Assembly (NCBI GenBank): GCA_009015555.1
Contig: GCA_009015555.1_3613.1
Origin: a phage
Reading direction: 5' to 3' (one strand)
Length of the DNA: 64,000 bases
Below the pieces are notes generated by a model. That model was not told where the DNA came from. It searched no databases and saw only the letters and a list, made by a program, of their open reading frames with translations. Position 1 is the stretch's first letter, and every line of letters begins with the position of its first letter. Below, piece after piece: positions 1 to 64,000 of this stretch. The position numbers were made by a program, and so were the translations under genes.

Positions 1-702
1 TCACTGCTTGAACAGTTTGAACTTATCAAGGCCCGTAAGGACTTCGAAGAAGGTTGCCGTGACCTCGGCATCGACTTCGGTGATGATTCAACTGTAGTCA
101 AACCCGCCACTGAAGTCAAGCCTGTTGTGGAAACGCAAAAGTCTGTGACTCCTGTAGCGCCAACTGAAAGCTCCGCTGGAGCGACTATCAAACCCGACGA
201 GGAGATTCCCGTGGAGAAAGAAGTTGATGTAACCAAATCCCAGCAGTTCATTGACCTGATGAAGGCCAACGAAGCTCTGGTGGCGCAGATGAAATCTATG
301 GAAGGCACTCTTACCGCTGCCCAAGAGATCGTCAAGTCCCAAGCTGCTGCTAAACGTGCAATCGCCGTTGAGAAAGCCGCTGGCTTTAGCTTCGTAGCTG
401 CTGACCAGCGCGATGTTGTTGCTGACGTTATCGAAAACCCGGCGCAGGCTGTTCTGGTGGCTGTACTGGAAAAAGCTGCTGCTGATCTGAAAGCGAAAGA
501 CGAAGCTCTGGCTGCTAAAGATCTGGAGATCGAAGAAGTTAAAAAATCCTTCGCAAATGGCAAAGAAGTCGGTGCTGATGGCACTCTGACTGAAGTAGCC
601 AAAGGTTCCGAAGATGCACAGGCCCGCCTGGACCGTGTGATCAAAGAACGCGCTGCGGAACTGGCGAAAGCCGCTAAATCCGCTGAATTTATTAACGCCT
701 AA
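1..702 (+). CDS. head scaffolding protein, 5' partial (reading frame open from window edge)
   Basis: Frame of track ORF 127..702 has no stop back to nt 1; Ala/Lys/Glu-rich helical composition; lies immediately upstream of decoration-like and capsid-like genes. Confidence 0.5.
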   Translation, partial: SLLEQFELIKARKDFEEGCRDLGIDFGDDSTVVKPATEVKPVVETQKSVTPVAPTESSAGATIKPDEEIPVEKEVDVTKSQQFIDLMKANEALVAQMKSMEGTLTAAQEIVKSQAAAKRAIAVEKAAGFSFVAADQRDVVADVIENPAQAVLVAVLEKAAADLKAKDEALAAKDLEIEEVKKSFANGKEVGADGTLTEVAKGSEDAQARLDRVIKERAAELAKAAKSAEFINA

Positions 703-719
703 TCTGGAGAACCTGACAA

Positions 720-1169
720 ATGGCTAAAGCACACGTTGCTACTCTCGAAGGTAACTACTCTGACATCGTTCTGGGCCGTGTTGTCGCTTTCGGCGATACT
801 GGTTGGAACTTCAAAGAAGTGGACATGACCTTCATCGCATCTGATGCGGATGCAGATTCCAAAACTGCTCTGTTCGCTGGTATGCTGGTTGGCGAAGATG
901 GAACCCCTGCTACTGCGGCTGATGGCGTCTTCGGCGTTCTGGTTGACCGTAAGGTTCTGCCGGGCGTTGACCACTACATCGGCGTTTTCGAACCGGGCGA
1001 AAAAGTCCCTATGGTTCTCGCTGTTCGCGGCCTGACCCTGAACCAGTTGAAACTGAAGTATGCTGACGGCTCTGACATTGATGCTGCTGGCATTAAAGCT
1101 CTGGAAGCCCAAGGTAACCAGGTAACTGATAAGATTGTCGGCACCCAGTTCATCGGTTCCGTACTGTAA
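720..1169 (+). CDS. head decoration-like protein (position equivalent to lambda gpD)
   Basis: 149-aa ORF with RBS GGAGAA; located between scaffold and major capsid gene; call by gene order only. Confidence 0.4.
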   Translation: MAKAHVATLEGNYSDIVLGRVVAFGDTGWNFKEVDMTFIASDADADSKTALFAGMLVGEDGTPATAADGVFGVLVDRKVLPGVDHYIGVFEPGEKVPMVLAVRGLTLNQLKLKYADGSDIDAAGIKALEAQGNQVTDKIVGTQFIGSVL

Positions 1170-1188
1170 TTTAACAGGAGATATTTAA

Positions 1189-2187
1189 ATGCAAAACGGC
1201 GATTTCCAGATTCTCGACTACACTGGCCTGATCTCTACCATGCCACGTGTGGACACTCTGCTTCAGAGCATGAACCTGTTCACCGAACATTTCGGTCGTA
1301 CCACTGTTGCCCGTATCGAACGTCTGGATGACGGCGCTGGTGACATCAAGGCTGTTCAGCGTGGCGGTGTGCGTCAGCACCTGGCTAACGATCGTAAAAA
1401 GATCGTCAACCTGAACATCCCGTTCTTCCCTCTGGACCGTTCCATCGACCGTGCAGACATTCAGAACTTCCGTGAGTTCGGAACTGAGAATGCCCCTGCA
1501 ACTGTTGATGCGGAAGTTCAGCGTCACATGGCACGTATTCGTCGTAGCCACGCGATCCTGAAGTCCAAGGCCATGTATGCTGCCCTGAAGGGCACCTCTT
1601 GGTCTCCGGATGACCCGGTTTCTGACTACAACTACTACGAAGTTTGGGGCGCAACTCAGCAGACTGCTGACGTTGACTTCACCAAGCTGGGCGTAGACCC
1701 GATTGAAGTCCTGGAAGCTGAAGCACGTGCTCACATCATCGACTGGGCTGGCGACAACGGTGACAACTACGAGATCGTCGTTCTGGCGTCCCGTCAGTGG
1801 TTCTCCGCGCTGATCGCTCACCCGCAGGTGACTGGTGCGTACTCTCAGTACCCGTCAACTCAGGAAATGCTGCGTCGTCGTCTGGGCGGTAACGCTAACA
1901 ACCGTATCTTCGAGCACAAGAACATCCTGTTCATCGAAGACATTTCCGGGAACATCCCGGCGGGTGAAGCGTACATCTTCCCACGTGGTATCTCTCGTAT
2001 GTTCGAGATCTACTACGCGCCGAGCGACACCCTGCGTGACGCTAACCAGGTGGCTCAAGAACTGTACGTGTTCTTCAAAGAGTCCAACTACCTGCGTGAA
2101 GCGAAGATCGAGTCTGAGACTTCCTTCCTGACTGTGAACAACCGTCCTGAACTGGTTGTTAAGTCCACAGGTAAGTTCACTGCATAA
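1189..2187 (+). CDS. major capsid protein
   Basis: 332-aa ORF with RBS AGGAGA; follows scaffold and decoration-like genes; followed by hairpin plus T-tract. Confidence 0.55.
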   Translation: MQNGDFQILDYTGLISTMPRVDTLLQSMNLFTEHFGRTTVARIERLDDGAGDIKAVQRGGVRQHLANDRKKIVNLNIPFFPLDRSIDRADIQNFREFGTENAPATVDAEVQRHMARIRRSHAILKSKAMYAALKGTSWSPDDPVSDYNYYEVWGATQQTADVDFTKLGVDPIEVLEAEARAHIIDWAGDNGDNYEIVVLASRQWFSALIAHPQVTGAYSQYPSTQEMLRRRLGGNANNRIFEHKNILFIEDISGNIPAGEAYIFPRGISRMFEIYYAPSDTLRDANQVAQELYVFFKESNYLREAKIESETSFLTVNNRPELVVKSTGKFTA

Positions 2188-2193
2188 TTGGAA

Positions 2194-2219
2194 AAGGTCA
2201 CCCTCGGGTGGCCTTTTTT
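2194..2219 (+). terminator. rho-independent terminator after capsid gene
   Basis: GGTCACCC-TCG-GGTGGCC stem-loop followed by TTTTTTATT. Confidence 0.5.
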
Positions 2220-2307
2220 ATTGACTGCGGTATAACTGTACATTTTAAGCAAAATAGTGTACCATTGTAAGATAGGCTTTTGATTATCAACGAAGGAGTA
2301 TCCTATA

Positions 2308-2922
2308 ATGGCACAACCTCATCTGGAAGTGTTCCAGAGCGAATACCACATGCTCAAGTTCTTCGGTCAATACCTGCCGAAACTGGACGTTGACGCATCT
2401 GCCCGCCTGGCACCGTTCCTGTATTCCTATGACAACGAACTGGTGATGGGCCGAAACCTTTATGAGTTCCTGAACCAGATTGAAGCGATGACCGCACTGG
2501 GCATCAATACGATCGCATCTGTTCAGAAAGGTGCTGCATTCCTCGTCTTCTTCGACGAGACCCCTAAGTCTCCAGAGAAGTTCTTGGCTAACATCGGTGA
2601 GATCAAGGCGGCTCGCGCCAACGTGATCCCAGAAGATGTTGAGACCGAGGTGGAATCACCACTGTCCTCTCTGGTACAAACAACTGTAATTGATCCTACG
2701 CCGGAAGTCAAGGAAGAAGTGAAGGAAGAAGAAAAATCTGCTTCTGCCCGCACTGACGAACAAAAGGCAGAGATCCTCGCTCATGCAGAAACCCTGCGTG
2801 ACGACACCAAAAAAGCGGCTGCTAAGGCTGCGCTGGAATCCTACGCTTTGACTATGGAGATCTCTCTGAGCAAGGCTAAGACTTTTGACGCAATGTTGGA
2901 AGACCTGAAAGCTGCACTGTAA
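2308..2922 (+). CDS. hypothetical protein with acidic EVKEEVKEEEK linker
   Basis: 204-aa ORF with RBS GAAGGAG. Confidence 0.55.
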   Translation: MAQPHLEVFQSEYHMLKFFGQYLPKLDVDASARLAPFLYSYDNELVMGRNLYEFLNQIEAMTALGINTIASVQKGAAFLVFFDETPKSPEKFLANIGEIKAARANVIPEDVETEVESPLSSLVQTTVIDPTPEVKEEVKEEEKSASARTDEQKAEILAHAETLRDDTKKAAAKAALESYALTMEISLSKAKTFDAMLEDLKAAL

Positions 2923-2982
2923 TTCCCTCCGGCCCCCGTGCGGGGCCATCCTCCTCCAATCCCGCCTCCGGAGAAGCAAGTA

Positions 2983-5900
2983 ATGGCACAATATGAAGAT
3001 AAGGTCGTGGAAGTTCTGGTGACTCTCCCGGAACCGTCTGCGAGCACCTCTGGTGGTTCTGGTGCGCCTTTCACGGGCATCGAAACCCAAGACACCGTAT
3101 CCACCACACTGATTGGTGATGGTACTCAATCCTCCCCTCTGCAAGCAAACATCAACATCTCCCGTCGTTCAGGAAACCGCCTCCAAGTGGTGAGCACCTC
3201 CAGTGAGCAGGGTCTGTATGTTGCTGGCTCCGACACCAAGGTGTCTGCTAAGGATGGGAACACCGTAACTTACATCTCCGCCCAAGATGCGGCTAACGCT
3301 GGCAACCCGGCCCTGGAAGGTGTATACTCTGATCCGGTGAACGTGTCAACCACGTCACCGAAGAAGACTCTGGAAATTAAGGCTGATCCTACCGGGAAAG
3401 CCAAGACCCAAATCGACGTGATCGTTGATCCAGATTCCATGAACGCCCTGAAGGTAGGCACTGCTGGCCTGAGCGTTCCTGTTTCTGTGGCTCAAGACAA
3501 CACTCTGGAAATCCGCCAGGGTGCTCTGTACGTCCGCCCGCAAGAGACTAAAATCTCCCAAGACCCAAACAACAAGATTCAAGTCAAGTCTGACGGGATT
3601 TACGTTGACACTGTAAAAGGTGATAAAGGTGATACCGGGGCAACTGGCCCGGAAGGCCCTCAAGGCCCACAGGGAGACCCGGGTCCTCAAGGTCCGCAAG
3701 GCCCGCAGGGCGATAAGGGTGATAAAGGTGACACCGGGGACGTAGGACCAGCGGGGGCAACTGGCCCGGCAGGGGCACAGGGTGCTCGTGGCCCAGAAGG
3801 TCCGAAAGGCCCGGCTGGTATTGGTATCAACGTCATCGATCAGCTTGACGAAGTTTCTCAGCTTCCGGCTGTTGCGGAAATGGAACTGGGCGACACTTAC
3901 GTTATTGGACAGAATTTCTGGACCGTTGTCAACGAAAACAACGTGAAGCAGTGGAAGGACATCGGTAACTTCGCGGGGCCTGAAGGTCTGTCTGCTTATG
4001 AAGTTGCAGAAGGCGCGGGCTTCGTTGGTACTGTTGATGAGTGGCTGGAATCCCTGAAAGGGGCTGACGGTATCGGTCTGCAAATTCTTGGTTCCTTCCC
4101 TGACCCGTCCTATCTGCCTGATGAAGGTAACAAGCCGGGTGACTGCTACATCATCCAAGACATGATGTATGTGTGGACAGGTGATGAAGATGGGTGGCAG
4201 ACTGTAGGTCAGATTGGCCCAGAGGGTAAATCTGCGTATCAGGTATGGCTGGCTAACGGTCACACCGGATCTCAGGTTGACTTTCTGAACTCCCTGGTTG
4301 GCCCACAAGGACCGAAAGGTGATAAAGGCGACAAAGGTGATACGGGTGCTGACGGTACTAACGCCAACGCCATCAACCTCTTGGGTAAAGTCGCAGACGA
4401 AGCGAGCCTCCCGGCTGGCGCGGATGCAGGCGATGCCTACCTGATCGGAACTAGCGTTTGGGTCTCCACTGGCAATGACAACTGGGAAAACCTCGGTGCC
4501 TTCCAAGGCCCTAAAGGTGATCAGGGGGATGTCGGCCCTGCTGGCCCGAAAGGCGACAAGGGGGACGCAGGTGACGTAGGCAAAGACAACTACGCATTGG
4601 CGGTAGAGAACGGGTTCCAAGGTTCCCTGAGCGACTACCTGGCATCTCTCAAAGGTGCGAAGGGCGACACTGGCCCGACTGGTCCGCGTGGTCTTACTGG
4701 TCCGCAGGGTGTGAAAGGTGACGCAGGGGAAGGTCTTGCGATCCTCGGATCAAAAGCTGATCCTTCAGAACTACCTTCCAATCCAGTAACTGGTGATGCG
4801 TGGCTGATCGGAGAAGACCTGTACATCTTCAACGGCACTGCTTGGGAGAATGCAGGCCCTGTCCGTGGTCCGAAAGGTGACACCGGAGCCACTGGCCCGG
4901 CTGGAGCTAAGGGTGACAAGGGTGACCAAGGCGAGAAAGGCGACAAGGGTGACCAAGGTGATGTCGGCCCGGCTGGCCCGGAAGGTCCGCAGGGGACTGG
5001 TCTGACGCCGAAAGGTTCTGTTCCTACAGTAGCAGATCTTCCTGACCAAGACAACACCAAAGGCGACTTCTGGGCTGTAGAGGAAGATGGCAATGGTTAC
5101 GCTTGGGATGGGTTGCAGTGGGTTGTTACTGGCCTGACTCGCGGCCCGCAAGGCGAGAAAGGCGACAAGGGCGACAAAGGGGATAAAGGTGATCCGGGGG
5201 ATACTGGTGCCACAGGCGCAGGTGTTATTCCGAAGGGAACTGTAACCTCTGCTGCGACCCTGCCTCCTACCGGGAACACCGTCGGTGATTACTACGTCAC
5301 TGAGGATACTGGGACCGGATACTCTTGGAACGGGACAACCTGGGTTGACTTGGGAGTTGTGCGTGGACCGCAAGGACCGCAGGGCGACAAAGGTGATACC
5401 GGAGACCAAGGTCCGCAAGGTGTGAAAGGTGACACTGGTGCTACAGGCCCTCAAGGCCCGCAAGGTGACATCGGCCCGGGCGTTGAGATCATGGGTAAAC
5501 TCAACAGCACCTCAGAACTGCCTTCAACCGGGCAACTGGGTCAGGGTTACCTGATTGACGGCGACTTCTGGGGATGGACTGGCTCTGCCTACGAAAACCT
5601 TGGACGTATCCAAGGCCCGGTTGGTCCTACTGGTCCTACTGGTGACCCAGGCCCTACGGGTCCGCAGGGTGTCAAGGGTGATAAGGGTGATCAAGGTTCC
5701 TTGTGGATCGTGTTCGACCATGACCCGGGTCCTGCTGATGGTCGTGTAGGTGACTACTTCCTTAACTCCTCAACGTTGCAGTTCTTCCGCAAGACGAACG
5801 CAACCACTTGGGCACCGATGGGTTACATGGGTGGCGGTAACGTTTACGATTCCCCGAAAGACGGCAAGCAGTACGCTCGTATCGACGGGGATTGGGAACT

Positions 5901-6264
5901 GGTCGAAGTTCTGGAAGCGCCTCAAGACAACGGCTACTACGTCCGTGCGAACGGTGCGTGGCAGAAACTGGATCGCTACGACCTGCGTGTCATGTCCGCA
6001 ACTGGCGCACTGGATGCTTCTGTATCCAACGTGTTCACCGTTGACGGAACCACGTCTAAGGCAATCACCATCTCCAACCTGCCAGCGGGTCGTGCGATGA
6101 CTGTGGTTGTTAAGTTCCTCGGTAAAGGTGGGTCCATGACTTGGCCTTCTCCGATGGCATGGTCTAACGGCACCCAGCCAGCACTTGGTACTACCCGTAC
6201 CATCCTGACGTTCTTCTGGGACGGCACGGACCTGACTGGTGTTCAGGCAATGACTGTAGACTAA
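2983..6264 (+). CDS. collagen-like fibre protein (multiple G-X-Y triple-helix blocks alternating with about 45-aa fibre repeats, C-terminal globular domain)
   Basis: Start moved to ATG at 2983 (RBS GGAG; N-terminus [11 protein letters not shown] resembles sheath-like gene at 11084); many [19 protein letters not shown]-type repeats; repeated LP..GD.Y/W..G..W....W.N.G modules. Confidence 0.8.
3604..5700 (+). repeat. tandem collagen G-X-Y coding repeats (ggtgataaaggtgacaccgg-type units)
   Basis: Repeated GGT GAY AAR GGY GAY ACY GG and CCN CAR GGN units visible across the gene. Confidence 0.7.
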
Positions 6265-6270
6265 TACCCC

Positions 6271-6290
6271 AAGGGGGCTTCGGCCCCCTT
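6271..6290 (+). promoter_or_regulatory. GC hairpin with UUCG tetraloop (AAGGGGGC-UUCG-GCCCCCUU), no U-tract
   Basis: Perfect 8-bp stem immediately after collagen gene stop; followed by RBS of next gene rather than a T-run. Confidence 0.4.
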
Positions 6291-6305
6291 CACAAGGAGA
6301 TTCAA

Positions 6306-6956
6306 ATGGCTGTAGATCCTACCAGCAAGGTTTATGCTTGGACACCGATGATTCGTTTGTCCGACATGAAATATCCTGTCTATCTTAGCGACTTCCTCAA
6401 AGAACATACTAACGTAAGTATTGGTTCTTACGTTTGGGAAAAGGACATGCGAGACCTGTGGGGTTATTGCATGGTTCATGATTCTGAAGTTCCTATTGGT
6501 GATGTGGTCACCGAAGGAAAACCGGAACTAAACGAAGAAGATGACCTGTGGTACAAGACTTGGGTTGCTCGTGATTTCTCCCCAGAAGAGATCGCAGAGA
6601 ACTTGGCCCGCGCCAAGGAAGATTATCGTACCCGTGCGTATCAGCAATATACCTCTGACCTTCAGTCGGGTGTGGCTGTTGACGGCGACGTTTTCTCTGT
6701 TGAACCACGAGAACTCCTGAACCTTGAACTGTCCAAAGCGTTTGCGTTTGCAAACTCTGAATCGGATGTTCTGATTCGCAAAGCTGATTACACAGTTTTG
6801 ACTCTACCGTCTGCGGATGCTGTTGTCAAGATTGATGAAATCCTGGCTGCAACTGCCAAGGTCCACCAGAACCTGTTGGCATACGTAAAAACTGTGTATG
6901 ACACCGAAGTCATCACAGACATCCCTGAAGTTCCTCAAACTTTCGTAGGAGAATAA
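6306..6956 (+). CDS. hypothetical protein (possible fibre assembly factor, by position)
   Basis: 216-aa ORF with RBS AAGGAGA; between two collagen-like genes. Confidence 0.55.
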   Translation: MAVDPTSKVYAWTPMIRLSDMKYPVYLSDFLKEHTNVSIGSYVWEKDMRDLWGYCMVHDSEVPIGDVVTEGKPELNEEDDLWYKTWVARDFSPEEIAENLARAKEDYRTRAYQQYTSDLQSGVAVDGDVFSVEPRELLNLELSKAFAFANSESDVLIRKADYTVLTLPSADAVVKIDEILAATAKVHQNLLAYVKTVYDTEVITDIPEVPQTFVGE

Positions 6957-6957
6957 C

Positions 6958-7269
6958 ATGGCAGCAATTGGCGGAGCATCCCTTGGTGTCCTGACTGGTT
7001 ACCAGATCATGGACCAAGCAACAGGAGAGAGCAAGACCATCTCTGAACTTTTTGCAGGTGGTGGCGGTACTCCCGGCCCGAAAGGTGACAAAGGTGATAC
7101 GGGAGACACTGGACCAGCAGGTCCAGCAGGCCCGGCGGGGGCAGCAGGTGCAGACGGTGTTGGAATCGCTGACATCGCAGCGGCTCGCTCAGGCGATACT
7201 GTAACTCTAACCTTCACCATGTCTGACTCTACAACGAAGACTGCATCTTTCGACCTTCCAGCCGCATAA
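6958..7269 (+). CDS. small collagen-like protein
   Basis: 103 aa; [34 protein letters not shown] block; RBS GGAGAA. Confidence 0.65.
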   Translation: MAAIGGASLGVLTGYQIMDQATGESKTISELFAGGGGTPGPKGDKGDTGDTGPAGPAGPAGAAGADGVGIADIAAARSGDTVTLTFTMSDSTTKTASFDLPAA

Positions 7270-7274
7270 TTAAT

Positions 7275-7296
7275 CCGCCCTTAGGGGCGGTTTTTG
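7275..7296 (+). terminator. rho-independent terminator
   Basis: CCGCCC-TTAG-GGGCGG stem followed by TTTTT. Confidence 0.55.
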
Positions 7297-7312
7297 TACA
7301 TAAGGAGACTGT

Positions 7313-8683
7313 ATGGGAACAATGAGGGGTATCACAGGGGAGCAGAACGGTGTATACTTCGGGTATGCACTTTACGATCTCGTTAACGAAAAACTTATCC
7401 CCTTTGACCAAATTGGCGAGGGGGGATCTTCTGTACCCGGCCCACAGGGTCCTCAAGGGGAGAAGGGGGATAAGGGAGACCCCGGTCCTCAAGGACCTCA
7501 AGGTGTCCAAGGAGAGCCGGGCAATCCTGGTGAACCAGGCCCTCAAGGGGAACAAGGCCCTCAGGGCGAGGCAGGGGAAATTGGTCCTCAAGGACCTCAG
7601 GGACCAGTAGGACCAACAGGCCCTCAGGGCGAGAAAGGGGAGAGGGGTGAACCAGGCCCTCAAGGTCCTGAAGGCCCTGCTGGCCCGCAAGGGGAACAGG
7701 GACCCGCCGGGGCAACAGGCCCCGTTGGACCTTCCGGTGCGACAGGTCTTGTATGGAGAGGGAACTATGATGATTCAGTCTCCTACGACGTTAACGATGC
7801 AGTTGGGTATCAGGGTGCCACATATTTCTCTACTCAGCCATCCACAGGTATCCCACCGGAATCTACTGGTACAAGGGTTAACGACCACTGGGCACTAATG
7901 GCCTCAGAAGGTGCGCCGGGACCAGTAGGTCCAGCAGGACCAACAGGCCCGCAGGGTTTGCAAGGACCAGTAGGACCCGCAGGGCCTTCCGGTGCGACAG
8001 GTCCTGCCGGACCCGCCGGACCACAAGGAGAGCAAGGCCCTCAAGGGCTACAAGGACCACAAGGTCAGCGAGGTATTCAAGGTGTTCCGGGTGAAAAAGG
8101 GGAAAAGGGAGATCAAGGACCAGTAGGTCCGGCAGGCCCTGCTGGCCCGCAAGGGGAACAGGGACCTCAGGGGGAGACTGGCCCTAAGGGAGATAAGGGT
8201 GACAATGCCCTCCCGACCATTTCTGGGATTTATGCCTCCCCGATCAACAAAACGAACTCTTGGATTCAACTCCCCGGTAACAACTTGGGGAATGTTCGTC
8301 TTATTCTCTCTGCAAACAACAATGTCTCTCAGACCCGAGTTGGTTTCTCCGCAGGAACTTCGTCAGTGGCGAAGAGGATCGGATTCTCTTATGCACTAAC
8401 AACAACTTACACGGACGTAAATCGTATTAAGACCGGGAGAACCGGCCCCACCTCGATCTCAAATACAGTAGTTTATCCGTCGGACTCTACTATCAACGTG
8501 GGGTTCGGCGACAAGGTAGTCCTTGTTGTTTTTTGCCACGACACCCTTGAAGCATGGGAAGTGACAGTGGCAGGGGTTGCCCAAAAAACTGCTGTGGGCG
8601 ACACAAGTGGGCGTTTGGCTGTACATGCAGTACAGATCTCCGGGGACAGTACGTTACTCACAGGTAATGTCTACAACCCATAA
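7313..8683 (+). CDS. collagen-like protein (two long G-X-Y regions, C-terminal globular domain)
   Basis: 456 aa; RBS AAGGAG; long [19 protein letters not shown] repeats. Confidence 0.75.
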
Positions 8684-8717
8684 TGGCTGGCTTGTGATCA
8701 TTCCCATCCCATAATTA

Positions 8718-8746
8718 AAAGCCGCCTCCGGGCGGCTTTCTTTTTA
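8718..8746 (+). terminator. rho-independent terminator
   Basis: AAAGCCGCC-TCC-GGCGGCTTT stem followed by CTTTTT. Confidence 0.55.
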
Positions 8747-8773
8747 CCTGTCAATGACTTTTTGTGACCAACA

Positions 8774-8782
8774 TGATAAAAT
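8774..8782 (+). promoter_or_regulatory. candidate extended -10 promoter (TGaTAAAAT)
   Basis: TGnTAAAAT motif downstream of a terminator and upstream of next gene; same motif recurs at 9374, 16358, 19961, 42803-42814 (minus) and 59785-59796 (minus). Confidence 0.3.
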
Positions 8783-8812
8783 GGTTGCACTGGCTAAAGC
8801 ATGGAGACTATT

Positions 8813-9340
8813 ATGACCAACGAACAAGTAATTGAGCTTGTCCGTGTCCTCCTTGGTGGGATCACCACTGAGGAAATTTCGGACCAGACGATCATCTTCT
8901 TCTGGACCAAGTGGAAGCTGACGTATGATTTGGATAACCACCCGGAGAAAATTCCGGTGGCCCTGTACAACACCGTTGTTGACTGTGTGCGTTGGTTGAT
9001 CGTACAAGAAGTCTCCAGCGGAAATTCATCAATTCGTGAGAGATTTGAAAAGATCGGTGATGAGACTATCTCCATCAAGGGCGGATCAAGCTGGCAATCC
9101 TGGAAAGACTTCCTTGACTGGCTAGAACTCAACCCGGACTACATTGATCCATCTCTGGCGTTCAATTCCTCACTGGTAATCATCGGCGGTGTGCGTAAAG
9201 ATGAGTTCTTCCGTGTGAAGAATAACCCTAACTCCTACAACGGCTTCATGGAGCAAGGTGTCTACCCTACCCCAGCGATCCCGAAGCAATCCTCGTGGCC
9301 TTGTGACCGTGTTCGGCGCAGTCCGTGGATGGTCCGCTAA
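8813..9340 (+). CDS. hypothetical head-tail joining protein
   Basis: Track ORF 8801..9340; second ATG at 8813 has GGAG spacing; gene order after head and fibre genes. Confidence 0.45.
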   Translation: MTNEQVIELVRVLLGGITTEEISDQTIIFFWTKWKLTYDLDNHPEKIPVALYNTVVDCVRWLIVQEVSSGNSSIRERFEKIGDETISIKGGSSWQSWKDFLDWLELNPDYIDPSLAFNSSLVIIGGVRKDEFFRVKNNPNSYNGFMEQGVYPTPAIPKQSSWPCDRVRRSPWMVR

Positions 9341-9373
9341 AGCGTTGACTTTGTTGCTTTTGCTGACCTATTG

Positions 9374-9382
9374 TGGTAAAAT
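9374..9382 (+). promoter_or_regulatory. candidate extended -10 promoter (within TTGTGGTAAAAT)
   Basis: Exact 12-mer TTGTGGTAAAAT at 9371-9382, also present twice on minus strand. Confidence 0.3.
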
Positions 9383-9402
9383 AACTTTCATGGGGAAATA
9401 CC

Positions 9403-9864
9403 GTGGCAAAGAAGTCATATACTGACATCTCTGAACTGAAGCGGTATTTCAGCCAACTCTCTGATTTAGCTGAGAAAGAAGTGGAGTACGGTTTTTACGA
9501 CGAGAAACACTATTCTGGGCTGAATATGGCGACTCTTGCCGCCATCCATGAAGAAGGCTGGAATAACCTTCCTGAGCGCAACTTCATGTTCTCAACCTCC
9601 ATGCACTTCCAAGAAGGTCTCCGGAAACATATTAAACGTATGCACAACGGGATCATTCAGGGCCGGGGCTTCTCAAGCTACCTGACCAAAATCGGGAAGG
9701 ATGCAGCCGACAGTATTCGCTTCACGATCTCCACGGGTTCATTCAGTAATCCAAAGGTATCAAAAGACTGGGCGAGTTACAAGGGGTTTGATGACGCAAT
9801 GATTCATTACGGTGACTTGTCGAGTGCGGCAACGTACAAAATCGTCAAGTACCAAGGGAAATAA
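9403..9864 (+). CDS. hypothetical virion protein
   Basis: 153-aa ORF, GTG start preceded by GGGGAA. Confidence 0.5.
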   Translation: MAKKSYTDISELKRYFSQLSDLAEKEVEYGFYDEKHYSGLNMATLAAIHEEGWNNLPERNFMFSTSMHFQEGLRKHIKRMHNGIIQGRGFSSYLTKIGKDAADSIRFTISTGSFSNPKVSKDWASYKGFDDAMIHYGDLSSAATYKIVKYQGK

Positions 9865-9874
9865 GGGGTGACCG

Positions 9875-10315
9875 ATGGCACGGGCTTATTCGTTGCTCTC
9901 AAGCAGAAACAGACTAATCCCTCGTGTCGAAGTGCAATGTCGGAAGCGTGAGTGGGTAAAGACAGACCCTGATAGCCCGTTTCTGAACGGCGGGCGGGAA
10001 GTGTTGTACACCCCGTTTACTGCCGTGGAATGCACTATTCAACCGATGCGTGGGAAAGCCATCCGTGACCAGAACAACCAGTTGATGATCGGCGGCGAGG
10101 AGGATTATGACTCCTACACCGTTTACTCTGAAACTCTGCTGTTCCGAGCGCGAGAGGGCACAGAACACCTTTCCGATCAGATGTTGCTGCCGGATTCCGG
10201 CGGCGGTCAGACATGGTTCACAGTGATGAAGGCGGACATGTATCCCTCTTCTGGTGTGCCTCGCTACCGCTACTACCTGATCGCTGTCCCTGTAGGGACT
10301 GAGGGAGGACTCTAA
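9875..10315 (+). CDS. hypothetical virion protein
   Basis: 146-aa ORF with RBS AAGGGGTGA. Confidence 0.5.
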   Translation: MARAYSLLSSRNRLIPRVEVQCRKREWVKTDPDSPFLNGGREVLYTPFTAVECTIQPMRGKAIRDQNNQLMIGGEEDYDSYTVYSETLLFRAREGTEHLSDQMLLPDSGGGQTWFTVMKADMYPSSGVPRYRYYLIAVPVGTEGGL

Positions 10316-11022
10316 TGGCCCTCCCTCTTGATTTTACAAACTCAGATGTCGTGATGGGAGCACTGACCAAGGCTGTCGGTCGTCTCTGTTTGGACGTAAC
10401 GGGTTATGATGTCGTTGAAGCTGATGAGACCATTCCAAAACCGGAAGGGCCATACATCCTCGTAGACCTTACTCTGCTTACCCCTCTCGACTGGGCAACA
10501 AACGAAGTGGTGGATGAAGAAGGTGTCGTTCATACGGCACACAACTATACCGCCAGCTATACCCTCACCGCTTACCGTGGGAAACCTCACTGGGCATTGT
10601 CCCGGGTGCATCAGGCTTTCGGCCTGCCGTTCATTCGTGAGAAATACTTCCCAACGGGGTCCCCTTATGCGTACTCTTCAACCTCGAACATTGCTCGAAT
10701 GCGTGTACCGCTGAACCAGCAAATGTTTGAGAACCGAGCACGAACCATTATCACTTTCAACGCGACATTCGTAGAGAAAGATATTGGGGCGTTCGAGGAT
10801 GTCGAGCACATCATTATCGGGATCGATATTGACAACCCTTCTGGTCCGCCTGTTGGTATTGAAGCAGACTATGACAAGGGTGTCAATCCCGGCGGTGATG
10901 ACCCTGGCCTACCACCAAAGCCTAACCCTCCGATCGTCTACCATGACGCCATCGCTCAGGTTTGTATGGCAACTCCGGTTATTGATAAGCCAGCGCTTAT
11001 CAGTGACAAGACGGGGGAGTAA
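10315..11022 (+). CDS. hypothetical virion protein (neck or tail completion, by position)
   Basis: 235-aa ORF; start overlaps upstream stop (TAATG); RBS GGAGGA. Confidence 0.5.
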   Translation: MALPLDFTNSDVVMGALTKAVGRLCLDVTGYDVVEADETIPKPEGPYILVDLTLLTPLDWATNEVVDEEGVVHTAHNYTASYTLTAYRGKPHWALSRVHQAFGLPFIREKYFPTGSPYAYSSTSNIARMRVPLNQQMFENRARTIITFNATFVEKDIGAFEDVEHIIIGIDIDNPSGPPVGIEADYDKGVNPGGDDPGLPPKPNPPIVYHDAIAQVCMATPVIDKPALISDKTGE

Positions 11023-11083
11023 TCCCCCCACATATTGGCACATTTGTGCTGGTCAATAATCGTTCAGAAGCAGAGGACACAAA

Positions 11084-12505
11084 ATGGCTGAATATCAAGA
11101 CAAGGTTGTTGACGTTGAGGTTAGCCTTGGCACTCAACCAATCGACACCGTTGGCTTTGAAACCCCGATGTTCCTGGCAATGCACGGCAACTTCCCAGAG
11201 CGTATTCGTTTCTACGTGTCCACTGCTGGGATGGTTGCTGATGGATTTGCAGTAGGTTCCCCGGCATATCAGTTTGCCACCAACGCATTCGCAGGGAACT
11301 TCGCCCCGCAGCGTGTGGCAATCGGACGTATGTCTCTGGAATCTACACGTGTGGACTTCACCGGGACCGCAAACACCGAACAGGTTGTCGTTAATATTAC
11401 CTTGAACAAGATGGTCAAGGCTGTTAAAATTAACGTACTGCCTGGAAACACCCCAGCCCAGATTGCTACGGCACTGGCTGATGCAGTTACCGCAGATGCA
11501 GATTTGACTGGCAAAGTCACTGCTGTTGCGAATGGGACTTATGTGACCATTTCAGCGGTATCTCCGAACGTGGTTAGCGTAGGTAAAGGCGCAGGTACTT
11601 ATAAGATCGTAAACGAATCTGGTGAGACTGTTGCAACTGCCCTGCCGTTCGTTCTTGCAGAGAACCACAACTGGTACTTCCTGTCAACGGAAGCCCGTTC
11701 TGATGCAGACATCGTTGCTGCCGCAGAGTTCTCCAAAGCGAACTACAAGCTGCACGTTTACAACTCCACCGATGTGGACGCATACGCCCCCGAGAACTCC
11801 GCTGCCTCCGTGTTCGACACGTTGAAGGCTCTGAGTTATGACTCTCTGGGAACATCCGACGCAGGTGCTGACGTTGACTTCACCGAAGGCTCTGTCATCG
11901 GCGCGATGGCTGCGAACGATCCTTCTTACGGCGACTCCTTGCACCTGAAAACGATGCCGGGTATGGTTCCGTTTGCTGGCTCCGACACTCAGCGTTCCAA
12001 CGCTTGGTCTCGTAACGCAAACATCTACCGTTCCCTGTACGGTGGTGGTAGCTACATCGAAGGTAAAACTTCTTCTGGGCAGTACGTTGACGTGATTCGC
12101 TTCTCCCATTGGGTTAAATTCCGTATGGAAGAATCCGTGTTCGCGTACATGAAGCGCCGTTCTGACATGGGTCTGTCCATGAAGATGAGCGACGAAGACC
12201 TGCCTGTACTGAAGTCTGTTCTGATGAACAACCCGATCAACATCGGTATTCGTAATGGTGGTATTCTGACTGGCTACGACGCTGAAAACAAAGTGTCCTA
12301 CGACCCGACGATCACTATTCCGAAACGCGCCCAGATCCCGACGAATGACCTTGCTGCACGTATCCTGCGTGACGTGAAGGTAGAGCTTGTGTACAACAAC
12401 TCTCTGCACTACGTTAAGATCCGCGCTTCCGTTGTACTGGATCGCCCGGCGGGCCAGAGCACCAACGCTCAGGCCCCGATGTCTTCCTCTGCTGTAGGAG
12501 TGTAA
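11084..12505 (+). CDS. tail sheath-like protein
   Basis: 473 aa; N-terminus MAEYQDKVVDVEV resembles sheath N-termini; followed by 160-aa tube-size gene, frameshifted chaperone pair and tape measure. Confidence 0.5.
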   Translation: MAEYQDKVVDVEVSLGTQPIDTVGFETPMFLAMHGNFPERIRFYVSTAGMVADGFAVGSPAYQFATNAFAGNFAPQRVAIGRMSLESTRVDFTGTANTEQVVVNITLNKMVKAVKINVLPGNTPAQIATALADAVTADADLTGKVTAVANGTYVTISAVSPNVVSVGKGAGTYKIVNESGETVATALPFVLAENHNWYFLSTEARSDADIVAAAEFSKANYKLHVYNSTDVDAYAPENSAASVFDTLKALSYDSLGTSDAGADVDFTEGSVIGAMAANDPSYGDSLHLKTMPGMVPFAGSDTQRSNAWSRNANIYRSLYGGGSYIEGKTSSGQYVDVIRFSHWVKFRMEESVFAYMKRRSDMGLSMKMSDEDLPVLKSVLMNNPINIGIRNGGILTGYDAENKVSYDPTITIPKRAQIPTNDLAARILRDVKVELVYNNSLHYVKIRASVVLDRPAGQSTNAQAPMSSSAVGV

Positions 12506-12508
12506 TAG

Positions 12509-12991
12509 ATGCTGAACCAATCCAAAATCTTGACGATGCAGGCGTATGACCCTGCGAAAGTCCTCGTCTTTATTGGTGGACAGCGTGTCTCTGGATTTGC
12601 AGCGGATACGAAGATCGTTATTACTCGTAACAACGACAACATCACCGTTCATGCGGGTGTTGACGGCGAGATCAGTAACGCACTGTCCCGTGATAACACC
12701 GGGGTCATGACCCTCTCCCTCCAGAACACGGCCCAATGGAACGGCTATCTGGCCCAGTGGCAGCGCCAGGCTAACGTAACTGGCCTGATTTATCTGCCTG
12801 TCCAAGTGGAAGGTTCTCAGGGTCTGTCCCTGAACACCATCGGCTGGATTCAGAAGCAGCCTGACCTGAGCTACGGCTCCGAAGTTGGTCAGATGGACTG
12901 GGAAATCGGTGTACTGGACGCATGGCTGTCTCCTGACCAGATTCAAGGCGTCGCTGCCGGGATCACTGGTCTGGTTGGACTGGACCAATAA
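12509..12991 (+). CDS. tail tube-like protein
   Basis: 160-aa ORF directly after sheath-like gene; RBS GGAG. Confidence 0.45.
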   Translation: MLNQSKILTMQAYDPAKVLVFIGGQRVSGFAADTKIVITRNNDNITVHAGVDGEISNALSRDNTGVMTLSLQNTAQWNGYLAQWQRQANVTGLIYLPVQVEGSQGLSLNTIGWIQKQPDLSYGSEVGQMDWEIGVLDAWLSPDQIQGVAAGITGLVGLDQ

Positions 12992-13062
12992 CAACGTGAG
13001 CCACATGGATGTGGCCTTTTCTCACGGCATGGATTATTCAACAGAAGACACAGGAGTGTATC

Positions 13063-13539
13063 ATGTTTAAGGTTAAGAAGTCCACAGAAGTTGTTCTGTG
13101 CGGCGGAAAGCGTTTCACAATTTATCACTGGTCACCAAGCCAAGTGATTCGTAATATGCCTAAAATTGGTCGCCTGGTGGCGGTCCCGATGGGCACGGTG
13201 GCTGGCTCTGCCCTCTCAAAAGGAGAAGGATTCAGTGACGCCATCCCTACCGCGATCCTTTACATCCTCGACCAGATCGAAGACGGTGGTGAAGAGATCA
13301 TCAACATGCTGCTCGAAGGTGTAGAAGTAGACAGCATGGGTGGCCCAATCGACATTGACGTAGTTTTCGAAGACCACGTTGAAGACCTGATTACTCTGCT
13401 CGGTAAGGTAGTTGAAGTCAACTATGGCTGTTTTTTCGGCAAGAGCGGTTTCGGGACCATCGACACGTTCCTCAAACGTCTGGGGCTGGCGCGAGCGGTG
13501 GAACAACTGGACGAGAATCCGACCCAGACGGAAACCTGA
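13063..13539 (+). CDS. tail assembly chaperone (short product)
   Basis: Track ORF 13009..13539; ATG at 13063 has AGGAG 7 nt upstream; acidic small protein between tube-like gene and tape measure. Confidence 0.55.
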   Translation: MFKVKKSTEVVLCGGKRFTIYHWSPSQVIRNMPKIGRLVAVPMGTVAGSALSKGEGFSDAIPTAILYILDQIEDGGEEIINMLLEGVEVDSMGGPIDIDVVFEDHVEDLITLLGKVVEVNYGCFFGKSGFGTIDTFLKRLGLARAVEQLDENPTQTET

Positions 13540-13808
13540 TCCCGCTAAGTACCGTAGAGAAAGCACTTGAGTATGCACGGAAGAACTCTTCTCTAAAATG
13601 GTATGACTACCTTTACTTCAGGGTAATGGAGCGGTTCAAGGGTGTCAATGAGATCTCTATTGAAGCTGGCGATATGGAAGACCTCCTGAAGAAAAACGAA
13701 TACTTGGACATCCAGGATTTCGTACAGGAAGCCAAGCAGAAGGACATCGATCAGGCACGGAAGAATGCTGAACAAGCTGCCCGCACGAAGAAGTTTAAGG
13801 GAGGATAA
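13063..13808 (+). CDS. tail assembly chaperone, long product via programmed -1 frameshift at T_TTT_TTC (13431-13437)
   Basis: Slippery heptamer TTTTTTC in codons Cys141-Phe-Phe; -1 frame is open from 13416 through 13808 and includes track ORF 13626..13808; canonical G/GT-type arrangement before tape measure. Confidence 0.45.
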
Positions 13809-13810
13809 GG

Positions 13811-13848
13811 GCTGGAGTCGAAAGACTCTGGCCTTTTCTTTTTGAGGC
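13811..13848 (+). terminator. terminator-like hairpin with T-tract (possible attenuator before tape measure gene)
   Basis: GCTGGAGTC-GAAA-GACTCTGGC stem with wobble pairs followed by TTTTCTTTTT. Confidence 0.35.
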
Positions 13849-13872
13849 GTTATAATTGCCGGAGGAGGATCA

Positions 13873-16317
13873 ATGGCAAGTGGAAACGTGATTGTCACCA
13901 AAACAGTCAACCGTACAACGTTTGAGGTGGACAAATCCTCGTATGCCCGGGCGGTCAAACAGATCCGTCAAGTTGGCAAAGAGTGGGAGAAGGCATCTGA
14001 TGCAATCTCTAAACCAAAGAAAGACCCGGCTAAAGCCTACGACAAATCAGCCCAGCAGATGCGCCTGGTGAATAAGCGCTTGGCAGAAACCCGCGCCCGT
14101 GAAGAGAAACGCGCCTCTGAACGCAGCATCGCGCTGGCCCGTCGAGAGGCGAAGGCCAAAGAAGCGATCGCCAAGGTATCCGCTGCTCGTATTAAGCAGC
14201 AGGTACAGCAGATGACCGCCCCTCGTGCCGGAATGAGCGAGATGAAGAAGTTCTACCAGCAGCAAGAGCGTGAGGCCAAGAAGGCTAACCGTAAAGCTAC
14301 GACTGGTATGAATGCAGCATCCCGTCCGATGAACGTTACCCGAATCAACTCTCTCCAACTGCCCCCTCGTGGTGGTCAGGGGACCGGAATGGTGGGTGAT
14401 CCGAATAAAGTTTACAACCCGGAATTGATCGCTGCCCAGAACCGTGCAATGGCAGGTCGAATCCGCAGTCAGTCTCAGGCCCAGGACCGCAGAACCAAGG
14501 CAGAGACACGCCGCAAGGCGGCTGAAGCGGCTCGTGCAGCCCGCATCGAAGATGTTATGGCACAACAGCGTATTCGTTTGTCATCCAAGTATGGCCGCAA
14601 CTATGCGGGCCGTCTTGGTGGAAATGCCGCTGGTCAAGGTATCCAAGATCTGAACCGTCAGTTCCGTACCGGGGCGCTGTCCGCCGGACAGTATCGCCAG
14701 AGTATTCAAGCACTGGAACGCCAGTTCCGTTCGGCACAGGCAAGTGCAGGCGGGTTTGGGGCCGTCATTGGAGACATCCGCTCCCAACTGTTGGGCGCAG
14801 GTGCAGCATACGGTGTATTTGCCGCAGGCGCAAGTGTTCTTCAACAAGGCCAGTTCTTCCAGGGTATGGATGCAACGATGACGATGGTTTCTGATTCATC
14901 CGAAGAAGCTGCAAAAAGAATCCAGTTCTTGAAGGATCAGGCTTATCGACTCGGATTGGATCTTAAAATCGCTTCTCAGGGCTACGTGCAGATGTCCGTC
15001 AACTCCGACGGTATCCTGAATAAGGCTCAGAACGATGAATTGTTCAAAGGCTTCTCTGAGTACGCAACGGCCCTTCAGGTTGACCCGGTTAAGTTCCAGC
15101 GTGGTATCACCGCGATCGGGCAGATGATGGGTAAAGGCCAGATCATGGCTGAAGAATTGAAAGGCCAGTTGGCTGAAGGTATCCCGGGTTCATTGCAGGT
15201 ATTCGTGAAGGCGTCTCAGGAAGCGTTCAACGACACCACCATCGACGTTGAAAAACTCATGGATATGATGCAGAAGGGTGAACTGAAAGCTGCCAAAGTT
15301 CTGCCATTCGTAGCCAAATACTTCGCCGAAGCTGCCCGTAACGGCGGCGCGTTGGATAAGGCATTGCAGAGCAACCGTGTGGCGATGCAACAGATGCAGC
15401 AGACGTGGGTTAACTTCCAGAACGCCATCTTCCAGGGTGGTTTCGGCGAGCAAATGACCCGTGTGTTCCGTGATCTCGCAACAATCCTTGATAGTAACGG
15501 TGAACTGGCAACCAACCTCGGGGCCTTCTTCGGCAATGTGATCGAGGGGTTCTGGGACATGGTTACAGAGATCCACGATGACTTCGTTCTGTTGGACCGT
15601 ATCGTCAGCTACTATGCTGAGAAACTCGGTTACCAAGGTGAACTCCTCAAGGATGTTTTCAACTGGGCAGGGTATGCAGTCGGCATGGCGATCTTCGTCG
15701 GCAGTCTCTACAAAATCTTCGGTATCCTTAGCAAAATCGCTGGACTGCGTGGTGCTCTTAAAGAGATCCGTGGTACAATGGGTGGCGATATGGGCGGAGG
15801 CCGTGGAGGAAGAGGTGGTAGAGGCGGACGTGGGGGCGGAGGCCGTGGAAATGGTTGGGGTGCTCCTCGCGGGGGTGGTGGATTCAAGCTGCCTGTTGTT
15901 CCTGGGCCGTGGCCTATGGTGGCAGGTATCCTTGGATGGAACTGGCTGAACGATGAGGAAGTTAACGCCAAAGCTCAGGCTGTAAATGAGTTCATGGCAC
16001 CTGCCCGTGCAACCCAGTCCCCTATCGAGCAAGCACTCACGGGGGACATGGGTCTCTTCATGAAGACAGCGTTCTACTCTTTGTTTGGTTCCAAGAAGGA
16101 AGCTCCAAGCACAACCATCGATCCTGAACGTTTGGTTACCGCTGGCGCTTCTGGGCCATATCCGGGGCCGTTCCCAATCAATCAGCCTCCTCAAAAGGTT
16201 GAGGGCAACGTGACCATCGAGATCAAGGCTGGCGAATTGAAGAACATGATTCGTGCCGTTGTTGATGAGAACAACCAGTTCAACTTCAACATGCTCATCC
16301 AGGGTGGGCCTAACTAA
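13873..16317 (+). CDS. tail tape measure protein
   Basis: 814 aa; Ala/Gln/Arg-rich coiled-coil composition; internal GGRGGRGGRGGRGGGG tract; RBS GGAGGAGG; position after frameshifted chaperone. Confidence 0.75.
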   Translation: MASGNVIVTKTVNRTTFEVDKSSYARAVKQIRQVGKEWEKASDAISKPKKDPAKAYDKSAQQMRLVNKRLAETRAREEKRASERSIALARREAKAKEAIAKVSAARIKQQVQQMTAPRAGMSEMKKFYQQQEREAKKANRKATTGMNAASRPMNVTRINSLQLPPRGGQGTGMVGDPNKVYNPELIAAQNRAMAGRIRSQSQAQDRRTKAETRRKAAEAARAARIEDVMAQQRIRLSSKYGRNYAGRLGGNAAGQGIQDLNRQFRTGALSAGQYRQSIQALERQFRSAQASAGGFGAVIGDIRSQLLGAGAAYGVFAAGASVLQQGQFFQGMDATMTMVSDSSEEAAKRIQFLKDQAYRLGLDLKIASQGYVQMSVNSDGILNKAQNDELFKGFSEYATALQVDPVKFQRGITAIGQMMGKGQIMAEELKGQLAEGIPGSLQVFVKASQEAFNDTTIDVEKLMDMMQKGELKAAKVLPFVAKYFAEAARNGGALDKALQSNRVAMQQMQQTWVNFQNAIFQGGFGEQMTRVFRDLATILDSNGELATNLGAFFGNVIEGFWDMVTEIHDDFVLLDRIVSYYAEKLGYQGELLKDVFNWAGYAVGMAIFVGSLYKIFGILSKIAGLRGALKEIRGTMGGDMGGGRGGRGGRGGRGGGGRGNGWGAPRGGGGFKLPVVPGPWPMVAGILGWNWLNDEEVNAKAQAVNEFMAPARATQSPIEQALTGDMGLFMKTAFYSLFGSKKEAPSTTIDPERLVTAGASGPYPGPFPINQPPQKVEGNVTIEIKAGELKNMIRAVVDENNQFNFNMLIQGGPN
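15779..15900 (+). repeat. Gly/Arg-rich low-complexity tract inside tape measure gene
   Basis: Encodes GGDMGGGRGGRGGRGGRGGGGRGNGWGAPRGGGGF. Confidence 0.6.
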
Positions 16318-16318
16318 T

Positions 16319-16347
16319 CAAGGGGGCTTCGGCCCCCTTTTTTATTG
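16319..16347 (+). terminator. rho-independent terminator after tape measure gene
   Basis: AAGGGGGC-TTCG-GCCCCCTT stem followed by TTTTATT. Confidence 0.55.
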
Positions 16348-16357
16348 CCTGCATTCA

Positions 16358-16366
16358 TGCTAAAAT
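16358..16366 (+). promoter_or_regulatory. candidate extended -10 promoter (TGcTAAAAT)
   Basis: TGnTAAAAT motif between terminator and next RBS. Confidence 0.3.
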
Positions 16367-16386
16367 ACTAGCACAGGAGGACTTTT

Positions 16387-17250
16387 ATGGCAAGTTACGA
16401 AAACGGTGTTTACGTTCCGTCAACGGAACAAGAGAAGAAAATGAAGGAGGCCGTTGACGACTGGCGGGCTGGAGTCGATCGGAAGGAAAAGGCGGTTTCT
16501 AACGCCAAGGCACGTGAAGACATTCAGTACACCATGTTCGTTTCCGGACTGCGCCGTGGACGGTTGAACGAGTTCGAGAGCAAAAACCAGACAGATGACC
16601 TGGCAATCCTCTTCGACTCAGTTACCAACCATAGTTACACAAAGGACTACAACAAGTCAAGCTATGCGGTGGAGTCAAAGGCAAAAGCCTCTGACCACGT
16701 AACAACGCAGGATGGCAAGTTTACGTTCTCTGGCACAGTTACCGACTCCCCTTACTTGATTGACCCTCGGAACATGATTGATCGGGACACAGATAAGGAA
16801 AACCCGATGCTTGCCCGCCGCCCGGCGAAGGCCATCGAGATTCTCGAACTGATTGCCGACTCACACCAGCTTGTAACTCTCGTCACCGAGGACAATATCC
16901 TCAGTAATTATGTTATCACCAACTTCCAAGTGGATCGTAGTTCAGAGACAGGATCTTCAATCAACGTGCAGGTTACGTTGGAAGAGTTCCGCTTCAAGAT
17001 GGTTAACAAGACCGTAATGGCTCGTACTTCTGACCCCAAGAAGGCTAAAAACGCCAACACCGGGACGAAGCAAACGGCTGAAGGTGGCGCGGTGGATGAC
17101 AGTGCGAAGCAGAAGCGTCAAACACCGTATATCGGGAAGAATGCTGAAACAAAAGAGCGCTGGGAAAACGCAGCTATCGGTACTACTGATTTCGGCGGGA
17201 AGCCGGGGGCGAAGCTACCGTTTGACCCATCTGACCTGATGAGGAAGTAA
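16387..17250 (+). CDS. tail or baseplate protein (post-tape-measure)
   Basis: 287-aa ORF with RBS AGGAGG; gene order. Confidence 0.5.
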   Translation: MASYENGVYVPSTEQEKKMKEAVDDWRAGVDRKEKAVSNAKAREDIQYTMFVSGLRRGRLNEFESKNQTDDLAILFDSVTNHSYTKDYNKSSYAVESKAKASDHVTTQDGKFTFSGTVTDSPYLIDPRNMIDRDTDKENPMLARRPAKAIEILELIADSHQLVTLVTEDNILSNYVITNFQVDRSSETGSSINVQVTLEEFRFKMVNKTVMARTSDPKKAKNANTGTKQTAEGGAVDDSAKQKRQTPYIGKNAETKERWENAAIGTTDFGGKPGAKLPFDPSDLMRK

Positions 17251-17252
17251 TT

Positions 17253-17627
17253 TTGGCTAACACTACAGAACGTACTGTGGTTCGGACCTTTGACTTTGAG
17301 TTGAGTGGCTATCCGGACGAAACATTCCGTGTGGTATTGGACTCCGTGACTTACGAACTCCGATTCATGTGGAATGAACGAGATGACTCATGGTTCATGT
17401 CTTTGGGGGATGTCGGTGCCCAGCGCCCAACCATTACCTCTAAACTGACCTGCTACTCTGACATCTTGGCCCCTTACCGCTATCTTGACAACGTACCTAA
17501 TGGCAACCTTTACCTCTGGCCCCTTGGGGACATCAGAACCCGGGCTGGACGTTTTAACATCGGCCCCCTTAAAGGTATCCAGATGACCTATTCGTCCCTT
17601 ATTGAGGACGTGGAGGATATTGAATAA
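17253..17627 (+). CDS. small baseplate-region protein
   Basis: 124-aa ORF, TTG start with GAGGAAG upstream. Confidence 0.45.
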   Translation: MANTTERTVVRTFDFELSGYPDETFRVVLDSVTYELRFMWNERDDSWFMSLGDVGAQRPTITSKLTCYSDILAPYRYLDNVPNGNLYLWPLGDIRTRAGRFNIGPLKGIQMTYSSLIEDVEDIE

Positions 17628-18619
17628 TGCGAGCTATGGAGAGGACTTATACCCTGGTGATTGGTCGTCCGGTGGTTATCGGCGAGAAGCCCGTTAACAT
17701 CGAGAAGTTTGCCAACACCAGTAAAGGTGATGCCTACGAGATCAAAGACCTCCACATTGAATTTAATGTGAAGAAGGATAACTCGAAGGAACCCAACAAA
17801 GGATACGTCACAGTTTACAACTTGTCAGATGAGGTTGTCAACTATCTCTCTGTAAACCAGCGTGAATCTCTTGCGGTTATGCTTCATGCGGGTTACAACG
17901 GTGACGAAAAGCTGATCTTCTCAGGGACAGTGGAGTATGTAGAGGACGACTTCCCAGAAGAAACGCGAACAACAAAGTTCATTCTCGGCGACGGTACATT
18001 GAACCTGACAACTGCGACCACAGCGCGGTCTTACCGCAAAGGGACTCCTATCAACAGCGTACTCAATGACCTGATTGCTGATTTGAAACTGCCAAAGGGT
18101 CGTGTGATTGACTTTGGTAATCAGACTCTGCAAACCTCTATGGCCTTTACAGGTAACGCTTCCCAGAACCTTGCCAATTTGGCGAAGAATACAGGATCTA
18201 CGTTCTCTGTGCAAGACGGCGCGGTGTATTGGACGAAAGAAGGTTCTCGTTTCAACAACGTGATGTTTGAGATTTCCGAAGAGGGCGGGATGGTTGGCAC
18301 ACCGACACCGAAACAACCATCATCCTCTAAAAAGCTGATTAAGGCTAAAGCTAAGGCCAAGGCGGACGCGGCGGAGGGTAAAAAACCCAAAGCTCCGTCG
18401 AAGAAGAAGAAAGAGCACGACATCAAGGAAGATGTGGGGATGACAGTCTCAACCCTCCTGAATGGTGCGATCCTACCTGAATCGACGGTCTATCTCAACA
18501 CTCGCTACCACAAAGGCTTCTACAAAGTTGCCGAGTTGACGCACAGAGGTGGCTACGAAACCGGGGATTGGATTACCGAACTTGGCCTGGTGGAAACACG
18601 TGGCGAATTGATCAAATAA
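17627..18619 (+). CDS. baseplate hub-like protein
   Basis: 330-aa ORF overlapping upstream stop; lysine-rich internal linker; gene order. Confidence 0.45.
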   Translation: MRAMERTYTLVIGRPVVIGEKPVNIEKFANTSKGDAYEIKDLHIEFNVKKDNSKEPNKGYVTVYNLSDEVVNYLSVNQRESLAVMLHAGYNGDEKLIFSGTVEYVEDDFPEETRTTKFILGDGTLNLTTATTARSYRKGTPINSVLNDLIADLKLPKGRVIDFGNQTLQTSMAFTGNASQNLANLAKNTGSTFSVQDGAVYWTKEGSRFNNVMFEISEEGGMVGTPTPKQPSSSKKLIKAKAKAKADAAEGKKPKAPSKKKKEHDIKEDVGMTVSTLLNGAILPESTVYLNTRYHKGFYKVAELTHRGGYETGDWITELGLVETRGELIK

Positions 18620-18628
18620 GGAGTTGAC

Positions 18629-19372
18629 GTGGCATACGCTGACCGCTATGATGCAGCATTTGGAATTTACATTTCCCGATTCCTGCGTAATAACGTCCAC
18701 ACGAACATTCGTGGGAAGGTGGTTGGGGTGAACTACAGTGGGCCGTCTGTTGATGTTCAACCGATGGCCTACACAGAGTTCCCTTCTGGAACCACAGACC
18801 GATACCCGGTTATTTATGATGTCCCTGTCCTGTTGCCGTCAGGCGCAGGGGGTAAGGCCCGCCTGACCATGCCGATTAAGCCCGGCGACGTGGTAGGTCT
18901 CTCCTTCTCTGAGCGGAACGAGGGGGACAATAACGATCAGAACACTCACCAACTGTTTGCCGGGTGGGCCGTCACCCAGATCTTCACCGATGGCAACTCA
19001 AAGGCGATTCATCCAGACAACGTTGTCTTGGAGAACGATAAAGCCATTATCACCCTGAAGCCTAACGGGGACACTTCCCTTCAGAACCCCAAGGTTACTG
19101 TGGAAGCCCTTGCGGACGGCAACGTCAAGATCAGTAATGGCACCGGGGAGTTCACCATGAGTCCTTCCGGGGAGATCAAGGGCGGAAACAAAGGAGGGTC
19201 ATTCACCCTTCAGTCCTCTGGGCAGTTGATGTGTAACGGAGCACGGATCACCACCTCTGGAAGAATCATTACTGCCAATGGTGTTGACATGGACGACTTC
19301 TATCAGAAGTATATGTCCCACACCCACGGCGGCGTAGAGCGCGGCGGTGATAACACCAATCCGCCGAACTAA
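18629..19372 (+). CDS. baseplate spike-like protein
   Basis: 247 aa; GTG start with AAGGAG; C-terminal HTHGG tip motif resembling metal-binding spike apex. Confidence 0.45.
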   Translation: MAYADRYDAAFGIYISRFLRNNVHTNIRGKVVGVNYSGPSVDVQPMAYTEFPSGTTDRYPVIYDVPVLLPSGAGGKARLTMPIKPGDVVGLSFSERNEGDNNDQNTHQLFAGWAVTQIFTDGNSKAIHPDNVVLENDKAIITLKPNGDTSLQNPKVTVEALADGNVKISNGTGEFTMSPSGEIKGGNKGGSFTLQSSGQLMCNGARITTSGRIITANGVDMDDFYQKYMSHTHGGVERGGDNTNPPN

Positions 19373-19380
19373 GGAGAATC

Positions 19381-19914
19381 ATGGCTACTCAGTTTAAAGA
19401 CCTGCTCCTCGATCCCTTGACCGGGGATCTGGACTTCGGAACCCCGGGAGACCGGGGCATGAGACTGGCTCTTACGAACCAACTGTCCCTGCGCCAGCGC
19501 CTGTATTTGCGTTTCGCAATTTGGGCAGGGGATTGGTACTTTGACGAAACATTCGGATTCCCTTACCGGACCTTCATTGGCAAGAAAACGGTAAAGGCAG
19601 TCCTCGACGGAAGGATCAAGTCGGAGGTTCGGCAAGAGCCGGATGTTCTTCAAATCACCGACTTCCAGTCAACGATGGATGTGGTTGGTCGTTCGTATAA
19701 GTGCTTCTTCACCGTGGTGACTGCCGAAGGTGAAGAGATCAACTTGGCGTTCGTTGGTGAGGACCAGTACCAATATCCTACACCACCGGAGAGCAACGTG
19801 CAACTTTGCGGTGACGAAGGCGTCATCATCAATTTCAAAAACAAACTGTACTACCTTATTAACTTCCAACTGCCGAAATACGGTGACAGTACGTGGGTTA
19901 ATACTTGGAAATGA
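19381..19914 (+). CDS. baseplate protein
   Basis: 177-aa ORF with RBS AAGGAGA; gene order. Confidence 0.45.
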   Translation: MATQFKDLLLDPLTGDLDFGTPGDRGMRLALTNQLSLRQRLYLRFAIWAGDWYFDETFGFPYRTFIGKKTVKAVLDGRIKSEVRQEPDVLQITDFQSTMDVVGRSYKCFFTVVTAEGEEINLAFVGEDQYQYPTPPESNVQLCGDEGVIINFKNKLYYLINFQLPKYGDSTWVNTWK

Positions 19915-19916
19915 CA

Positions 19917-19945
19917 AAGGGAGCCTCTGGCTCCCTTTTCTTTTA
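19917..19945 (+). terminator. rho-independent terminator
   Basis: AAGGGAGCC-TCT-GGCTCCCTT stem followed by TTCTTTT. Confidence 0.55.
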
Positions 19946-19960
19946 ATTCTCAGTGGAATA

Positions 19961-19969
19961 TGATAAAAT
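19961..19969 (+). promoter_or_regulatory. candidate extended -10 promoter (TGaTAAAAT)
   Basis: TGnTAAAAT motif after terminator, upstream of RBS AGGAGG. Confidence 0.3.
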
Positions 19970-20003
19970 ACGCTTATCGCCTAATTTAAGCGCAGGAGGA
20001 GTA

Positions 20004-21488
20004 ATGGCGGAGAATTACGGTTTGACAGGCAGCGGATTTAACCTCCCGCCGATGGACGACCTTGTTCAGGAAACGAAGAAGACTTTCAAGTCCGCCTTTG
20101 GTGAAGATTTCAACACCGAGAGCAACTCCGTTGCCGACAAGCTGATTCAGATTTTTAACGAGCGAGAGTATCAACTCTGGCTCCTGATGGGTTCTGTTTA
20201 CTACGCCCAGACCATGCAGGGTGCCGAAGGCATTTACCTGGATGACCTCTTGGGCAAGCGCGGTATCTACCGCCTCGGCAAGACCCGCAGTACCGGGACA
20301 GTCGTGATGACGATCGACTCCTCAGTCCCGTATAACATGATTTATTCCGCCGCTACTTATACAATCGACACCGATTATGAACTGTCTTCTGACGTTCAGG
20401 TAGCAGGTAATATTGTGGCCCAGCTTATTAAGGGTACTGATTTGTCAGTCGGAACTTACCGCCTGCAAATTCAGAACACAACCGACCAGTCTGTAAAAAC
20501 CCTCTCCCTGAATTTGACCGCGACCTCTGGTCAGCCCTTGATGACATTCTTCGGGCAGATCAAGGACTTTATCGTGAACAACACGATCCTGTCCAACCAA
20601 GATCGTATCTGGATCGATTCCACAGAGGGTGCGCTGTACATCGGTTATGATACTAACAAGAACATGATCGGCTTGTCAAGTCGCGTGGACTTCCGTACTA
20701 ACCCGATGGCTGGCACTCGCAGCATCTCTATGGATGTTCGCTCAATTGAACCGGGCTACATTTCCCGTGATGTCCATTCTGTCCGTAGCATCAACCCGAC
20801 CCCGGGTGGATTTGTTGATATTGATAACCTGTCTGCGTTTATCGACGGCTCTGATGTTGAGTCAGATAACGAATACCGCATCCGTGCAGCGACCTCCATC
20901 AACGAGGGCAAAGCAACCCGCCCGGCGATCCTTGCAGCGTTGCTGAACAAGGTGGAAGGTATCGAGAAGGTTCGTATCTTTAACAACAACACGGACAAGA
21001 CAAACAGTCTTGGAATCCCGCCCTATCGTTTCATGACTGTGTGTTATGGTGGCGGTACTGCTGAGATCAGTCAGGTTCTTTACGACACGATTGCAGCCTC
21101 TAACAACACGTATGGAGACACCTTCTACGATATCACCACAGAAGATGACCAAGTGGAACGTATTTGGCACACCAAGGCCACTGCCCGGCAGTTGGCTATT
21201 CGTGTTCGGTATCGAGGACGACCACTCTCCGTGACAGAGGAAACAACGATTGCCAATGGTTTGGCGACGGCTGTTAATGGAACGATGATTGCGGGCACCC
21301 TGTACAACGTTCGCTTGGTGGGCACTGTGATGAGTTCTACCTCTCCGGACCGTTTCACACAGGTCTATGTGGACATCAAAAACAAGGGCGAGCCGGATTC
21401 AGCATACGTTAACACTGACGTTACCGCAGGGACTACGCAGGTATTCTCCTTGGAGCCGGAAGACGTAATTTTCAGCCAGATTGTGTAA
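20004..21488 (+). CDS. baseplate J-like protein
   Basis: Track ORF 19953..21488; ATG at 20004 has AGGAGG; about 495 aa; position in baseplate block. Confidence 0.45.
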   Translation: MAENYGLTGSGFNLPPMDDLVQETKKTFKSAFGEDFNTESNSVADKLIQIFNEREYQLWLLMGSVYYAQTMQGAEGIYLDDLLGKRGIYRLGKTRSTGTVVMTIDSSVPYNMIYSAATYTIDTDYELSSDVQVAGNIVAQLIKGTDLSVGTYRLQIQNTTDQSVKTLSLNLTATSGQPLMTFFGQIKDFIVNNTILSNQDRIWIDSTEGALYIGYDTNKNMIGLSSRVDFRTNPMAGTRSISMDVRSIEPGYISRDVHSVRSINPTPGGFVDIDNLSAFIDGSDVESDNEYRIRAATSINEGKATRPAILAALLNKVEGIEKVRIFNNNTDKTNSLGIPPYRFMTVCYGGGTAEISQVLYDTIAASNNTYGDTFYDITTEDDQVERIWHTKATARQLAIRVRYRGRPLSVTEETTIANGLATAVNGTMIAGTLYNVRLVGTVMSSTSPDRFTQVYVDIKNKGEPDSAYVNTDVTAGTTQVFSLEPEDVIFSQIV

Positions 21489-21497
21489 GGAGCTAAG

Positions 21498-22142
21498 ATG
21501 GCAGAGGAAATTGTACTGAAGGATGTTAACCACATCCACCCTCTGCCGGATTTCGTGAAGGGAGGTTTTGATTACGTCCCTTCCGATATTTTCACAGGCA
21601 AAGAGAACTTCGAGAAGACCCTCCGGATCTTGTTGGAGCGCCTTGAGTATATCGACCAAAAGATGGTTGAACTTGCTGAACTGCGTACCACATTGAACGC
21701 AGAAGACGCCATCCTTGACGAAATCGGCAGACAGTTGGGCATTTACCGTAACGGCCTGAATGACCCCGAGTACCGTGCTGTTATTATGATCTTGACCGGG
21801 AACAACTCCAAGAGCGGGACCCGCGCCGATATCATTGCCACCCTGAAGCAACTCTTCGGGGAAGACGGAGTTACGACCTACAAGGGGCACAACTACCGTC
21901 TCGATATTAACATTTTCAATACCTGTATGGAAGTCACCGACATCCTGCCGGAGATCATCGACATGCTTCCCTTGGTCACTCACCTCCGTGTGGTTGAGAA
22001 CCAGGGTTACCCATTCGGTTTCAACGGTGACGCACAGGCATTTGGGTTCGCATCGGTTTATGACTCAGAGCGTACCGGGGCAGGTGGCATGTCCACCCTA
22101 ATTTATGTATCGGACGACGAGGAAGACTGGTCGTTCACGTGA
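21498..22142 (+). CDS. baseplate or tail protein (P2 gpI-like position)
   Basis: 214-aa ORF with RBS AAGGAG; precedes tail fibre gene. Confidence 0.4.
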   Translation: MAEEIVLKDVNHIHPLPDFVKGGFDYVPSDIFTGKENFEKTLRILLERLEYIDQKMVELAELRTTLNAEDAILDEIGRQLGIYRNGLNDPEYRAVIMILTGNNSKSGTRADIIATLKQLFGEDGVTTYKGHNYRLDINIFNTCMEVTDILPEIIDMLPLVTHLRVVENQGYPFGFNGDAQAFGFASVYDSERTGAGGMSTLIYVSDDEEDWSFT

Positions 22143-22152
22143 GGAGATTTTC

Positions 22153-23808
22153 ATGGCTAAACCAAAGGACCCTATTTACGTTTGGGCTGCTGCCGACGTA
22201 AACCTTCCAGGCACGGGTCGTCCTAACAAATCAAAACCTATTGACGACTTGCTCGCCAAGGGTTACGATAAAGGACAAAAGCCAGCAGCAGAAGAGTTCA
22301 ACTATATCCTGAATATGTCCTCTGCCTGGGTTAACTGGATCGTCAACGAGAAGTTTCCAGAGCTTGAGGCAGAAATCGCCCGGCTCTTGGCAGAACTTGA
22401 AAACCGCATCAACCAGCAGTTGGCTGTTATCCGTCAGGATATTGCCCAACTGAAGCAAGATGTCGCAGACCTTCGTCGGTATGTCGATCAGAAGGTTCAA
22501 GAACTGAAGCAAGAAATCCAAGGCGTCCGAAACGACCTGAACAAACTGCGTCAAGACTTTGATGCTGCGATTGCTCAAGTCAACGGACGAATTGATGACC
22601 TTGAGCCACGCCTTGTTCCAATCGGTGCCGTTATCCCTTGGCCTGGGGCTACAGTCCCTAACGGCTGGTTGGAGTGTAACGGCCAGGTGTTTAATACCGG
22701 GACAAACCCTAAGCTGTATGGAGTCTTGGGGCGTAACGTTGTTCCTGACTACCGTGGTCTCTTCCTGCGCGGCTGGGCACACGGCTCCGGTGCTAACGAT
22801 CCTGATGCTGGTCGTGCTCTCGGTTCTGTTCAGGGTGACGCCATCCGTAACATCACGGGTTACTTCCCTGCGGATATCGGTCAGTCAGGCTGGATCGGTC
22901 GTTACGTTGGTGGTGTGTTCCGGGACGATGGCGCACTGACCTCTGGTGACCAAGGATCTCGTAGTGGTGAAGTACGTAAGTATAGCCTCGATGCTTCCCG
23001 CCAGGTCCCAACGGCCCCGGAAAACCGTCCGAAGAACGTCGCGGTTATGTACATCATCAAGACTGACCAGGCACAATCCTCCGGAGGCAACTCACCAACG
23101 GCGATCGTCGTCTCTCCAGACACAATCACCAACCGTGTAGGATACACCGTCAAAGCGACTGCGAGTGTACTCCCTGCTTCCATCGCAGGTCAATACCCTG
23201 TAACATGGTCTACTCAAAATGCTGCGGTGGCAACGGTTGATGGTTCTGGCAACATCCGCCTTGTAGGGCCGGGTGAAACCAACATCATCGCTTCCATCTC
23301 TACCGGGATGAACGTAGCGATCCGTGTGACGAGCTATTCTGTTCTGACCAGCATCTCCATTGCTGATCCGGGCCAGATTCCGGTCACAGAATCGAAGATG
23401 CTGGTTGTTACCAAAAACCCGGGGAGCGCGAACGAACCTCTGCAATTCCTGTCAAATAACTCCGGTGTTGCGACTGTGAACGACGCAGGTTACGTAACTG
23501 GTGTTTCCCCGGGAAGTGCCACAATCACGGTTCGTGGTACTCTTTCCGGAGTGTCATCAACTCGTTCAGTGACTATTATCCCTGAGCAAGTGGAGGAGAG
23601 CGTACAGGACAACCGTCTCGGTGCGGTAGGATCTTACATCCCACCCGGCAACGAAATCAGTTGGACTTTCCAAGCCCCTCAAGGTTGTGCTCTGACAGGT
23701 ATCATCGTACAAGACGTCGGGTCCAACTCCGCCGACAACATCGGTGGTGTTTATTACAAACCGATCCAGAAGAAAGTTAACGGCGTCTGGGTCACGATCA
23801 CGGGGTAA
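22153..23808 (+). CDS. tail fibre protein with phage tail-collar domain and Ig-like (Big_2-type) repeats
   Basis: Start at ATG 22153 (RBS GAGGAG); N-terminal KPAAEEFNYILN fibre motif, coiled coil, collar motif PWPGATVPNGWLECNGQ...YGVLG, then repeated VTWSTQNAAVATVDGSGNI-type modules. Confidence 0.65.
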   Translation: MAKPKDPIYVWAAADVNLPGTGRPNKSKPIDDLLAKGYDKGQKPAAEEFNYILNMSSAWVNWIVNEKFPELEAEIARLLAELENRINQQLAVIRQDIAQLKQDVADLRRYVDQKVQELKQEIQGVRNDLNKLRQDFDAAIAQVNGRIDDLEPRLVPIGAVIPWPGATVPNGWLECNGQVFNTGTNPKLYGVLGRNVVPDYRGLFLRGWAHGSGANDPDAGRALGSVQGDAIRNITGYFPADIGQSGWIGRYVGGVFRDDGALTSGDQGSRSGEVRKYSLDASRQVPTAPENRPKNVAVMYIIKTDQAQSSGGNSPTAIVVSPDTITNRVGYTVKATASVLPASIAGQYPVTWSTQNAAVATVDGSGNIRLVGPGETNIIASISTGMNVAIRVTSYSVLTSISIADPGQIPVTESKMLVVTKNPGSANEPLQFLSNNSGVATVNDAGYVTGVSPGSATITVRGTLSGVSSTRSVTIIPEQVEESVQDNRLGAVGSYIPPGNEISWTFQAPQGCALTGIIVQDVGSNSADNIGGVYYKPIQKKVNGVWVTITG

Positions 23809-23813
23809 TTAAC

Positions 23814-24329
23814 ATGCGTATGAATAACTTCAAACACTACAACCCGAAGGCGAAAGCCTTCGGGGACGGTGTTCAATATTTTTCTGATGACAAGGGCCGT
23901 GATTTTTACGAGAGTCTCGGCCTGTTTACCAAGAAATATGCGGTCCTTTTCGATGAGTTCGGAATGGTCCGCTTCTTGGTCAAGTCTGTGGATATTTCTA
24001 TGACTTATCCATTGGGCCTGTCTATTTCTGACCTGAACAGCATCCCAAAGGACTTCGACATCATGAAGGGGCCTTGGATGTTCGATGGGAAGAAAATTAC
24101 CAAGGTGGACTTCGACTTGGCTATCGGAACTGCCAAGCGTAAGAAAGCCATCATGGGGTCTCTGTCCAGCCAGATCACACCATTGGCTGATGCAGTGGGA
24201 CTGGGTGAAGCAACAGAAGAGGAGATTGAGAAATATAATGCTCTTCTGAAACTTCGTGTTAAGCTAAATCGGATCTCTGATGACACTCCCGCGAGTGAAA
24301 TTGATTGGTCTGAGTTCACCGCTGCATAA
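23814..24329 (+). CDS. tail fibre assembly protein
   Basis: 171 aa; C-terminal ITPLADAVGLGEATEEE...LLKLRVKLNRISDDTPASEIDW matches conserved tail-fibre-assembly C-terminal region. Confidence 0.55.
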   Translation: MRMNNFKHYNPKAKAFGDGVQYFSDDKGRDFYESLGLFTKKYAVLFDEFGMVRFLVKSVDISMTYPLGLSISDLNSIPKDFDIMKGPWMFDGKKITKVDFDLAIGTAKRKKAIMGSLSSQITPLADAVGLGEATEEEIEKYNALLKLRVKLNRISDDTPASEIDWSEFTAA

Positions 24330-24337
24330 CCTTTCAG

Positions 24338-24357
24338 GCCGGGTATTTGCCCGGCCC
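24338..24357 (+). promoter_or_regulatory. intergenic hairpin (GGCCGGG-TATTTG-CCCGGCC)
   Basis: Inverted repeat between fibre-assembly gene and membrane-protein gene; no T-tract. Confidence 0.3.
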
Positions 24358-24370
24358 CAGGAGAACACAC

Positions 24371-24709
24371 ATGGCTCTTGATATTATGTTGATTCTGAAG
24401 TCTCTTTGGGGTTTGGTGACTTTCCTTCTGTTGGGGGTACTCAAAATCTTTTATTCCGACTTCAAGAAAATGCAGGAGAAGCAGGACGCTCTTGAAAAAG
24501 ATCTGATTCGGCTTCGTGGTGAGATGGTCAGCAAAGATAGTATTGATGACATCCTGGATCGTAAGATCAAGCATATCACCGACACTATTGGCGACATTCG
24601 TGCCGACATCACTGACATGCGGAAAGAGGCCAAAGAAGAGACTAACGCTCTTCAGAAGGACATCCGCTCCGTACTTAACGTCATGTTGGAGAGTCGTCGC
24701 AACAAATGA
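24371..24709 (+). CDS. membrane-anchored coiled-coil protein
   Basis: Track ORF 24347..24709; ATG 24371 with AGGAGA; N-terminal TM helix then heptad-rich region. Confidence 0.5.
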   Translation: MALDIMLILKSLWGLVTFLLLGVLKIFYSDFKKMQEKQDALEKDLIRLRGEMVSKDSIDDILDRKIKHITDTIGDIRADITDMRKEAKEETNALQKDIRSVLNVMLESRRNK

Positions 24710-25164
24710 TCACGTCCATTATTTTTGGACTCTGCTTCGTCATCCTGGCAACTCGCCCGGATGCCGGGGCCAAGATTATGGCGGGGCTTGGCCTCGCCTA
24801 TCTTGTTCTCGAAAACCTGATGTTTTGGTTTTTCAGCGGGGCCGAGTTCTTCGACATCACGCTGTACTTTACCACAGCTTGGGCATTGGATTCAATACTT
24901 TTATTTGCCGTGGCACTCTTTGTCCGAGGGTATCGTCAGGTCGCTGTTTTGGCGCTGGCCCTGCCTCTGATGCTGGTACAAGTATTCGCAATCCAATATC
25001 CAATCTTATTCCCCGATTGGGTTTATTCCTTCGCCGTACAGGATGCACACAGGTATTTCATCGAGGTGTTTATCTTCGTCTATTCCTGGAAGGACAATAC
25101 AGTCTCCGAGTGGCTCAGAACAGGAACCGTTCTGGCACTTGTTATTGTTGCCCATCTGGTGTGA
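24706..25164 (+). CDS. polytopic membrane protein (about 4 TM)
   Basis: 152-aa hydrophobic ORF; start overlaps upstream stop (ATGA). Confidence 0.5.
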   Translation: MITSIIFGLCFVILATRPDAGAKIMAGLGLAYLVLENLMFWFFSGAEFFDITLYFTTAWALDSILLFAVALFVRGYRQVAVLALALPLMLVQVFAIQYPILFPDWVYSFAVQDAHRYFIEVFIFVYSWKDNTVSEWLRTGTVLALVIVAHLV

Positions 25165-25187
25165 CGCATTGATAATGAAGGTGTTCT

Positions 25188-25451
25188 ATGCTAAAATTCT
25201 TCAAAGACCTCGTAACTTCCCCCATCGAACCTGACAAGGCTTCCCACACGAAGTTCTGGTCAAACGTGGGTATGGCGGCTATGACGGCAGTTTTCCTCTG
25301 GTACGGCTTCAACAACACCCTCCCGGAGTGGTATGTTTGGGTTTATGCACCCACAGTAGTAGCACCTCACCTTCTGAGTGACCTCATCAATCTTCGTTGG
25401 GGTATTGCCAAGAAAGAGTCGGAAGTTTCCAACAACGAAGAATCCAAATAA
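25188..25451 (+). CDS. holin-like small membrane protein
   Basis: 87 aa; one or two TM helices; charged C-terminal tail EVSNNEESK; RBS GAAGGTG. Confidence 0.4.
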   Translation: MLKFFKDLVTSPIEPDKASHTKFWSNVGMAAMTAVFLWYGFNNTLPEWYVWVYAPTVVAPHLLSDLINLRWGIAKKESEVSNNEESK

Positions 25452-25463
25452 GAGGAGATTCGC

Positions 25464-28400
25464 GTGTCATCCAATACTGATATCATTGCCCTGTTGAGCA
25501 GCGATGCTGACAAGGCAGTTGACCAGATCATCGAAGACTCCAAACGTCTTCACATCGTGGTCAACGGGACGGGCACCGAGCAGGCTGTTGCAGAGGATGG
25601 GAGCTTGCTCCCGTCTGTTCGCAAAGCGCTGATCGACAACCTGTATTTCAAAACCCCACCTCTTCCCTGGAGAAACGGTGGGTCTGTCAACGAGTTCAAC
25701 CAGCTTTACTCCTTCACCGACGTAAGCGGGAACACCACTTGGTGGTATGCGCCCGGAGCTACGGTATCAAACCCGGTTGTGATGCGTGACAGCCCGATCA
25801 ATGACGGCAAGTTCAAGGTTTTCTTGGACAAAACCAACATCGCCGATATCTATGCCCCTCTGAACTCTCCGAACTTCGTCGGTAACCCCCGTGTGCCTAC
25901 CCCGGCCCCTGGCGACAACAGCCAAACCGTCCCGACAACCGGGTGGGTTCAGTCAGAGATGCAGGACCTGGAAGACCAGATCATTGCCTCTATGAAGGGT
26001 GATTTCGAAAACATCACCGTCCGTAACGATGCCGTTCTCAAAGACACGTATATCAGCGGTGAGTTCATTGTCACCAGTGATAAGTTGTCCGCTGCCAGCG
26101 CCGAAGCAACCTTCCGTCGTATTCGTGTGGTCGGCACCGCAGACAATACTGAGATCGCTTTTGAGCAGAACACCGCACCTCCAGCGGGGGCGAGCACAAA
26201 GACTAACATCAAGCCGTACACGATGTCAACAGGCATCTTGACGATTGACCAGTTGAAAGGAAAATCTGCCCAGATTGGTGATGTTGCTGTTGCCACGGAC
26301 TCCCTGAATGTCGATGGGTACATGCGTGGGGATTACCTGCATCTGGAAGGTAACAACCGAAACAGCACAACCCGCCCTCAGTTGATCGTTGATGGTATTG
26401 CAGAGATCAATACGCTGCGGGTGACTGGAACCATCGAGGGTGTAAAAGCTGATGTTGATGGCTTGGATATTCATCCTCGTAGTGTTATCATCGACGAAGG
26501 TTTGACGGTTGGCAAAGATACCTCCCTGACAGGAAAGCTGACTGTCGGCGGTACAACCAAGGTGAATAACCTGGAGGTTACTGGAACCCTGTCTGGTGTT
26601 GCTATCAGTGTTGACGGTAAAGACATCAAGCCCCGCTCTGTTAACACCGGGAACTTGGTTGCTACTGGCAACGTGCAGATCAGTGGGACGACCACTGCAA
26701 CCGGGAAGATCACAACTCAAGATCTTGAAGTGCTTGGCACACTGACAGCTAACCTCGACCTGTCCGGGTCGGATCTGAGTGTTGATAATATCAACGTTGC
26801 AGAAACCGCGACAATAAAGGATTTGGTGGTTACCGGAAAAACAACCGGGGTCAAAGGTGACGTTGATGGAACCTTGATCAAGCCTTCTTCTGTTCAGGCA
26901 ACGGGCCTTGTGTCAGCAGGTTCATTGTCTACCAATGCAAATGCCTCTATCGGGGGTAACCTGACGGTGACTGGAGAGTTCCGTCCCGCCAGCATGGAAA
27001 CAGGTGCAGTTGAGGCAGATAGTCTGGTTGTTAATGGTAACATTTCCCAGACGACAGGAACAACCTCTGTAGTCAACCTGGTTGTCACAGGAACGACAAC
27101 TGGCGTAACAGCCGATGTCAATGGTGACGACATTTTGCCTCGCTCCGTGACTACTACTGCGGGGGTTAAAGTCGGAACCACCCTCGACGTAACTGGAAAG
27201 ACTACCCTCGGAGATGTTGATTTCACTGGGGTTGTTACCGGGCTTGAACTTGATCTTTCTCAAAAGAACGTGACAGTTAAGTCAATTGCTGCTGTAGATC
27301 CTTCTGCATTTGGGGATGTGACGACAGATAATCTGACCAACAGCGAGAAGATCATCACTCAAGACATCCAAGTTCTGGGTGATATTCTGGATGCTGCGGG
27401 GAATCCTGTCAACACCTTTGATGTTACAGGCAAAGATATTCTGCCAAACAGTGTTCAATCTGCGACGTTTATTCGCGGAAAAACTCTGGACATCAGTGAC
27501 GGTTCCACCCTCCGTGGCCCTGTCGAGTTCCGTAACGGGCTGACAGTAACTCTTGGAGACATCATGTCGCCCCAAGGGAAGGCAACGTTCAACGATGTAC
27601 AGGTCAATGGTGCATTGACGGACGCTAACGGCAACGTCATCGGCTCCGTTGAAAGCATCAAGGGCAAGGACATTGAACCACGCTCCGTTGTGGCTACCGT
27701 GTCTGTACAGGCCCCTCGTCTCCAATCAACTGGGGATATTTTGGGCCAGAGCGCGACAATCACCAATAACGTCTCTGCGGGGACCTTGGGTGTTTCCGGG
27801 TTGACAAACCTGGCAGAAACTCGTGTGAATGCGAAGCTAACAGGGCAATCCACAGAGTTCGAAACTCTGCTCCTGAAGCGCGTTGCTGGTCAAGATACAC
27901 CTCGCTTGGTTGTGCAGGGGGATTCAGATCTCCAGGGGGACCTGAACGTCTCGGGGACCATTACCGGGATTGTTGACCTGACGGCTCAAGATATCCGTAT
28001 GAACAGCCTTGTGCTCGCCGAGGATCTTTCTGCAAGGAATATTACAGGATCAGGCACGGTTCAGGGCGCTAATGGAATTTTCGGCCAGTCTTCCCAGCCC
28101 ACCACCCAGTACGGTTTGCAGTCTCTTTCCAGCGCTAAGGTAGATAAAAACCTCGATGTTGGAGGAAACTTGCGGGTAACTGGGGCCATTACCGGAAGTA
28201 TGGACTTCACAGGGAAGGATATTACCCCACGGAGTGTCGCGGCGTCAGCCGGAATCGGGGCCGTGGATATCACGGCATCCGGCACGACAACGACGAAGGA
28301 CCTTGTGGTCACCGGGACGACAAGTTTTGCGGGAGACAGCGTTTTCAATGCAGGCCAGGTTAAGTCCAAGTTGTTCACCGTTGACATTGGTACTGATATC

Positions 28401-28688
28401 ACTTCAGGATCGGGGTCTTGGATTCCAGACGGGCTTCAGTCCGTTTATAACGTGACGGTTACCGCCGATACCGTTATCGGTTCCATTGCTCAGTTGCCGG
28501 GCGCGGGGACTTACTTCTTCTATATCGAGCAGGATGCTGTTGGGGGCCACACTGTGACCTTTGACCCAGCTTACCTCAAGATTGGTGATGGAGAAGTGGC
28601 TACAGCGCCAAACGCAATCTCTCTGGTCCAAGTAATCTACCGTGGTAAAGGTTCAATCTTCGACTACGTGATTCTTAACCGAGGTTAA
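25464..28688 (+). CDS. long tail fibre protein with internal about 40-aa tandem repeats
   Basis: 1074 aa; GTG start with AGGAG; conserved fibre motif NSPNFVGNPRVPTPAPGDNSQTVPTTGWV; many repeats of VTG..GV.ADVDG.DI.PRSV. Confidence 0.7.
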   Translation: MSSNTDIIALLSSDADKAVDQIIEDSKRLHIVVNGTGTEQAVAEDGSLLPSVRKALIDNLYFKTPPLPWRNGGSVNEFNQLYSFTDVSGNTTWWYAPGATVSNPVVMRDSPINDGKFKVFLDKTNIADIYAPLNSPNFVGNPRVPTPAPGDNSQTVPTTGWVQSEMQDLEDQIIASMKGDFENITVRNDAVLKDTYISGEFIVTSDKLSAASAEATFRRIRVVGTADNTEIAFEQNTAPPAGASTKTNIKPYTMSTGILTIDQLKGKSAQIGDVAVATDSLNVDGYMRGDYLHLEGNNRNSTTRPQLIVDGIAEINTLRVTGTIEGVKADVDGLDIHPRSVIIDEGLTVGKDTSLTGKLTVGGTTKVNNLEVTGTLSGVAISVDGKDIKPRSVNTGNLVATGNVQISGTTTATGKITTQDLEVLGTLTANLDLSGSDLSVDNINVAETATIKDLVVTGKTTGVKGDVDGTLIKPSSVQATGLVSAGSLSTNANASIGGNLTVTGEFRPASMETGAVEADSLVVNGNISQTTGTTSVVNLVVTGTTTGVTADVNGDDILPRSVTTTAGVKVGTTLDVTGKTTLGDVDFTGVVTGLELDLSQKNVTVKSIAAVDPSAFGDVTTDNLTNSEKIITQDIQVLGDILDAAGNPVNTFDVTGKDILPNSVQSATFIRGKTLDISDGSTLRGPVEFRNGLTVTLGDIMSPQGKATFNDVQVNGALTDANGNVIGSVESIKGKDIEPRSVVATVSVQAPRLQSTGDILGQSATITNNVSAGTLGVSGLTNLAETRVNAKLTGQSTEFETLLLKRVAGQDTPRLVVQGDSDLQGDLNVSGTITGIVDLTAQDIRMNSLVLAEDLSARNITGSGTVQGANGIFGQSSQPTTQYGLQSLSSAKVDKNLDVGGNLRVTGAITGSMDFTGKDITPRSVAASAGIGAVDITASGTTTTKDLVVTGTTSFAGDSVFNAGQVKSKLFTVDIGTDITSGSGSWIPDGLQSVYNVTVTADTVIGSIAQLPGAGTYFFYIEQDAVGGHTVTFDPAYLKIGDGEVATAPNAISLVQVIYRGKGSIFDYVILNRG
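26380..28330 (+). repeat. tandem protein-coding repeats within tail fibre gene
   Basis: Recurring G-K/D-DI-x-PRSV and VTGT motifs at roughly 120-nt periodicity. Confidence 0.5.
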
Positions 28689-28691
28689 TAC

Positions 28692-28716
28692 AGCCGCCTT
28701 CGGGCGGCTTTTATTT
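28692..28716 (+). terminator. rho-independent terminator
   Basis: AGCCGCC-TTCG-GGCGGCT stem followed by TTTATTTT. Confidence 0.5.
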
Positions 28717-28726
28717 TGGAGGTATT

Positions 28727-29923
28727 ATGTTTCCTTTTGCTATTATTCCACCGTTTGTTCTTTCAGGCAAGGAAAAAATCAAGCAGTTTTCGGTTACGTC
28801 TTACGACAGTATGGTCCTGACTGATAAGGGGAACCTGTATGTTACAGGATTCAACCGGGTGGGTGAGCTTGGTGTTGGGGACACAACTAACCGAAATAAC
28901 CAATGGGTTTTGGTAATGCAGGACGTAAACTGGATTGCAAGCAACCGTGAGAAGCTGTGGGCAATTAAGAACGACGGTTCCATTTACACCCCGGATCTTC
29001 GGTCATCCAGTACAACTGCATATACTTGGCAAATCGACACGGTAGCACCTGGAAGTATTGGGGATTTGTCTGGGGATAATATCAAGGAGATTTACAGCGA
29101 CACAGAGAGCGTATATATCCTCAAAAAGGATGGTTCACTGTGGTATCTGGGAAATAACTCTAAAGGCCAAGCTGGAAACGGGGGAACTTCCTTAACCACA
29201 CGCTTTGTGAAGGTTTCAGATGGTGTGGTATCTTGGTCATCCAGTGGACCCACTGTTGTTTTCGTGAAAACAGACGGATACTTCTGGGGCTGCGGATCAA
29301 ATTCCCGAAATATCATTTCCTCTGCTGGCAGCAGTATCACAACCCCTACCCGGATGTTTAGCACCACCCACGCTGACGGAGGTGTTGTAACAGATTACAC
29401 GCTGGCCTCTGACCAAGCGTTTTTGATCAGATATAGTAATGGTAAATATCGTACCAAAGGTCTCAATATCGGACAACTTCCTTCAGGGGATGCAAGTCCA
29501 TACAATACCCTTACGGACGTTCCTGACGGATACACCCCCGGTGATGGAACGGAGCCTCTGGTAAGCAAAACAGGAGGGGTGTCGGCCTCTGGAACTTGGC
29601 CTAACTATAGTGGTCTTTTCTTCTACCATACGGGAGGGAAATTCATAGTCACTGGTCAAGCAAGCGGGAGAATTTCCGGGACCAGCCAAACCAGCGGTAC
29701 ACTCTCAAACTGGACCAATGTCGATGCGGCAAGTGACGAGATCCCATCTATCAAGGGAATGACCTTCGGACTGGGTTGGGTTGCTGCCTACAACGATACG
29801 CAGATTCTGTACTGGGGGTATACGGGAAACTCCTCTGCATATCCGGTTGTGGGATACCTAATGCCCGGACCTTCAAGGCTTGAATATGTGGCACGTTTTG
29901 CAACCCCGCCGATCGAGGCATAA
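28727..29923 (+). CDS. RCC1-like beta-propeller repeat protein (fibre-associated by position)
   Basis: 398 aa; repeated G.N..G.LG.G-type blades (GFNRVGELGVGD, GNNSKGQAGNG, WGCGSNS); RBS GGAGG. Confidence 0.5.
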   Translation: MFPFAIIPPFVLSGKEKIKQFSVTSYDSMVLTDKGNLYVTGFNRVGELGVGDTTNRNNQWVLVMQDVNWIASNREKLWAIKNDGSIYTPDLRSSSTTAYTWQIDTVAPGSIGDLSGDNIKEIYSDTESVYILKKDGSLWYLGNNSKGQAGNGGTSLTTRFVKVSDGVVSWSSSGPTVVFVKTDGYFWGCGSNSRNIISSAGSSITTPTRMFSTTHADGGVVTDYTLASDQAFLIRYSNGKYRTKGLNIGQLPSGDASPYNTLTDVPDGYTPGDGTEPLVSKTGGVSASGTWPNYSGLFFYHTGGKFIVTGQASGRISGTSQTSGTLSNWTNVDAASDEIPSIKGMTFGLGWVAAYNDTQILYWGYTGNSSAYPVVGYLMPGPSRLEYVARFATPPIEA

Positions 29924-29925
29924 TA

Positions 29926-29954
29926 AAAAGGCACCCTAACGGGTGCCTTTCTTT
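29926..29954. terminator. bidirectional rho-independent terminator at the convergence of plus and minus gene blocks
   Basis: AAGGCACCC-TAAC-GGGTGCCTT stem flanked by A-run upstream and T-run downstream. Confidence 0.6.
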
Positions 29955-29967
29955 TTATCATGACAAC

Positions 29968-31200
29968 TTAGAAGGGGATGTCATCGTCGAAATCAACTTC
30001 CGGCGGAGTCATGTCGATATGACCGTTGCTGCTTGTCGCAGGAGTCGATTGTAGAGTCTCCGGTTTAGGGTCCACCTTAGGGTCAGGCTGGGACTGTGCA
30101 GTTTGTGCCACAGAGCCACCAGAACTTTGCTCACCCTTGACGTATGCAGATACGCCCGGGACAACCTCGCTCATGAGACCACGAGCATAAGCCAACAGCT
30201 TACCAGTGATCTCTTCTGGATTGTCGTTCTCACCAACCTGGATATCACGGGTGGCGTTCAGAACAGCATGGCCCACCATCGCACCCAGATCGTAATCAGA
30301 CATACCCTTGTTAGCCGGATCATTTGCAGCGTCCAGCTTCAGATGTTTGGTGACATCATGAACAACCTTGGCTACTTCCACCACCGGAGGGATAGTCAGA
30401 CCGCTACGACGCAGGTTCAGGGCACCGTTCAGTGCATGGCCCGTTTCCATACCGGAGTTGTCCTTCTTGAAACCACCTTTGGAACCGCCCGCACCTGCAC
30501 CAGCAGAACCTTTTGGACCGTAGGCTTTGAAACCTGACAATGTACCATCCTCAGCACGTTGCCCTGCCAGGCGACCACCCACCTGAACTTGGGCGATCTG
30601 CTCTTTGTTCAGAACCACAGAGACTTCATTACCGTTCTCATCCTTCACCACAGCGCCTGTATCGCTCAGGGAGAGGATTTCTCCGTAAACCTTAGTGGTT
30701 TTGCCACCTGGGGCGTTGGACGACGCAGAGGACGTCTGAGAGCCTCCTGCATTGCCTGCCGGGGCGGCATCACGGGCACCGGATTTGTCGGTAATAACGA
30801 TCTTGGATTTCTTACCCTCCGGGGCAGAGCGTTCGTTGCCGTCACTATCAGTCCACTTACGGATCTGGACAGGAACACGAATTGCCATACCCGGCTTCAG
30901 GTCAACCCATACTTCGCCTTCTTTTACCTGATACTGGCTTTCGTATTTCATGTTCTTCACTTCGTGAGTTCCGAAGCTGATCCACACCTGATCTTCACCG
31001 TTTTTAACCAGCAGAGATGCACGGTGAGTGGCAACGATAGTCTTACCCTTGTTCGGACCCTTGTTAATGGGGGTAATTTTCGGACTGCCGTCCTCGTTGA
31101 TGCGTTTAATGTTGATACGTTCGATAGTACCAACAGCCAGGCTTACCGTAGAGTTGTCGATCGGGTTAACTACTTCGGTAATTACTTTAACATCAGACAT
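29968..31200 (-). CDS. single-stranded DNA-binding-like protein with host-SSB-type acidic C-terminal tip (…VDFDDDIPF)
   Basis: 410 aa; RBS AAGGAGAAG; C-terminal nonapeptide matches the E. coli SSB C-terminal tip DFDDDIPF; Gly/Ser-rich linkers; N-terminal region compatible with OB fold. Confidence 0.5.
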   Translation of the reverse strand: MSDVKVITEVVNPIDNSTVSLAVGTIERINIKRINEDGSPKITPINKGPNKGKTIVATHRASLLVKNGEDQVWISFGTHEVKNMKYESQYQVKEGEVWVDLKPGMAIRVPVQIRKWTDSDGNERSAPEGKKSKIVITDKSGARDAAPAGNAGGSQTSSASSNAPGGKTTKVYGEILSLSDTGAVVKDENGNEVSVVLNKEQIAQVQVGGRLAGQRAEDGTLSGFKAYGPKGSAGAGAGGSKGGFKKDNSGMETGHALNGALNLRRSGLTIPPVVEVAKVVHDVTKHLKLDAANDPANKGMSDYDLGAMVGHAVLNATRDIQVGENDNPEEITGKLLAYARGLMSEVVPGVSAYVKGEQSSGGSVAQTAQSQPDPKVDPKPETLQSTPATSSNGHIDMTPPEVDFDDDIPF

Positions 31201-31285
31201 TCACTTCTCCTTCGAGGATAAACAAGGCCCCAGAATTGAGGCCAGGACAACAGGTTACCACATTTACTCAGAATTGCAAGGTGCC

Positions 31286-31471
31286 TTACCAGACACCGAA
31301 CCAAACGCCGACCCCGTGGATAACACCGACCGGGGCGAAGATAGCACCCGCAATCAGGAACAGCCACGACGCAGTTTTGATACACACCACAACGTGGGTG
31401 ATCCATGCGACGATGGATGCGATTACGATTGCCAGCCAACCCAGACCTAAACCTGCCAGTAACTTGTTCAT
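31286..31471 (-). CDS. small membrane protein (2 TM)
   Basis: 61-aa hydrophobic ORF with RBS AAAGGAGAGG. Confidence 0.5.
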   Translation of the reverse strand: MNKLLAGLGLGWLAIVIASIVAWITHVVVCIKTASWLFLIAGAIFAPVGVIHGVGVWFGVW

Positions 31472-31483
31472 TTCCTCTCCTTT

Positions 31484-31861
31484 TTACAAATAGACGCGCT
31501 GCACCTCTTTGTCTGCTTGATCAAACATCAAGTTTGCAGCATTAATGTCCTTAATCATCTCCTCCGTCATCTGATCCGGGCGCAATGCCCGCAGTGAACG
31601 TTTGAAGAGGACTTTCGGATCTTCAGTTACATCTCCCGACACATCGAACATCTTGATGATCATCTTCACCGGAACCTCACGAGAAATCTGTCCGCCGACG
31701 TTGATGGCGTATGTAGCCCCTACTTCAACTTGACGGTGGTCCAGTTCGTACATCAGATTCAGGTTAACGTATTTGTATTCGTCGCAGCGAGTAATGTTCT
31801 TCTGTGCCTGAACACAAACCCAGCCCGGCTCAACAAAAGTGTTATCGAAAATGCTCATCAT
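31484..31861 (-). CDS. hypothetical protein
   Basis: 125-aa ORF with RBS GAGGAAG. Confidence 0.55.
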   Translation of the reverse strand: MMSIFDNTFVEPGWVCVQAQKNITRCDEYKYVNLNLMYELDHRQVEVGATYAINVGGQISREVPVKMIIKMFDVSGDVTEDPKVLFKRSLRALRPDQMTEEMIKDINAANLMFDQADKEVQRVYL

Positions 31862-31889
31862 GTCTTCCTCATCAGTTAATGTTGTGACC

Positions 31890-31917
31890 AGTATACCTAC
31901 ATTCCCGTAGAAGTCAA
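31890..31917 (-). promoter_or_regulatory. sigma70-like promoter (TTGACT, 16-nt spacer, TATACT)
   Basis: -35 at 31917..31912 and -10 at 31895..31890 read on minus strand; overlaps stop of upstream gene. Confidence 0.4.
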
Positions 31918-32564
31918 CTTACTTTTGAAATTACCAGTTTTTGAACGTAGCCCTGCAACAGGGCGTAAGTTACACCACCCACATAACTACCGCCGACAGA
32001 GAGTCTCTCTCCGGCACCGAACCAGTTGGGAACAGAAAAGTTCTGAACTTCCCCGCTCACCATATTTCTCACACGGATCTGCCGAGAGTCCGGGTAAGTT
32101 TCGATCCGCAGATTAAAAACTTGGCCCTGATTACCATTGATCGAGCAACGAACATAATTTCCGCTGTTGTCTGTTGGGAACAATTGGTGCCCTCCAACCC
32201 CAACCATGCCATAATGCGCCAGTCCGGCGACGATCCTTGTGACGTAATCGCCAGAACACCACACCATCTGGGTTGCAGAAGGACTAAGGCTTTGGAAAAC
32301 AACCTCAATCACCATAGGATCTGTGGATAGATCCACTGAATACTGAGTTTGGAAATACCCTTGGCCTTGGGCAGGTATGAACTGCATGACCCTTCCAATC
32401 CCTGCAACATCGACTATCCTTGGGCCTGTGCCGACCAAAGAGAAGGTGTGGTTTTCAGACCAGTCCTTCAAAACAGTCTCGCCGAGAGATTGCCGTGTGG
32501 CATCCACGTAGAGAATGGCATCCTCTTTGCGAGATGACTTCCCTATAATCATTATCTCGTTCAT
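31914..32564 (-). CDS. N-tag family paralog E: ConA/LamG-like jelly-roll protein (N-terminus MNEIMIIGKSS)
   Basis: Track ORF 31914..32567 trimmed to ATG; LamG-like pattern; N-terminal motif shared with four other genes. Confidence 0.55.
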   Translation of the reverse strand: MNEIMIIGKSSRKEDAILYVDATRQSLGETVLKDWSENHTFSLVGTGPRIVDVAGIGRVMQFIPAQGQGYFQTQYSVDLSTDPMVIEVVFQSLSPSATQMVWCSGDYVTRIVAGLAHYGMVGVGGHQLFPTDNSGNYVRCSINGNQGQVFNLRIETYPDSRQIRVRNMVSGEVQNFSVPNWFGAGERLSVGGSYVGGVTYALLQGYVQKLVISKVS

Positions 32565-32935
32565 CAATTTCTCCGAGGTTTTAAAACACCTGATTTTGAA
32601 AGAGGGATCTCATCGGCATCTCTGCCTTTCTCTCCATCTTTCCCGTCCTTCCCGGCCTTTCCTGGTTTGCCCTCCGGGCCTGCCGGACCCGCTGGACCTG
32701 GCACATAAACATACTGCGGTTCAGTAAACGCTGCAATAAACAGCAGTATTGCCCAAGCAACACCATTCACCCACAGTGCAGGCCACATTGAAAAGAATAC
32801 CGACAGCGCCAGAATCAACATCGTATTCCGATGTTCTCTCTTGCGGGCCACGAAGTAAGGGACCAGCCAGAACAGTACAAATACCCAGGCCGAGCCTGAG
32901 AACAACGACCACATCACATCGACAAACTCTGTCAT
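32564..32935 (-). CDS. membrane protein with short collagen-like segment
   Basis: 123 aa; three hydrophobic helices then [27 protein letters not shown]. Confidence 0.5.
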   Translation of the reverse strand: MTEFVDVMWSLFSGSAWVFVLFWLVPYFVARKREHRNTMLILALSVFFSMWPALWVNGVAWAILLFIAAFTEPQYVYVPGPAGPAGPEGKPGKAGKDGKDGEKGRDADEIPLSKSGVLKPRRN

Positions 32936-33228
32936 TTGATCAGCCCCTCTTGGATTTTAATTTGGAGGATCTCCGCATCGATCGAGTAGGTATTGCTGGT
33001 TCGGGTGTAATCTGCATCCCGGTATCGACACATCACACCTTTGGCCTCGCCGTCTCGCTGGACCACCCAGCTTGTGTCATAATTGGGTTGGCTCTTACAC
33101 ACCTTGTGTAATGCCACTACCTCGGTCGGCATCAGCGATTTCTTCGACTCATAATGATCTGGTTTCCCGTCATCGAAAGGATTGCATCCCGAAAGCAGGA
33201 GCGCCGTTAATAAAATCAGTTTCTTCAC
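32932..33228 (-). CDS. lipoprotein (signal peptide with lipobox LLSGC)
   Basis: Track ORF 32932..33306; likely GTG start giving MKKLILLTALLLSGC-NPF; preceded by GGGGGTGG. Confidence 0.45.
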   Translation of the reverse strand: MKKLILLTALLLSGCNPFDDGKPDHYESKKSLMPTEVVALHKVCKSQPNYDTSWVVQRDGEAKGVMCRYRDADYTRTSNTYSIDAEILQIKIQEGLIK

Positions 33229-33377
33229 ATCCACCCCCAGTATTTCGAAAGTTCTGTGGAGATCATGATCCCCACGACATAAGTCATTGAGAAAACCACG
33301 GTCCAATACATGAACCGGGTCCCAGCCATCGCTACCATAATGAACAATATAACAAAAGTTTCAGGCGCGATCAACAT
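33225..33377 (-). CDS. small membrane protein (50 aa, 2 TM), not in ORF track
   Basis: ATG 1 nt after upstream stop; hydrophobic MLIAPETFVILFIMVAMAG...; stop overlaps lipoprotein start. Confidence 0.35.
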   Translation of the reverse strand: MLIAPETFVILFIMVAMAGTRFMYWTVVFSMTYVVGIMISTELSKYWGWM

Positions 33378-33790
33378 TTTGTTGCTCCCTTGCGACGTTT
33401 ATCTTCATCTTCAATAGCCTCGTCTTCTGCCCGGGCCAAGATCTGATAGATTGTCTCTGGATTGTCGAGGAACTCTGTATACTTCTTGATCCTCACTGCC
33501 AACTTGCCACGGATCTTACGCTCCTGCATCTGCTGGTTCTGCATGAAACCACGCTGGTACAGGATGAAATAGTATACCTGCTTTGCTCGATTACGATCGC
33601 AACCCAGTGCATGGGCGAAGTCATTGAAGCAGTCGCTGTCGTGTTTGACCATGAAAATGTCCCAGAACACCTCACGCGCTTTTGCAAGCTCCTCGGGAGT
33701 CACTTTTGGGAACTCCGGGTCGCCATAGCGTGGATGCTTTTTGCCAGCCCACTCGGGTTTTGCCGGATAAACTTTTCTTGTATTGCTCAT
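33371..33790 (-). CDS. hypothetical protein
   Basis: Track ORF 33371..33805 starts at TTG; ATG at 33790 has GAGGAG upstream. Confidence 0.5.
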   Translation of the reverse strand: MSNTRKVYPAKPEWAGKKHPRYGDPEFPKVTPEELAKAREVFWDIFMVKHDSDCFNDFAHALGCDRNRAKQVYYFILYQRGFMQNQQMQERKIRGKLAVRIKKYTEFLDNPETIYQILARAEDEAIEDEDKRRKGATKC

Positions 33791-33828
33791 TTCATCACTC
33801 CTCAAGGTAAAACGTTATTCCACAGGAT

Positions 33829-33844
33829 GGGGGCCGAAGCCCCC
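33829..33844 (-). promoter_or_regulatory. GC hairpin with UUCG loop (GGGGGCUUCGGCCCCC), no U-tract
   Basis: Perfect stem in intergenic region after gene 33857..34549. Confidence 0.4.
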
Positions 33845-33856
33845 GATATTACTTAC

Positions 33857-34549
33857 TTAATCACAGGACGAGGAACTTGAACCGCTGTCATACGAACTGG
33901 AGTCGTAAGAACTGCTGGAAGAAGAACCATAGCTCGAACTGCTGTAGCTGTCGTCAGAAGACGAGTAGCTTGAACTGTACGTTGAGGTCGCAGAGGAACT
34001 GCGGCACTCTTCCACCGGGGCAGGCTGCGCCGCCGGGGTGTCGTCACTCAGGATCGCTCCGGCTGCATAGCCGTACATCGCCGCGTTTACGGGATCAATA
34101 CCGTGAGAAACGACATGACCACCTGTGCTGTGCGGGGTATCGTCAAGACGTCGGCTTGGGGCCGGAGAACCGGACATCTTAGCCTGCTTGATGAACTGAC
34201 GCTTCGCCTTCGGCGGTAGAGTCTTACCCTTCGCATACGCTGGCAGTTCCACACCTTTAAGCTGCTCGTTCAGAGGCTTTGGTGGGGTCTTTTCCACCGG
34301 GGCCTCACGAACAGTCTGGCGAGTTTCTACTGTCACCACGCGCTTGGTGTTTTCTGCTACATTTGCACTTACCAAGACTTGGTTCTTTTCCAGAGGCTCG
34401 TCCAGCGGACGGGTTTCAGCCTTGGTAAAGCGTACCTGACTTACGGTCTGGGCCTGAGATTGTTTGGCGATATACTCGTCAACCTTTGCGTCTTCGATCT
34501 TCGCCGGGGCGAACAGGGCTTTGATCCACGCCACAAATTTCTTGATCAT
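33857..34549 (-). CDS. hypothetical protein with Ser/Tyr-rich low-complexity C-terminal tail
   Basis: 230 aa; RBS AGGAGA; C-terminus SSSATSTYSSSYSSSDDSYSSSSYGSSSSSSYDSSSYDSGSSSSSCD. Confidence 0.55.
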   Translation of the reverse strand: MIKKFVAWIKALFAPAKIEDAKVDEYIAKQSQAQTVSQVRFTKAETRPLDEPLEKNQVLVSANVAENTKRVVTVETRQTVREAPVEKTPPKPLNEQLKGVELPAYAKGKTLPPKAKRQFIKQAKMSGSPAPSRRLDDTPHSTGGHVVSHGIDPVNAAMYGYAAGAILSDDTPAAQPAPVEECRSSSATSTYSSSYSSSDDSYSSSSYGSSSSSSYDSSSYDSGSSSSSCD

Positions 34550-34761
34550 ACTTTCTCTCCTTTCTCGTTGAGAACAGTTAGGTAATTGGTGCCCAGCAAG
34601 CCAGCGGAGATCAGATCATCAATACCCGCCTGCCCGGTAAGGCCGTCTTCGAAACAATCCTTCAGATTGTCGTTGTTGAGCATCCAGTTATTGGCGGCTT
34701 CCTCTGAAGTAAACAGAACGCCCTCCTGACCAACATCCCATTCGCAGAAAATCTCAAACAT
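34546..34761 (-). CDS. hypothetical acidic protein
   Basis: 71-aa ORF with RBS GAGGAGGAAG; stop overlaps next start. Confidence 0.5.
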   Translation of the reverse strand: MFEIFCEWDVGQEGVLFTSEEAANNWMLNNDNLKDCFEDGLTGQAGIDDLISAGLLGTNYLTVLNEKGEKV

Positions 34762-34762
34762 C

Positions 34763-35092
34763 TCACTTCCTCCTCTTATTGTAAACTTCCCTCGCCCATT
34801 TCACAGCCGCTTCAAGTACGTCTCCGTGACATGGGTGGGGATGACAAAAGCATACCAGATCTTTACCTTCCAAATCAAGAAGATCTTCAATGGTAATTTT
34901 CCCGGTACGAATCTGTTCCCACAACCAAACACGGTAGCGTTCGATAGTGGCCCCTCTCGGCTCGTCTTTCGACAGCTTGAAGGGGTTTGCAAACTTAGAC
35001 TGCTGTAGCCCGAAGTGGGGCATCCTGCGTCCTATGTATACAGCATTATCCGGGATTACTTTACTCAGGTGGTAAAAGTTAAGGACCGCCAT
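34763..35092 (-). CDS. DUF4326-like protein
   Basis: 109 aa; N-terminal YIGRRMP...SKFANPF and C-terminal CFCHPHPCHGD Cys/His cluster resemble DUF4326 family as I recall it. Confidence 0.4.
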   Translation of the reverse strand: MAVLNFYHLSKVIPDNAVYIGRRMPHFGLQQSKFANPFKLSKDEPRGATIERYRVWLWEQIRTGKITIEDLLDLEGKDLVCFCHPHPCHGDVLEAAVKWAREVYNKRRK

Positions 35093-35382
35093 TATCGGTC
35101 GGCCTTTAACTTCTTGTCAACCTCCGCCACCATACGGTTCAGTTCAGCCATTTCTTCGTCCAGCTTCTTGTTGATAGGTTTCCCAAACAACCAGAATTTA
35201 TCCTTCGCAAAGTCCACCTTGTCGGCTGTCCACTGGCAAAGGTCTTCCAACTTTCCCGCCAGGAAACTGCCAAAGGCAGCGAGCAGGCTGAACGGAATCA
35301 GTACCGCACGATGTGGGTTAAGCACAATGAGCGCCGTCAGCAGAAGAATGACTTTAGCAAACTTCGACAATACCTTCAACAT
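35092..35382 (-). CDS. membrane protein
   Basis: Track ORF 35092..35403; ATG 35382 with GGAG; hydrophobic N-terminal half. Confidence 0.45.
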   Translation of the reverse strand: MLKVLSKFAKVILLLTALIVLNPHRAVLIPFSLLAAFGSFLAGKLEDLCQWTADKVDFAKDKFWLFGKPINKKLDEEMAELNRMVAEVDKKLKADR

Positions 35383-35383
35383 T

Positions 35384-35617
35384 TTATCGCTCCAAAAGTT
35401 CAACAGCTTGATTCACCAACGCTTGCAGTTTGAGAAGGCCCGCTTTGTCGAGGAGTATGATATCGCAGCCTTCATCATCCCCTCCTTGGTTCAACCCGAA
35501 AGATGAGGATGTTTTGCACACCCACACTTCGGTTTCCCCACCAAGATCCCCGCCATCAATTTTGGCATGGTAGGTCTCAAACTCCGGACGGATACTTGGG
35601 TCAAGTACCAGCTTCAT
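35384..35617 (-). CDS. hypothetical protein
   Basis: 77-aa ORF; start overlaps upstream stop. Confidence 0.5.
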   Translation of the reverse strand: MKLVLDPSIRPEFETYHAKIDGGDLGGETEVWVCKTSSSFGLNQGGDDEGCDIILLDKAGLLKLQALVNQAVELLER

Positions 35618-36018
35618 CAGTTCCCCTCCAAACGAACATGTGGGTCAGCAAGATCATCCAACCCGTAATCCCAGAGGTCCATCCCGAAGTGACGAACGCC
35701 ATCCTCTGGCTCGTAGCCCGGTCGGGTGCATGGAGACACCCAAATACCTTCGACATTTGCTTCGATAAGCCCCTCGACACCAATACGGCTGTATGTCAGA
35801 TAAGGGACCAACACCGGGTCTTTTTCGCCGCAGCCGCAGTCACAGACCCATGCTTTTCCTTCCCCGATATACGGAAGTTTCTCTGCCGGGATGAAATTTA
35901 ACTGTGCCAGAGGGAATCTTTGGATCATCGCCGCCTGGTAGTCCGGGCCTACCAACCCGGATACGAAAGCATTGACTTCTTCAGATTGCTTCTCAACGAG
36001 TTCGCCGTTATTTAGCAT
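35617..36018 (-). CDS. hypothetical protein with CDCGCG motif
   Basis: 133-aa ORF with RBS AAGGAG. Confidence 0.5.
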   Translation of the reverse strand: MLNNGELVEKQSEEVNAFVSGLVGPDYQAAMIQRFPLAQLNFIPAEKLPYIGEGKAWVCDCGCGEKDPVLVPYLTYSRIGVEGLIEANVEGIWVSPCTRPGYEPEDGVRHFGMDLWDYGLDDLADPHVRLEGN

Positions 36019-36355
36019 CCAAAAGCTCCTTCTTGGTTTTGATTTCCTGATTAACTTTCACGTAAACATCCTTGGCGATCGGCTTGTAACAGCGGTTGTC
36101 AGAGAAGATGTACCCGGCCTGTTTGGCTTCGTACTTCTCACACGTTGCATAGTGACGCTTGTAATCACCGTAGTCCATACGAATGACCAGGGGAGACAAG
36201 ATGAACCCCCAAAAAATAACCCCAACCCCCACACCTGCCAGTTTATATTTCCATGACTCACCGAGGCCCTGTACAAATCCAAAAAGTGCGCCTGCAATCA
36301 CGAACACCAGGATAACTTCAGCGTTTTGCATCAAAAACTCAAAGAAACCAATCAT
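36008..36355 (-). CDS. membrane protein
   Basis: 115 aa; two or three hydrophobic helices; RBS AAGGAGAAG. Confidence 0.5.
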   Translation of the reverse strand: MIGFFEFLMQNAEVILVFVIAGALFGFVQGLGESWKYKLAGVGVGVIFWGFILSPLVIRMDYGDYKRHYATCEKYEAKQAGYIFSDNRCYKPIAKDVYVKVNQEIKTKKELLDAK

Positions 36356-36365
36356 CTACTTCTCC

Positions 36366-36587
36366 TTAAAAATCAAACTGTTTAGTTAACTTTTTCATCG
36401 TGCCCTGATAAGACGGGTGTAGTTTGTAATTACACCCCTTCTCAACACACCAATCCGAAGCGGGGTTACGAAGCGCCACCAAACCACACCAGGCGCAGAC
36501 TTGCTTGCCTGCGTGTTTGTCCAGATAGAAGTGGTGACGCTCATAATGGTACTCTTCTTTCTGGCCCTTGTCTACCTTTTTCACCAT
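36366..36587 (-). CDS. small zinc-ribbon-like protein
   Basis: 73 aa; CAWCG...C..KGC cysteine pattern; RBS GGAGA. Confidence 0.5.
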   Translation of the reverse strand: MVKKVDKGQKEEYHYERHHFYLDKHAGKQVCAWCGLVALRNPASDWCVEKGCNYKLHPSYQGTMKKLTKQFDF

Positions 36588-37255
36588 CCGAATTTCTCCG
36601 TTGGGAGGTAAACTTGCTGCTGATTACGCAGAACCAGCCGCAGATCTTTTTGTGGCTCAAGATAGTCAGTCTCGGTCACACGAATAAGGTATCGCCAGCC
36701 CGGCGCACGGGCCTGCTGTGCGGTGTGAAGTTCCCACCAGTCCCATTCCACCACCTGCCCATCCGGTGCGTCGTAGGTGTCGAGAAGGCCCTTATTGTCC
36801 ATCTCACAAACCTGACTGGAGATTCCGGCGTACAGGTTCGGGAGGTTCTCCGTCACGAGGTTGATGTTTCGTGAGGCAATGAACTTCGTCGGGCAATCTC
36901 CGCCGACAACCAGCAGGTGGTAACGAGGTGAGTCGGAACCGATCTGCATGTGGATGTGCGGAGCGCCGGAGGCCGGAGACAGAGACTTCCCGCCACGAGG
37001 AACGCCGTCCGTGTGCCAACCAGGGATCGCAGGGATCATACCCGGCATTAGCATGTGGGTCTTCACGTCAACCACGATATGCTTTTTGTCGCCACGGATG
37101 TTCATCGCTTGCAGGGCGGCGCGGGTCACGTCCCCACCGAAGCGGAAAGCATCATCGAACGATGCGTTCCACAGGCCCTGTGTGTTCTTGATGTCGTCCT
37201 GAGACGGCTTCTCGATCTTATTGCCAAACTGTACTTCGCCACGGTTAAATTTCAT
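36581..37255 (-). CDS. Fe(II)/2-oxoglutarate dioxygenase-like protein
   Basis: 224 aa; PGWHTDG motif resembling the HxD iron-binding dyad of TauD-type dioxygenases, with downstream histidines; call from motif only. Confidence 0.35.
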   Translation of the reverse strand: MKFNRGEVQFGNKIEKPSQDDIKNTQGLWNASFDDAFRFGGDVTRAALQAMNIRGDKKHIVVDVKTHMLMPGMIPAIPGWHTDGVPRGGKSLSPASGAPHIHMQIGSDSPRYHLLVVGGDCPTKFIASRNINLVTENLPNLYAGISSQVCEMDNKGLLDTYDAPDGQVVEWDWWELHTAQQARAPGWRYLIRVTETDYLEPQKDLRLVLRNQQQVYLPTEKFGW

Positions 37256-37264
37256 TTCGTCACC

Positions 37265-37513
37265 TCATTGATATTGGGCTTTCCAGGTAATTCGTCCGGT
37301 CTTGCATACAAACTTGTCTTCAACAACCAAGCCGCTGAAGGCACCGTCCGGGGCGTTGACCACGGAGTTGACCATCCGCTGCTCCCCAGTCTTTACACAT
37401 CCGTCCTTGAAGTCTTGGTATTCCTGCATCAGGTAACCAACGAGACCAAGTATAATCAAACCGCCGATGAAAGTAAACCACAATTTGAACCAAAAGTTAC
37501 TATTTTTACGCAT
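37265..37513 (-). CDS. small membrane protein
   Basis: Track ORF 37265..37567 trimmed to ATG 37513; one TM helix (FWFKLWFTFIGGLIILGLVGYL). Confidence 0.45.
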   Translation of the reverse strand: MRKNSNFWFKLWFTFIGGLIILGLVGYLMQEYQDFKDGCVKTGEQRMVNSVVNAPDGAFSGLVVEDKFVCKTGRITWKAQYQ

Positions 37514-37742
37514 CCGAACCCCCGAAGATCTTGTACGCCTTGCTGTAATCAATGTGCCCTTCCACAACGTGAGTCTCTTTCTTCAGGCACTTGCAGCAGA
37601 TCCGGTACACATTCGTCTGCTTCGACTCCGGGACAACGTATGCCGGAGTGTCGTGGTGCCGAGTGACGTGCAGGTTCTGGGTTATTTCCCAAGTGTGGTC
37701 GCAGGTACGCTCTTTCTTTCTCTTTTTGCTGAACCAACCCAT
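37506..37742 (-). CDS. small zinc-finger protein
   Basis: 78 aa; CDH...CCKC pattern; RBS GGGGGTG. Confidence 0.5.
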   Translation of the reverse strand: MGWFSKKRKKERTCDHTWEITQNLHVTRHHDTPAYVVPESKQTNVYRICCKCLKKETHVVEGHIDYSKAYKIFGGSDA

Positions 37743-37743
37743 C

Positions 37744-37962
37744 TTACACCCCCGGTGGTAAAGTTACGCCGCCGACGCTACGGCAGGCTGACAGGTACTG
37801 GGCTTGCGCCCGTCCGGCGTGAGCACGAAGCTCCTCATTCTCAATGTTCTGGCACTCAATGAACTGGAGCATTTCCCACAGTTTGTCGATAAGGACATCT
37901 TTCTTCAGGGATTTCCAGTGTTTGCGGAAGGCAACCTCATCTTCACTCATCAGTCTTTTCAT
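37744..37962 (-). CDS. hypothetical protein
   Basis: Track ORF 37744..38085 trimmed to ATG 37962 overlapping upstream stop (TAATG). Confidence 0.45.
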   Translation of the reverse strand: MKRLMSEDEVAFRKHWKSLKKDVLIDKLWEMLQFIECQNIENEELRAHAGRAQAQYLSACRSVGGVTLPPGV

Positions 37963-38330
37963 TACATCTTCCTCATTTTCTTGATGTTTTTTGGGGACAC
38001 GTAAGAGATATTGTTGAAAATCTTCATCTCTTCGGTGGAAACGCACACATTGTCTGTTTCTGCACAGAACGTACTGCCGAGCCACACGTACATGCAGCGC
38101 TCATCGCCGATGCCGAAGCATGGCTTGTCCCGGAGGTCACCGAAGATAAAGTTTTCATCCTTGTCCATCGGTTTCCCGTCAATAAAGATAATATACCCCT
38201 CGTCCTTTAGTTGCTGAATCTCAAAGGCCCGGTCAAAACCCTTCATGAAGCGACGGTATGAAGACTTATTCATGAAATCACTTTCGTGGATGATTGCAGA
38301 ACTTACCTGCGTGATTTTGGTGTTGGTCAT
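37962..38330 (-). CDS. hypothetical protein
   Basis: 122-aa ORF with RBS AGGAAAAG; first gene after promoter at 38360-38388. Confidence 0.55.
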   Translation of the reverse strand: MTNTKITQVSSAIIHESDFMNKSSYRRFMKGFDRAFEIQQLKDEGYIIFIDGKPMDKDENFIFGDLRDKPCFGIGDERCMYVWLGSTFCAETDNVCVSTEEMKIFNNISYVSPKNIKKMRKM

Positions 38331-38359
38331 GTCTTTTCCTCTTTGTTGTCGATGAGAGG

Positions 38360-38388
38360 ATTATGCGGGAAATCAGGAAGGAAGTCAA
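38360..38388 (-). promoter_or_regulatory. sigma70-like promoter (TTGACT, 17-nt spacer, CATAAT)
   Basis: Consensus-like hexamers on minus strand between terminator and gene 37962..38330. Confidence 0.5.
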
Positions 38389-38400
38389 CAATTTTGTGCA

Positions 38401-38427
38401 AATAAAAAGGCCACCCGAAGGTGGCCT
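38401..38427 (-). terminator. rho-independent terminator
   Basis: GGCCACC-TTCG-GGTGGCC stem followed by TTTTTATT on minus strand. Confidence 0.55.
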
Positions 38428-38432
38428 TAATC

Positions 38433-38831
38433 TTATTCAGCGTCCAGCGCCGCCAGTTCCGCACGAAGCTCTTCTGGGGTCTTGGACTGAACTTCACGCT
38501 GCTCGGCTTCCGCCAGGGCGTTGATCAGTTTCTGACGCTGCGCCGCCTTGTTCTGCGCTGCAACGCGCTCTGCCGCTTCGGTCTCTTTCACGCCGATCAC
38601 GTGCTTAACGATCTCCAGCTTCAGTTCCAGATCTTTACGCACGGCGTTTTTGTTCTGGGACAGGAAGGACTCTTCCTTCTCTGCATTGATCTGGCGGTTG
38701 ATACCCTTCGCCACTTCATCCAGTTGGGTCAGAGACAGATCGAACAGGTCTTCAGTCGCCAGTGACGCGAAGCGTGGGGAAGCGAAACGGATTTTTGCAC
38801 GTGCTGCGATTTCAAAGATGTTGGTAGACAT
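38433..38831 (-). CDS. hypothetical coiled-coil protein
   Basis: 132-aa ORF with RBS GAGGAGAAA; heptad-rich C-terminal half. Confidence 0.55.
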   Translation of the reverse strand: MSTNIFEIAARAKIRFASPRFASLATEDLFDLSLTQLDEVAKGINRQINAEKEESFLSQNKNAVRKDLELKLEIVKHVIGVKETEAAERVAAQNKAAQRQKLINALAEAEQREVQSKTPEELRAELAALDAE

Positions 38832-38863
38832 TGTATTTCTCCTCAGTAATTAAGTTCGGGTTC

Positions 38864-38892
38864 ATTATGGGGCCTTTCGGCCCCGCTGTCAA
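38864..38892 (-). promoter_or_regulatory. sigma70-like promoter (TTGACA, 17-nt spacer containing GC hairpin, CATAAT)
   Basis: -35 abuts stop of upstream gene; spacer is GCGGGGCCGAAAGGCCC. Confidence 0.5.
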
Positions 38893-40902
38893 TTAAAAAA
38901 TCACTTTCAGTGTGCGGGTGAATGCACCAGTCACTTTCACCGTCAGTTCGTTGCGCTGGGTATCAGAGAAGCCCAGGCCAGACAGTTGTTCGTCAGAGGC
39001 CGGAACCTTCATCTTACCTGCCAGATGCTCGAACACTTTACGGTGCTCGTTCAGTTCGTTACGCAGATACTCGTTGTAGAAACCGCGAGTAGTGCCCGGC
39101 TGTTTTGCGCCTTCCAGCATGAAGAAGTAATGCTTGTTACCAATCGCCTGACCGTCCCAGTGGTTCGGAGAGTTCATGATTACAGACACCTTCTGGAACT
39201 GCTCGGTAGCCATTCCCCACACATCTTTAGACTGCTTGCTGTGTGGCAGTGATTCAATGACCTCCACGCCACCTTTACGGGTGTAACGGAAGGTGATTAC
39301 ATCAACATCGCTACCGCGAGACATCGCCTGTGGACGACTAAACTCCAGCGTTGTATTGCCATGCTCCAGTTCAAGAGTGAAGCCAACACGGTCACGAGAA
39401 CGAACATTGTACTGGTTCACCCACACCTTATAAATACCTTCTTCGATCTGACTCTCGCGTTCGAAGATGATGTTCTCAACAGGGTTCAGATCATCATGCT
39501 TATCCATGCCGTTCATATCCAGGTCCAGATACGCACCGCCACCACGACGATTACCGTAATACAGGTGCTCACCGCGAGGGGTACGCATATGCAGGTCAAG
39601 GTCATCGCCATTGTTCCACGCCAGAGAGATACGCAGGGCACCCTCCACTTTACCACCCGCTGCTTTCACACGCTCTTTAATAGAGTCAGTAACTTCACCA
39701 TTGTAAGACCAGGAGAAGTTGTTGTCCCACTTCAGCATGTTCGGAGCGTCCGGATATACCGGGGCCACCAGAGACACCAGGTTGCCAGTGTGGCGGTTCT
39801 CAACCAGCGCTTCGATGCTTGTTGCCGTCGGCAGAACTTCACGGATGAATTTCTCGATGGAGATCTCTTCCACGTTAGCCGGGCCTTTAACAGGCTTCTT
39901 CGCCCCTTTCAGCAGGTCACCGAACACATCTGTGGCCTTCTGGGTGTTGCGGTCAGCAAACAGCACGTTGTTAACGGTCAGGTCTTCCAGTACAGCGTAG
40001 CGGCGAGGCAGAGAGTCCATCAGACCCAGTTGCTGAACCTTCTCCTGTGCTTTCTTGATCATCGCTTCGGTAACCAGCGCAGTCGGGCGCTTGTAGTTTG
40101 CCGGGGCCATAACCTTTTCCCAGCGCTTAACCGCAGATTCGATATCCATACCGCCGGACAGATCTTCCAGCAGGTTGCCGATCGCAGTATTACGGAACTT
40201 ACCGCGCTCACCCAGCTTCAGGCCGTTTGTCCACACGAACGCTTCTTTACCTGCGGTATCCAGAGCATCGTATTTGTTCTTCAGGTCGAGGAACAGGTTG
40301 ACGCTGGCGATCTGCTCGTTACCACGGTACAGGGAACCCTGTGCGTTCAGTTCGATGATCGTTTCTGCTGCGTCGGCAGTCAGTTCAATCAGGCTACGCT
40401 CCAGAACCTGCACGTTGCTACGAGAGCGGCTCAGGGCAGTTGCGATATCTGAGTTTGGCTTCACGAAGTTCTGCGGCAGAACGGCGTGGAAGTGGTTATA
40501 CGTCACGACCTGATCGTTTTCCAGAACGTTGCTTTGTGCCGTACCCACCTTAGTGGTGAAGTGCAGGAACTCGTCAGCGATCGGTGCTGCATGGATCAGC
40601 TTGGACAGCGAGTCAACCACCGCCTGGTAGTAACCCGGCACCTTGATGTCCCAGATGGAGACACGCTTACCGTCAACGAAGGTCACCACACGACCAACAT
40701 CACGGATGAATTGCTTACAGCAGTTGCAGTCGTACTCACGGCGCTCACGGAACATCAGGTTGGTGCCCGCCGGGAATGAATCGAGATAATGGTTCCACAC
40801 GACGTCTTTGTCAGCAGCCACTTCAAACAGGCCAGTTTTAGCCATCTTGGTCAGTTGTTTCTGGATAGCCAGTACGAAGTTATGATAGTTGTTAGTGCTC
40901 AT
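38893..40902 (-). CDS. large conserved hypothetical protein (669 aa)
   Basis: Long ORF with RBS GAGGAG; bounded by a promoter-terminator unit downstream; no catalytic motif recognised. Confidence 0.6.
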   Translation of the reverse strand: MSTNNYHNFVLAIQKQLTKMAKTGLFEVAADKDVVWNHYLDSFPAGTNLMFRERREYDCNCCKQFIRDVGRVVTFVDGKRVSIWDIKVPGYYQAVVDSLSKLIHAAPIADEFLHFTTKVGTAQSNVLENDQVVTYNHFHAVLPQNFVKPNSDIATALSRSRSNVQVLERSLIELTADAAETIIELNAQGSLYRGNEQIASVNLFLDLKNKYDALDTAGKEAFVWTNGLKLGERGKFRNTAIGNLLEDLSGGMDIESAVKRWEKVMAPANYKRPTALVTEAMIKKAQEKVQQLGLMDSLPRRYAVLEDLTVNNVLFADRNTQKATDVFGDLLKGAKKPVKGPANVEEISIEKFIREVLPTATSIEALVENRHTGNLVSLVAPVYPDAPNMLKWDNNFSWSYNGEVTDSIKERVKAAGGKVEGALRISLAWNNGDDLDLHMRTPRGEHLYYGNRRGGGAYLDLDMNGMDKHDDLNPVENIIFERESQIEEGIYKVWVNQYNVRSRDRVGFTLELEHGNTTLEFSRPQAMSRGSDVDVITFRYTRKGGVEVIESLPHSKQSKDVWGMATEQFQKVSVIMNSPNHWDGQAIGNKHYFFMLEGAKQPGTTRGFYNEYLRNELNEHRKVFEHLAGKMKVPASDEQLSGLGFSDTQRNELTVKVTGAFTRTLKVIF

Positions 40903-40935
40903 ATTTGAATCTCCTCAGTGAATGAAATGGGTTGC

Positions 40936-41220
40936 TTACTTAACTGTTACGAAGTTTACACCAGCTTGCTCAAGGATGTCAATACGCAATTGACGTTCTT
41001 TTCCACGGTAAATGTTTTTCAGGGCTTGACGCTGCTTTTCGAGGCTCTCGTACTCTCCTTCTGGGAAGATACGGATTACCGAATCAGCAGAGTAAATTCC
41101 AACACCCACGGCGTTGATCCCGCCCGTTTTTGTTAGCTTACCCTTTGTCACCAGGTAATAAGGATACAGGTCATACCCCACAATCGCCGTGACTGTCGGC
41201 AGCAGATCATCAGGATTCAT
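40936..41220 (-). CDS. hypothetical protein
   Basis: Track ORF 40936..41244 trimmed to ATG 41220. Confidence 0.45.
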   Translation of the reverse strand: MNPDDLLPTVTAIVGYDLYPYYLVTKGKLTKTGGINAVGVGIYSADSVIRIFPEGEYESLEKQRQALKNIYRGKERQLRIDILEQAGVNFVTVK

Positions 41221-41401
41221 CAGCCTTACCCTCCACTTTTCCAATATATGTCATATCCAGCTTGCTGCTGAATGTTTCGAGTCCGAGTTCATAAACCCCG
41301 TTCTCAACCAGACCAACACCCGGGATTTCGTGATTAATAACTTTTCCAGTGATGGTCCCGTCAGGGTGAACAGTCACCTGAGCCAGTGCTTTAAATGACA
41401 T
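41210..41401 (-). CDS. hypothetical protein
   Basis: 63-aa ORF with RBS AAGGAGA. Confidence 0.5.
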   Translation of the reverse strand: MSFKALAQVTVHPDGTITGKVINHEIPGVGLVENGVYELGLETFSSKLDMTYIGKVEGKADES

Positions 41402-41558
41402 AATCCGTCTCCTTTATCTTCGTCAGATCTTTTATCAGTTGTGCCAGAGAATAATTCTTTGCCACCCACGTGTTGTCTTTGCCAACTCGTTCCGGGTCAC
41501 CAAGATATTGCACTATTTCTTCCAGCGTGTCAAACGATTTGTTGTCACGGGTTTTCAT
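41391..41558 (-). CDS. hypothetical small protein
   Basis: Track ORF 41391..41621 trimmed to ATG 41558 (RBS GGAGTGG). Confidence 0.4.
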   Translation of the reverse strand: MKTRDNKSFDTLEEIVQYLGDPERVGKDNTWVAKNYSLAQLIKDLTKIKETDYVI

Positions 41559-41841
41559 TTTTCCACTCCTGAAACTCTTCCCACTCATCGAACCAACGCT
41601 TGTACTTGGCGAAAGCGGCATTCGCCCGGTCCTCAGTCTTGAACTTTCCTTTCACCGGGTAAATGTCCAGTGCCATCACCAAGGTCGGGTCGATGCTGCT
41701 CGGCCCGGCGACCCAGATCTTCCAGTTGATGTCGAAAGGATCGTTAGAGTAATTCAGGCGGAGACCGTGTGGCTTCCAGTTTCGCCGGGCGAAGTATTCA
41801 ACCGACTTGTCCAGAACGTCGAAGAAATCGTCTTTAGTCAT
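41545..41841 (-). CDS. hypothetical Trp-rich protein
   Basis: 98-aa ORF with RBS GGAGGA. Confidence 0.5.
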   Translation of the reverse strand: MTKDDFFDVLDKSVEYFARRNWKPHGLRLNYSNDPFDINWKIWVAGPSSIDPTLVMALDIYPVKGKFKTEDRANAAFAKYKRWFDEWEEFQEWKNENP

Positions 41842-42035
41842 TAGTCCTCCGCCGGGGCAGTTAACCCCGCCATGTATCGCCGGGCAACTTGGAGTCCCAA
41901 CCTCTCCTGTGGGGTGGCCTCATTGAAACCCTCCCCCATCATCTGTCTCAGTTGGTACTGTGTCACGGCAGACTTGATAGTCTCCTCGTAGCACTCAATC
42001 TCAACTGTGAACTTCACAATTTTCTTCTCGGTCAT
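41841..42035 (-). CDS. hypothetical protein
   Basis: 64-aa ORF with RBS AAGGAGG; first gene after promoter at 42063-42090. Confidence 0.5.
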   Translation of the reverse strand: MTEKKIVKFTVEIECYEETIKSAVTQYQLRQMMGEGFNEATPQERLGLQVARRYMAGLTAPAED

Positions 42036-42062
42036 GATGACCTCCTTTGTTTCGATGGGGCC

Positions 42063-42090
42063 ATATTACCAGAATGAATCTGGACGTCAA
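42063..42090 (-). promoter_or_regulatory. sigma70-like promoter (TTGACG, 16-nt spacer, TAATAT)
   Basis: Hexamers on minus strand between terminator and gene 41841..42035. Confidence 0.45.
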
Positions 42091-42104
42091 CACTTTTCTT
42101 CAGG

Positions 42105-42131
42105 TAATAAAAAACCGCCCCGAAGGGCGGT
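42105..42131 (-). terminator. rho-independent terminator
   Basis: ACCGCCC-TTCG-GGGCGGT stem followed by TTTTTATTA on minus strand. Confidence 0.55.
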
Positions 42132-42757
42132 TATCTTTTCTTGGTTTCAATCTTGATTGAGCGCATCAAGCACCGGGAATGATACAGAGCTTGGTCTTGA
42201 GAACCGCCGATCATGAGATTAAAACTTGTCCCGTCTGCAAGATCTGGGATGGCTTTGTTGTTTATCGTTGGCGATCCATCAACAGTTACAGTGAGGCTCT
42301 TGTTAATAGACTCGAAGATTATCTCGTGATAAACACCTTTTGTCACGGCGGGGCCTGCATTGACCCTGCTGGAATTATACCACCAGTCAAGGTATCCGTT
42401 ACTCAGCATGTTGGCGATCCAAGTGCCAGACCCGTTTCCTTGAATAGATCTCCCCACAAATATCATTGGGTTTGTTGCCGCTGCCTTAACCTTCAGATTC
42501 ATGGTGATCTTCCAGTCATTGTTTAGCAGCTTGTCTGGGGTGGTCCCTCCGCTCAATGCCCCATCTCCAACAAAATCCATCGCTGGCAGGCCCTCGTCGA
42601 GAACCGTCGCGGATGTTCCGGCGGTCCTGTTGAACGTTATCCCGCGATCAGTGAATCCTGAGAATGTGCCCAAGGGATACTTGGTGAAGTCCAACTCGAA
42701 CCAAGTGCTGTACTTTTTCGGATCTCCGCCCCCCGGCAGTACCAACATCTCTTGCAT
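42131..42757 (-). CDS. N-tag family paralog B: ConA/LamG-like jelly-roll protein (N-terminus MQEMLVLPGGG)
   Basis: 208-aa ORF with RBS GGGGG; LamG-like pattern; shared N-terminal motif. Confidence 0.55.
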   Translation of the reverse strand: MQEMLVLPGGGDPKKYSTWFELDFTKYPLGTFSGFTDRGITFNRTAGTSATVLDEGLPAMDFVGDGALSGGTTPDKLLNNDWKITMNLKVKAAATNPMIFVGRSIQGNGSGTWIANMLSNGYLDWWYNSSRVNAGPAVTKGVYHEIIFESINKSLTVTVDGSPTINNKAIPDLADGTSFNLMIGGSQDQALYHSRCLMRSIKIETKKR

Positions 42758-42766
42758 ATTGCCCCC

Positions 42767-42791
42767 TAAAAGAAAAGGGGCCGAAGCCCCC
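42767..42791 (-). terminator. hairpin plus U-tract (GGGGGCUUCGGCCCC then UUUUCUUUU) between polymerase gene and paralog B
   Basis: Perfect stem with UUCG loop followed by T-run on minus strand; lies 5 nt downstream of predicted start site of the motif at 42803-42814. Confidence 0.45.
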
Positions 42792-42802
42792 GGAATACAA
42801 GC

Positions 42803-42814
42803 ATTTTACCACAA
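42803..42814 (-). promoter_or_regulatory. TTGTGGTAAAAT motif (candidate extended -10 promoter)
   Basis: Exact 12-mer also at 9371-9382 (plus) and 59785-59796 (minus). Confidence 0.3.
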
Positions 42815-42831
42815 ATGTGTAAAAATAGCCA

Positions 42832-45468
42832 TTAGTGACAATCTCCCCAGCTTGTGCCCGTCAGGTATTCACCTGTGATGTGGACTGGAGATTTCATCAT
42901 CTTAGCCGCCTGCTCCACGCACTTAACGACCATCTGCCCGACCGGGCAATGAATAATCGTGTACACGCCGTTCTCGTCCGGATCACACTTGAACTTACCT
43001 TCTTTCACACAGTGACCATCCAGAACCAGACCTTTCGCCAGGCACTGCTCAACAAAGGCTTTTGCGGTTGCCTCGTCGTTGAACTTCCATTCTTTCTTGA
43101 ACTTGTGCGGCACTTCAAGCTGGTATTCATCGTGGTAGTAGATGATACGGCGGACGCCTTCATCATACCAGCCACGCTTAACCAACTGCCAGTGCAGCAG
43201 GATACCGACCAGATCGAACAGTGCAGCACCGCCGTTCTGCTGGTATGCGTTCAGCAAGGAGTGTTTGGAGCGGGTGTAGATCTTACGACCATCGAGGCCG
43301 TAGATAAAGCGTTTCCCGGTCAACTCCCAGAACTTCTCAAGTGCTTCTTTACGACCTTTCAGACCGATGTTGCTATCCCAGAATGCGTCGATTACCGCCT
43401 GAGCCTTGTCGAGGGAAATACCCAACATGGAGGCGATCTTCGCGGCCTGGGCACCGTACATGATGCCGTATGTCACACCCTTACCTTCACCACGGGAAAC
43501 CTTCTTACCCGCCGCTTTGGTATACGCTTCAGCGTTTCGGCTGTGGGCGTCACCTGATTCCATGATCCGGAGATATGCCCCGCCGTCGAACTCGTAGGCA
43601 CCCCATGCTGCGATCATACCTTCGAGGTTTGAGCCGTCGATACCAACCTGATATTTCCCTTCAGATGCCCGGAATAAGCCACGCATCTCTTTACCCAGTA
43701 AAACCTTCTCGTCTGGTTTAGGGACGTTAGCCACGATTGTGTGCTTACGTCGCCCGGTGTTGGTGATCCCAGAATAACGCGCCGGGAGTTTACCGTCAAT
43801 ACGCAGTCGTGGGTGGTTCAGCCATCCTGTGTCAACCTTGTCTTCCTTGAGCGGGTCAAGTACAGAACGACGGTTACGCAGAGACAGCCACTTCACGATC
43901 TGCTTTGCCATATGACCGTCAACCTTCTCCAAGTTCGGACACAGGCCGCTCATATCTTTCAACTGCGGAGACGTAGGCAGGCCACGGGCCTTACGTCGCA
44001 ACAGCTTGTACATCTTCTCTTTGTCCTGCCACGCCTTCGGGGTGATGCCGAGGTATTCCAGAATAAGATCCCGGTATTCAACTTGGTCCAACTGCTCAAT
44101 GTACTCACGGACAAGCCCATCGACCTCGTTATCGGGGCGTTGTTTCTTAAACTGGTCCTTCGTCACATCCTTACTGCGCCACAGGGTTGGCTTCCAGCCT
44201 GCATCACGGATAAGGAACTTCTTCACGTCATCTTGGTTACCGATACGCATCGGAATCATAATGTCCGGCATGGTTTGGTTCTTCAGATCCAACATTGCCC
44301 GTGCCATGTCCTCTGGTGAGAGAGGGATCAGGGTCGTTTGCTTGTTGTTCTGGTCCCGGATAAACTGCGGCATCGCTGCCTCATCCTCGACACCATGCTC
44401 ATTGCAATACTTGATTGCTGCCGCCGTCAGGCTACCATCGGCCTTGAAAGACTTCGCCGGGGGACCCTTAAAGTCGAGTGCCTCCCAGTTGACATTATAC
44501 CCCAACTTCTCCAGCCACTTCCACCCAGTCCCGGACAAAGATCCATCGCCCTTGAACGGCTTAGAAGGGAAGGTCGGTTGTGCTGACTTCGCCATCTCTT
44601 TCTTCGGGAGATGGGGTTCAACATCTCCCTCGATCTCTCGCATCATTTGATCGATACGGTCACGAAGTTTAAGTGCCGCCTCTTCGTCGAAAGATACGCC
44701 CTGAATCTCCTGCTCAATCATCAGGTAGTCTGTCAGCATACCACGACGCATGGCATTCTTCCAGTTGATCAGCTTGTACTTCTTGGCGTCCTTATCCTTA
44801 TCTTCATCCTTGTACATGAAGCGTTTGTCATCTACCAGCTTGCCGTCGCAGGCGATCTCCTCCATGAGGGCCGTCCACACCATTTCGTTGATGATAACGT
44901 CTTCGATGATACGATCACAATACTTCCACAGCGGCAGGCCACGCCAGTCTTCGATTGCCACTTTCTGGTTGGCAACACGCATACCCCACGCCTCTAAGCC
45001 GTGAGGGCCGACAGGTTTCATCTTCCCGGTGACCGGGTTCTTTACCATCTCCGGACACCCACGAGGAAGCGGTCGGTCTGGATAAAGAGTTCGAGACATT
45101 GACAGAGTGTCGAACAGGTTAACCTGCTTGCCGTTCAGGGTGCCCATGCACTTAGGGTCGCCGAACATATCATACTGTGTTCCCAACATCTTTTTAAACA
45201 GACGAAGGTCGTAGCCGAACAGGTTGTGGATCGCGATGGATTTAGGCTCCGTCTTGAACCAATCGTTCAACTCCTCAAAGGTACGAATTTTGAAATTCTT
45301 GCCCTTCGATTGGATAAATTTCAACGCCTGATCGTACCCTTCCCGGTTGGGGTCGAGGAAGATATTCCAGTTATCGACCTTATACTCCTTGAACAGGATC
45401 ACGTGAAGCTGGTCTACTTCTTCGAGCAGACCATTGGCTTCAGCATCCCCTACAAACAACCCTTTCAT
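42832..45468 (-). CDS. DNA polymerase, family A, with 3'-5' exonuclease domain
   Basis: Track ORF 42832..45495 starts at GTG; ATG at 45468 has AAGGAG; N-terminal exonuclease motif VGDAEANGL; C-terminal KxxxYG..YG region and HDE motif typical of family A polymerases. Confidence 0.85.
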   Translation of the reverse strand: MKGLFVGDAEANGLLEEVDQLHVILFKEYKVDNWNIFLDPNREGYDQALKFIQSKGKNFKIRTFEELNDWFKTEPKSIAIHNLFGYDLRLFKKMLGTQYDMFGDPKCMGTLNGKQVNLFDTLSMSRTLYPDRPLPRGCPEMVKNPVTGKMKPVGPHGLEAWGMRVANQKVAIEDWRGLPLWKYCDRIIEDVIINEMVWTALMEEIACDGKLVDDKRFMYKDEDKDKDAKKYKLINWKNAMRRGMLTDYLMIEQEIQGVSFDEEAALKLRDRIDQMMREIEGDVEPHLPKKEMAKSAQPTFPSKPFKGDGSLSGTGWKWLEKLGYNVNWEALDFKGPPAKSFKADGSLTAAAIKYCNEHGVEDEAAMPQFIRDQNNKQTTLIPLSPEDMARAMLDLKNQTMPDIMIPMRIGNQDDVKKFLIRDAGWKPTLWRSKDVTKDQFKKQRPDNEVDGLVREYIEQLDQVEYRDLILEYLGITPKAWQDKEKMYKLLRRKARGLPTSPQLKDMSGLCPNLEKVDGHMAKQIVKWLSLRNRRSVLDPLKEDKVDTGWLNHPRLRIDGKLPARYSGITNTGRRKHTIVANVPKPDEKVLLGKEMRGLFRASEGKYQVGIDGSNLEGMIAAWGAYEFDGGAYLRIMESGDAHSRNAEAYTKAAGKKVSRGEGKGVTYGIMYGAQAAKIASMLGISLDKAQAVIDAFWDSNIGLKGRKEALEKFWELTGKRFIYGLDGRKIYTRSKHSLLNAYQQNGGAALFDLVGILLHWQLVKRGWYDEGVRRIIYYHDEYQLEVPHKFKKEWKFNDEATAKAFVEQCLAKGLVLDGHCVKEGKFKCDPDENGVYTIIHCPVGQMVVKCVEQAAKMMKSPVHITGEYLTGTSWGDCH

Positions 45469-45557
45469 ACTCTCTCCTTTTTGGCATACCTCCACTCAGG
45501 ATAGCCCAATGCCTCGTAAAGATCAACCTATCAATACCCGTCCTTGGGTGAATAATC

Positions 45558-46274
45558 CTAAAGTTTTTCGAACACGGGCCACCAGATCCCGTTGTTTACC
45601 GTCGTCTGCAAGTAGGTGTTGTCGAACTGCACATACTTAAAGGGGTACGTTGCCGAGTCCGGGTAGTTAGTGTCAAACCTACCACGAATGAATGCCTTGG
45701 TGGTCAGGTTTCCTTTCACCATTGCCCCGCTTCTCGTAGACCCGGTGTAGTTAGGCTTCGTGACCTTCACCGACTCCGGGACAAAAAGATCATGAAAGTT
45801 GATGACCGCCTTTACCTGATCTGACAATGCCCACATATTGGGCACAAAAAGATCGTATTCCTGAACCGGAGTGAAGTCAGGAACATTTATGGTGGCAGAG
45901 GCTCCATAAACATCGTTGGGCACACCTGACATCAAGCGGACCCGGTAGGTATCCTGCCCAATGGTGATCTTTCTGTCCTGTGCTGTTGCTGCCACCCCTG
46001 GTGGGGTTATTCCAACACCGTCACTACCGAATACCGCCCCTTTGAGATAAACAGCCTGGTAATTGTCCCGTCCGATGGGATGGGAGGGGACAATAATGGT
46101 CTTGCCTCCCTTTGTGTAAATGAAATATTTAAAGGAAGCCGCCTTGGCAAGTATATTCGCCGGGGCAAGATCTGCAACAAGGTCAGCGTGTGATATGAAG
46201 GAACCTTCTGAGAGAATCCCTACATACGTAGCCTCCGCGCCGGGCTTAGAGGCAACAATCAACATTTCCTGCAT
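45558..46274 (-). CDS. N-tag family paralog C (N-terminus MQEMLIVASKPG), beta-rich hypothetical
   Basis: 238-aa ORF with RBS GGAGGG; shared N-terminal motif. Confidence 0.55.
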   Translation of the reverse strand: MQEMLIVASKPGAEATYVGILSEGSFISHADLVADLAPANILAKAASFKYFIYTKGGKTIIVPSHPIGRDNYQAVYLKGAVFGSDGVGITPPGVAATAQDRKITIGQDTYRVRLMSGVPNDVYGASATINVPDFTPVQEYDLFVPNMWALSDQVKAVINFHDLFVPESVKVTKPNYTGSTRSGAMVKGNLTTKAFIRGRFDTNYPDSATYPFKYVQFDNTYLQTTVNNGIWWPVFEKL

Positions 46275-46453
46275 CAGCCCTCCAGTTTAACCATGCACGA
46301 ACCGCTTTTCCATTTGCTTACGGTGCCCAGAACTTCGACCTTGGCCTTGTTCCCTTTGATCTGGCGGATGATCCCACCCTGAAGCTCATTGTAGCCCCAA
46401 TAAATAGCCACCTTGTCGCCCTCTTTAAGAGGGGTCCCACGATAATCAGTCAT
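46274..46453 (-). CDS. small hypothetical protein (59 aa), not in ORF track
   Basis: ATG overlapping preceding mini-ORF stop; stop overlaps start of paralog C and supplies its RBS. Confidence 0.3.
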   Translation of the reverse strand: MTDYRGTPLKEGDKVAIYWGYNELQGGIIRQIKGNKAKVEVLGTVSKWKSGSCMVKLEG

Positions 46454-46538
46454 TATGGTTCCTTATGTCCATGATGTACATGACAACACAAAGGAGGCCC
46501 ACGGCCCCCAAGAAAACTAAACCAAACCAATCCGGCAT
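46446..46538 (-). CDS. mini membrane peptide (30 aa), not in ORF track
   Basis: MPDWFGLVFLGAVGLLCVVMYIMD...; start overlaps stop of gene 46538..47005. Confidence 0.2.
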   Translation of the reverse strand: MPDWFGLVFLGAVGLLCVVMYIMDIRNHND

Positions 46539-47005
46539 CAGTCCACCTCAACAGGCTCGATGAAGTAGTTCTGGCCCTTCTTGACTTGCATGAAGGTCCC
46601 CTCTACCCAAGTACCTGAACCTTGAATACGTGTTTCCGAGATGTCATACTTCGTGTTTGGATCACGTTTTCTGTGAAGCAGTTGGAGAATCAACTCCAGA
46701 CTACTGAAGGAGATCTTGTATTCAAATCCCTCTTTGTCTTCAAAGACCGCCACCGCAGAACTCCTTCCTTTCTCTGTGTGAGAAAACTGGAGAGACATCT
46801 TGCGGGTTTCGTGCTCTATCTCTTCTACACGTTTGTTTTCCGAACCGGGCCGGAACATATGAACAAAGTCACAGAGTGGGAATCGGGCAGCATACACCTC
46901 TTCTGCTTTTGGTGTAAAAGCAAATCCCTCCCATCCTGTGAACCACTTCCCGCCTGACCCGGCTTCCGCCAAGGCAGGGTATGAACGTTTACGAAGTTTT
47001 CCCAT
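46538..47005 (-). CDS. hypothetical protein
   Basis: Track ORF 46538..47008 (GTG) trimmed to ATG 47005; RBS GGGAGG. Confidence 0.5.
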   Translation of the reverse strand: MGKLRKRSYPALAEAGSGGKWFTGWEGFAFTPKAEEVYAARFPLCDFVHMFRPGSENKRVEEIEHETRKMSLQFSHTEKGRSSAVAVFEDKEGFEYKISFSSLELILQLLHRKRDPNTKYDISETRIQGSGTWVEGTFMQVKKGQNYFIEPVEVD

Positions 47006-47958
47006 CACAAACCTCCCGGTAATTTGTATTGATAGATCGTCTTCGAACTATAACCAGATAGCCAGAAGAACAAGTCGCCCACCCTTAAACATGGGCAGTG
47101 GAACTGGTTTGTTGGGACAGAAGCTGTTGTTTTACTACCTGTCAAGATATCGAACTGGTTAAGTACCGTACTGCTTTGTTGGACTGTATATATAACCCCT
47201 TTCCATACGCAAGACGGCATATCATAAGGGGTAAATCCCGGGCTTGTAACTTGTACTGTTGAGATCTGAAGGTTTGTCAAATCCACACGGAGGACATCCA
47301 GATATGGAGAGCCGTCACCCTCGCTTGTGTTCTTTATTGAACCCCCTCCGGTTATATAAACAAACCCGCCCATCAAAGTGGCGTCCCCACCAGACACCCC
47401 GTGAGAAAAAGCACCGGAAAGAACTACGTCTTCCCAAGCCAAGCCATCTATCCGGCACCTGCGGATTGCATTGGATGAAAACCCGGTGGACTTGTAGACA
47501 TTGGCAATAGAGTACACGTAATCGTCATCTACGTAAATAGCTCCATAATCATAAGGCAAGGCGGGATAAGTTTTGTACACACCCGTCTCCAAGTTCAGGG
47601 ATTCGATTACCCCTGTCTTTGTCCTGCCTTGTCCGAAGTAAAGAACTCCCTTATGGAGATAACTGGCGGTATTCAACGGTATGGTTCTTCCAGCCACACC
47701 AGGGACCATACCTGAGTATGCCATGTCGCTCACATTGAAGGTGTGCAAACCATCTGCTTTCAGGACATAGATTTTTCCATTCCAATACCCGATCGCGACG
47801 GCTGCTGTGCTGGTAGGAGAAGAGCCTCCCAAAGTTCCACCACGGGATTGGCCCGGCATCATGGCGGCTGATGCCGACACTAATGCCTCGTCAGCATTAA
47901 CGTCATCCATGTCCACAGGCACCCCTTTCTTCCCTCCTGCCATTAATAACTCGATCAT
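47005..47958 (-). CDS. N-tag family paralog D: Kelch-like beta-propeller protein (N-terminus MIELLMAGGKKG)
   Basis: 317 aa; RBS GGAGGA; repeated G.IY..GG-type blades; shared N-terminal motif. Confidence 0.55.
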   Translation of the reverse strand: MIELLMAGGKKGVPVDMDDVNADEALVSASAAMMPGQSRGGTLGGSSPTSTAAVAIGYWNGKIYVLKADGLHTFNVSDMAYSGMVPGVAGRTIPLNTASYLHKGVLYFGQGRTKTGVIESLNLETGVYKTYPALPYDYGAIYVDDDYVYSIANVYKSTGFSSNAIRRCRIDGLAWEDVVLSGAFSHGVSGGDATLMGGFVYITGGGSIKNTSEGDGSPYLDVLRVDLTNLQISTVQVTSPGFTPYDMPSCVWKGVIYTVQQSSTVLNQFDILTGSKTTASVPTNQFHCPCLRVGDLFFWLSGYSSKTIYQYKLPGGL

Positions 47959-48149
47959 TATTCCTCCACCAACTCGCCCGCGCCGTTGTACCGAGTGTTC
48001 CAGTCCCTCAGCACGGAATCGTACCCGTACTCAGATCTCTTTTCTGCCCCGCACCAGCCGCAGGTTATTACGTGCCTGTCTTGATAATGGGTATCTTCCC
48101 AGTAATCAGGTTGCTTACCACAGAAAGGGCATGGTTTAATATCAGTCAT
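47958..48149 (-). CDS. Lar-family-like restriction-alleviation zinc-ribbon protein
   Basis: Track ORF 47958..48182 trimmed to ATG 48149 (RBS GGAG); MTDIKPCPFCG...CGWCG resembles the Lar-family CPFCG signature. Confidence 0.4.
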   Translation of the reverse strand: MTDIKPCPFCGKQPDYWEDTHYQDRHVITCGWCGAEKRSEYGYDSVLRDWNTRYNGAGELVEE

Positions 48150-48516
48150 CGGACCACTCCTTGTCGTACCCGGCATCTTCACGGGTCATAGCGATATGCG
48201 GGGCATCGCACCCGTCATACCAGTTATCGACAAACATTTTCTCGGACCCTTCTACGATGAACAGGCCCGCCTGCCGTAATTCCTCTTGCAGGTTGCCAAA
48301 CATATTATCGTTCTGGTCGAAGATCACCAGGCCTGCATCATACGACGGTCCGTCTTCATGACGGTAAACGACCATATCACCACTGTAAGTGATCTTCAGC
48401 TTGGAATCGATCTCGTCAAGCCTGTCGGAAACCTCTTGCCAAGAATCCGTGTGCAGATTGCCCAGCGGAGGGTCTAACAGTGCAATGACGCCCACGGTTA
48501 CACGTTGCTCGCTCAT
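48142..48516 (-). CDS. hypothetical acidic protein
   Basis: 124-aa ORF with RBS GAGAGGAG. Confidence 0.5.
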   Translation of the reverse strand: MSEQRVTVGVIALLDPPLGNLHTDSWQEVSDRLDEIDSKLKITYSGDMVVYRHEDGPSYDAGLVIFDQNDNMFGNLQEELRQAGLFIVEGSEKMFVDNWYDGCDAPHIAMTREDAGYDKEWSDD

Positions 48517-48531
48517 GAATACTCCTCTCTA

Positions 48532-49185
48532 TTAATCAAGAACAAATGGTGCCGTCGGCACTGAGAAATTACCGTCGTAACGGGCCACCTTGCTGATACG
48601 GAATTGGTCAAGCCCACCAAACATAGTTTGTTCGCCGAAGCCGATTCTTGCAAAACGGCTTACGTCACTCCACCCTCCGGAAGCAAAGGACGTGGTGGTT
48701 GGTGCCACTTTACCGTTCAGATATAACTTCGTGACTCCCCCTTTGCTCACAATAGCCACATGTGTCCAGTTGGAAAGAGGCCAGTAGTTGGTACTAAAGC
48801 TCAAATAATTCTTCTGGTCCTGAAGATAAACCACACTTTGGTAAACCTTGAGGCAACTCTGAGTACCTGTCCCAAAATACATCCACCAGGAAGAGGCAAC
48901 TGAAGAGTTTCTTGACCAAAATTCGATAGTGAACTCGTCCTCTGGTTTGAAGACGAGATCTGTTTTCTCTGTCGCCATCATCTCAAAATAGCTGGCAGTG
49001 TTAGTACAGTCAAAGTATTTGTTGTTGAATTTTCCGTAACTTCCGGTGCCTACTGTTGCTACTTTTGAAAATTGCCGGGTAGGCTTGGCAACATCAATAC
49101 CTCCCTTGTCTGCTTGCAGGAGAAGGAGAGTTTTATCTCCCTTCATGCCGCCGCCTGCACCAGCCGCCAATAGGATTTCCTGCAC
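48532..49185 (-). CDS. N-tag family paralog A: ConA/LamG-like jelly-roll protein (N-terminus MQEILLAAGAGGG)
   Basis: 217 aa; GTG start with AAGGAG; LamG-type pattern (W.HVAIV...LYLNGK...DQFRISKVARY). Confidence 0.6.
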   Translation of the reverse strand: MQEILLAAGAGGGMKGDKTLLLLQADKGGIDVAKPTRQFSKVATVGTGSYGKFNNKYFDCTNTASYFEMMATEKTDLVFKPEDEFTIEFWSRNSSVASSWWMYFGTGTQSCLKVYQSVVYLQDQKNYLSFSTNYWPLSNWTHVAIVSKGGVTKLYLNGKVAPTTTSFASGGWSDVSRFARIGFGEQTMFGGLDQFRISKVARYDGNFSVPTAPFVLD

Positions 49186-49195
49186 TTTTTACTCC

Positions 49196-49867
49196 TTAAT
49201 GATTGAAGTGGTAAACAGCCCGGGCAAACCCCTCTGGGGTCAGCGATCGTAGCTGTTTGGTCCTCTCCGACTTACCACCTAAAAACTTCCAGCCCCAGAA
49301 GCAGCCTATATGAGGCACAGGCTTCTTGTCAGGCATCACAAAGCCATTCCCTACCCAGAGGCAAGTTTTCTTTGTGTAGGCGTTCCTGTACGGCATTTTT
49401 GGGTGGTACGAGCCTTCAATCTGACTCAAGTACCCTCCATACTCGTAAGGGTCGAAATAATGATCCGGCTTGCGCCACAGCGTACTCATCTTACCCACCG
49501 GGTTCTCGACCATCCAAGGACAGCCAAAAACGTTAGCAACACGCTCTACCATTTTAGCATTATCTATCGACTCCATCAACTCCGATTTCGTCCGGGTATG
49601 CTTGGCCCCGGCTACAGACAGGTTGGTGCAGCTTGGAAATGCAAAGATAATGTCCGGCTTCGGAATACCCGCTTTGGCAACGAAGGCTTCGAAGTCTTCA
49701 TCGATCCAACAATTCACATACTGGATGTTGGGGTGCTCCCGGCGCAGTTCATACTGACCATGATCAGCGGTGTCTGCATTAAAGCAGAACACCTTCCAAC
49801 CATTCAGGGCGTACTCATACCCCATGAAACCAGACCCATCAAACAGGCTCCAGACGACTTTAGACAT
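49196..49867 (-). CDS. DNA cytosine-C5 methyltransferase-like protein (short, divergent)
   Basis: Track ORF 49196..49966 trimmed to ATG 49867; motifs LFDGSGFMG (motif I-like), FPSC (Pro-Cys-type), MVENPVG (ENV-like). Confidence 0.35.
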   Translation of the reverse strand: MSKVVWSLFDGSGFMGYEYALNGWKVFCFNADTADHGQYELRREHPNIQYVNCWIDEDFEAFVAKAGIPKPDIIFAFPSCTNLSVAGAKHTRTKSELMESIDNAKMVERVANVFGCPWMVENPVGKMSTLWRKPDHYFDPYEYGGYLSQIEGSYHPKMPYRNAYTKKTCLWVGNGFVMPDKKPVPHIGCFWGWKFLGGKSERTKQLRSLTPEGFARAVYHFNH

Positions 49868-50114
49868 TACCAACCTCGCCGTGAATTGTGCAAGGGACAA
49901 ATACATCACGTCCGAAACCATCGCGCATCTTAACTTTTTGGTAAGGGAACAGGATGTCGTCTTCATCTGCCGCGATCATGTTTTCGCCGTGTTCGATGTA
50001 AAAACGAAGCTGCCGGATCAGATAGATGGAATCTATACCGGAAGAGTCCAGCAGGTCCTCTTCGTCGTAATCTGCCATGATGCGCTGCTTATCCAGACGG
50101 ACCCAATATTTCAT
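49860..50114 (-). CDS. hypothetical acidic protein
   Basis: 84-aa ORF with RBS GGAGAGAA. Confidence 0.5.
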   Translation of the reverse strand: MKYWVRLDKQRIMADYDEEDLLDSSGIDSIYLIRQLRFYIEHGENMIAADEDDILFPYQKVKMRDGFGRDVFVPCTIHGEVGNV

Positions 50115-50290
50115 TGCATTCTCTCCAAAATGATCCCTGCCTCTTTGGCCTCTTTCACAGGCACATATCCACCATGCCAGTCAAGGATGAACTCCTTGCC
50201 CTGGCGCACGAAGATTTGGTAGCGTCCGTTAACCGTCAACGCCGGAACCTTGCGAGTTGTGCTGACCACTCTTACTGTACCACCCATCAT
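50111..50290 (-). CDS. small hypothetical protein
   Basis: C-terminal 59 codons of track ORF 50111..50461, starting at ATG overlapping stop of upstream membrane ORF. Confidence 0.35.
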   Translation of the reverse strand: MMGGTVRVVSTTRKVPALTVNGRYQIFVRQGKEFILDWHGGYVPVKEAKEAGIILERMQ

Positions 50291-50466
50291 AGCGTACCCC
50301 TCGCAATAAGTCCACCAAAAGACATCAGAACGGCGATAAAGTTGGTGGTAAACACCACCCGGCTCCAGATGCCGTCGCCATAAATCTTGGGCCAGTACAC
50401 CGCAGTTAACATGAAAAACCCATTGGTAATCAGGAAGATCAGGTCTAAAATATCGCGGCAACTCAT
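50287..50466 (-). CDS. small membrane protein (59 aa), not in ORF track
   Basis: Hydrophobic MSCRDILDLIFLITNGFFMLTAVYW...; ATGA overlap with upstream gene; preferred over the W/R-rich overlapping frame. Confidence 0.3.
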   Translation of the reverse strand: MSCRDILDLIFLITNGFFMLTAVYWPKIYGDGIWSRVVFTTNFIAVLMSFGGLIARGTL

Positions 50467-50804
50467 CGTTTAGCTCCTTTCACAGACACAACAACCAAGA
50501 ACTGGAATACCGCCAAGACGCCCATCAAGAATAACCCTGCGATAGTGGCAAAAAATATGAACGGTAAACCGTATACCGATGCCAAAACGCAACCACCGAT
50601 AAACCCAGCCACAATCACCTCAATGCCCTCCAAGATGAACATGGCTTCACATTTCTTGTACTGATCTCGTAAGATAAAGAACAGCGCCACTGCCGAGAAG
50701 GCTATGAGGTAAATAATTAGGGTTGTCGGTGAAGTGATGGGTTTCAGGATTTCCCACCACCAATCCTGTGCCGCCGTCATCAGCCCAATAATCCTGTCAA
50801 TCAT
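50463..50804 (-). CDS. membrane protein (3-4 TM)
   Basis: 113-aa hydrophobic ORF with RBS GAGG. Confidence 0.5.
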   Translation of the reverse strand: MIDRIIGLMTAAQDWWWEILKPITSPTTLIIYLIAFSAVALFFILRDQYKKCEAMFILEGIEVIVAGFIGGCVLASVYGLPFIFFATIAGLFLMGVLAVFQFLVVVSVKGAKR

Positions 50805-51073
50805 GATCCATACCTCGCTTCATAAAGGAAAGTGTCCAAATCTGTTTTGTTGTCCCAGCCCGGCTCGGAGACAGGCATCAGCCAATCTACGTTGAGGATC
50901 AGCATATCCCCTTTGCGGTCGAAGGACTCCCACCAACCGAACTCGTCGGCCTTGCTCAGGAAGACCATCTTCCCGTGGAACTCTTTTGGCCCGGCGTAGA
51001 CCAAGGCATACCCGCCGGAGAACAACGTCCCCTCGTGCAGGTTGCAAGGGTCTTTGCGTGAATCGTCAATCAT
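50801..51073 (-). CDS. hypothetical protein
   Basis: 90-aa ORF; ATGA overlap with upstream gene. Confidence 0.5.
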   Translation of the reverse strand: MIDDSRKDPCNLHEGTLFSGGYALVYAGPKEFHGKMVFLSKADEFGWWESFDRKGDMLILNVDWLMPVSEPGWDNKTDLDTFLYEARYGS

Positions 51074-51234
51074 TTACGTGGTTTCCTCTTTGAGGGTTGT
51101 GGTTCACAGACCCGCGCCCGGTAGCAACTGTACTCAACGTAGCGCCAGGTTTTCTTTAAGTGCTCGATCAGTTCTTTGAGATGTTCCTCGGTCCGGGCAT
51201 AGCCGCACACATGATAACAGTCCCCGACTGACAT
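51070..51234 (-). CDS. small Cys-rich protein
   Basis: C-terminal 54 codons of track ORF 51070..51351 from ATG 51234; CYHVCG...CYRARVC pattern. Confidence 0.35.
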   Translation of the reverse strand: MSVGDCYHVCGYARTEEHLKELIEHLKKTWRYVEYSCYRARVCEPQPSKRKPRK

Positions 51235-51275
51235 CCGGCACTTCACACTGTAGTGTGTTTCGAAGTTCTTGTCAA

Positions 51276-51416
51276 TCACTTCAACAACTCCCCTATCGCC
51301 AGCCCGGCGATCAGAAGCTCCAGCATACCAACCATCATTGCAATCACCCAAATCACCTCATCCACAGGTCGGCGACCAAAACAGTGTGCCAGCAGCGTCA
51401 TGAAAAATGTGATCAT
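51276..51416 (-). CDS. small membrane protein (46 aa), not in ORF track
   Basis: MITFFMTLLAHCF...VIWVIAMMVGMLELLIAGLAIG; ATGA overlap with upstream gene. Confidence 0.3.
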   Translation of the reverse strand: MITFFMTLLAHCFGRRPVDEVIWVIAMMVGMLELLIAGLAIGELLK

Positions 51417-51709
51417 AATCCAAGTTCCTCCGCAGAATAAATGTCGTTGCCCTCATAACCACGGAACAGTACCATCACTGGGTCACAGCGGCCCTTGGTA
51501 GACATGAAACGCGACTTCTCGGCATTCACCAAGTAAACATCTTTGTTCACCGGAAATGTCTTTGGCTGACCCATACCGGGCGTTGCCACCGTGATACGGC
51601 TGTGCTTAGGGATCTTCTTGACGACTTCGACCTGCTTGCCGACCAGCGACTCGATCCCTTCACGTTCTGCGACCATATCCCGCACTACCGGGACCAGTAA
51701 CTTAATCAT
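51413..51709 (-). CDS. hypothetical protein
   Basis: Track ORF 51413..51754 trimmed to ATG 51709 (RBS GGAGG). Confidence 0.45.
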   Translation of the reverse strand: MIKLLVPVVRDMVAEREGIESLVGKQVEVVKKIPKHSRITVATPGMGQPKTFPVNKDVYLVNAEKSRFMSTKGRCDPVMVLFRGYEGNDIYSAEELGL

Positions 51710-51917
51710 CCACAACCTCCACTTCATCTTCAAACAGGCAAACCGACAATCCATCGGTGTTCTTCACCACATAGTACACCGGGGTTCCATCGTAGCCACC
51801 ATAGGGTACACCTTGAACTTCCAGAATATCCCCGACCTTAGTCCGAGTGAACAGGGCCGGGTGCGACCAGCAACGGTTCATGCTGGCTACCTTGACCTTG
51901 ACTTTAGTCACAATCAT
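51702..51917 (-). CDS. hypothetical protein
   Basis: 71-aa ORF with RBS GTAGGAGG. Confidence 0.5.
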   Translation of the reverse strand: MIVTKVKVKVASMNRCWSHPALFTRTKVGDILEVQGVPYGGYDGTPVYYVVKNTDGLSVCLFEDEVEVVDD

Positions 51918-51943
51918 ATAACCTCCTACTGGTTGATAAGGGG

Positions 51944-51972
51944 AGTTTACAGGGGTTTTATCGGGGAGTCAA
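51944..51972 (-). promoter_or_regulatory. sigma70-like promoter (TTGACT, 17-nt spacer, TAAACT)
   Basis: Hexamers on minus strand directly downstream of terminator. Confidence 0.4.
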
Positions 51973-51974
51973 AC

Positions 51975-51998
51975 GAAAAAAGGCCCCCGAAGGGACCT
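51975..51998 (-). terminator. rho-independent terminator
   Basis: GGUCCC-UUCG-GGGGCC stem (one G-U pair) followed by UUUUUU on minus strand. Confidence 0.5.
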
Positions 51999-52003
51999 TT
52001 TTA

Positions 52004-52522
52004 TTATTCTGCCGCTGCTTCAGGCATTGCCTCAGCAACTTCCGGCTCCGGAGTGAATACACGGAAAGAGGTTTCTGTCTCGATAGAGAAACGGTCATTG
52101 TGCCGACGCAGAAATGCGTATACCGAACGGGCCTGCGTGTTTGCGTACATGATCATATCTGCCGGGTGGAACTCCAAACAGGAGTGGCCTGACGCCTGCA
52201 CACGCTGAATAACATTATTCGCCTGCACGGTGATCACTTGGGCGATAAAGTTACGCAGTTCGGTAGATGCCGTTCCAGTACGAACAAACTCCGACAGGTG
52301 CGGATAAAGATATTGCGGCACATTCCGATCCAGCGGATAGAACTGAGAGTCGTTCGGCACAGACGTCGAGAAGGTCACCTTCACAGAGTTACCAAGATTC
52401 TGCAAGATCGCATTCTCAAAAGCGGTTGTCACAATATCGGTGATGTCCACAACCGCACCATTTTTCATCGGCGGGATGTCAAAATCGTTACGTTCGCCAC
52501 CACGTTGACGTTCAATAATCAT
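52004..52522 (-). CDS. hypothetical protein
   Basis: Track ORF 52004..52528 (GTG) trimmed to ATG 52522 with GAGGTG. Confidence 0.5.
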   Translation of the reverse strand: MIIERQRGGERNDFDIPPMKNGAVVDITDIVTTAFENAILQNLGNSVKVTFSTSVPNDSQFYPLDRNVPQYLYPHLSEFVRTGTASTELRNFIAQVITVQANNVIQRVQASGHSCLEFHPADMIMYANTQARSVYAFLRRHNDRFSIETETSFRVFTPEPEVAEAMPEAAAE

Positions 52523-52540
52523 AATCACCTCGAAGTAAAT

Positions 52541-52555
52541 GGGGCCGAAGCCCCG
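52541..52555 (-). promoter_or_regulatory. GC hairpin with UUCG loop (GGGGCUUCGGCCCC), no U-tract
   Basis: Perfect stem immediately after primase-helicase stop. Confidence 0.4.
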
Positions 52556-52559
52556 TTAA

Positions 52560-54632
52560 TTAAAATGGGCAGTCATCATCCATTTCATCAGGCATGTCCG
52601 GGACTTCCGGGATGTCTGGGATAACGACAGGTTTTGTTTGAACAGGCTCCGGAGTTTCCTCCTTCGTCTGTTCCTCTTCCGGAACTTCCAGGCCCAGATC
52701 CTGCTGTTCAACCTGCTGTTCCTTGGCCTCTTCCTGTGCTGCCAGGAACTGCTCGTCCGCCGGAGGGATGTCATCATCCGTCAGGTCAGATCCGGTCTTA
52801 TCTTGGTTCTCCGGAGACAGAGGTTGTGCTGCACTTCCCGTCGGCTCCTGATAAGAATCGTTGCTCGGATCATGTTCCGGGTGGACCGCATACCACTCAC
52901 GGAGAGTTTCGTATGGACTGTCCAAGAACCCCTCTGGCGGTTCCAGATAATCACCTGTGTCGATGTCGTAGAACACCGGGAACTTACCAGCACGACCGTG
53001 CTTACGGTCATCCAACAGCACAAACCAAGAGGTGTTGCGCTGCTTCATTGGAAGCTCCGGGTCCTTATTACGCTCAATACCTACCATGTAGTAGGTGTTA
53101 CGCATCATTGCACGGGAACCAGCAAACTGTGCCGACTGAACCTGACCACCGAACTCGTGAGGCTTACCAGTCTCCGGCTTGTTCAGGTGACAGAAGCAAC
53201 AATACCAGAAGCCCAGTTCCTTCGCAAGTTTGGAGATTTCATCAGAGAAACGCTCCAACTCCACGTTCGCTTCGGATGCAGACATACCCTGCACCAGACG
53301 AGTGATCGGGTCAATGAAGATGTCCTCACAACCCTCTACGATAACCGCATGGCGGATAGCGCCCTTAACCTCGTCCCATACTGCACGACCGTAGTTGTTG
53401 TAGTAGATGATGTTGTCACCTACCTTGTCGGTAGCCTCAATCAGTTCTTCCTGTTTGAAGTAACCACGCTGACCCTCGAAGACTTCCTCACCCCAGATGT
53501 CCCGGTAAGTTCCGTCCTCTTGTGGGATCATCACCTTCTCTGCGTTCACGAAATCCTTGTGGTACAGCTTACCAGCGACCTTCTTACACGTGATCTCGTT
53601 CTCTTCCTCGAACTTGAACACTGCGGCCTTACGGCCCTCTGTACCGATGATGTGCTCCACAAGCTGGTTAAGCCACTCGGACTTACCCATCTTAACCCCG
53701 GCACCGACGAACATACCTTCCCCGAGACGACGGCCCAACGTCAGGCGCGTCATTGTAGGCCAAGGCCATTTCTTCCCGAGTTTAGGGATCTCGTGTGCCT
53801 TCTCACGGAACTGAGAGTAGGTCGCAAAGCCGTCCGGCACGTACTCTTTAGGCTTCATCGCTGCCCAGAAAAGCTGCTGCGCCAAGCCCTTATTGTACAT
53901 GTCACAAGGGTCCATGTCTTCAGGGATATCGACGACTTTCATCTGTGGGATGACAGAATACACTGCCGCCACGGCATCTTTACCCTTCATGATACCCTTG
54001 GCTTTCTCAGTTTCGTTCGCCCGGTCGGCGTCGAAAGCCACAATGATCTCTTCGAACTTACTCAGGAGCTTATAGTTGTTCTTCTGAGACAGGTTCTGTA
54101 CTGCGTTGGATGTGCCGTTGGAGATTGACACAACCGTGAAGTTAGGCTTACGGGCATTGCCGTCCTTCGATTTGTAGTTCTCGCGGAGAACCTGCCACAA
54201 AATCGCTGCATCGTACTCACCTTCGGTGATGAAGATCATACGCTTGGACGACTTGTTGGCACCTTCCAGGCCAAACAGATCACAGGCTACTGACTGGAAG
54301 CCGATGGTGCTGAAGTGGCCCTTCTGCTGCTTAGGGATGGTCAGGTCGCGCTTCTTAAAACCAACGATCTTTCCTTCCAAAGTATATGGAAAATAATGCG
54401 CTTCCGGCGTCATACCGTCCTTAGCAGACAGTTTTGTGCGAATACCGAAGCGTTCAGCCGTCTTCTCATCAATCCCGCGCTCTGGGATCGCCTTGAAGGG
54501 ATACGTCTTTACATCTTCAACTGTCTCTTCAACTCGCTGCACTCCGCCTCCAAAACCACGGGTGGTTGACGCCTTCGGGTTGGTGTACCCCGTCTTATAT
54601 CCACCGAACAACCCTTCACCAAATGTGCTCAC
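52560..54632 (-). CDS. DNA primase-helicase (TOPRIM primase domain fused to DnaB-like helicase)
   Basis: 690 aa; GTG start preceded by GGGAGG; FITEGEYDA TOPRIM-type motif; P-loop GAGVKMGKSE in C-terminal half. Confidence 0.75.
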   Translation of the reverse strand: MSTFGEGLFGGYKTGYTNPKASTTRGFGGGVQRVEETVEDVKTYPFKAIPERGIDEKTAERFGIRTKLSAKDGMTPEAHYFPYTLEGKIVGFKKRDLTIPKQQKGHFSTIGFQSVACDLFGLEGANKSSKRMIFITEGEYDAAILWQVLRENYKSKDGNARKPNFTVVSISNGTSNAVQNLSQKNNYKLLSKFEEIIVAFDADRANETEKAKGIMKGKDAVAAVYSVIPQMKVVDIPEDMDPCDMYNKGLAQQLFWAAMKPKEYVPDGFATYSQFREKAHEIPKLGKKWPWPTMTRLTLGRRLGEGMFVGAGVKMGKSEWLNQLVEHIIGTEGRKAAVFKFEEENEITCKKVAGKLYHKDFVNAEKVMIPQEDGTYRDIWGEEVFEGQRGYFKQEELIEATDKVGDNIIYYNNYGRAVWDEVKGAIRHAVIVEGCEDIFIDPITRLVQGMSASEANVELERFSDEISKLAKELGFWYCCFCHLNKPETGKPHEFGGQVQSAQFAGSRAMMRNTYYMVGIERNKDPELPMKQRNTSWFVLLDDRKHGRAGKFPVFYDIDTGDYLEPPEGFLDSPYETLREWYAVHPEHDPSNDSYQEPTGSAAQPLSPENQDKTGSDLTDDDIPPADEQFLAAQEEAKEQQVEQQDLGLEVPEEEQTKEETPEPVQTKPVVIPDIPEVPDMPDEMDDDCPF

Positions 54633-54808
54633 TTCTTACCTCCCTCTTTCGGAGATTCAACCATTGTGGCAACATAAATCGTACTGCCATTGGGGTTAGT
54701 TCCCACAGAAACAGACCCTTGCAAGGTGTAACCGTAATCCCTGATCCATTTTCGGATCTGGCGCTCTAACTCCACCGGGTGAGTATACACCAACAGTTTA
54801 ACTTCCAT
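54629..54808 (-). CDS. small hypothetical protein (59 aa), not in ORF track
   Basis: ATG overlapping upstream stop (TAATG); stop overlaps primase GTG start and contains its RBS. Confidence 0.3.
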   Translation of the reverse strand: MEVKLLVYTHPVELERQIRKWIRDYGYTLQGSVSVGTNPNGSTIYVATMVESPKEGGKK

Positions 54809-55083
54809 TAAAAACCCCCGTCTTCTTCCAAAAACGCACGTGACATTTCGGCATCACGAATTTGAGCCGAGATCTCAGCATAAATCACTTGACGGGGAAT
54901 GTCAATGTCCAGCACATCACCTTCGAAGTAGACGGAAACCGAAATGATGTCGAGGTAATCCTCTGCATCCCAGTCGCTTGCGGCGTTGGGAATGCCCTTA
55001 TACAGCATCACTTCGGCTTCGACTACAACTTCCTGTCCGAAATCCTTGTGAAAATATGGGAACTCTACAGTTGTGCTACGCAT
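54808..55083 (-). CDS. hypothetical acidic protein
   Basis: 91-aa ORF with RBS AAGGAG. Confidence 0.5.
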   Translation of the reverse strand: MRSTTVEFPYFHKDFGQEVVVEAEVMLYKGIPNAASDWDAEDYLDIISVSVYFEGDVLDIDIPRQVIYAEISAQIRDAEMSRAFLEEDGGF

Positions 55084-55118
55084 GATAACTCCTTATTGAT
55101 GATTTCTTAACTGATCTG

Positions 55119-55310
55119 TTACTTCTTACCGGAAATTTGGTCTTCTCTGACCTGTGTCTTGACTCCATCCGGCATTTCGACCAGATAAGCATTGCAGGTC
55201 AGGTATTCCTGTTGAAGCAGGACCTTACCTTCCCCGCGATAATCCCAGCGCTGATTGCCCTGGTCAAAGAGAACAACGTCGTTGATCTCATAAGCAAAAA
55301 CAGGTTTCAT
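55119..55310 (-). CDS. hypothetical protein
   Basis: 63-aa ORF with RBS GGAG; ATGA overlap with upstream gene. Confidence 0.5.
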   Translation of the reverse strand: MKPVFAYEINDVVLFDQGNQRWDYRGEGKVLLQQEYLTCNAYLVEMPDGVKTQVREDQISGKK

Positions 55311-55522
55311 CGGAACTCCACCGCAGATACCTTTTCGAAACCATCCTCTGCGAGGTGCTTTTCGAACAGCTTTAGTAAACGTTCAGGGGTCGTACAGGCG
55401 CTCCCCGGGTAAATCAACCACATATAACCCTCAGCGCAGTTCAGGTTGATGGCGTATCCCAGCCCTGCGGCCCGATCAAAATCCCCTTCACCCTTCTTCA
55501 CCAAACAACGGACATCTTTCAT
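55307..55522 (-). CDS. hypothetical protein
   Basis: Track ORF 55307..55591 trimmed to ATG 55522 overlapping upstream stop. Confidence 0.45.
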   Translation of the reverse strand: MKDVRCLVKKGEGDFDRAAGLGYAINLNCAEGYMWLIYPGSACTTPERLLKLFEKHLAEDGFEKVSAVEFR

Positions 55523-55788
55523 CTTGGCCTCGTATGTGAATGGTCCGGCACAACGTACTTGGAGATAACTCCGACCAGCTTGGTCCGGCACTGCTGGGTC
55601 GCACCATAGGTCTTAACGGTATCCATGATGTCGATCACCAGCTTGTTGAACAAATCCGGGCGGATTCGAGGAGTTTCACGCTCACGCTGTAAAAGCTCCT
55701 CAATCGCGCTCTCAGCGATTTCTGCCATTTGCTGGGCGTTTCCATGACATGCCTCGTCAAAACGCTCCCAGTGGCGTTCTGCGGTCAT
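55519..55788 (-). CDS. hypothetical protein
   Basis: Track ORF 55519..55911 trimmed to ATG 55788. Confidence 0.45.
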   Translation of the reverse strand: MTAERHWERFDEACHGNAQQMAEIAESAIEELLQRERETPRIRPDLFNKLVIDIMDTVKTYGATQQCRTKLVGVISKYVVPDHSHTRPR

Positions 55789-55795
55789 TCTGACC

Positions 55796-55960
55796 CTATT
55801 CTGCTGCTCGGTTTCCACGGACTTCGATCTCCAGCTTAATTGCCGCCAACATTTCTTCCAGTTCTGCTTTGTTCTTCTCCACACGGCGAAGATCATCACG
55901 GCCCAGATCACGCAGGGCCAGAAGGTGACTCATGGACAGATTGCTCAGGTCTTTAGTCAT
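55796..55960 (-). CDS. small hypothetical protein
   Basis: Track ORF 55796..56167 trimmed to ATG 55960 with GAGGAG. Confidence 0.4.
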   Translation of the reverse strand: MTKDLSNLSMSHLLALRDLGRDDLRRVEKNKAELEEMLAAIKLEIEVRGNRAAE

Positions 55961-56381
55961 TGAGAGACTCCTCATATTTTTCCACCAGAGCATCAACAAA
56001 GTACGCATGGTGAACCCACGCAGATGCACATCCGTCTTTGTGAAGCTCTTCGGAGATTTCTCTACGAAGTTCTGCCGCAGGACCAACAATATTGCGGACG
56101 TGTTTGTCAAACGACTCCCAAGCGTTGGCCCGGCCCTCTTTGCCGGGGTCTCGTTTCGTCGTGTCAATTACGAAACAACCCTCTCCCCGGCGAAGCTCGT
56201 CGGAAGCAGAACGGTACATGGACCCGGTTTTACCGGAGAAGAAAACGGATTTCTCCGTCATCTTCGTGATCACTGCCATCTCGAATGGCTTGGCCCCGGC
56301 ATTTCCCCGGGAAAAGGCGATGTGGTCACCCACACGCGCCTCGATTCCGAAACAGTCCTTAATCACCACACACCTCAACAT
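55953..56381 (-). CDS. hypothetical protein
   Basis: Track ORF 55953..56465 trimmed to internal ATG 56381. Confidence 0.4.
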   Translation of the reverse strand: MLRCVVIKDCFGIEARVGDHIAFSRGNAGAKPFEMAVITKMTEKSVFFSGKTGSMYRSASDELRRGEGCFVIDTTKRDPGKEGRANAWESFDKHVRNIVGPAAELRREISEELHKDGCASAWVHHAYFVDALVEKYEESLND

Positions 56382-56577
56382 CAGTTTCGAAACAGTAGAA
56401 GCCCTCGCATACCGTGCCGTCTTGGCGGGTAAAGTTGACGATGACCTCATCGTCATCGGCGTCAACAGAGACTACGACGCCCTTATCCCCCGGACTAACC
56501 CCGTCGAGGCTATAATCTTCCAGATTTTCCGGATTGAAGATAACCTTTTCGCCTACCGCTACCAGTTTGTTGCTCAT
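56359..56577 (-). CDS. hypothetical acidic protein
   Basis: 72-aa ORF with RBS GGAGGTGAGG; ATGA overlap with helicase stop. Confidence 0.5.
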   Translation of the reverse strand: MSNKLVAVGEKVIFNPENLEDYSLDGVSPGDKGVVVSVDADDDEVIVNFTRQDGTVCEGFYCFETDVEVCGD

Positions 56578-57935
56578 ACCTCACCTCCAAAAATTTCAGG
56601 GAATGTCTCATGATAGAACTTACGGACACCTTGGTCAACAATAATGTCCTTCACACGTAGGCGCTTCATCAGGCGAAGACCTTCGGTGCTCGTCGCTCGG
56701 GACAGCATAACATAGGCTTGGCCCGGCGTGAAGGTGCCGAAACCTAAATCAATGTTCACTTTACCCAGCGTCAGGCCCTGTGCTTTGTGTCCGGTGATAG
56801 CATAGCCCAATTTGAACGGGAACTGCAAGTATTTCCCGATCTCTTTGTCAACCAGTACGGTCTGCTTCTCCATCACCTTGACAGTCTGCTTGGTGCCGTC
56901 TTCCAGTTCGATCTCCTTTTCAACCTGGACCATCTTTTCTTCCGGGACCTGTGTCACGTTGGTCCACTCGTACTTGCCGATGTGGATCGGCTTTCCGTCA
57001 ATGTCCACGATGACAAAAGTCTTGGCGATTTTCTTGATGATCCCCACCGTACCGTTGACGTAATCTGGCTCCTTTTTCTTCTGGTCGTTGTCGTTAACAA
57101 CAATCATGACCTTCAGACCTTCTTTCAGGTTCAGAACTTCGTTGACCGGACGCTCCGGGAACTCGCCCGAGATCTTGGCTTCGAACACATGAGGCTGGGC
57201 CTTGATCTTCTCAAACTCCCGCTGGTTGATTTCCTCTGCGAGTTTGTTGGTGGTCGTTAAAGTCACCGCCCCTGGCAGGGCCGGGCCGAAACAGTGTTGG
57301 TTGAAGTAATCAACCGCCGCCCCGACGTTATTACCCACACGGATGTTGTTCAGGTGTTGAGCGAACACAGGATCAGACTGGCGGTGTACCTTCGGAAGAT
57401 ACGCATTGGTAAAATCCAGTTGGTTCCAAATATCCGAACCGAACGGGATTTCATTGCCGTGCAGTTCACGGAACATCGCCGTCTCTTCGCGCTTCAGAAC
57501 AGGCTTGATCTGGAAACCGTCGCCAAACATGATGACCTGAAGGCCACCGAAAGGCTTGTTTACCTTGCGGTGATAACGCAGCTTCATGTCGATCTCCCGC
57601 AGCTTGTCGCTACGAATCATGGAGATTTCGTCGAACACGATAGCGTCCAGCGCATTAGATGCCATCAGCATCGCAGGCTTCTTGGACTTCGCTTTGTAAT
57701 CTTCCTTGGTGGTAACACCAAACGTCAGACCAAAAGCCTTGTGAGCGGTGATCCCTGAAATGTTCAGCGCCGCAATCCCTGTCGGTGCAACGAACAGGAA
57801 ACTGTCAGCGAAGAACTCACGCAGAGTGGCAATCATCAAGCTCTTGCCAGATCCACCTGGCCCGGTGATGAACACGTTATCACCCGCCATGATGGCTCGC
57901 ATTGCTTCTTCGTTACCAATTACTGTTTTACCCAT
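56574..57935 (-). CDS. SF1B DNA helicase (PIF1/RecD/Dda-like)
   Basis: 453 aa; Walker A GPGGSGKS, Walker B VFDEISM. Confidence 0.8.
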   Translation of the reverse strand: MGKTVIGNEEAMRAIMAGDNVFITGPGGSGKSLMIATLREFFADSFLFVAPTGIAALNISGITAHKAFGLTFGVTTKEDYKAKSKKPAMLMASNALDAIVFDEISMIRSDKLREIDMKLRYHRKVNKPFGGLQVIMFGDGFQIKPVLKREETAMFRELHGNEIPFGSDIWNQLDFTNAYLPKVHRQSDPVFAQHLNNIRVGNNVGAAVDYFNQHCFGPALPGAVTLTTTNKLAEEINQREFEKIKAQPHVFEAKISGEFPERPVNEVLNLKEGLKVMIVVNDNDQKKKEPDYVNGTVGIIKKIAKTFVIVDIDGKPIHIGKYEWTNVTQVPEEKMVQVEKEIELEDGTKQTVKVMEKQTVLVDKEIGKYLQFPFKLGYAITGHKAQGLTLGKVNIDLGFGTFTPGQAYVMLSRATSTEGLRLMKRLRVKDIIVDQGVRKFYHETFPEIFGGEV

Positions 57936-58120
57936 TACGCCTCTGCCTCAAATTTGGTGGTGCCAATGATTTTGGCCTCACTGATTTCAATATTCGTGTG
58001 GCCTTTCTTTGCCAAACGGCTGGCCTTCAGTGTTGCCGCCTGCGGATCGTCAACTTTGGCGCGAACGCTTTGACCATAACCCGCATCGGATGATACCAGA
58101 AAAACAGACTTCTCTTCCAT
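57935..58120 (-). CDS. hypothetical protein
   Basis: 61-aa ORF with RBS AAGGGGAG. Confidence 0.5.
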   Translation of the reverse strand: MEEKSVFLVSSDAGYGQSVRAKVDDPQAATLKASRLAKKGHTNIEISEAKIIGTTKFEAEA

Positions 58121-58129
58121 ACACTCCCC

Positions 58130-58318
58130 TTAATCGTGAGCCAAACAAGCAGTGATTACAGTTGCCAAGAGGAACATCAAGGCTCCCCACCCCATCAAAT
58201 ACGGGACCTGGGATGAGAACTGTGCCATCATCTCAGGGAAAAAGAACTGTGCGCCCCAGCGGGCCGGGAATATCCAAACCAGCATGAATGTAATGAACAG
58301 AATGATAAGATTTCTCAT
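58130..58318 (-). CDS. small membrane protein (2 TM), holin-like by size and position
   Basis: 62 aa, hydrophobic; RBS AGAGGAAAAGG; start overlaps stop of hydrolase gene. Confidence 0.45.
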   Translation of the reverse strand: MRNLIILFITFMLVWIFPARWGAQFFFPEMMAQFSSQVPYLMGWGALMFLLATVITACLAHD

Positions 58319-58848
58319 GTCGCCTTTTCCTCTTTTGGTTTATAAAACACATGGTAGCCGATAGTGGCTGTTTTCGTAAAGAACTTTCTCCAGTATGGCT
58401 TGACCTTCTTCGTGTGGAAGTGAGTCGCACCATGTGTTGGGTCCAGCTTGTTGTACAATACCTCATTATTCCGGATCTTGTAAAGGAATCTCGCAATATC
58501 TTGTGCGACCATCCAAGACTCCCGATCCCTGACTGCATAGCCGTTTCTTGCCATTGTCCAGGAAAATTGTGCAGATTGATACACAACCTTCCTGACTGAC
58601 CCGGGATACCCGTCGTGCTTTAGCCTGTTCAGAGTAACAAATCCAACCGCCATCTGTCCACTGATATTTTCCCCACGCGACTCGAAATAAATATTGCAGG
58701 CCAGTGCGTTGACCGACGAGTCATTGTTTTTGCACACATGAACAACCGGGGCGAGCTTTTTCTTCGGTGCGTTATCTTTTGCCAAAGCAGATACTGGGGC
58801 GAAAGATAAAGCGCTGGCTGCGAATAGTGCAGCGATGCTCTTTTTCAT
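58315..58848 (-). CDS. secreted cell-wall hydrolase, SleB-type
   Basis: 177 aa; N-terminal signal peptide MKKSIAALFAASALSFAPVSALA; NIYFESRGE...GQMAVGFVTLNRL motif of SleB-type hydrolases. Confidence 0.6.
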   Translation of the reverse strand: MKKSIAALFAASALSFAPVSALAKDNAPKKKLAPVVHVCKNNDSSVNALACNIYFESRGENISGQMAVGFVTLNRLKHDGYPGSVRKVVYQSAQFSWTMARNGYAVRDRESWMVAQDIARFLYKIRNNEVLYNKLDPTHGATHFHTKKVKPYWRKFFTKTATIGYHVFYKPKEEKAT

Positions 58849-58897
58849 CCAAACTCCTAAATGAGAAAGGCCCAGTTTATCACTGAGCCTTTAGAAG

Positions 58898-59299
58898 TCA
58901 AGCCTTTTTGGAGGCTTGAGCGAGAACTCCCTTCTTAACATCTTCCCAAAGAGAATTGAGGAAAGGGTCGTTGGTGATCACGTCGGCATACCAAGGGCCG
59001 TAGATACGGTACACGGAATCGACGGTGATCGCGTACAAATGCCCAGAATGGACGGCAAGGCCAGTCACGTAGCCAGTACGCACTTGGGTCCCATCCTTAC
59101 CTGTCTTCCGGCGCTTCGCCTCATTGAACTCGATATAACCTGTCAATGTGACAATCTTCTCCGGGACCTGAAGATCCGGGAGTTTTTCGTGGCTAAGGAC
59201 CTGATTCCCAGATTTACATCCCTCCAGGCACAGATTTCCGCCGTACTTCTTCCCGTACTTACGGGCAAACTCAGCCATTTTGATCGTGGACAATTTCAC
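58898..59299 (-). CDS. hypothetical protein
   Basis: 133-aa track ORF (GTG start; alternative ATG at 59278 would give 8-nt overlap with macro gene). Confidence 0.45.
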   Translation of the reverse strand: MKLSTIKMAEFARKYGKKYGGNLCLEGCKSGNQVLSHEKLPDLQVPEKIVTLTGYIEFNEAKRRKTGKDGTQVRTGYVTGLAVHSGHLYAITVDSVYRIYGPWYADVITNDPFLNSLWEDVKKGVLAQASKKA

Positions 59300-59801
59300 T
59301 CTCCTTCAGAACATAAATGGTCACATCGAAGTCTCTCAGGCGACCTTCAATCATCCGAGATATGATACCCCAATCGCCACCTGCGAGTCCAGCCCCTATT
59401 TTTGGTAGCCCGATACGAAGGTCTTGGGTACTCATATCCAGAGTACGACACTTGGCATGGAGAGATACCGCCATTGCAGACAGGGCCGAACGCAATGCCC
59501 AGTAATCGAGGTCCATCTTACCCTCTCTGCGCCCGGTGAAGGTGTATTGACCGTACAGATTGTAAACCAGTAAACCATTTTTGCAGAAGGCCGACGACAA
59601 AGTTCCCAGTTTAGCCCGATCACCACGGGTGGTCATTTGGTCTGCCGTCCACGCTTCCGGAAAAGCTGACGCAATCTTTGGGGCAATACCAGACTTCATG
59701 GTATTCATGCAGTTACAGCAGTGGGCTATCACGTTTACCTCTCCAGCCTGCGCCGCAGAGATCAGATCGCCCACACGGTATGTCATTTTACCACAAGGCA
59801 T
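59271..59801 (-). CDS. macro-domain-like (ADP-ribose binding or processing) protein
   Basis: Track ORF 59271..59882 trimmed to ATG 59801; VNVIAHCCNCMNTMKSGIAPKIASAFPE near N-terminus and GLAGGDWGII near C-terminus resemble macro-domain motifs. Confidence 0.45.
   Translation of the reverse strand: MPCGKMTYRVGDLISAAQAGEVNVIAHCCNCMNTMKSGIAPKIASAFPEAWTADQMTTRGDRAKLGTLSSAFCKNGLLVYNLYGQYTFTGRREGKMDLDYWALRSALSAMAVSLHAKCRTLDMSTQDLRIGLPKIGAGLAGGDWGIISRMIEGRLRDFDVTIYVLKESEIVHDQNG
59785..59796 (-). promoter_or_regulatory. TTGTGGTAAAAT motif inside 5' end of macro gene (candidate internal promoter)
   Basis: Third exact copy of the 12-mer. Confidence 0.25.
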
Positions 59802-59802
59802 A

Positions 59803-60015
59803 TTAAAGTTCACCCCGCTTCGCCTTCTGGCACATCTGGAGAACGTCATAGCAAGACTGCTTGACGATCCACGGCTCGCCACGGTACAGGGTAATCAGGG
59901 TTCCCTTGCGGTCTTTCCCTTCTACTTCGGTCACCTGCGGGTGAAACTCCCGGATATTTGCAACATCGAGGCAGATTGGTTCTTCAGACGCTAGTTGGTT
60001 CAGGTATACGAACAT
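59803..60015 (-). CDS. hypothetical protein
   Basis: 70-aa ORF with RBS AGGAGGG. Confidence 0.5.
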   Translation of the reverse strand: MFVYLNQLASEEPICLDVANIREFHPQVTEVEGKDRKGTLITLYRGEPWIVKQSCYDVLQMCQKAKRGEL

Positions 60016-60023
60016 AAACCCTC

Positions 60024-60284
60024 CTACAGGTATTGATTTTCAAGCCACTGCGCCGCCTCATCAGGGGACTTGCAGTCTCGCTTTTCGTTGATGGTGAACC
60101 AGCCGTCAACACAATGACACGCCCAGTCCTCTTCATCCTCTTCCTCAGCACGTTCTTGAACCTCAACGTGCCAAGTGCCGTCCCAGTTCTGGTCGATAAT
60201 TACCTGAACCTCATTGTGGAGTTCTTTTTCCACACGGTCAGCAACTTCATTGAACTGATCCATAATATCAATTTCATTTTCCAC
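60024..60284 (-). CDS. hypothetical acidic protein
   Basis: Track ORF 60024..60290 (TTG); GTG at 60284 has AAGGAGA upstream. Confidence 0.45.
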   Translation of the reverse strand: MENEIDIMDQFNEVADRVEKELHNEVQVIIDQNWDGTWHVEVQERAEEEDEEDWACHCVDGWFTINEKRDCKSPDEAAQWLENQYL

Positions 60285-60651
60285 TTTCAATCTCCTTCAG
60301 TTTGAGAGACAGAGCTTCAACTTCCCTCTTGAGGTCCTCAGCCAACAGCGTTGTCCGGGACCACTCTCGGGCTTTCTCCATGAGTTGGCGACCAATAGCG
60401 AGCGCCTCAGTGGCGCACACAATTTCACCTTTGCTGTAACGAACTTTCACAGTGCTGTTGTATGGAACATCACACCAACCGACCGCCCCAAGGTTAGTGT
60501 AGTGGCTGAATTTGTACGGCCCCCACACCTTCCCCGTCTTTTGGTTAAAGACCCAGAAGTCATCACCCCGTTTCAGTTGCGGGTTCCAACTTTTGTCGAT
60601 CTCTTCCTGATAGCGATAATCGGTCGGTTTGTATTCAGGACGTCTTGACAT
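60274..60651 (-). CDS. hypothetical protein
   Basis: 125-aa ORF with RBS GAGAAGG. Confidence 0.5.
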   Translation of the reverse strand: MSRRPEYKPTDYRYQEEIDKSWNPQLKRGDDFWVFNQKTGKVWGPYKFSHYTNLGAVGWCDVPYNSTVKVRYSKGEIVCATEALAIGRQLMEKAREWSRTTLLAEDLKREVEALSLKLKEIESGK

Positions 60652-61096
60652 GTTTGCCTTCTCCGGTCCCCATGCAATTCAGTTCTCGGCCTGTACGCAT
60701 CTCTAAAAATGCCTTCAGGTCCCCAAACTTCCCTGTTGCCACCGCTCCTGCTGGCGCTCGGTTGTAGTCCCAAGTGTCCTTCGCCTCCTCGATATCACCA
60801 ACCCGAGTTTCGACCTGCTTACGGAATTTGTATGCAGAGAACTTCGACTTGATTTTTCTGGGCGGTACATAACGCATCGTATCACAGAACCCACCGTGCA
60901 GACGGACCTTGTTCTGGTGCAACTTAATGCAGCGTTTTGTGTACTCTTCGAACTCCACTTTGAACGCCGGGTGAATCAATTCTTCAGGGGCCGTAATCGT
61001 CACTTCACGGTAATTGCCGTTACCGTCATTGTGGTAAACGATCTCGGGCTTACCCGCCAGAACTGTCACCTCAAAATCTTCAATCGTAAATTTCAT
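60635..61096 (-). CDS. hypothetical protein
   Basis: 153-aa ORF; 17-nt overlap with downstream gene. Confidence 0.5.
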   Translation of the reverse strand: MKFTIEDFEVTVLAGKPEIVYHNDGNGNYREVTITAPEELIHPAFKVEFEEYTKRCIKLHQNKVRLHGGFCDTMRYVPPRKIKSKFSAYKFRKQVETRVGDIEEAKDTWDYNRAPAGAVATGKFGDLKAFLEMRTGRELNCMGTGEGKHVKTS

Positions 61097-61139
61097 CTAA
61101 AAAGCCCTCTCTGTTTCCAATGAGGGCAGATTACATGAC

Positions 61140-61328
61140 TTACTGGTCGGTGTCAACCTTTTCGATAAACACAATGTCGCCATACTTCAATTTACGACGT
61201 TTGTCTTCGTCCTGCTCTTGGTTCAGGTTGAATGAACCCTTACCATTAGAACGACGCCAGCCAGATGCTCCCGTGAACTGCTTCAACAGGGCCGCAAAGT
61301 CTTCTTTCGTCACTTCAACCTTGTGCAT
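61140..61328 (-). CDS. hypothetical protein
   Basis: 62-aa ORF overlapping upstream stop. Confidence 0.45.
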   Translation of the reverse strand: MHKVEVTKEDFAALLKQFTGASGWRRSNGKGSFNLNQEQDEDKRRKLKYGDIVFIEKVDTDQ

Positions 61329-61651
61329 TACAGGCTCCCCGGCAGTACCAGTTTAGGACCCTCGCCCTTCTTAGATTCACGGATACGCTCACGAACGTAT
61401 ACCTCGATGTCCGTCGGACGCCACAGTTCAACAGCGACAACCTGGAATCGACCAATGTGGGCACCCGGTTGTTTGTCCATGTGGTTAGCCATCAGTTTGG
61501 CGCTGTCTTCGTCAGCAAACACAGCTTTCACCACAATCGGATGACCGTCATCGGTCTGCCCGAGGCTCATGGAAGGCACATTGTGCCCGGCGGCGGTGTC
61601 GTCGATTGCATACATCAGGGTGGTGCCGCCAACGTTATTAGTCAGTTCCAT
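61328..61651 (-). CDS. hypothetical protein
   Basis: Track ORF 61328..61708 trimmed to ATG 61651 with GGAGA. Confidence 0.45.
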   Translation of the reverse strand: MELTNNVGGTTLMYAIDDTAAGHNVPSMSLGQTDDGHPIVVKAVFADEDSAKLMANHMDKQPGAHIGRFQVVAVELWRPTDIEVYVRERIRESKKGEGPKLVLPGSL

Positions 61652-61856
61652 CAATTTTCTCCACTTTGCTACCAAAAGAGGCCATAAAACAACGGCCCTC
61701 GTCTCCACCGAACGGGATCATCACGGTCCCGCCGATGATAATTGCATCATCACTTGCCAGGATCGGCTGGCTCATGATCGGCTTGCCGAACAGGTCGCAA
61801 TCACACACGTATTTGAACGTGTCGCCAACCTTGATGTCTTGTGCCAACACTTGCAT
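61638..61856 (-). CDS. hypothetical protein
   Basis: Track ORF 61638..61949 (GTG, no RBS) trimmed to internal ATG about 61856. Confidence 0.3.
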   Translation of the reverse strand: MQVLAQDIKVGDTFKYVCDCDLFGKPIMSQPILASDDAIIIGGTVMIPFGGDEGRCFMASFGSKVEKIDGTD

Positions 61857-61860
61857 CCGA

Positions 61861-61980
61861 TTACCCCACGCAGACTTCGTACCAGCCGCATTTTGTGCAT
61901 TCACGAACAAAAGCGTGTACGCTGCCCTTGGTAATGAACTTATGCTCACAATTTTGCTGCTTCACAGATTTTACTGTCAT
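61861..61980 (-). CDS. small zinc-ribbon-like protein (39 aa)
   Basis: Internal ATG of track ORF 61861..62052 giving MTVKSVKQQNCEHKF...CTKCGWYEVC; ATGA overlap with upstream gene. Confidence 0.3.
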   Translation of the reverse strand: MTVKSVKQQNCEHKFITKGSVHAFVRECTKCGWYEVCVG

Positions 61981-62321
61981 ACAACACCCCTCGGTTTTAC
62001 CAGTTCCAGATCTGATTGCGGGATGAAGTAGAACCCGCTGCGATAGAACCATTCGTACCCGTCGCTACCTTCCTGTACCTCGGCATCGCTCACATAAAAC
62101 GACTTGCCGTTGAACTTGTCACGAACAAAGTCGCCACGGGTAAAGCCCGGGATGCCACACTTACGAACGTGATAAAGCTCATGACGAACTCCCTCGAACG
62201 CCCCACGCAGATCCATAACCTCACGAAGCTCGAACTCTACGTCCTCTTCGTCGTTACCGATCCCGTGGATTTTGGCATCAATCCGGGTCAGCAGGTCCTC
62301 TACTGTAGCCCAATCTGTCAT
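61977..62321 (-). CDS. hypothetical protein
   Basis: 114-aa ORF with RBS GGAGGACAAAGG. Confidence 0.5.
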   Translation of the reverse strand: MTDWATVEDLLTRIDAKIHGIGNDEEDVEFELREVMDLRGAFEGVRHELYHVRKCGIPGFTRGDFVRDKFNGKSFYVSDAEVQEGSDGYEWFYRSGFYFIPQSDLELVKPRGVV

Positions 62322-63049
62322 CCTTTGTCCTCCAACTCCAGAGGCTTCATGCCCAGCGCCTTGATCCCGGTGCGGGTGATCAGGCTGTTGAGGGACGCTT
62401 CAATCTCTGCATTGGCACGGGCCATGACCGTCTCCGAGTGCTCAGTGAAGGTATGGAGTGCATATGCCGTTACTTCTGGCAGCTTGGCATGAATGGTCTG
62501 GAACTTCTCCATCGCCGCCTGCAACTCTCCCTTGTTGGCCTTGCCTTTGGCAATCAATGCCGACAGCGCTTCCAGACCCTCTGCATGGCGTTTCATCATG
62601 ATCTTGAGGGATGCCTCAATCTCACGGTTGGCCTGCTCGGTACTGGTGTTCTGCCCATCAATCAGAGGAAGGTTACCCTGCCCATGAGGGGTAATGTAAC
62701 GCAAGGTACACGGTACACCATTCCCGCTGTGGGATGCAACCAAACCTGCCCACTGGTAAGCTGTCAGTTCCAGTTCCAGCACACGCCCTCCACGGCTCTG
62801 TGGCTGGCTGCGGTAATTAGGAATACCGTAGGCCGTCTCTTCATACGCCAGGTCGATACGCAGCGCTATGCGCTCATTGTGGATGATGTCCGAACCAAAC
62901 ATCTCCGTATTGCCACCGGACGGGTGGGTCAGGGTGATGCGACCATACGCCGGGTGCTCTTGGATAATACGATCACAACCTGAACCCGTCATTTCAGAAC
63001 GGATCGTTGGTCGTTCCTTCGGGTAAGGTTTGAACTCCTCTTTACTCAT
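62318..63049 (-). CDS. hypothetical protein
   Basis: 243-aa ORF with RBS AAGGTGG; ATGA overlap with upstream gene. Confidence 0.55.
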   Translation of the reverse strand: MSKEEFKPYPKERPTIRSEMTGSGCDRIIQEHPAYGRITLTHPSGGNTEMFGSDIIHNERIALRIDLAYEETAYGIPNYRSQPQSRGGRVLELELTAYQWAGLVASHSGNGVPCTLRYITPHGQGNLPLIDGQNTSTEQANREIEASLKIMMKRHAEGLEALSALIAKGKANKGELQAAMEKFQTIHAKLPEVTAYALHTFTEHSETVMARANAEIEASLNSLITRTGIKALGMKPLELEDKG

Positions 63050-63249
63050 TTCGCCACCTTAATTACATAGTCGGAAGTTTTCTTGGTGGTTTTCGTCTCA
63101 CCGTAATGGGAATACTCTACGATGACCATCCCCATACCTTTAGAAAACCCTTTCACGGTGCCACGGGTCAAGGCGTGGCGGTTATATTCGGTGAAGGCGA
63201 CATCATCACCCTCTTTCAGTTCATTGCCCACAAAATCACGCATTTGCAT
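63046..63249 (-). CDS. small hypothetical protein
   Basis: Track ORF 63046..63366 trimmed to ATG 63249 with GAGGAG 10 nt upstream. Confidence 0.4.
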   Translation of the reverse strand: MQMRDFVGNELKEGDDVAFTEYNRHALTRGTVKGFSKGMGMVIVEYSHYGETKTTKKTSDYVIKVAK

Positions 63250-63481
63250 TGGCTCGTTGCTCCTCAAAGAACAGTTGGTCTGCCAGTGCATTAAGGTGAT
63301 CCGCCATCTGGCGGGCCTGCTCACGGGTAAGTCGGATACCTGCACTATCACGGTCCCCGTTTTCAATGTCTTTCATCCAGAGTTGGATGAGAATCATACC
63401 AGGGTTCGCTTTTGATTCCATCACCTCGATGTCACCACGATAGAAACGAGTATCTTCTTTCAAATTCAGGTACTTTTCCAT
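63236..63481 (-). CDS. hypothetical protein
   Basis: 81-aa ORF with RBS AAGGGGAAG. Confidence 0.5.
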   Translation of the reverse strand: MEKYLNLKEDTRFYRGDIEVMESKANPGMILIQLWMKDIENGDRDSAGIRLTREQARQMADHLNALADQLFFEEQRANANA

Positions 63482-64000
63482 TATTTCTTCCCCTTACGTT
63501 TAAATTTATTGTGGCCCTTACCACGGCGGAGTCGCCCCTGCTCCCAGTCACGTGCTGGCTTGTCCAGCTTCGCAATGTTGGCGAAGTCTTTGAAGTTCCA
63601 CGTGTCGAAAGAGTCAACACATACAGACAGGCCATGCTGATCTGCGATAATCCGCTTCACCATCCCGCTGATTCCGCCGCCACCGACAATTGCGACCCTG
63701 CGGAGCTTGCTTTCGTACATCTCGATGGCTTTCTCCACAGAGATCTCGTCAAGCTGCGACATGTCGAGGTCTTCCTTCTTGGCACCGTACATCAAAGAGT
63801 ACAAAGCAGTCTTCAATGCAGGCTTGGTGCCGAAGTAGATCTGCACTTTATACTTTCTTGCGAGCGCTGTCAACTGAGACATTACGTCTGCCGCCGCACG
63901 GGCCACAATGTTGGCATCGGGGATTGCTTCGATGAACATAGGTGGCGCAGGCCAGCCGATCATCTCTTCAATTTCTTTGTTGCGCTCCAGAGTCTCTTGC
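63481..64000 (-). CDS. hypothetical protein, 5' partial (N-terminus beyond window), Gly-rich loop VAIVGGGGISG
   Basis: Frame of track ORF 63481..63963 remains open to the window edge; Gly-rich loop could be a nucleotide-binding motif; basic C-terminal tail. Confidence 0.45.
   Translation of the reverse strand, partial: QETLERNKEIEEMIGWPAPPMFIEAIPDANIVARAAADVMSQLTALARKYKVQIYFGTKPALKTALYSLMYGAKKEDLDMSQLDEISVEKAIEMYESKLRRVAIVGGGGISGMVKRIIADQHGLSVCVDSFDTWNFKDFANIAKLDKPARDWEQGRLRRGKGHNKFKRKGKK

Follow-up and report, generated by a model that had tools for sequence, protein, structure and literature searches.

A probable compact Dcm-like DNA cytosine-C5 methyltransferase encoded among the replication genes of a Certrevirus phage

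Introduction

Can an open reading frame of little more than 220 codons encode a complete cytosine-C5 methyltransferase, and what would such an enzyme do for the phage that carries it? The question is raised by a minus-strand gene in a stretch of phage DNA of 64,000 nucleotides, which was analysed as a whole and is called the window below. The original prediction, made from the sequence alone, described a short and divergent cytosine-C5 methyltransferase that could be an orphan enzyme protecting the phage DNA, or else a related base-modifying enzyme.

The gene is not new: near-identical Cronobacter phages carry it with an annotation, a genus-level paper has treated it (PMC7344957), and its family has a characterised member. 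The remaining interest lies in how a protein of ~220 residues with, as modelled, almost no target-recognition domain selects its DNA motif.

The gene and its reading frame

The translated frame gives a product of 223 aa followed by a stop codon; the 224 aa first stated for this protein had included the stop.

49196..49867, minus strand: coding sequence of the predicted compact Dcm-like cytosine-C5 DNA methyltransferase (open reading frame, CR3_gp067 annotation, PHROG 757, C5-methyltransferase fold)

Translation starts at an ATG at 49867 with a GAGG Shine-Dalgarno sequence just before it, and ends at a TAA at 49196-49198. The start overlaps the TAA stop of an upstream 84-aa ORF (49860-50114) by 8 nt, as is common among the closely packed genes of this region, which are translationally coupled. 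That 49867 is the correct start follows from the homologues and the annotation of Cronobacter phage CR3, all of which begin at MSKVVW; a 256-aa version from an upstream ATG at 49966 was rejected for the same reason. A 207-aa plus-strand ORF (49310-49933) lies antisense to the gene and was set aside as most likely a functionless shadow ORF, the gene opposite it being conserved. Scanning for promoters and terminators returned nothing decisive for the methyltransferase gene.

A large family of short phage proteins

An HMM search had been proposed as one way of checking the assignment, and its outcome was divided. The protein matches PHROG 757 ('DNA methyltransferase') with an E value of 7.9e-85 over residues 1-222, but profile searches at E up to 10 gave no match in Pfam, PF00145 included, and none in NCBIfam. 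Three further methyltransferase PHROGs are matched weakly and by the N-terminal part only. Searching the PDB by sequence, with the single protein as well as with profiles of 26 and 94 sequences, produced nothing significant, the best methyltransferase being DNMT2 at E 0.38. Among 94 diverse relatives only four touch PF00145 (best E 0.0067). As far as sequence comparison goes, similarity to the canonical C5 methyltransferases is below significance.

The family itself is large. The relatives number 4588 when clustered at 90% identity and, at E below 0.001, 1821 when clustered at 50% identity, and 1512 phage records are represented; the hosts of phages that carry a PHROG 757-type protein are mostly Escherichia, Klebsiella and Salmonella. 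Since nearly all full-length relatives measure 200-260 aa, the 223 aa of the window protein are a family trait and not the result of truncation. As the family is missed by PF00145 and NCBIfam, automated pipelines often label its members 'hypothetical', which a curated profile would mend.

Motifs and their conservation

The three motifs on which the original prediction was built, FDGSGFMG (residues 9-16), FPSC (77-80) and MVENPVG (119-125), are all present and in the order claimed. They are not chance resemblances, because the protein matches PHROG 757, has thousands of relatives and carries the invariant residues C80, E121 and P123. The following elements are used in the discussion below.

49820..49843, minus strand: motif I, F9-D-G-S-G-F-M-G16, predicted SAM-binding loop after strand beta1 (sequence, conservation)
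49628..49639, minus strand: motif IV, F77-P78-S79-C80, with the predicted nucleophile Cys80 (C80 in 94/94; hhalign to Dcm FPCQ; equivalent to K42 C82)
49493..49513, minus strand: motif VI, M119-V-E121-N-P-V-G125, of the ENV type (E121 and P123 in 94/94; hhalign to Dcm ENV; equivalent to K42 E128)
49355..49378, minus strand: strand beta7, Y164-T-K166-K167-T-C-L-W171, at the position of canonical motif VIII (conservation; strand E168-173 in the model)
49253..49348, minus strand: residues 174-205, where the target-recognition domain normally sits (between strand E168-173 and helix H201-207)
49199..49249, minus strand: C-terminal motifs IX/X, R207-S-L-T-P-E-G-F-A-R-A-V...N222, two helices (conservation; helices H201-207 and H212-222)

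Conservation counts refer to the alignment of the 94 diverse relatives, while statements on close relatives come from a separate comparison of near homologues. C80, E121, P123, P140, Y164, W171 and P179 are invariant in all 94 sequences, and K166 and R207 (93/94 each), T168 and G213 (92/94 each) and N122 (90/94) are nearly so. In motif I, D10-G11-S12-G13 is invariant in close relatives. Family-wide the motif reads [F/Y/C]-D-x-[T/S]-G, with G13 in 73/94 and G11 rare, and the FDGSG of the window protein is its most canonical form; HMMER places it on motif I of DNMT2 in the alignment that is itself not significant (E 0.38). At position 30 (motif II), where strand beta2 ends and an acidic residue is usual in SAM-dependent enzymes, 89 of the 94 relatives have Asp and the window protein has Asn.

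Motif IV has the family consensus FPPCT, the classical Pro-Cys, of which FPSC is a subclade variant: P78 is found in 87/94, and at position 79 the Ser of the window protein contrasts with Pro in 71/94. In motif VI, whose Glu121 is the predicted proton donor to cytosine N3, Pro replaces the Val of the canonical ENV. When hhalign was run against the single E. coli Dcm sequence, motifs IV and VI were placed correctly at a probability below 2%, an alignment that serves for motif mapping only and not as evidence of homology. The QxRxR of motif VIII was not found; the equivalent strand reads YTKKT, with Lys in place of Arg. Residues 174-205 are conserved in close relatives (HIGxFWGWKxLGGKS) and variable family-wide, and in motifs IX/X the residues P211 (90/94), A217 (88/94) and N222 (72/94) stand out.

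Distant members of the family in the phages EC152, RCIP0098 and vB_KPAJ1 (L003:3001-3693, L004:2800-3570 and L002:3001-3780) keep the Cys, ENP and Y-x-K and lack both motif I glycines (YDYTS, CDITG and FNRSR). In the RCIP0098 member the recognition stretch is also enlarged by a long insertion. Judging by such sequences, members of the PHROG 757-type family may differ in SAM binding and in specificity.

Predicted structure

Structure prediction had been named as a further check. An AlphaFold2 model generated from 26 sequences (mean pLDDT 84.9, pTM 0.85) indeed gave a methyltransferase fold of the C5-methyltransferase kind. By structure comparison the modelled fold is that of the class I SAM-methyltransferases and is closest to the C5 methyltransferases, with scores of 13.1 for DNMT3B and 12.5 for 3g7u and DNMT3 as the best match; a Foldseek search with the model leads to C5-methyltransferase families at E ~3e-6. 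Low confidence is largely confined to residues 31-40 and to the loop following the Cys (81-100), and the latter corresponds to the flexible catalytic loop of C5 methyltransferases.

Between motifs VIII and IX the model shows no separate target-recognition domain; ~30 residues (174-205), mostly loop, occupy this place. The target-recognition domain is thus almost absent. In M.HhaI the target-recognition stretch comprises roughly 80-90 residues; DNMT3, like the window protein, has a reduced recognition domain.

Genomic setting

The 4 kb around the gene show 96% DNA identity to Cronobacter phage CR3 (Vequintavirinae, Certrevirus; JQ691612.1) and about 94% to CR8 and PBES 02, also phages of Cronobacter. 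The gene is the orthologue of CR3_gp067, which appears as 'DNA methyltransferase' in RefSeq and as 'putative DNA methylase 1' in GenBank, and the PBES 02 orthologue is 99.6% identical to the window protein. The locus belongs to a long, tightly packed minus-strand block with primase/helicase and DNA polymerase genes on either side, and we infer that the methyltransferase is probably co-expressed with the replication genes.

The Certrevirus paper of 2020 described a putative cytosine methylase, CB7_63, in Pectobacterium phage CB7, with PDB 3QV2 as its best HHpred match, next to a Dam-type adenine methylase, CB7_183, which the genus also carries (PMC7344957). The cytosine methylase was reported absent from the Pectobacterium phages phiTE, DU_PP_I and DU_PP_IV (PMC7344957), in agreement with our observation that the Pectobacterium relatives align to the window only upstream of the methyltransferase gene. 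All that is left of the gene in Pectobacterium phage PcCB7V (MW367417.1, 3501-3593) is its final 31 codons, at 84% identity. These codons are out of frame with a 62-aa ORF annotated 'N-type ATP pyrophosphatase'; the remnant looks like the leftover of a deletion, and the pyrophosphatase annotation looks doubtful.

Several neighbours deserve a mention of their own. Three genes downstream of the methyltransferase and in the same block, a 74-aa ORF (47961-48182, minus strand) matches Lar-like restriction alleviation families (phrog_38103, E 1.4e-26), which would place two anti-restriction functions close together. Directly downstream, a 217-aa ORF (48535-49185, minus strand; CR3 is annotated with a shorter start) matches phrog_3545 at E 3e-43 and, more weakly, baseplate wedge families. 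Its domain is otherwise found inside very large virion structural or baseplate proteins and here stands alone amid replication genes. Outside the window, CR3 encodes a second small 'putative DNA methyltransferase', CR3_204 (170 aa, 112070-112582 of JQ691612.1), which by analogy with CB7_183 is probably the Dam-type adenine methylase of Certrevirus.

A characterised relative: the retron trigger of phage K42

Is any member of this family known to methylate DNA? A preprint on retron Ec86 (10.1101/2023.08.16.553469; elsewhere cited as Wang et al., Cell Rep 2024;43:114857) reported the isolation of escapers of phage K42, a relative of KarlJaspers/Bas06, and in four of four the 711-bp gene dcm was lost or damaged. 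Expression of K42 dcm raised the 5mC content of Ec86 msDNA as measured by LC-MS, and no rise was seen with the C82A/E128A/K175A/K176A mutant. K42 Dcm is accordingly described as the trigger of retron Ec86/Eco1, methylating the DNA part of the msDNA, and altering the CCTGG site of the msDNA abolished defence (10.1101/2023.08.16.553469). Two points of reading should be kept in mind: the CCWGG specificity of K42 Dcm was assumed from E. coli Dcm, with only the retron site mutants as backing, and K175/K176 were treated as substrate-binding only within the quadruple mutant (10.1101/2023.08.16.553469).

As a side observation, these experiments used E. coli MG1655, which has its own dcm (b1961), and msDNA 5mC was still low without the phage enzyme (10.1101/2023.08.16.553469). 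Either the msDNA site is out of reach of the host Dcm, or the two enzymes are unlike in specificity or activity.

The gene aaroes_12 of Hanrivervirus aaroes provides the link to the window protein. It is likewise 711 bp long, its residues 82, 128, 175 and 176 are Cys, Glu, Lys and Lys exactly as in K42 Dcm, and it is 97.5% identical to a KarlJaspers gene (MZ501090) annotated 'Dcm-like C5 cytosine methyltransferase'. The window protein is 49% identical to aaroes_12 over its full length (E 3e-69), and in this alignment the functional residues named for K42 are all conserved (window/K42: C80/C82, E121/E128, K166-K167/K175-K176). With this identity and these four residues the window protein belongs to an experimentally characterised family.

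Restriction-site avoidance

If the enzyme protects phage DNA, which sites would be at stake? Restriction-site avoidance in the window is extreme. Of the 64 six-base palindromes 31 are wholly absent, against 1.1% of non-palindromic 6-mers (mean count 15.8); the missing ones include CTGCAG (expected 25), GGGCCC (27), AAGCTT (24), GGATCC, GAATTC and GTCGAC. CTAG occurs four times against 43 expected.

CCWGG itself is found 98 times in the 64,000-nt window where 199 are expected (0.49), and CCSGG 262 times where 197 are expected. Such a depletion is not what full self-protection of CCWGG would predict, and it does not settle the question of the target. In the BASEL study, phage methyltransferases and restriction resistance showed no clear link in Drexlerviridae, and the Vequintavirinae of E. 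coli were very restriction-sensitive.

Proposed mechanism, role and alternatives

The original reading as a short divergent cytosine-C5 methyltransferase is supported by the fold, by the family-wide conservation of Cys and Glu, and by a characterised homologue at 49% identity. Its being an orphan is consistent with the neighbourhood: no restriction enzyme partner is annotated near the gene in CR3, and none is matched by PHROGs among the ten flanking ORFs scanned. The best overall explanation, with a probability of roughly 0.85, is an orphan enzyme, a compact member of the phage Dcm-like family (PHROG 757) that methylates DNA cytosines at C5 by the mechanism proposed here.

SAM would be held by motif I (FDGSG), by N30 at the end of strand beta2 and by the C-terminal helix. 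With the target cytosine flipped out, Cys80 would attack its C6, N3 would be protonated by Glu121 of the ENP, and C5 would receive the methyl group. Lys166 and Lys167 on strand beta7 would stand in for the arginines of motif VIII, and recognition of the target sequence would fall to the ~30 residues at 174-205. Replicating phage DNA would thereby acquire 5-methylcytosine at a short motif, which would block some host restriction enzymes.

We infer that the protein is active and that its most likely role is SAM-dependent C5 methylation of the phage DNA against restriction. The benefit may be narrow, because CCWGG is depleted and the BASEL study found no clear link between methyltransferases and resistance. 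As a likely side effect, an enzyme of this type can set off retron Eco1/Ec86-type defences, so that sensitivity to these systems may be the cost to the phage. If so, presence of the gene would predict sensitivity to retron Eco1-type defences, which is relevant to the choice of phages for therapy or biocontrol. We consider tentatively, and with less confidence than doubt, that the target is not CCWGG and that a shorter or relaxed motif is read, perhaps by a DNMT3-like dimer. If it were true that a ~30-residue stretch reads a non-CCWGG motif, the family would be among the smallest self-sufficient DNA C5 methyltransferases and would represent a new solution to target reading.

Other explanations start from the same fold. 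The chemistry could act mainly on RNA, on tRNA in the manner of DNMT2, and not on phage DNA; DNA methyltransferases score higher in structure comparison (DNMT3B 13.1, 3g7u 12.5), it was the DNA part of the msDNA on which the K42 homologue acted, and the gene is located among DNA replication genes, all of which make an RNA target very improbable. Nor do we give more credence to the transfer of another group, for example carboxymethyl from carboxy-SAM, or to the first step of a hypermodification pathway, as the earlier suggestion of a related base-modifying enzyme would imply: 8yf3 scores no better than ordinary methyltransferases, the LC-MS analysis of the K42 homologue gave 5mC, and neither the CR3 annotation nor the PHROG scan of the flanks places partner modification enzymes adjacent to the gene.

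It is also conceivable, if improbable, that the protein is weak or inactive in this phage, that it serves a different purpose (DNA binding or regulation, for instance), or that the gene is being lost. The gene is dispensable in Certrevirus, being missing from phiTE, DU_PP_I and DU_PP_IV and reduced to a 31-aa 3' remnant in PcCB7V; its subclade has the unusual Ser79 and Asn30, and the genome leans heavily on restriction-site avoidance. Against this stand an intact frame, whose product is 99.6% identical to that of PBES 02, and the retention of every residue that is invariant in the family. The full-length proteins of a large clade, moreover, all share N30 and either S79 or D79, a sign that purifying selection is maintaining a functional enzyme. 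Each of these alternatives is held to be improbable, and a compact DNA cytosine-C5 methyltransferase remains the preferred explanation, for three reasons: the homologue acted on DNA, DNA enzymes obtain the higher scores, and the catalytic residues are strictly conserved in a gene that is intact and widespread.

Comparison with known systems

The nearest counterparts are the orthologues CR3_gp067, those of CR8 and PBES 02, and CB7_63 of Pectobacterium phage CB7, which occupy the same locus between primase/helicase and DNA polymerase. They show essentially no difference from the window gene and are already annotated as DNA methyltransferase or methylase.

Compared with the canonical C5 enzymes (PF00145: M.HhaI, M.HaeIII, E. 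coli Dcm, DNMT3A/B), the window protein is 100-250 residues shorter. Its recognition stretch is ~30 aa, Lys occurs where these enzymes have QxRxR, their ENV is replaced by ENP, and the residue preceding the motif IV Cys is Ser in place of Pro. E. coli Dcm is moreover paired with Vsr, whereas no such partner is annotated beside the CR3 orthologue of the window gene.

The experimentally informative counterpart is the Dcm of K42/KarlJaspers (Bas06) and Hanrivervirus (Drexlerviridae), a member of the same family (PHROG 757) and of the same compact size, 236 aa against the 223 aa of the window protein. The carriers differ: the window gene belongs to a 149-kb Certrevirus myovirus and the K42-type Dcm to a 51-kb siphovirus. 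Set against the K42/KarlJaspers enzyme, Ser79 and Asn30 are features of the window protein. Residues 174-200 read HIGCFWGWKFLGGKS in the window protein and ENDKDNPGWAKTGGKS in the Hanrivervirus Dcm, and because this stretch differs, the targets of the window protein and of K42 Dcm may differ as well.

Follow-up and report, generated by a model that had tools for sequence, protein, structure and literature searches.

The window, a 64,000-nucleotide stretch of phage DNA, belongs to a Certrevirus and shares about 97% identity with the Cronobacter phages CR8 and CR3. Both genes of the pair described in an earlier note on this DNA were found in the ORF list, at the coordinates given there and on the minus strand. 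The first (58315..58848, including the stop codon at 58315..58317) encodes a 177-aa precursor of a cell-wall hydrolase of the SleB/CwlJ family (Hydrolase_2). The second (58130..58318) encodes a 62-aa two-helix membrane protein. The minus strand reads CATGA from 58319 to 58315, the ATG of the membrane gene occupying 58318..58316 and the TGA of the hydrolase gene 58317..58315. This overlap and the two hydrophobic segments of the small protein bear out the earlier note's description of a stop/start overlap with a two-helix membrane protein.

A 61-aa ORF (57935..58120, minus strand; PHROG 12583, unknown function), which is 84-100% identical across Certrevirus, lies 9 nt past the membrane gene. Base 57935 is both its last base and the first base of an ORF for a PIF1/Dda-like helicase (56574..57935, minus strand; Pfam PIF1, E 9e-24; PHROG 30356 and PHROG 325). 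The helicase gene is closely packed behind the hydrolase/membrane pair and probably forms one transcription unit with it. On the other side, a 133-aa ORF (58898..59299) separates the hydrolase gene from the 'macro' gene, which matches PHROG 335 'phosphatase' (E 2e-60) and has a sub-threshold match to Pfam Macro (E 0.02). The pair had been placed between helicase and macro-domain genes in the early block. The helicase assignment holds, with the qualifications that two small ORFs intervene and that the macro-domain assignment stays below threshold. The locus is a minus-strand block of replication type. No match to the Certrevirus early-promoter consensus, TGTTGAC-N17-TATAAT, was obtained within the whole window, and the looser patterns TGTTGAC-N15-19-TAnAAT and TTGAC-N16-19-TATAAT likewise gave none. 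Thus, the designation as an early block is unsupported by this criterion.

Residues 59-169 of the hydrolase matched the full-length profile (positions 1-100) of Pfam Hydrolase_2 (PF07486) with an E-value of 2.6e-22 and a score of 79.8 bits, for a gathering cut-off of 27 bits, and the protein matched PHROG 938 'endolysin' with an E-value of 5.9e-26. The AF2 model of the hydrolase (pLDDT 89.3) was compared to the PDB with Foldseek, and two SleB catalytic domains, 4F55 and 4FET, were the only significant matches (E 4e-6 to 2e-5, probability 1.0, target-normalised TM-score 0.72-0.77). The motifs NIYFESRGE (residues 52-60) and GQMAVGFVTLNRL (residues 64-76) align with AVYGESRGE and GQVAVAAVILNR of these two solved domains. 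Glu56 of Y-F-E-S-R-G-E, the predicted catalytic residue, is encoded at 58681..58683 (plus-strand CTC, minus-strand GAG), occupies the same alignment position as the glutamate of GESRGE in 4FET and 4F55, and is invariant in alignments of 54 and 58 sequences. Pfam, PHROG, fold and catalytic glutamate agree on the identity of the enzyme, as had been proposed from the NIYFESRGE signature. The protein is predicted to be a single-domain SleB/CwlJ enzyme acting as a lytic transglycosylase, with Glu56 as its catalytic residue.

The phage hydrolase has in common with Bacillus SleB, a germination-specific lytic transglycosylase (4FET, 4F55), and with CwlJ the fold of the catalytic domain and the [YF]-x-E-S-R-G-E glutamate motif, but is only about 24% identical to SleB. 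The architecture of full-length Bacillus SleB was not retrieved, since Pfam found Hydrolase_2 alone, with no N-terminal PG_binding_1 domain, and the neighbouring ORFs had no Pfam match to YpeB, the SleB partner, or to PepSY. Unlike in Bacillus SleB, the SleB-like domain of the phage protein directly follows a Sec signal in the same polypeptide. Gram-negative peptidoglycan does not contain the muramic-delta-lactam that Bacillus SleB requires.

The predicted signal peptide spans residues 1-23 (MKKSIAALFAASALSFAPVSALA; 58780..58848, minus strand), with a signal peptidase I cut between Ala23 and Lys24. The call was based on sequence rules and on conservation in relatives. The N-terminus, MKKSIAALFAASALSFAPVSALA|KD, combines a basic n-region (K2/K3), a hydrophobic core (Kyte-Doolittle 1.97 in a 15-residue window), a proline at -6 and A-x-A at -3/-1. 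A small-x-small|K/T(D/E) cleavage site is retained in the Certrevirus-like relatives (P0001-P0037), and an N-terminal hydrophobic segment was present in 66 of the 67 distinct IMG/VR relatives drawn from the best-scoring 80 loci. We also considered a SAR endolysin, as the N-terminal segment is rich in Ala and Ser. The conserved A-x-A site with Pro at -6 in P0001-P0037 indicates that the N-terminus should be cleaved rather than anchored in the membrane, and this candidate was rejected. Together, these features support a classical, conserved Sec/SPase-I signal, as predicted from sequence, and do not favor a SAR anchor. The cleavable signal peptide reported in the earlier note is thus upheld at the level of prediction, its n-region, h-region and A-x-A|K site being kept in all close relatives.

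The hydrolase gene is preceded by a 49-nt intergenic control element (58849..58897, minus strand) resembling a terminator and a promoter. It contains a terminator-like hairpin (58866..58892, minus strand), AAAGGCTCAGT-GATAA-ACTGGGCCTTT, with a T-rich tail behind it. The promoter scan returned an overlapping sigma70-like promoter on the same strand, in which TTGACT (58901..58896) is separated by 16 nt from TGaTAAACT ending at 58874. A Shine-Dalgarno sequence, AGGAG, lies within the element at 58858..58854 (minus strand). The predicted RNA fold of the element has an energy of -26.5 kcal/mol (z -2.8), and a terminator is annotated at the matching position in the phiTE record. Mean column identity reached 97% across eight Certrevirus genomes, the highest conservation in the locus (0.97 versus 0.71-0.94 in adjacent coding windows). 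The hairpin/promoter element occurs once in the window, no meaningful direct-repeat family covers the 49 nt as would a repeated regulatory motif, and an Rfam scan of 57800..59400 (E<=1) gave no matches. An outer stem masking the Shine-Dalgarno sequence was examined and rejected. The sole variable stem position (U/C opposite A58) unpairs in six of the eight genomes, so that covariation lends this stem no support and sequence conservation is all that speaks for it.

The helices of the 62-aa protein lie at about residues 4-19 and 40-60 (Kyte-Doolittle 2.7 and 2.5) and the loop FPARWGAQFFFPEMMAQFSSQVPY is conserved. The sole PHROG match was to PHROG 10205 'membrane protein' (E 6.6e-30), which is assigned to the category 'moron/host takeover'. 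The family is confined to Certrevirus, with 18 phage records and 6 clusters among 5.8 billion proteins. The ORF occurs as two divergent allele types, A and B, and the protein of the window, which is of the CR3 type (type A), is only 26-36% identical to the type found in CB7, phiTE and F1M1E. With pairwise identities of 0.49-0.66, the membrane gene falls well below every other part of the locus in conservation. Between F1M1E and KaOmega the hydrolases are 99% identical and the membrane proteins just 31%, a mismatch that argues against a tight, specific interface between the enzyme and its partner. Judging from these comparisons, the 62-aa gene is hypervariable and exchanged independently of the SleB-like gene. 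The ATGA overlap is kept genus-wide in both allele types, suggesting that co-production matters.

The small protein had been described as a pinholin-like partner of the hydrolase. In support of this proposal, it is a two-TM protein encoded beside a lysin, as are pinholins and class II holins, and its gene is tightly coupled to that of the hydrolase. The hallmarks of pinholins were missing. The first helix, NLIILFITFMLVWIF, is not a SAR-like TMD1, as it averages 2.7 on the Kyte-Doolittle scale (15-residue window), with many Ile, Leu and Phe residues and neither Gly nor Ala. The protein has no basic C-terminal tail, type A ending in a short, acidic ...ACLAHD and type B in ...HTVGNE. No dual-start motif was found, the single Met start reading M-R-N, and membership of a holin family was supported neither by a Pfam match nor by a PHROG holin match. 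In SAR endolysin and pinholin pairs (phage 21 R/S68, phiKMV gp45/gp44, P1 Lyz), the lysin is exported independently of a holin and a small two-helix protein is encoded next to it, as in the window (PMC6116005). The Certrevirus lysin differs from these in being predicted to be cleaved, and its partner in combining a strongly hydrophobic first helix with an acidic C-terminus of a few residues and no holin family.

The pair is already known, and meeting it here is unremarkable. CR3, CR8 and phiTE have annotated copies of the genes, and an exported lysin with a holin was proposed for the genus in 2020, in a study reporting that the SleB-like protein of CB7 bears a signal peptide, is toxic in E. 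coli and is encoded in overlap with a candidate class II holin (Buttimer et al., 2020; PMC7344957). Orthologues are CB7_83/CB7_82 of Pectobacterium phage vB_PatM_CB7, CR3_087, CR8 gp090/gp089 and phiTE_033/032. The hydrolases among these are 90-94% identical to that of the window, with the same signal peptide, 4-nt overlap and flanking genes. What this analysis adds is the exchange of enzymes in the slot of a second endolysin, the family-wide census, the independent swapping of the partner and its lack of pinholin hallmarks, and the conserved 49-nt element.

The second lysin of the lineage is exemplified by CR8 gp213, a separate cytoplasmic endolysin with GH108 and PG_binding_3 domains and no signal. 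Its gene sits between those for PhoH and glutaredoxin. The lineage of the window has the GH108 enzyme, whereas CB7 and phiTE have an M15 peptidase in this slot, with the flanking genes retained. This exchange is a non-orthologous replacement. No membrane protein was seen adjoining the GH108 gene. Seven annotated CR8 membrane proteins and the 57-aa protein of Seunavirus type (see below) gave no Pfam or PHROG holin match, and other small CR8 membrane proteins look at least as holin-like as the 62-aa protein, such as gp120 with its long basic tail. The existence of a canonical cytoplasmic endolysin elsewhere in the lineage weakens the endolysin role raised as a possibility for the SleB-type protein by the earlier note, even though the SleB-type domain and the predicted Sec signal both stand.

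The SleB-like family comprises 1253 phage records from large virulent phages, including T5-like phages, and among 67 distinct IMG/VR loci its members are almost always signal-bearing and standalone. T5p081/T5.083 ('cell wall hydrolase homolog') and the genes of Vequintavirus, Seunavirus-like and KPP10-like phages encode signal-bearing proteins of 149-190 aa that are 34-47% identical to the hydrolase of the window. These genes are located in early or replication regions and are additional to another phage endolysin. The location of the pair, which had been considered unusual, is thus ordinary for enzymes of this family. In T5, the SleB-like gene is flanked by annotated early-region promoters and, in T5-like phages, it lies far from the M15 endolysin gene, which is next to the holin gene (PMC11180984). 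The deletion in T5st0 was of no use as a test of dispensability, as it stops two genes short of T5p081 and leaves that gene in place. In Vequintavirus and Seunavirus-like phages, the SleB-like gene is just upstream of rIIA/rIIB. It abuts rIIA in Vequintavirus, whereas a different two-helix protein, of 57 aa and with a basic tail, intervenes in a Seunavirus-like phage. Unlike in Certrevirus, no small membrane protein adjoins the SleB-like gene in T5-like phages, Vequintavirus or KPP10. Non-homologous small two-helix proteins adjoin signal-bearing SleB-like genes in the Seunavirus-like phage and in Vibrio phage CHOED. Among the best-scoring 80 IMG/VR loci, a small membrane protein was found beside the SleB-like gene in 7 of the 67 distinct loci, versus about 16% expected by chance; there was no enrichment in this census, which is indicative only, as genes were crudely called (longest ORFs and a hydropathy threshold). 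For phage SleB-like proteins, T5.083 and timing in Vequintavirinae, the literature provided annotation-level remarks, and no functional or transcriptome report was found. Many large virulent phages of Gram-negative hosts therefore combine a predicted Sec-exported SleB-type enzyme with a canonical endolysin, and the role of the former is a modest but real question.

Tentatively, and at somewhat less than an even chance, we favor an exported accessory lysin of the 'e-endolysin' type with a membrane partner, which would act beside the canonical GH108 endolysin and would not be the main lysis cassette. We infer its export, cleavage, timing, restraint by the membrane potential and the role of the partner as follows. 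The hydrolase gene would open a transcription unit behind the conserved terminator/promoter element, and this unit would continue through the translationally coupled 62-aa membrane protein and the 61-aa protein to the Dda-like helicase. Since it shares a transcription unit with the helicase, the hydrolase would be made with the replication genes and accumulate before lysis. It would be exported by the Sec pathway and cut by signal peptidase, the mature form of about 17 kDa being soluble in the periplasm, where it could cut host peptidoglycan with no holin needed for access. So long as the membrane is energized, the activity of the enzyme against the wall would be low or restrained, to be released upon depolarization, and the 62-aa protein would be the membrane partner, as a holin-like depolarizer or a regulator. 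Holin-independent access of an exported enzyme to the wall is relevant to the timing of lysis, to two-lysin systems and to the choice of antibacterial enzymes.

An accessory role is suggested by the separate GH108 endolysin in an exchangeable slot and by the T5-like phages that carry both enzymes, and export by the conserved signal, by the reported signal peptide and E. coli toxicity of the CB7 homologue (PMC7344957) and by the fact that this homologue is not named among the CB7 virion proteins. Coupling to the partner is supported by the ATGA overlap in both allele types and by the unrelated two-helix neighbours in the Seunavirus-like phage and CHOED. One precedent is Lys44 of Oenococcus phage fOg44, an e-endolysin with a cleavable Sec signal that accumulates outside the membrane during infection, as predicted here. 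The e-endolysins are exported throughout infection, restrained by the membrane potential and triggered by holin-mediated depolarization (PMC6116005). However, fOg44 is a Gram-positive phage that has no endolysin besides Lys44 and encodes it in a late lysis cassette, whereas Certrevirus has a Gram-negative host, a second, cytoplasmic endolysin and a SleB-like gene that heads a replication-gene operon. It weighs against the favored reading that the precedent for a cleaved, soluble, exported endolysin restrained by the membrane potential is Lys44, from a Gram-positive phage, and we found no mechanism that would restrain such an enzyme in the Gram-negative periplasm. The same holds for the pairing in 7 of 67 loci, the partner swap between F1M1E and KaOmega, the lack of a basic tail or holin family in the partner, and the rival holin-like proteins of CR8, such as gp120.

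A function other than lysis is possible but rather doubtful. The exported enzyme would remodel or nick the sacculus in mid-infection, with the 62-aa protein as a functionally independent, fast-evolving 'moron' for host interaction or exclusion that just happens to share the operon. Possible purposes include altered cell-wall properties, an effect on cell shape or division, and the fate of superinfecting phage. The wide distribution of the family in large virulent phages, its nearly always signal-bearing and standalone genes, and their early or replication placement in T5 and upstream of rIIA/rIIB are consistent with this proposal, as are the low conservation and independent exchange of the membrane gene and the PHROG category of its product. 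A Gram-negative cellular SleB homologue works in wall remodeling (Zymomonas preprint). However, no specific role of this kind finds support, and the ATGA coupling in both allele types, the similar pairing in two unrelated phage lineages and the lysin-like toxicity upon expression (PMC7344957) argue against it. In a broader form, to which we give similarly limited credence, the SleB-like enzyme would differ from ordinary endolysins and serve, across families, as a conserved 'second wall enzyme' in large virulent phages with Gram-negative hosts, among them Vequintavirinae, T5-like and KPP10-like phages. Exported in the replication phase, it would condition the sacculus ahead of the lysis trigger or to some other end. 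Its expression in Certrevirus would be driven by a dedicated ultra-conserved terminator/promoter/SD-masking element, and the hypervariable, swappable membrane protein would be a lineage-specific modulator. With its two swappable partner alleles and its sharply conserved control element, the Certrevirus pair would be a convenient test system.

It is unlikely that the pair forms the principal lysis cassette, with the SleB-like enzyme as main endolysin, the 62-aa protein as pinholin or class II holin, and the GH108 enzyme as an auxiliary or otherwise used protein. This is the reading of the earlier note and of Buttimer et al. The two genes adjoin with an ATGA overlap throughout the genus, RefSeq and PHROG both label the hydrolase 'endolysin', and the GH108 gene has no adjoining membrane protein. 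In addition, the SleB-like gene is kept in all Vequintavirinae genera while the other lysin varies (PMC7344957; PMC11370258; PMC9862379), and its product is toxic in E. coli (PMC7344957). However, the PhoH-glutaredoxin slot behaves as a typical endolysin slot, in which GH108 and M15 enzymes replace each other between retained flanks, and a pinholin would not serve the cytoplasmic GH108 enzyme, which requires a large-hole holin. The 62-aa protein lacks the pinholin features, having a hydrophobic TMD1, an acidic four-residue tail, a single start and no holin family. Moreover, T5-like phages keep the SleB-like gene besides a holin-adjacent M15 endolysin, and in the window this gene heads the helicase operon behind a sigma70-like promoter.

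Phages often have a second muralytic enzyme for entry, but a virion-associated lysin digesting the wall during DNA injection is highly improbable here and was rejected, because the predicted cleavable Sec signal would route the protein into the periplasm, out of reach of the virions being assembled in the producing cell, the gene lies in the replication block and not in the structural block, CB7_83 is confined to the lysis section of the CB7 paper and is thus not named among the 26 virion proteins identified by mass spectrometry, and the same paper credits a gp25-like baseplate protein with entry (PMC7344957).

The hydrolase gene (58315..58848, minus strand) encodes a protein of 177 residues. 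The protein matched the Pfam family Hydrolase_2 of SleB/CwlJ cell-wall hydrolases (E-value of 2.6e-22, 79.8 bits, threshold of 27) and also PHROG 938 (endolysin). Its signature motifs line up with their equivalents in the two SleB catalytic domains of known structure (4FET and 4F55), and Glu56, located within Y-F-E-S-R-G-E, is invariant across the alignments. The AlphaFold2 model, for which the input alignment comprised 54 relatives, was confident for the domain (mean pLDDT of 89.3) and of low confidence for residues 1–30; its only significant PDB matches were the SleB domains 4F55 and 4FET (probability of 1.0, target-normalised TM-score of 0.72–0.77). On the same strand, the stop codon of the hydrolase gene overlaps the start codon of the membrane-protein gene (58130..58318) in the sequence ATGA. 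The latter gene encodes 62 residues with two strongly hydrophobic segments, according to the ORF list and hydropathy, and matched PHROG 10205 (membrane protein); a Pfam search of this protein returned no family. The two open reading frames, the SleB-type motifs, and the overlap with a two-helix protein, all reported in the earlier note, are thus confirmed as real and correctly read.

The N-terminus of the hydrolase (MKKSIAALFAASALSFAPVSALA followed by KDNAPKKK) combines a basic n-region, a hydrophobic core, Pro at position -6, and Ala at positions -3 and -1. Among Certrevirus-like relatives retrieved from 5.8 billion proteins, the core is variable and the small-x-small motif preceding K/T(D/E) is retained, the variants including ALA/K, SFA/K, SYA/K, ASA/K, and VSA/K (the slash marks the site). 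The hydrolase N-terminus contains no lipobox. An SAR anchor is disfavored since it has no need for the retained small-x-small site. The cleavable signal peptide proposed from the first reading fits both the sequence rules and the retention of the site among relatives, and we conclude that the hydrolase is a predicted classical Sec substrate, which would end as a soluble periplasmic enzyme. An N-terminal hydrophobic segment precedes the catalytic motif in 66 of 67 distinct viral-metagenome relatives, and is likewise present in the Vequintavirus, T5-like, Seunavirus-like, and KPP10-like homologues that were checked. Vibrio phage VEN and Methylophilaceae phage P19250A, both of them small, encode versions devoid of a signal.

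The locus is 96–98% identical to those of Cronobacter phages CR8, CR3, and PBES 02 and Pectobacterium phage P7_Pc, and 79–89% identical to those of the remaining Certrevirus members (subfamily Vequintavirinae). The CR8 RefSeq record labels the two genes 'endolysin (SleB)' and 'membrane protein'. In phage CB7, the hydrolase orthologue CB7_83 has been described as SleB-like, bearing a signal peptide, and toxic when expressed in E. coli (data not shown), and CB7_82 as a two-helix protein of 65 residues encoded by an ORF overlapping CB7_83 (Buttimer et al., 2020, PMC7344957). CB7_82 was also proposed there as a candidate class II holin. The pair is therefore already described for Certrevirus and is not new, and the interpretation given in the earlier note matches the published one. 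A literature search for the function of phage SleB-like proteins found no experiment.

Relatives of the hydrolase were detected by translated search in 1253 phage records, the hosts including Escherichia, Salmonella, Pseudomonas, Klebsiella, and Vibrio. A SleB-like gene has been reported in every Vequintavirinae genus (PMC7344957). In T5-like phages, the homologue (T5.083/T5p081) lies in the early region, amid annotated early-region promoters and close to the genes for RNase H, thymidylate synthase, and ribonucleotide reductase, distant from the holin-adjacent M15 endolysin (PMC11180984). In the Vequintavirus nimi (L006 2441..4920), the SleB-like gene is directly upstream of rIIA-rIIB, its stop codon overlapping the rIIA start. 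In the Seunavirus-like phage SEW_6S (L008 2390..5146), a 57-residue two-helix protein with a basic tail is encoded between a signal-bearing SleB-like gene and rIIA-rIIB. Certrevirus phages are reported to lack rII genes. In KPP10, the SleB-like gene lies amid ligase, DprA, and helicase genes. Since these homologues are placed similarly, the replication-gene setting, which had been regarded as unusual, is normal for SleB-like phage genes.

The spacer separating the 133-codon gene from the hydrolase gene (58849..58897, minus strand) is exactly 49 nt long in all eight Certrevirus genomes compared. The 81 aligned nucleotides spanning it (58835..58915) display 97% column identity, the maximum for the locus, in genomes that are elsewhere 79–98% identical. 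The spacer contains a GC-rich hairpin of 9 bp followed by a T-rich tail, annotated as a terminator in the phiTE record, an overlapping sigma70-like promoter with an extended -10 (TTGACT-16-TGaTAAACT), and the ribosome-binding site AGGAG. In the predicted RNA fold (-26.5 kcal/mol, z of -2.8), an outer stem joins this site to the upstream stop-codon sequence. Masking of the ribosome-binding site by the stem is possible and unproven, because the sole variable position of the stem does not covary in the eight genomes. The element is unique within the 64,000-nt window and had no match in Rfam; the strong early-promoter consensus of Certrevirus is absent throughout the same window. We infer that upstream transcription largely ends at the spacer and restarts from a host-type promoter, and that a single unit, expressed ahead of the late phase, would comprise the hydrolase, its partner, the 61-residue protein, and the helicase.

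The membrane-protein family is limited to Certrevirus (18 phage records, 6 protein clusters), and no part of the locus is less conserved than its gene (mean pairwise identity of 0.49–0.66 versus 0.71–0.94 in neighboring coding sequence). Two allele types, of 62 residues in CR3, CR8, KaOmega, and POP15 versus 65 in CB7, phiTE, and F1M1E, are 25–36% identical to each other, and both retain the two helices and the 4-nt overlap. The inter-helix loop is the most conserved region ([RK]-W-G, F-P-[EQ], [QE]-V-P). The hydrolases of F1M1E (L011 1831..2555) and KaOmega (L012 1760..2478) are 99% identical and the overlapping membrane proteins 31% identical; the partner is therefore a cassette that is swapped separately from the enzyme, and the site of recombination maps to the final hydrolase codons (KEMKA versus KEEKAT). 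CR9 has been reported as an exception missing the small membrane gene (PMC7344957). The gene is present there, unannotated (L010, about 1755..1953), with an ORF that is intact save for a G-run lengthened by one G (TTTGGGGGGTCAGG), and the pair is therefore genus-wide. Either an error in sequencing the homopolymer or a recent pseudogene probably accounts for the additional base.

CR8 gp213, whose gene lies beyond the window at a distance of about 55 kb (47146..47739 of the CR8 stretch L005), contains 197 residues with Glyco_hydro_108 and PG_binding_3 domains and no hydrophobic N-terminus. It is flanked by PhoH on one side and, on the other, by a 137-residue protein and then glutaredoxin. The flanks are unchanged in CB7 and phiTE, where a 127-residue Peptidase_M15_4 protein (CB7_190, L014 1066..1449) replaces the enzyme of the CR3/CR8 group. 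Such non-orthologous replacement at a constant position typifies true endolysin genes, and for this reason the PhoH-glutaredoxin slot would be a stronger candidate than the SleB-like gene for encoding the main endolysin, dependent on a holin. Certrevirus phages lack a classic lysis cassette, their spanins adjoin the terminase, and there is an additional peptidoglycan enzyme (PMC7344957). In other genera of the subfamily, a GH19 enzyme of Mydovirus phage KPP-1 was cloned and tested as its endolysin (PMC9862379), and Septuagintavirus phages are reported to encode an M15C endopeptidase plus a SleB-like hydrolase (PMC11370258).

Because a canonical endolysin exists elsewhere in the lineage, we tentatively favor an exported lysin in an accessory role, paired with a membrane partner. 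The hydrolase would be exported and cleaved, begin to build up in the periplasm during the replication phase, and use Glu56 to cut glycan strands. Among documented mechanisms, the closest is that of exported endolysins with a typical signal peptide, which are secreted throughout infection and restrained by the membrane potential until a holin depolarises the membrane (PMC6116005). Wall remodelling unrelated to lysis, the membrane gene being an unrelated 'moron', is a less likely reading. A small membrane ORF was adjacent to the SleB-like gene and on the same strand at 7 of 67 viral loci, which does not exceed chance (background of 8.6% of ORFs, with crude gene calling); Vibrio phage CHOED also has a small two-helix membrane neighbor. 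A principal endolysin-pinholin cassette, a possibility raised in the earlier note, is improbable. Both of its parts are weakened, the first by the separate cytoplasmic-type endolysin and the second by the short acidic C-terminus of the partner (..AHD or ..GNE), its single start codon, and its very hydrophobic first helix, which mismatch phage-21-type pinholins and typical holins. CR8 encodes further small membrane proteins besides the orthologue of the 62-residue protein, which is therefore one of several holin candidates. Among them, gp120 (L005 6862..7212, outside the window; 116 residues, 2–3 hydrophobic helices, and a C-terminal tail that is long and very basic) is by its shape the more holin-like, although it lies within a block of small early-type ORFs. 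A role as an entry lysin is very improbable.

Start codons are placed inconsistently in two genes. In KaOmega, the annotated hydrolase gene (gp95, L012 1945..2571) exceeds its orthologues by 93 nt. In the window, the 'phosphatase/macro' gene (59271..59882) reaches 203 codons in its longest ORF, which has a GTG start, versus 180 annotated in CR8. The helicase gene comprises 1362 nt in the window (56574..57935) and in CR8 versus 2472 nt in CB7 and phiTE (L002 3075..5546 and L016 275..2746), owing to an insertion of about 1.1 kb that we would guess to be an intein or a homing-endonuclease element.

Follow-up and report, generated by a model that had tools for sequence, protein, structure and literature searches.

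What is the role of a small gene that lies among the replication genes of a phage, and could it help the phage to withstand host defence? The gene occupies positions 59271–59801 on the minus strand of the 64,000-nucleotide stretch of phage DNA analysed here (henceforth the window), and the initial annotation had described it as macro-domain-like and as a candidate for counter-defence. The window is a segment of a Certrevirus genome (Vequintavirinae), the 3 kb around the gene being 97.7% identical to Cronobacter phage CR3 and 97.5% identical to Pectobacterium phage vB_PcaM_P7_Pc. Its exact counterpart in CR3 is CR3_gp089, labelled "putative phosphatase" (GenBank/RefSeq JQ691612 / NC_017974), and the P7_Pc macro protein shares 99.4% identity with that of the window. 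According to the CR3 annotation, the gene is placed in the helicase, primase-helicase and DNA polymerase region. With the exception of one SleB-type cell wall hydrolase, the genes next to it all encode small proteins in lineage-specific PHROGs of unknown function, and no functional linkage or metabolic context was seen among them.

Read directly from the sequence, the ORF encodes a single-domain protein of 176 amino acids, from an ATG at 59801–59799 to a stop codon at 59273–59271 (orthologue of CR3_gp089, member of PHROG 335). Two other starts have to be considered. An in-frame GTG at 59813, 12 nt 5' of the ATG, would give 180 amino acids and has been chosen in some annotations (P7_Pc, cluster P0001), while the longest ORF by mechanical call begins at a GTG at 59882. 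The N-termini of the homologues favour a start at the ATG or close by. The stop codon of the upstream ORF (59805–59803) is separated from the ATG by one base only, and a Shine-Dalgarno-like GGGGTGA, which we propose from direct reading of the sequence (59810–59816, minus strand, 8 nt 5' of the ATG), falls within the 3' end of that upstream ORF, so that the two genes are probably translationally coupled. On the other side, the ATG of the downstream ORF, at 59278, overlaps the stop region of the macro gene by 8 nt. Such tight spacing and overlap suggest that the gene belongs to a tightly packed leftward operon. A scan for promoters and terminators returned 10 promoter-like sites (5.7±2.3 in shuffled sequence) and 11 terminator-like sites (7.6±2.6), neither clearly above expectation.

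Strong purifying selection marks the macro ORF as a real gene: when its codons were compared with those of orthologues, dN/dS was 0.056 against Klebsiella phage KaOmega and 0.073 against Cronobacter phage CR9, at a dS of about 1.25. It is also part of a widespread family. We found 570 homologues in the protein collection (E<=1e-3), and tblastn located 2982 places in 2976 of 50,697 phage records, i.e. the gene is nearly always single copy. Roughly 6% of sequenced phage genomes carry the PHROG 335 family, and macro domains have been reported in about 41% of myoviruses (PMC9503650).

The initial annotation had recognised the macro domain from motifs alone and had proposed an HMM search, which gave a split answer. 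The Pfam Macro profile (PF01661) scored 15.8 bits against the window protein (E=0.013), just under its gathering score of 22 bits, whereas the match to PHROG 335 'phosphatase' extended over the full length at E=9.7e-60, and several relatives do pass the Pfam cut-off (the Adpp of Vibrio phage Gary with 31.2 bits, T4 Tk.4 with 27.7 and the PAK_P4 protein with 22.4). Among solved structures, phmmer with the protein alone retrieved BT1257 (3e-8), the SCO6735 macrodomain (2e-7) and Poa1p (8e-5). The profile of the family reached further, with BT1257 at 3e-19, SCO6735 at 5e-16, TARG1 at 2e-13, Poa1p at 3e-9 and DarG at 2e-7. The AlphaFold2 model (pLDDT 92.7, pTM 0.89) has the three-layer alpha/beta/alpha arrangement of the macro fold, and its best Foldseek matches in the PDB were TARG1 (3e-12), then BT1257, DarG (~7e-10), Poa1p (~2e-9) and SCO6735, with target-normalised TM scores of 0.75–0.85. 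Among the PDB matches listed, all were macrodomains save a few designed hydrolases. In the alignments, the S-G38-I-A loop and the G136-A-G-L-A-G-G142 loop coincide with the ADP-ribose and diphosphate loops of BT1257, SCO6735, TARG1 and Poa1p, and they are near-invariant in 127 family sequences. By its modelled fold, its profile matches and these conserved ADP-ribose-binding loops, the predicted protein is a macrodomain, and the original call was borne out.

To what kind of macrodomain it belongs can be judged from the residues that line the predicted cleft. An alignment of the 127 family sequences contained ten invariant residues (127/127), all of them present in the window protein: N30, G38, D54, G60, G66, N81, Y83, Q85, P133 and W144. 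Apart from D54, G60 and G66, they fall in four recognisable motifs, all encoded on the minus strand. The first, H27-C-C-N30-C31 (59709–59723), follows the family pattern HxCNC, with H27 in 125 of the 127 sequences; N30 aligns with Asn27 of SCO6735 and H27 with H23 of Poa1p. After strand 2 comes the glycine loop S37-G38-I-A40-P41 (59679–59693), in which A40 is kept in 126/127 and which, from the role given for it in macro domains (PMC9503650), would form part of the ADP-ribose cleft. The third motif is N81-L-Y83-G-Q85 (59547–59561). From the alignments and the text on Fig. 1B of PMC9411070, its Q85 stands where TARG1 (K84) and DarG (K80) have their catalytic lysine and where SCO6735 has Gln85, which is essential there. 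The last one, P133-K-I-G-A-G-L-A140-G-G-D-W144 (59370–59405), is the glycine-rich diphosphate-binding loop, and here A140 takes the position of the catalytic D125 of TARG1 and of F152 of Poa1p. In SCO6735, both Gln85 and Asn27 are needed to hydrolyse thymidine-linked ADP-ribose on DNA, and the change N27S almost abolishes activity (PMC9411070). The window protein falls in the ALC1/TARG1-like class without having its classical catalytic residues, the configuration being that of SCO6735.

Of the solved structures, those that match best in sequence are SCO6735 (Streptomyces coelicolor) and BT1257 (Bacteroides thetaiotaomicron), both ALC1/TARG1-like bacterial macrodomains. They share the N-x-x-G-Q and G-x-G-L-A-G-G-x-W motifs with the window protein, in which the Gln and Asn required by SCO6735 are conserved. 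They differ in having HVCND or HICND in place of HxCNC, in their level of identity (about 25%) and in being cellular and not phage proteins; moreover, Lys34 and Lys89 of SCO6735 are not conserved position for position. The HxCNC motif is instead that of Poa1p, the ADP-ribose 1''-phosphate phosphatase of yeast, in which H23, S30 and F152 are residues probed by deposited mutant structures (as their titles indicate). H27 corresponds to H23 and T34, a conservative change, to S30, but identity is only about 20%, the position of Q85 is a gap in Poa1p and F152 is replaced by A140. With Q85 and N30 resembling SCO6735 and HxCNC resembling Poa1p, the active site can be described as a mosaic of both. It is from this resemblance to Poa1p that the 'phosphatase' annotation derives. 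Poa1p itself acts at a step after tRNA splicing, and a comparable RNA-repair role after KptA/Tpt1 was set aside, given that neither KptA/Tpt1 nor a 2H phosphoesterase is annotated in CR3 (judged from the annotation only).

TARG1/OARD1, the DarG2 macrodomain and PhiKZ gp104 have the same class of fold, but the catalytic lysine of all three (K84 in TARG1, K80 in Thermus aquaticus DarG, K78 in PhiKZ) is Gln85 in the window protein, and D125 of TARG1 is Ala140. Since the Lys84/Asp125 dyad is absent, the protein is not a TARG1 orthologue. Identity as a DarG2 antitoxin was rejected on several grounds: glutamine replaces the lysine, there is neither a C-terminal DarT-binding domain nor a darT neighbour, and the NCBIfam DarG model gave a local match of 24 bits against a cut-off of 250 bits. 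PhiKZ gp104, a DarG-like protein also named AdfM, removes DarT2-placed ADP-ribose from DNA in vitro (PMC13309987). It was likewise rejected as a relative, since a pairwise comparison with the window protein showed no similarity (E=0.1).

Two members of PHROG 335 have been given counter-defence roles in work of 2025–2026, and through this homology the counter-defence idea of the initial annotation gains support. One is the Adpp of Vibrio phage Gary (KNV71_gp137), which as a purified enzyme converts ADPR-1''-phosphate to ADPR; ADPR-1''-phosphate is the product of aRES, a RES-domain NADase, and the three-gene operon Adps-Adpp-Namat (NARP1-AP) needs Adpp to overcome aRES (bioRxiv 10.64898/2026.01.28.702374). 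We confirmed that the KNV71_gp137 locus lies between Adps and Namat. The other is T4 Tk.4 (AdfM), the single match when a transposon screen was carried out on a DarTG2 host. T4 requires Tk.4 to form plaques on such a host, and a clean knockout of the gene makes the phage sensitive to DarTG2; the activity on DNA was inferred there from genetics (bioRxiv 10.1101/2025.11.20.689424). The two proteins correspond to two different suggestions made for this gene before any search: processing of NAD-derived molecules matches the action of Gary Adpp on ADPR-1''-phosphate, and reversal of ADP-ribosylation of DNA by host toxins matches the need for Tk.4 against DarTG2, in both cases by homology. These are two distinct activities (Adpp and AdfM) within one phage family.

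Which of them the window protein resembles more was approached by sequence comparison. It shares 39% identity with Gary Adpp (E=4e-30, 161 aligned columns), 40% with Ceto gp176, which has a Gary-like operon position, and 48% with the PAK_P4 macro protein (E=6e-49), whose gene is found two genes downstream of Adps-Namat. With T4 Tk.4, which matches PHROG 335 at E=1.3e-65, identity is 29% (E=3e-19); Gary Adpp and T4 Tk.4 are 35% identical to each other. In a neighbour-joining tree, the window protein and Gary Adpp formed a group without T4 Tk.4 in 155/200 bootstraps and the reverse grouping was obtained in 18/200, T4 Tk.4 being the most divergent branch. The sequence thus leans modestly towards Adpp over AdfM. 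Gary Adpp is a single-domain protein of similar size from a common phage macro family and has all the family-invariant residues. T4 Tk.4 shares the motifs HxCNC, SG.A, GD..KLG, NLY.Q and P.IGAG..G.W, including the Gln at the position of the TARG1/DarG lysine, but is six residues shorter, by a deletion, in the loop that follows this Gln and has GAGIGKGNW where the window protein has GAGLAGGDW. As a discriminator between Adpp and AdfM the active-site comparison failed, since all ten invariant residues are common to Gary Adpp and T4 Tk.4, and for this reason the choice of substrate is not decidable from sequence. Net charge/pI was also discarded for this purpose (8.5 for the window protein, 7.8 for Gary, 5.9 for T4 and 4.9 for PAK_P4, within a family range of 4.5 to 9.3).

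Gene context provides another line of evidence. We surveyed 80 IMG/VR loci encoding family members, organized into 30 clusters at 70% identity. The macro gene lay no more than 1.5 kb from Adps-like and/or Namat/Nampt-like genes in 7/30 clusters, two of them in the order Adps-macro-Namat, and in 23/30 no gene for NAD+ salvage was present up to 10 kb away. Across the family, context points to NAD+ salvage. Adps and Namat occur in all full Certrevirus genomes (24/24, the nearest relative vB_PcaM_P7_Pc included), a feature that this lineage has in common with Gary. The arrangement is different: the Adpp gene sits between Adps and Namat, while the gene described here stands in the replication-gene region, at a distance of tens of kb. 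CR3 has its macro gene at 61.7 kb and NARP1 at 139.5–142.3 kb, some 78 kb apart. No Adps or Namat is present in the 64-kb window, so the macro gene is outside any NARP1 operon; the window ends before the region in which the relatives have NARP1, and its presence in this phage is inferred from them.

Our tentative choice for the main role, the likeliest of those considered here from sequence comparison and gene context, is that of an Adpp-type ADPR-1''-phosphate phosphatase acting in trans, a reading that we find credible although it falls a little short of being probable. The enzyme would bind ADP-ribose, cleave the substituent at C1'' of the distal ribose and free ADP-ribose. In those hosts that possess aRES, NAD+ is destroyed by phosphorolysis into nicotinamide and ADPR-1''-phosphate, a product that the NAD+ reconstitution pathway of the phage, NARP1 (Adps plus Namat), cannot use. 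The macrodomain would take off the 1''-phosphate to yield ADPR, which Adps would convert to ADPR-PP, and Namat would then join ADPR-PP and nicotinamide into NAD+. Action in trans is suggested by the position of the gene in the replication-gene region, outside the NARP1 operon. Both the substrate and the coupling to NARP1 in this phage are thus presumed from relatives. The HxCNC motif in common with Poa1p agrees with the Adpp-type reading. Against it speak the distance from NARP1, the 23 clusters without linkage, and A140 and Q85, which set the protein apart from Poa1p. T4 Tk.4 also counts against it, being a PHROG 335 member for which genetics has shown a role connected with DNA; T4, to our knowledge, is without NARP1.

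A DNA-repair role of the AdfM type, in which the protein would remove DarT2-placed ADP-ribose from thymidine in ssDNA (TNTC motifs) and thereby restore phage replication and transcription, is a close rival of the Adpp-type role, possible but on the doubtful side, and could coexist with it. Beyond the shared PHROG 335 membership with a T4 protein whose loss sensitises the phage to DarTG2, several features agree with it. Among solved structures, the window protein comes closest in sequence to BT1257 and SCO6735, and the two residues that SCO6735 requires to cleave thymidine-linked ADP-ribose have invariant counterparts in Q85 and N30. Q85 is followed by a long, basic loop (R91, R92, K95), similar to the one in SCO6735 for which a DNA-clamping function has been proposed (PMC9411070). 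The gene is placed among DNA replication genes, and the PADLOC DarG model gave a weak full-length match (1.2e-6). However, N30 and Q85 are also found in Gary Adpp and hence provide no argument for DNA over ADPR-1''-phosphate, the window protein is farther from T4 Tk.4 than from Adpp, and the phage AdfM that has been tested biochemically, PhiKZ gp104, belongs to a different, Lys-type macro clade. For T4 the evidence is genetic, and our literature search found no Tk.4-type biochemistry, no DarTG2 sensitivity data for Vequintavirinae and no experiment on any Vequintavirinae homologue. It may also be that an Adpp-type enzyme strips ADP-ribose from DarT2-modified thymidine as well, the two roles being compatible.

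Two further explanations leave both aRES and DarTG2 aside. The protein might be another kind of ADP-ribose eraser, acting on protein- or RNA-linked ADP-ribose (e.g. uracil-ADPr or other toxin marks) or deacetylating O-acetyl-ADP-ribose, possibly with no relation to these two systems. Versatility is a known trait of macro domains (PMC9503650), the substrates of TARG1 and SCO6735 include protein, DNA and RNA (PMC9411070; PMC13036486) and some sources name certain homologues 'O-acetyl-ADP-ribose deacetylase'. Such automated names are not tests, though, neither an ADP-ribosyltransferase nor a sirtuin gene is annotated beside the macro gene or elsewhere in CR3, and both tested family members point to aRES and DarTG2, which makes this explanation unlikely. 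Far less credible still is a non-catalytic sponge that would hold ADP-ribose-derived immune signals (e.g. the gcADPR or His-ADPR of Thoeris) with no hydrolysis. Macro domains of host effectors do bind such ligands, as in the case of the ThsA macro domain with His-ADPR, and the ADP-ribose loops of the window protein are intact, but the equivalents of the catalytic Asn and Gln of SCO6735 are invariant across the 127 sequences, one family member (Gary Adpp) is a proven enzyme and the known Thoeris sponges have unrelated folds. The NARP3 paper and a preprint on Thoeris and Migulavirinae had no bearing on phage macro proteins.

That the gene is nearly always single copy, in a family with two demonstrated roles, suggests that its members either have specialised by lineage or are truly bifunctional. 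A broader version of the latter, which we regard as rather improbable, would make the PHROG 335 proteins promiscuous 'C1''-erasers' that process both thymidine-ADP-ribose and ADPR-1''-phosphate, the freed ADP-ribose being recycled to NAD+ where NARP1 is present at any place in the genome. If this were true, one small gene would defeat two mechanistically unrelated defence systems. NARP1-AP, which accounts for 15% of NARP1 phages when counted by operon adjacency (the criterion of the original paper being a position within two genes of Adps/Namat), would also be far commoner than this figure, with the phosphatase acting in trans.

The gene was already annotated in CR3 and the counter-defence roles of the family have been described in preprints, so that the call made here is a routine and correct functional annotation, and an unsurprising one. 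Its value lies in moving a gene long labelled only "putative phosphatase" in Certrevirus and other Vequintavirinae into a family with two recent counter-defence roles. The wider question that it raises is whether a macro enzyme can feed an unlinked NARP1, and whether the activities of Adpp and AdfM can reside in one protein. A positive answer could make resistance to aRES and DarTG2 predictable for about 6% of sequenced phage genomes, which is of relevance when picking phages for the therapy or biocontrol of Cronobacter, Pectobacterium, Klebsiella and E. coli.

The macrodomain gene of the window (59271-59801, minus strand; 176 aa) has its orthologue in Cronobacter phage CR3 (NC_017974) at 7272-7802 of L001, a comparison locus with its own coordinates like the other L-numbered loci cited here. 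In the deposited CR3 copy, an Arg replaces Gln85, the residue found at the catalytic Lys position of TARG1 and DarG (NLYGR vs NLYGQ). Gln occupies this position in the window protein, in P7_Pc, KaOmega and CR9, and in 127 of 127 other family sequences, and the equivalent Gln of the Streptomyces coelicolor macrodomain SCO6735 is essential for activity (PMC9411070). Behind the change in CR3 lies either faulty sequencing or natural variation; in the latter case, the Arg-carrying protein may be inactive or altered.

In the literature, the name AdfM has been given independently to two unrelated macrodomain clades. PhiKZ gp104 (L007:12518-13003) is DarG-like and has the catalytic Lys, whereas T4 Tk.4 (L006:5926-6390) is of the Gln type, as in SCO6735. 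The two are not interchangeable as homology references.

Immediately downstream of the macro gene, and overlapping its stop region by 8 nt, lies a gene (58898-59278, minus strand) for a small unknown protein (PHROG 12555) with a weak secondary match (5e-7) to a methyltransferase-labelled PHROG. Beyond it, at 58315-58848 (minus strand), is a SleB-type cell wall hydrolase, which matches Pfam Hydrolase_2 at 2.6e-22 and whose N-terminus is hydrophobic and signal-like. This hydrolase is housed in the replication-gene region and is labelled 'endolysin' in RefSeq; a second annotated CR3 endolysin is located elsewhere, near Rz-like spanins and ribonucleotide reductase genes. Annotations of close relatives place the start of the helicase gene (56574-57935, minus strand) differently, making it 1263 nt long in CR3 and 1362 nt long in P7_Pc and KaOmega. 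The longer version is supported by the ORF in the window, whose product begins MGKTVIGNEE.

Outside the window, at CR3 139550-142282 (L005:23551-26283), adjoining genes annotated as 'ribose-phosphate pyrophosphokinase' and 'nicotinamide phosphoribosyl transferase' look like Adps and Namat, the gene pair of the NAD+ reconstitution pathway NARP1. Equivalents were found in 24 Certrevirus genomes. HNH endonuclease genes split the pair in several Pectobacterium phages (phiTE, CB7, DU_PP_I/IV and P7_Pc), where Namat appears as two annotated fragments.

Among the IMG/VR loci (L039-L094), a 26-member cluster around L039, with many jumbo-phage contigs among its members (several of 200-370 kb), carries a gene only 25-28% identical to Namat with a macro homologue 0-2 kb downstream, and an Adps/Prs-like gene about 4-6 kb away on the opposite side. 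These genes could be either Namat and Adps (NARP1) or Nampt and Prs (NARP2-like). Macro homologues 44-51% identical to the window protein were found in two phages of about 150 kb, Escherichia phage ESCO5 (L013:4499-6462) and Klebsiella phage KP2025 (L014:4500-6459). TerC/tellurite-resistance-type genes are also close by in both. Directly upstream of the macro homologue are a weakly matching HAD-like hydrolase and a ComF-like PRTase (PRTase_3, 2.7e-41, in a Pfam scan limited to ESCO5); the macro context in these phages is a different, conserved nucleotide-metabolism neighbourhood.
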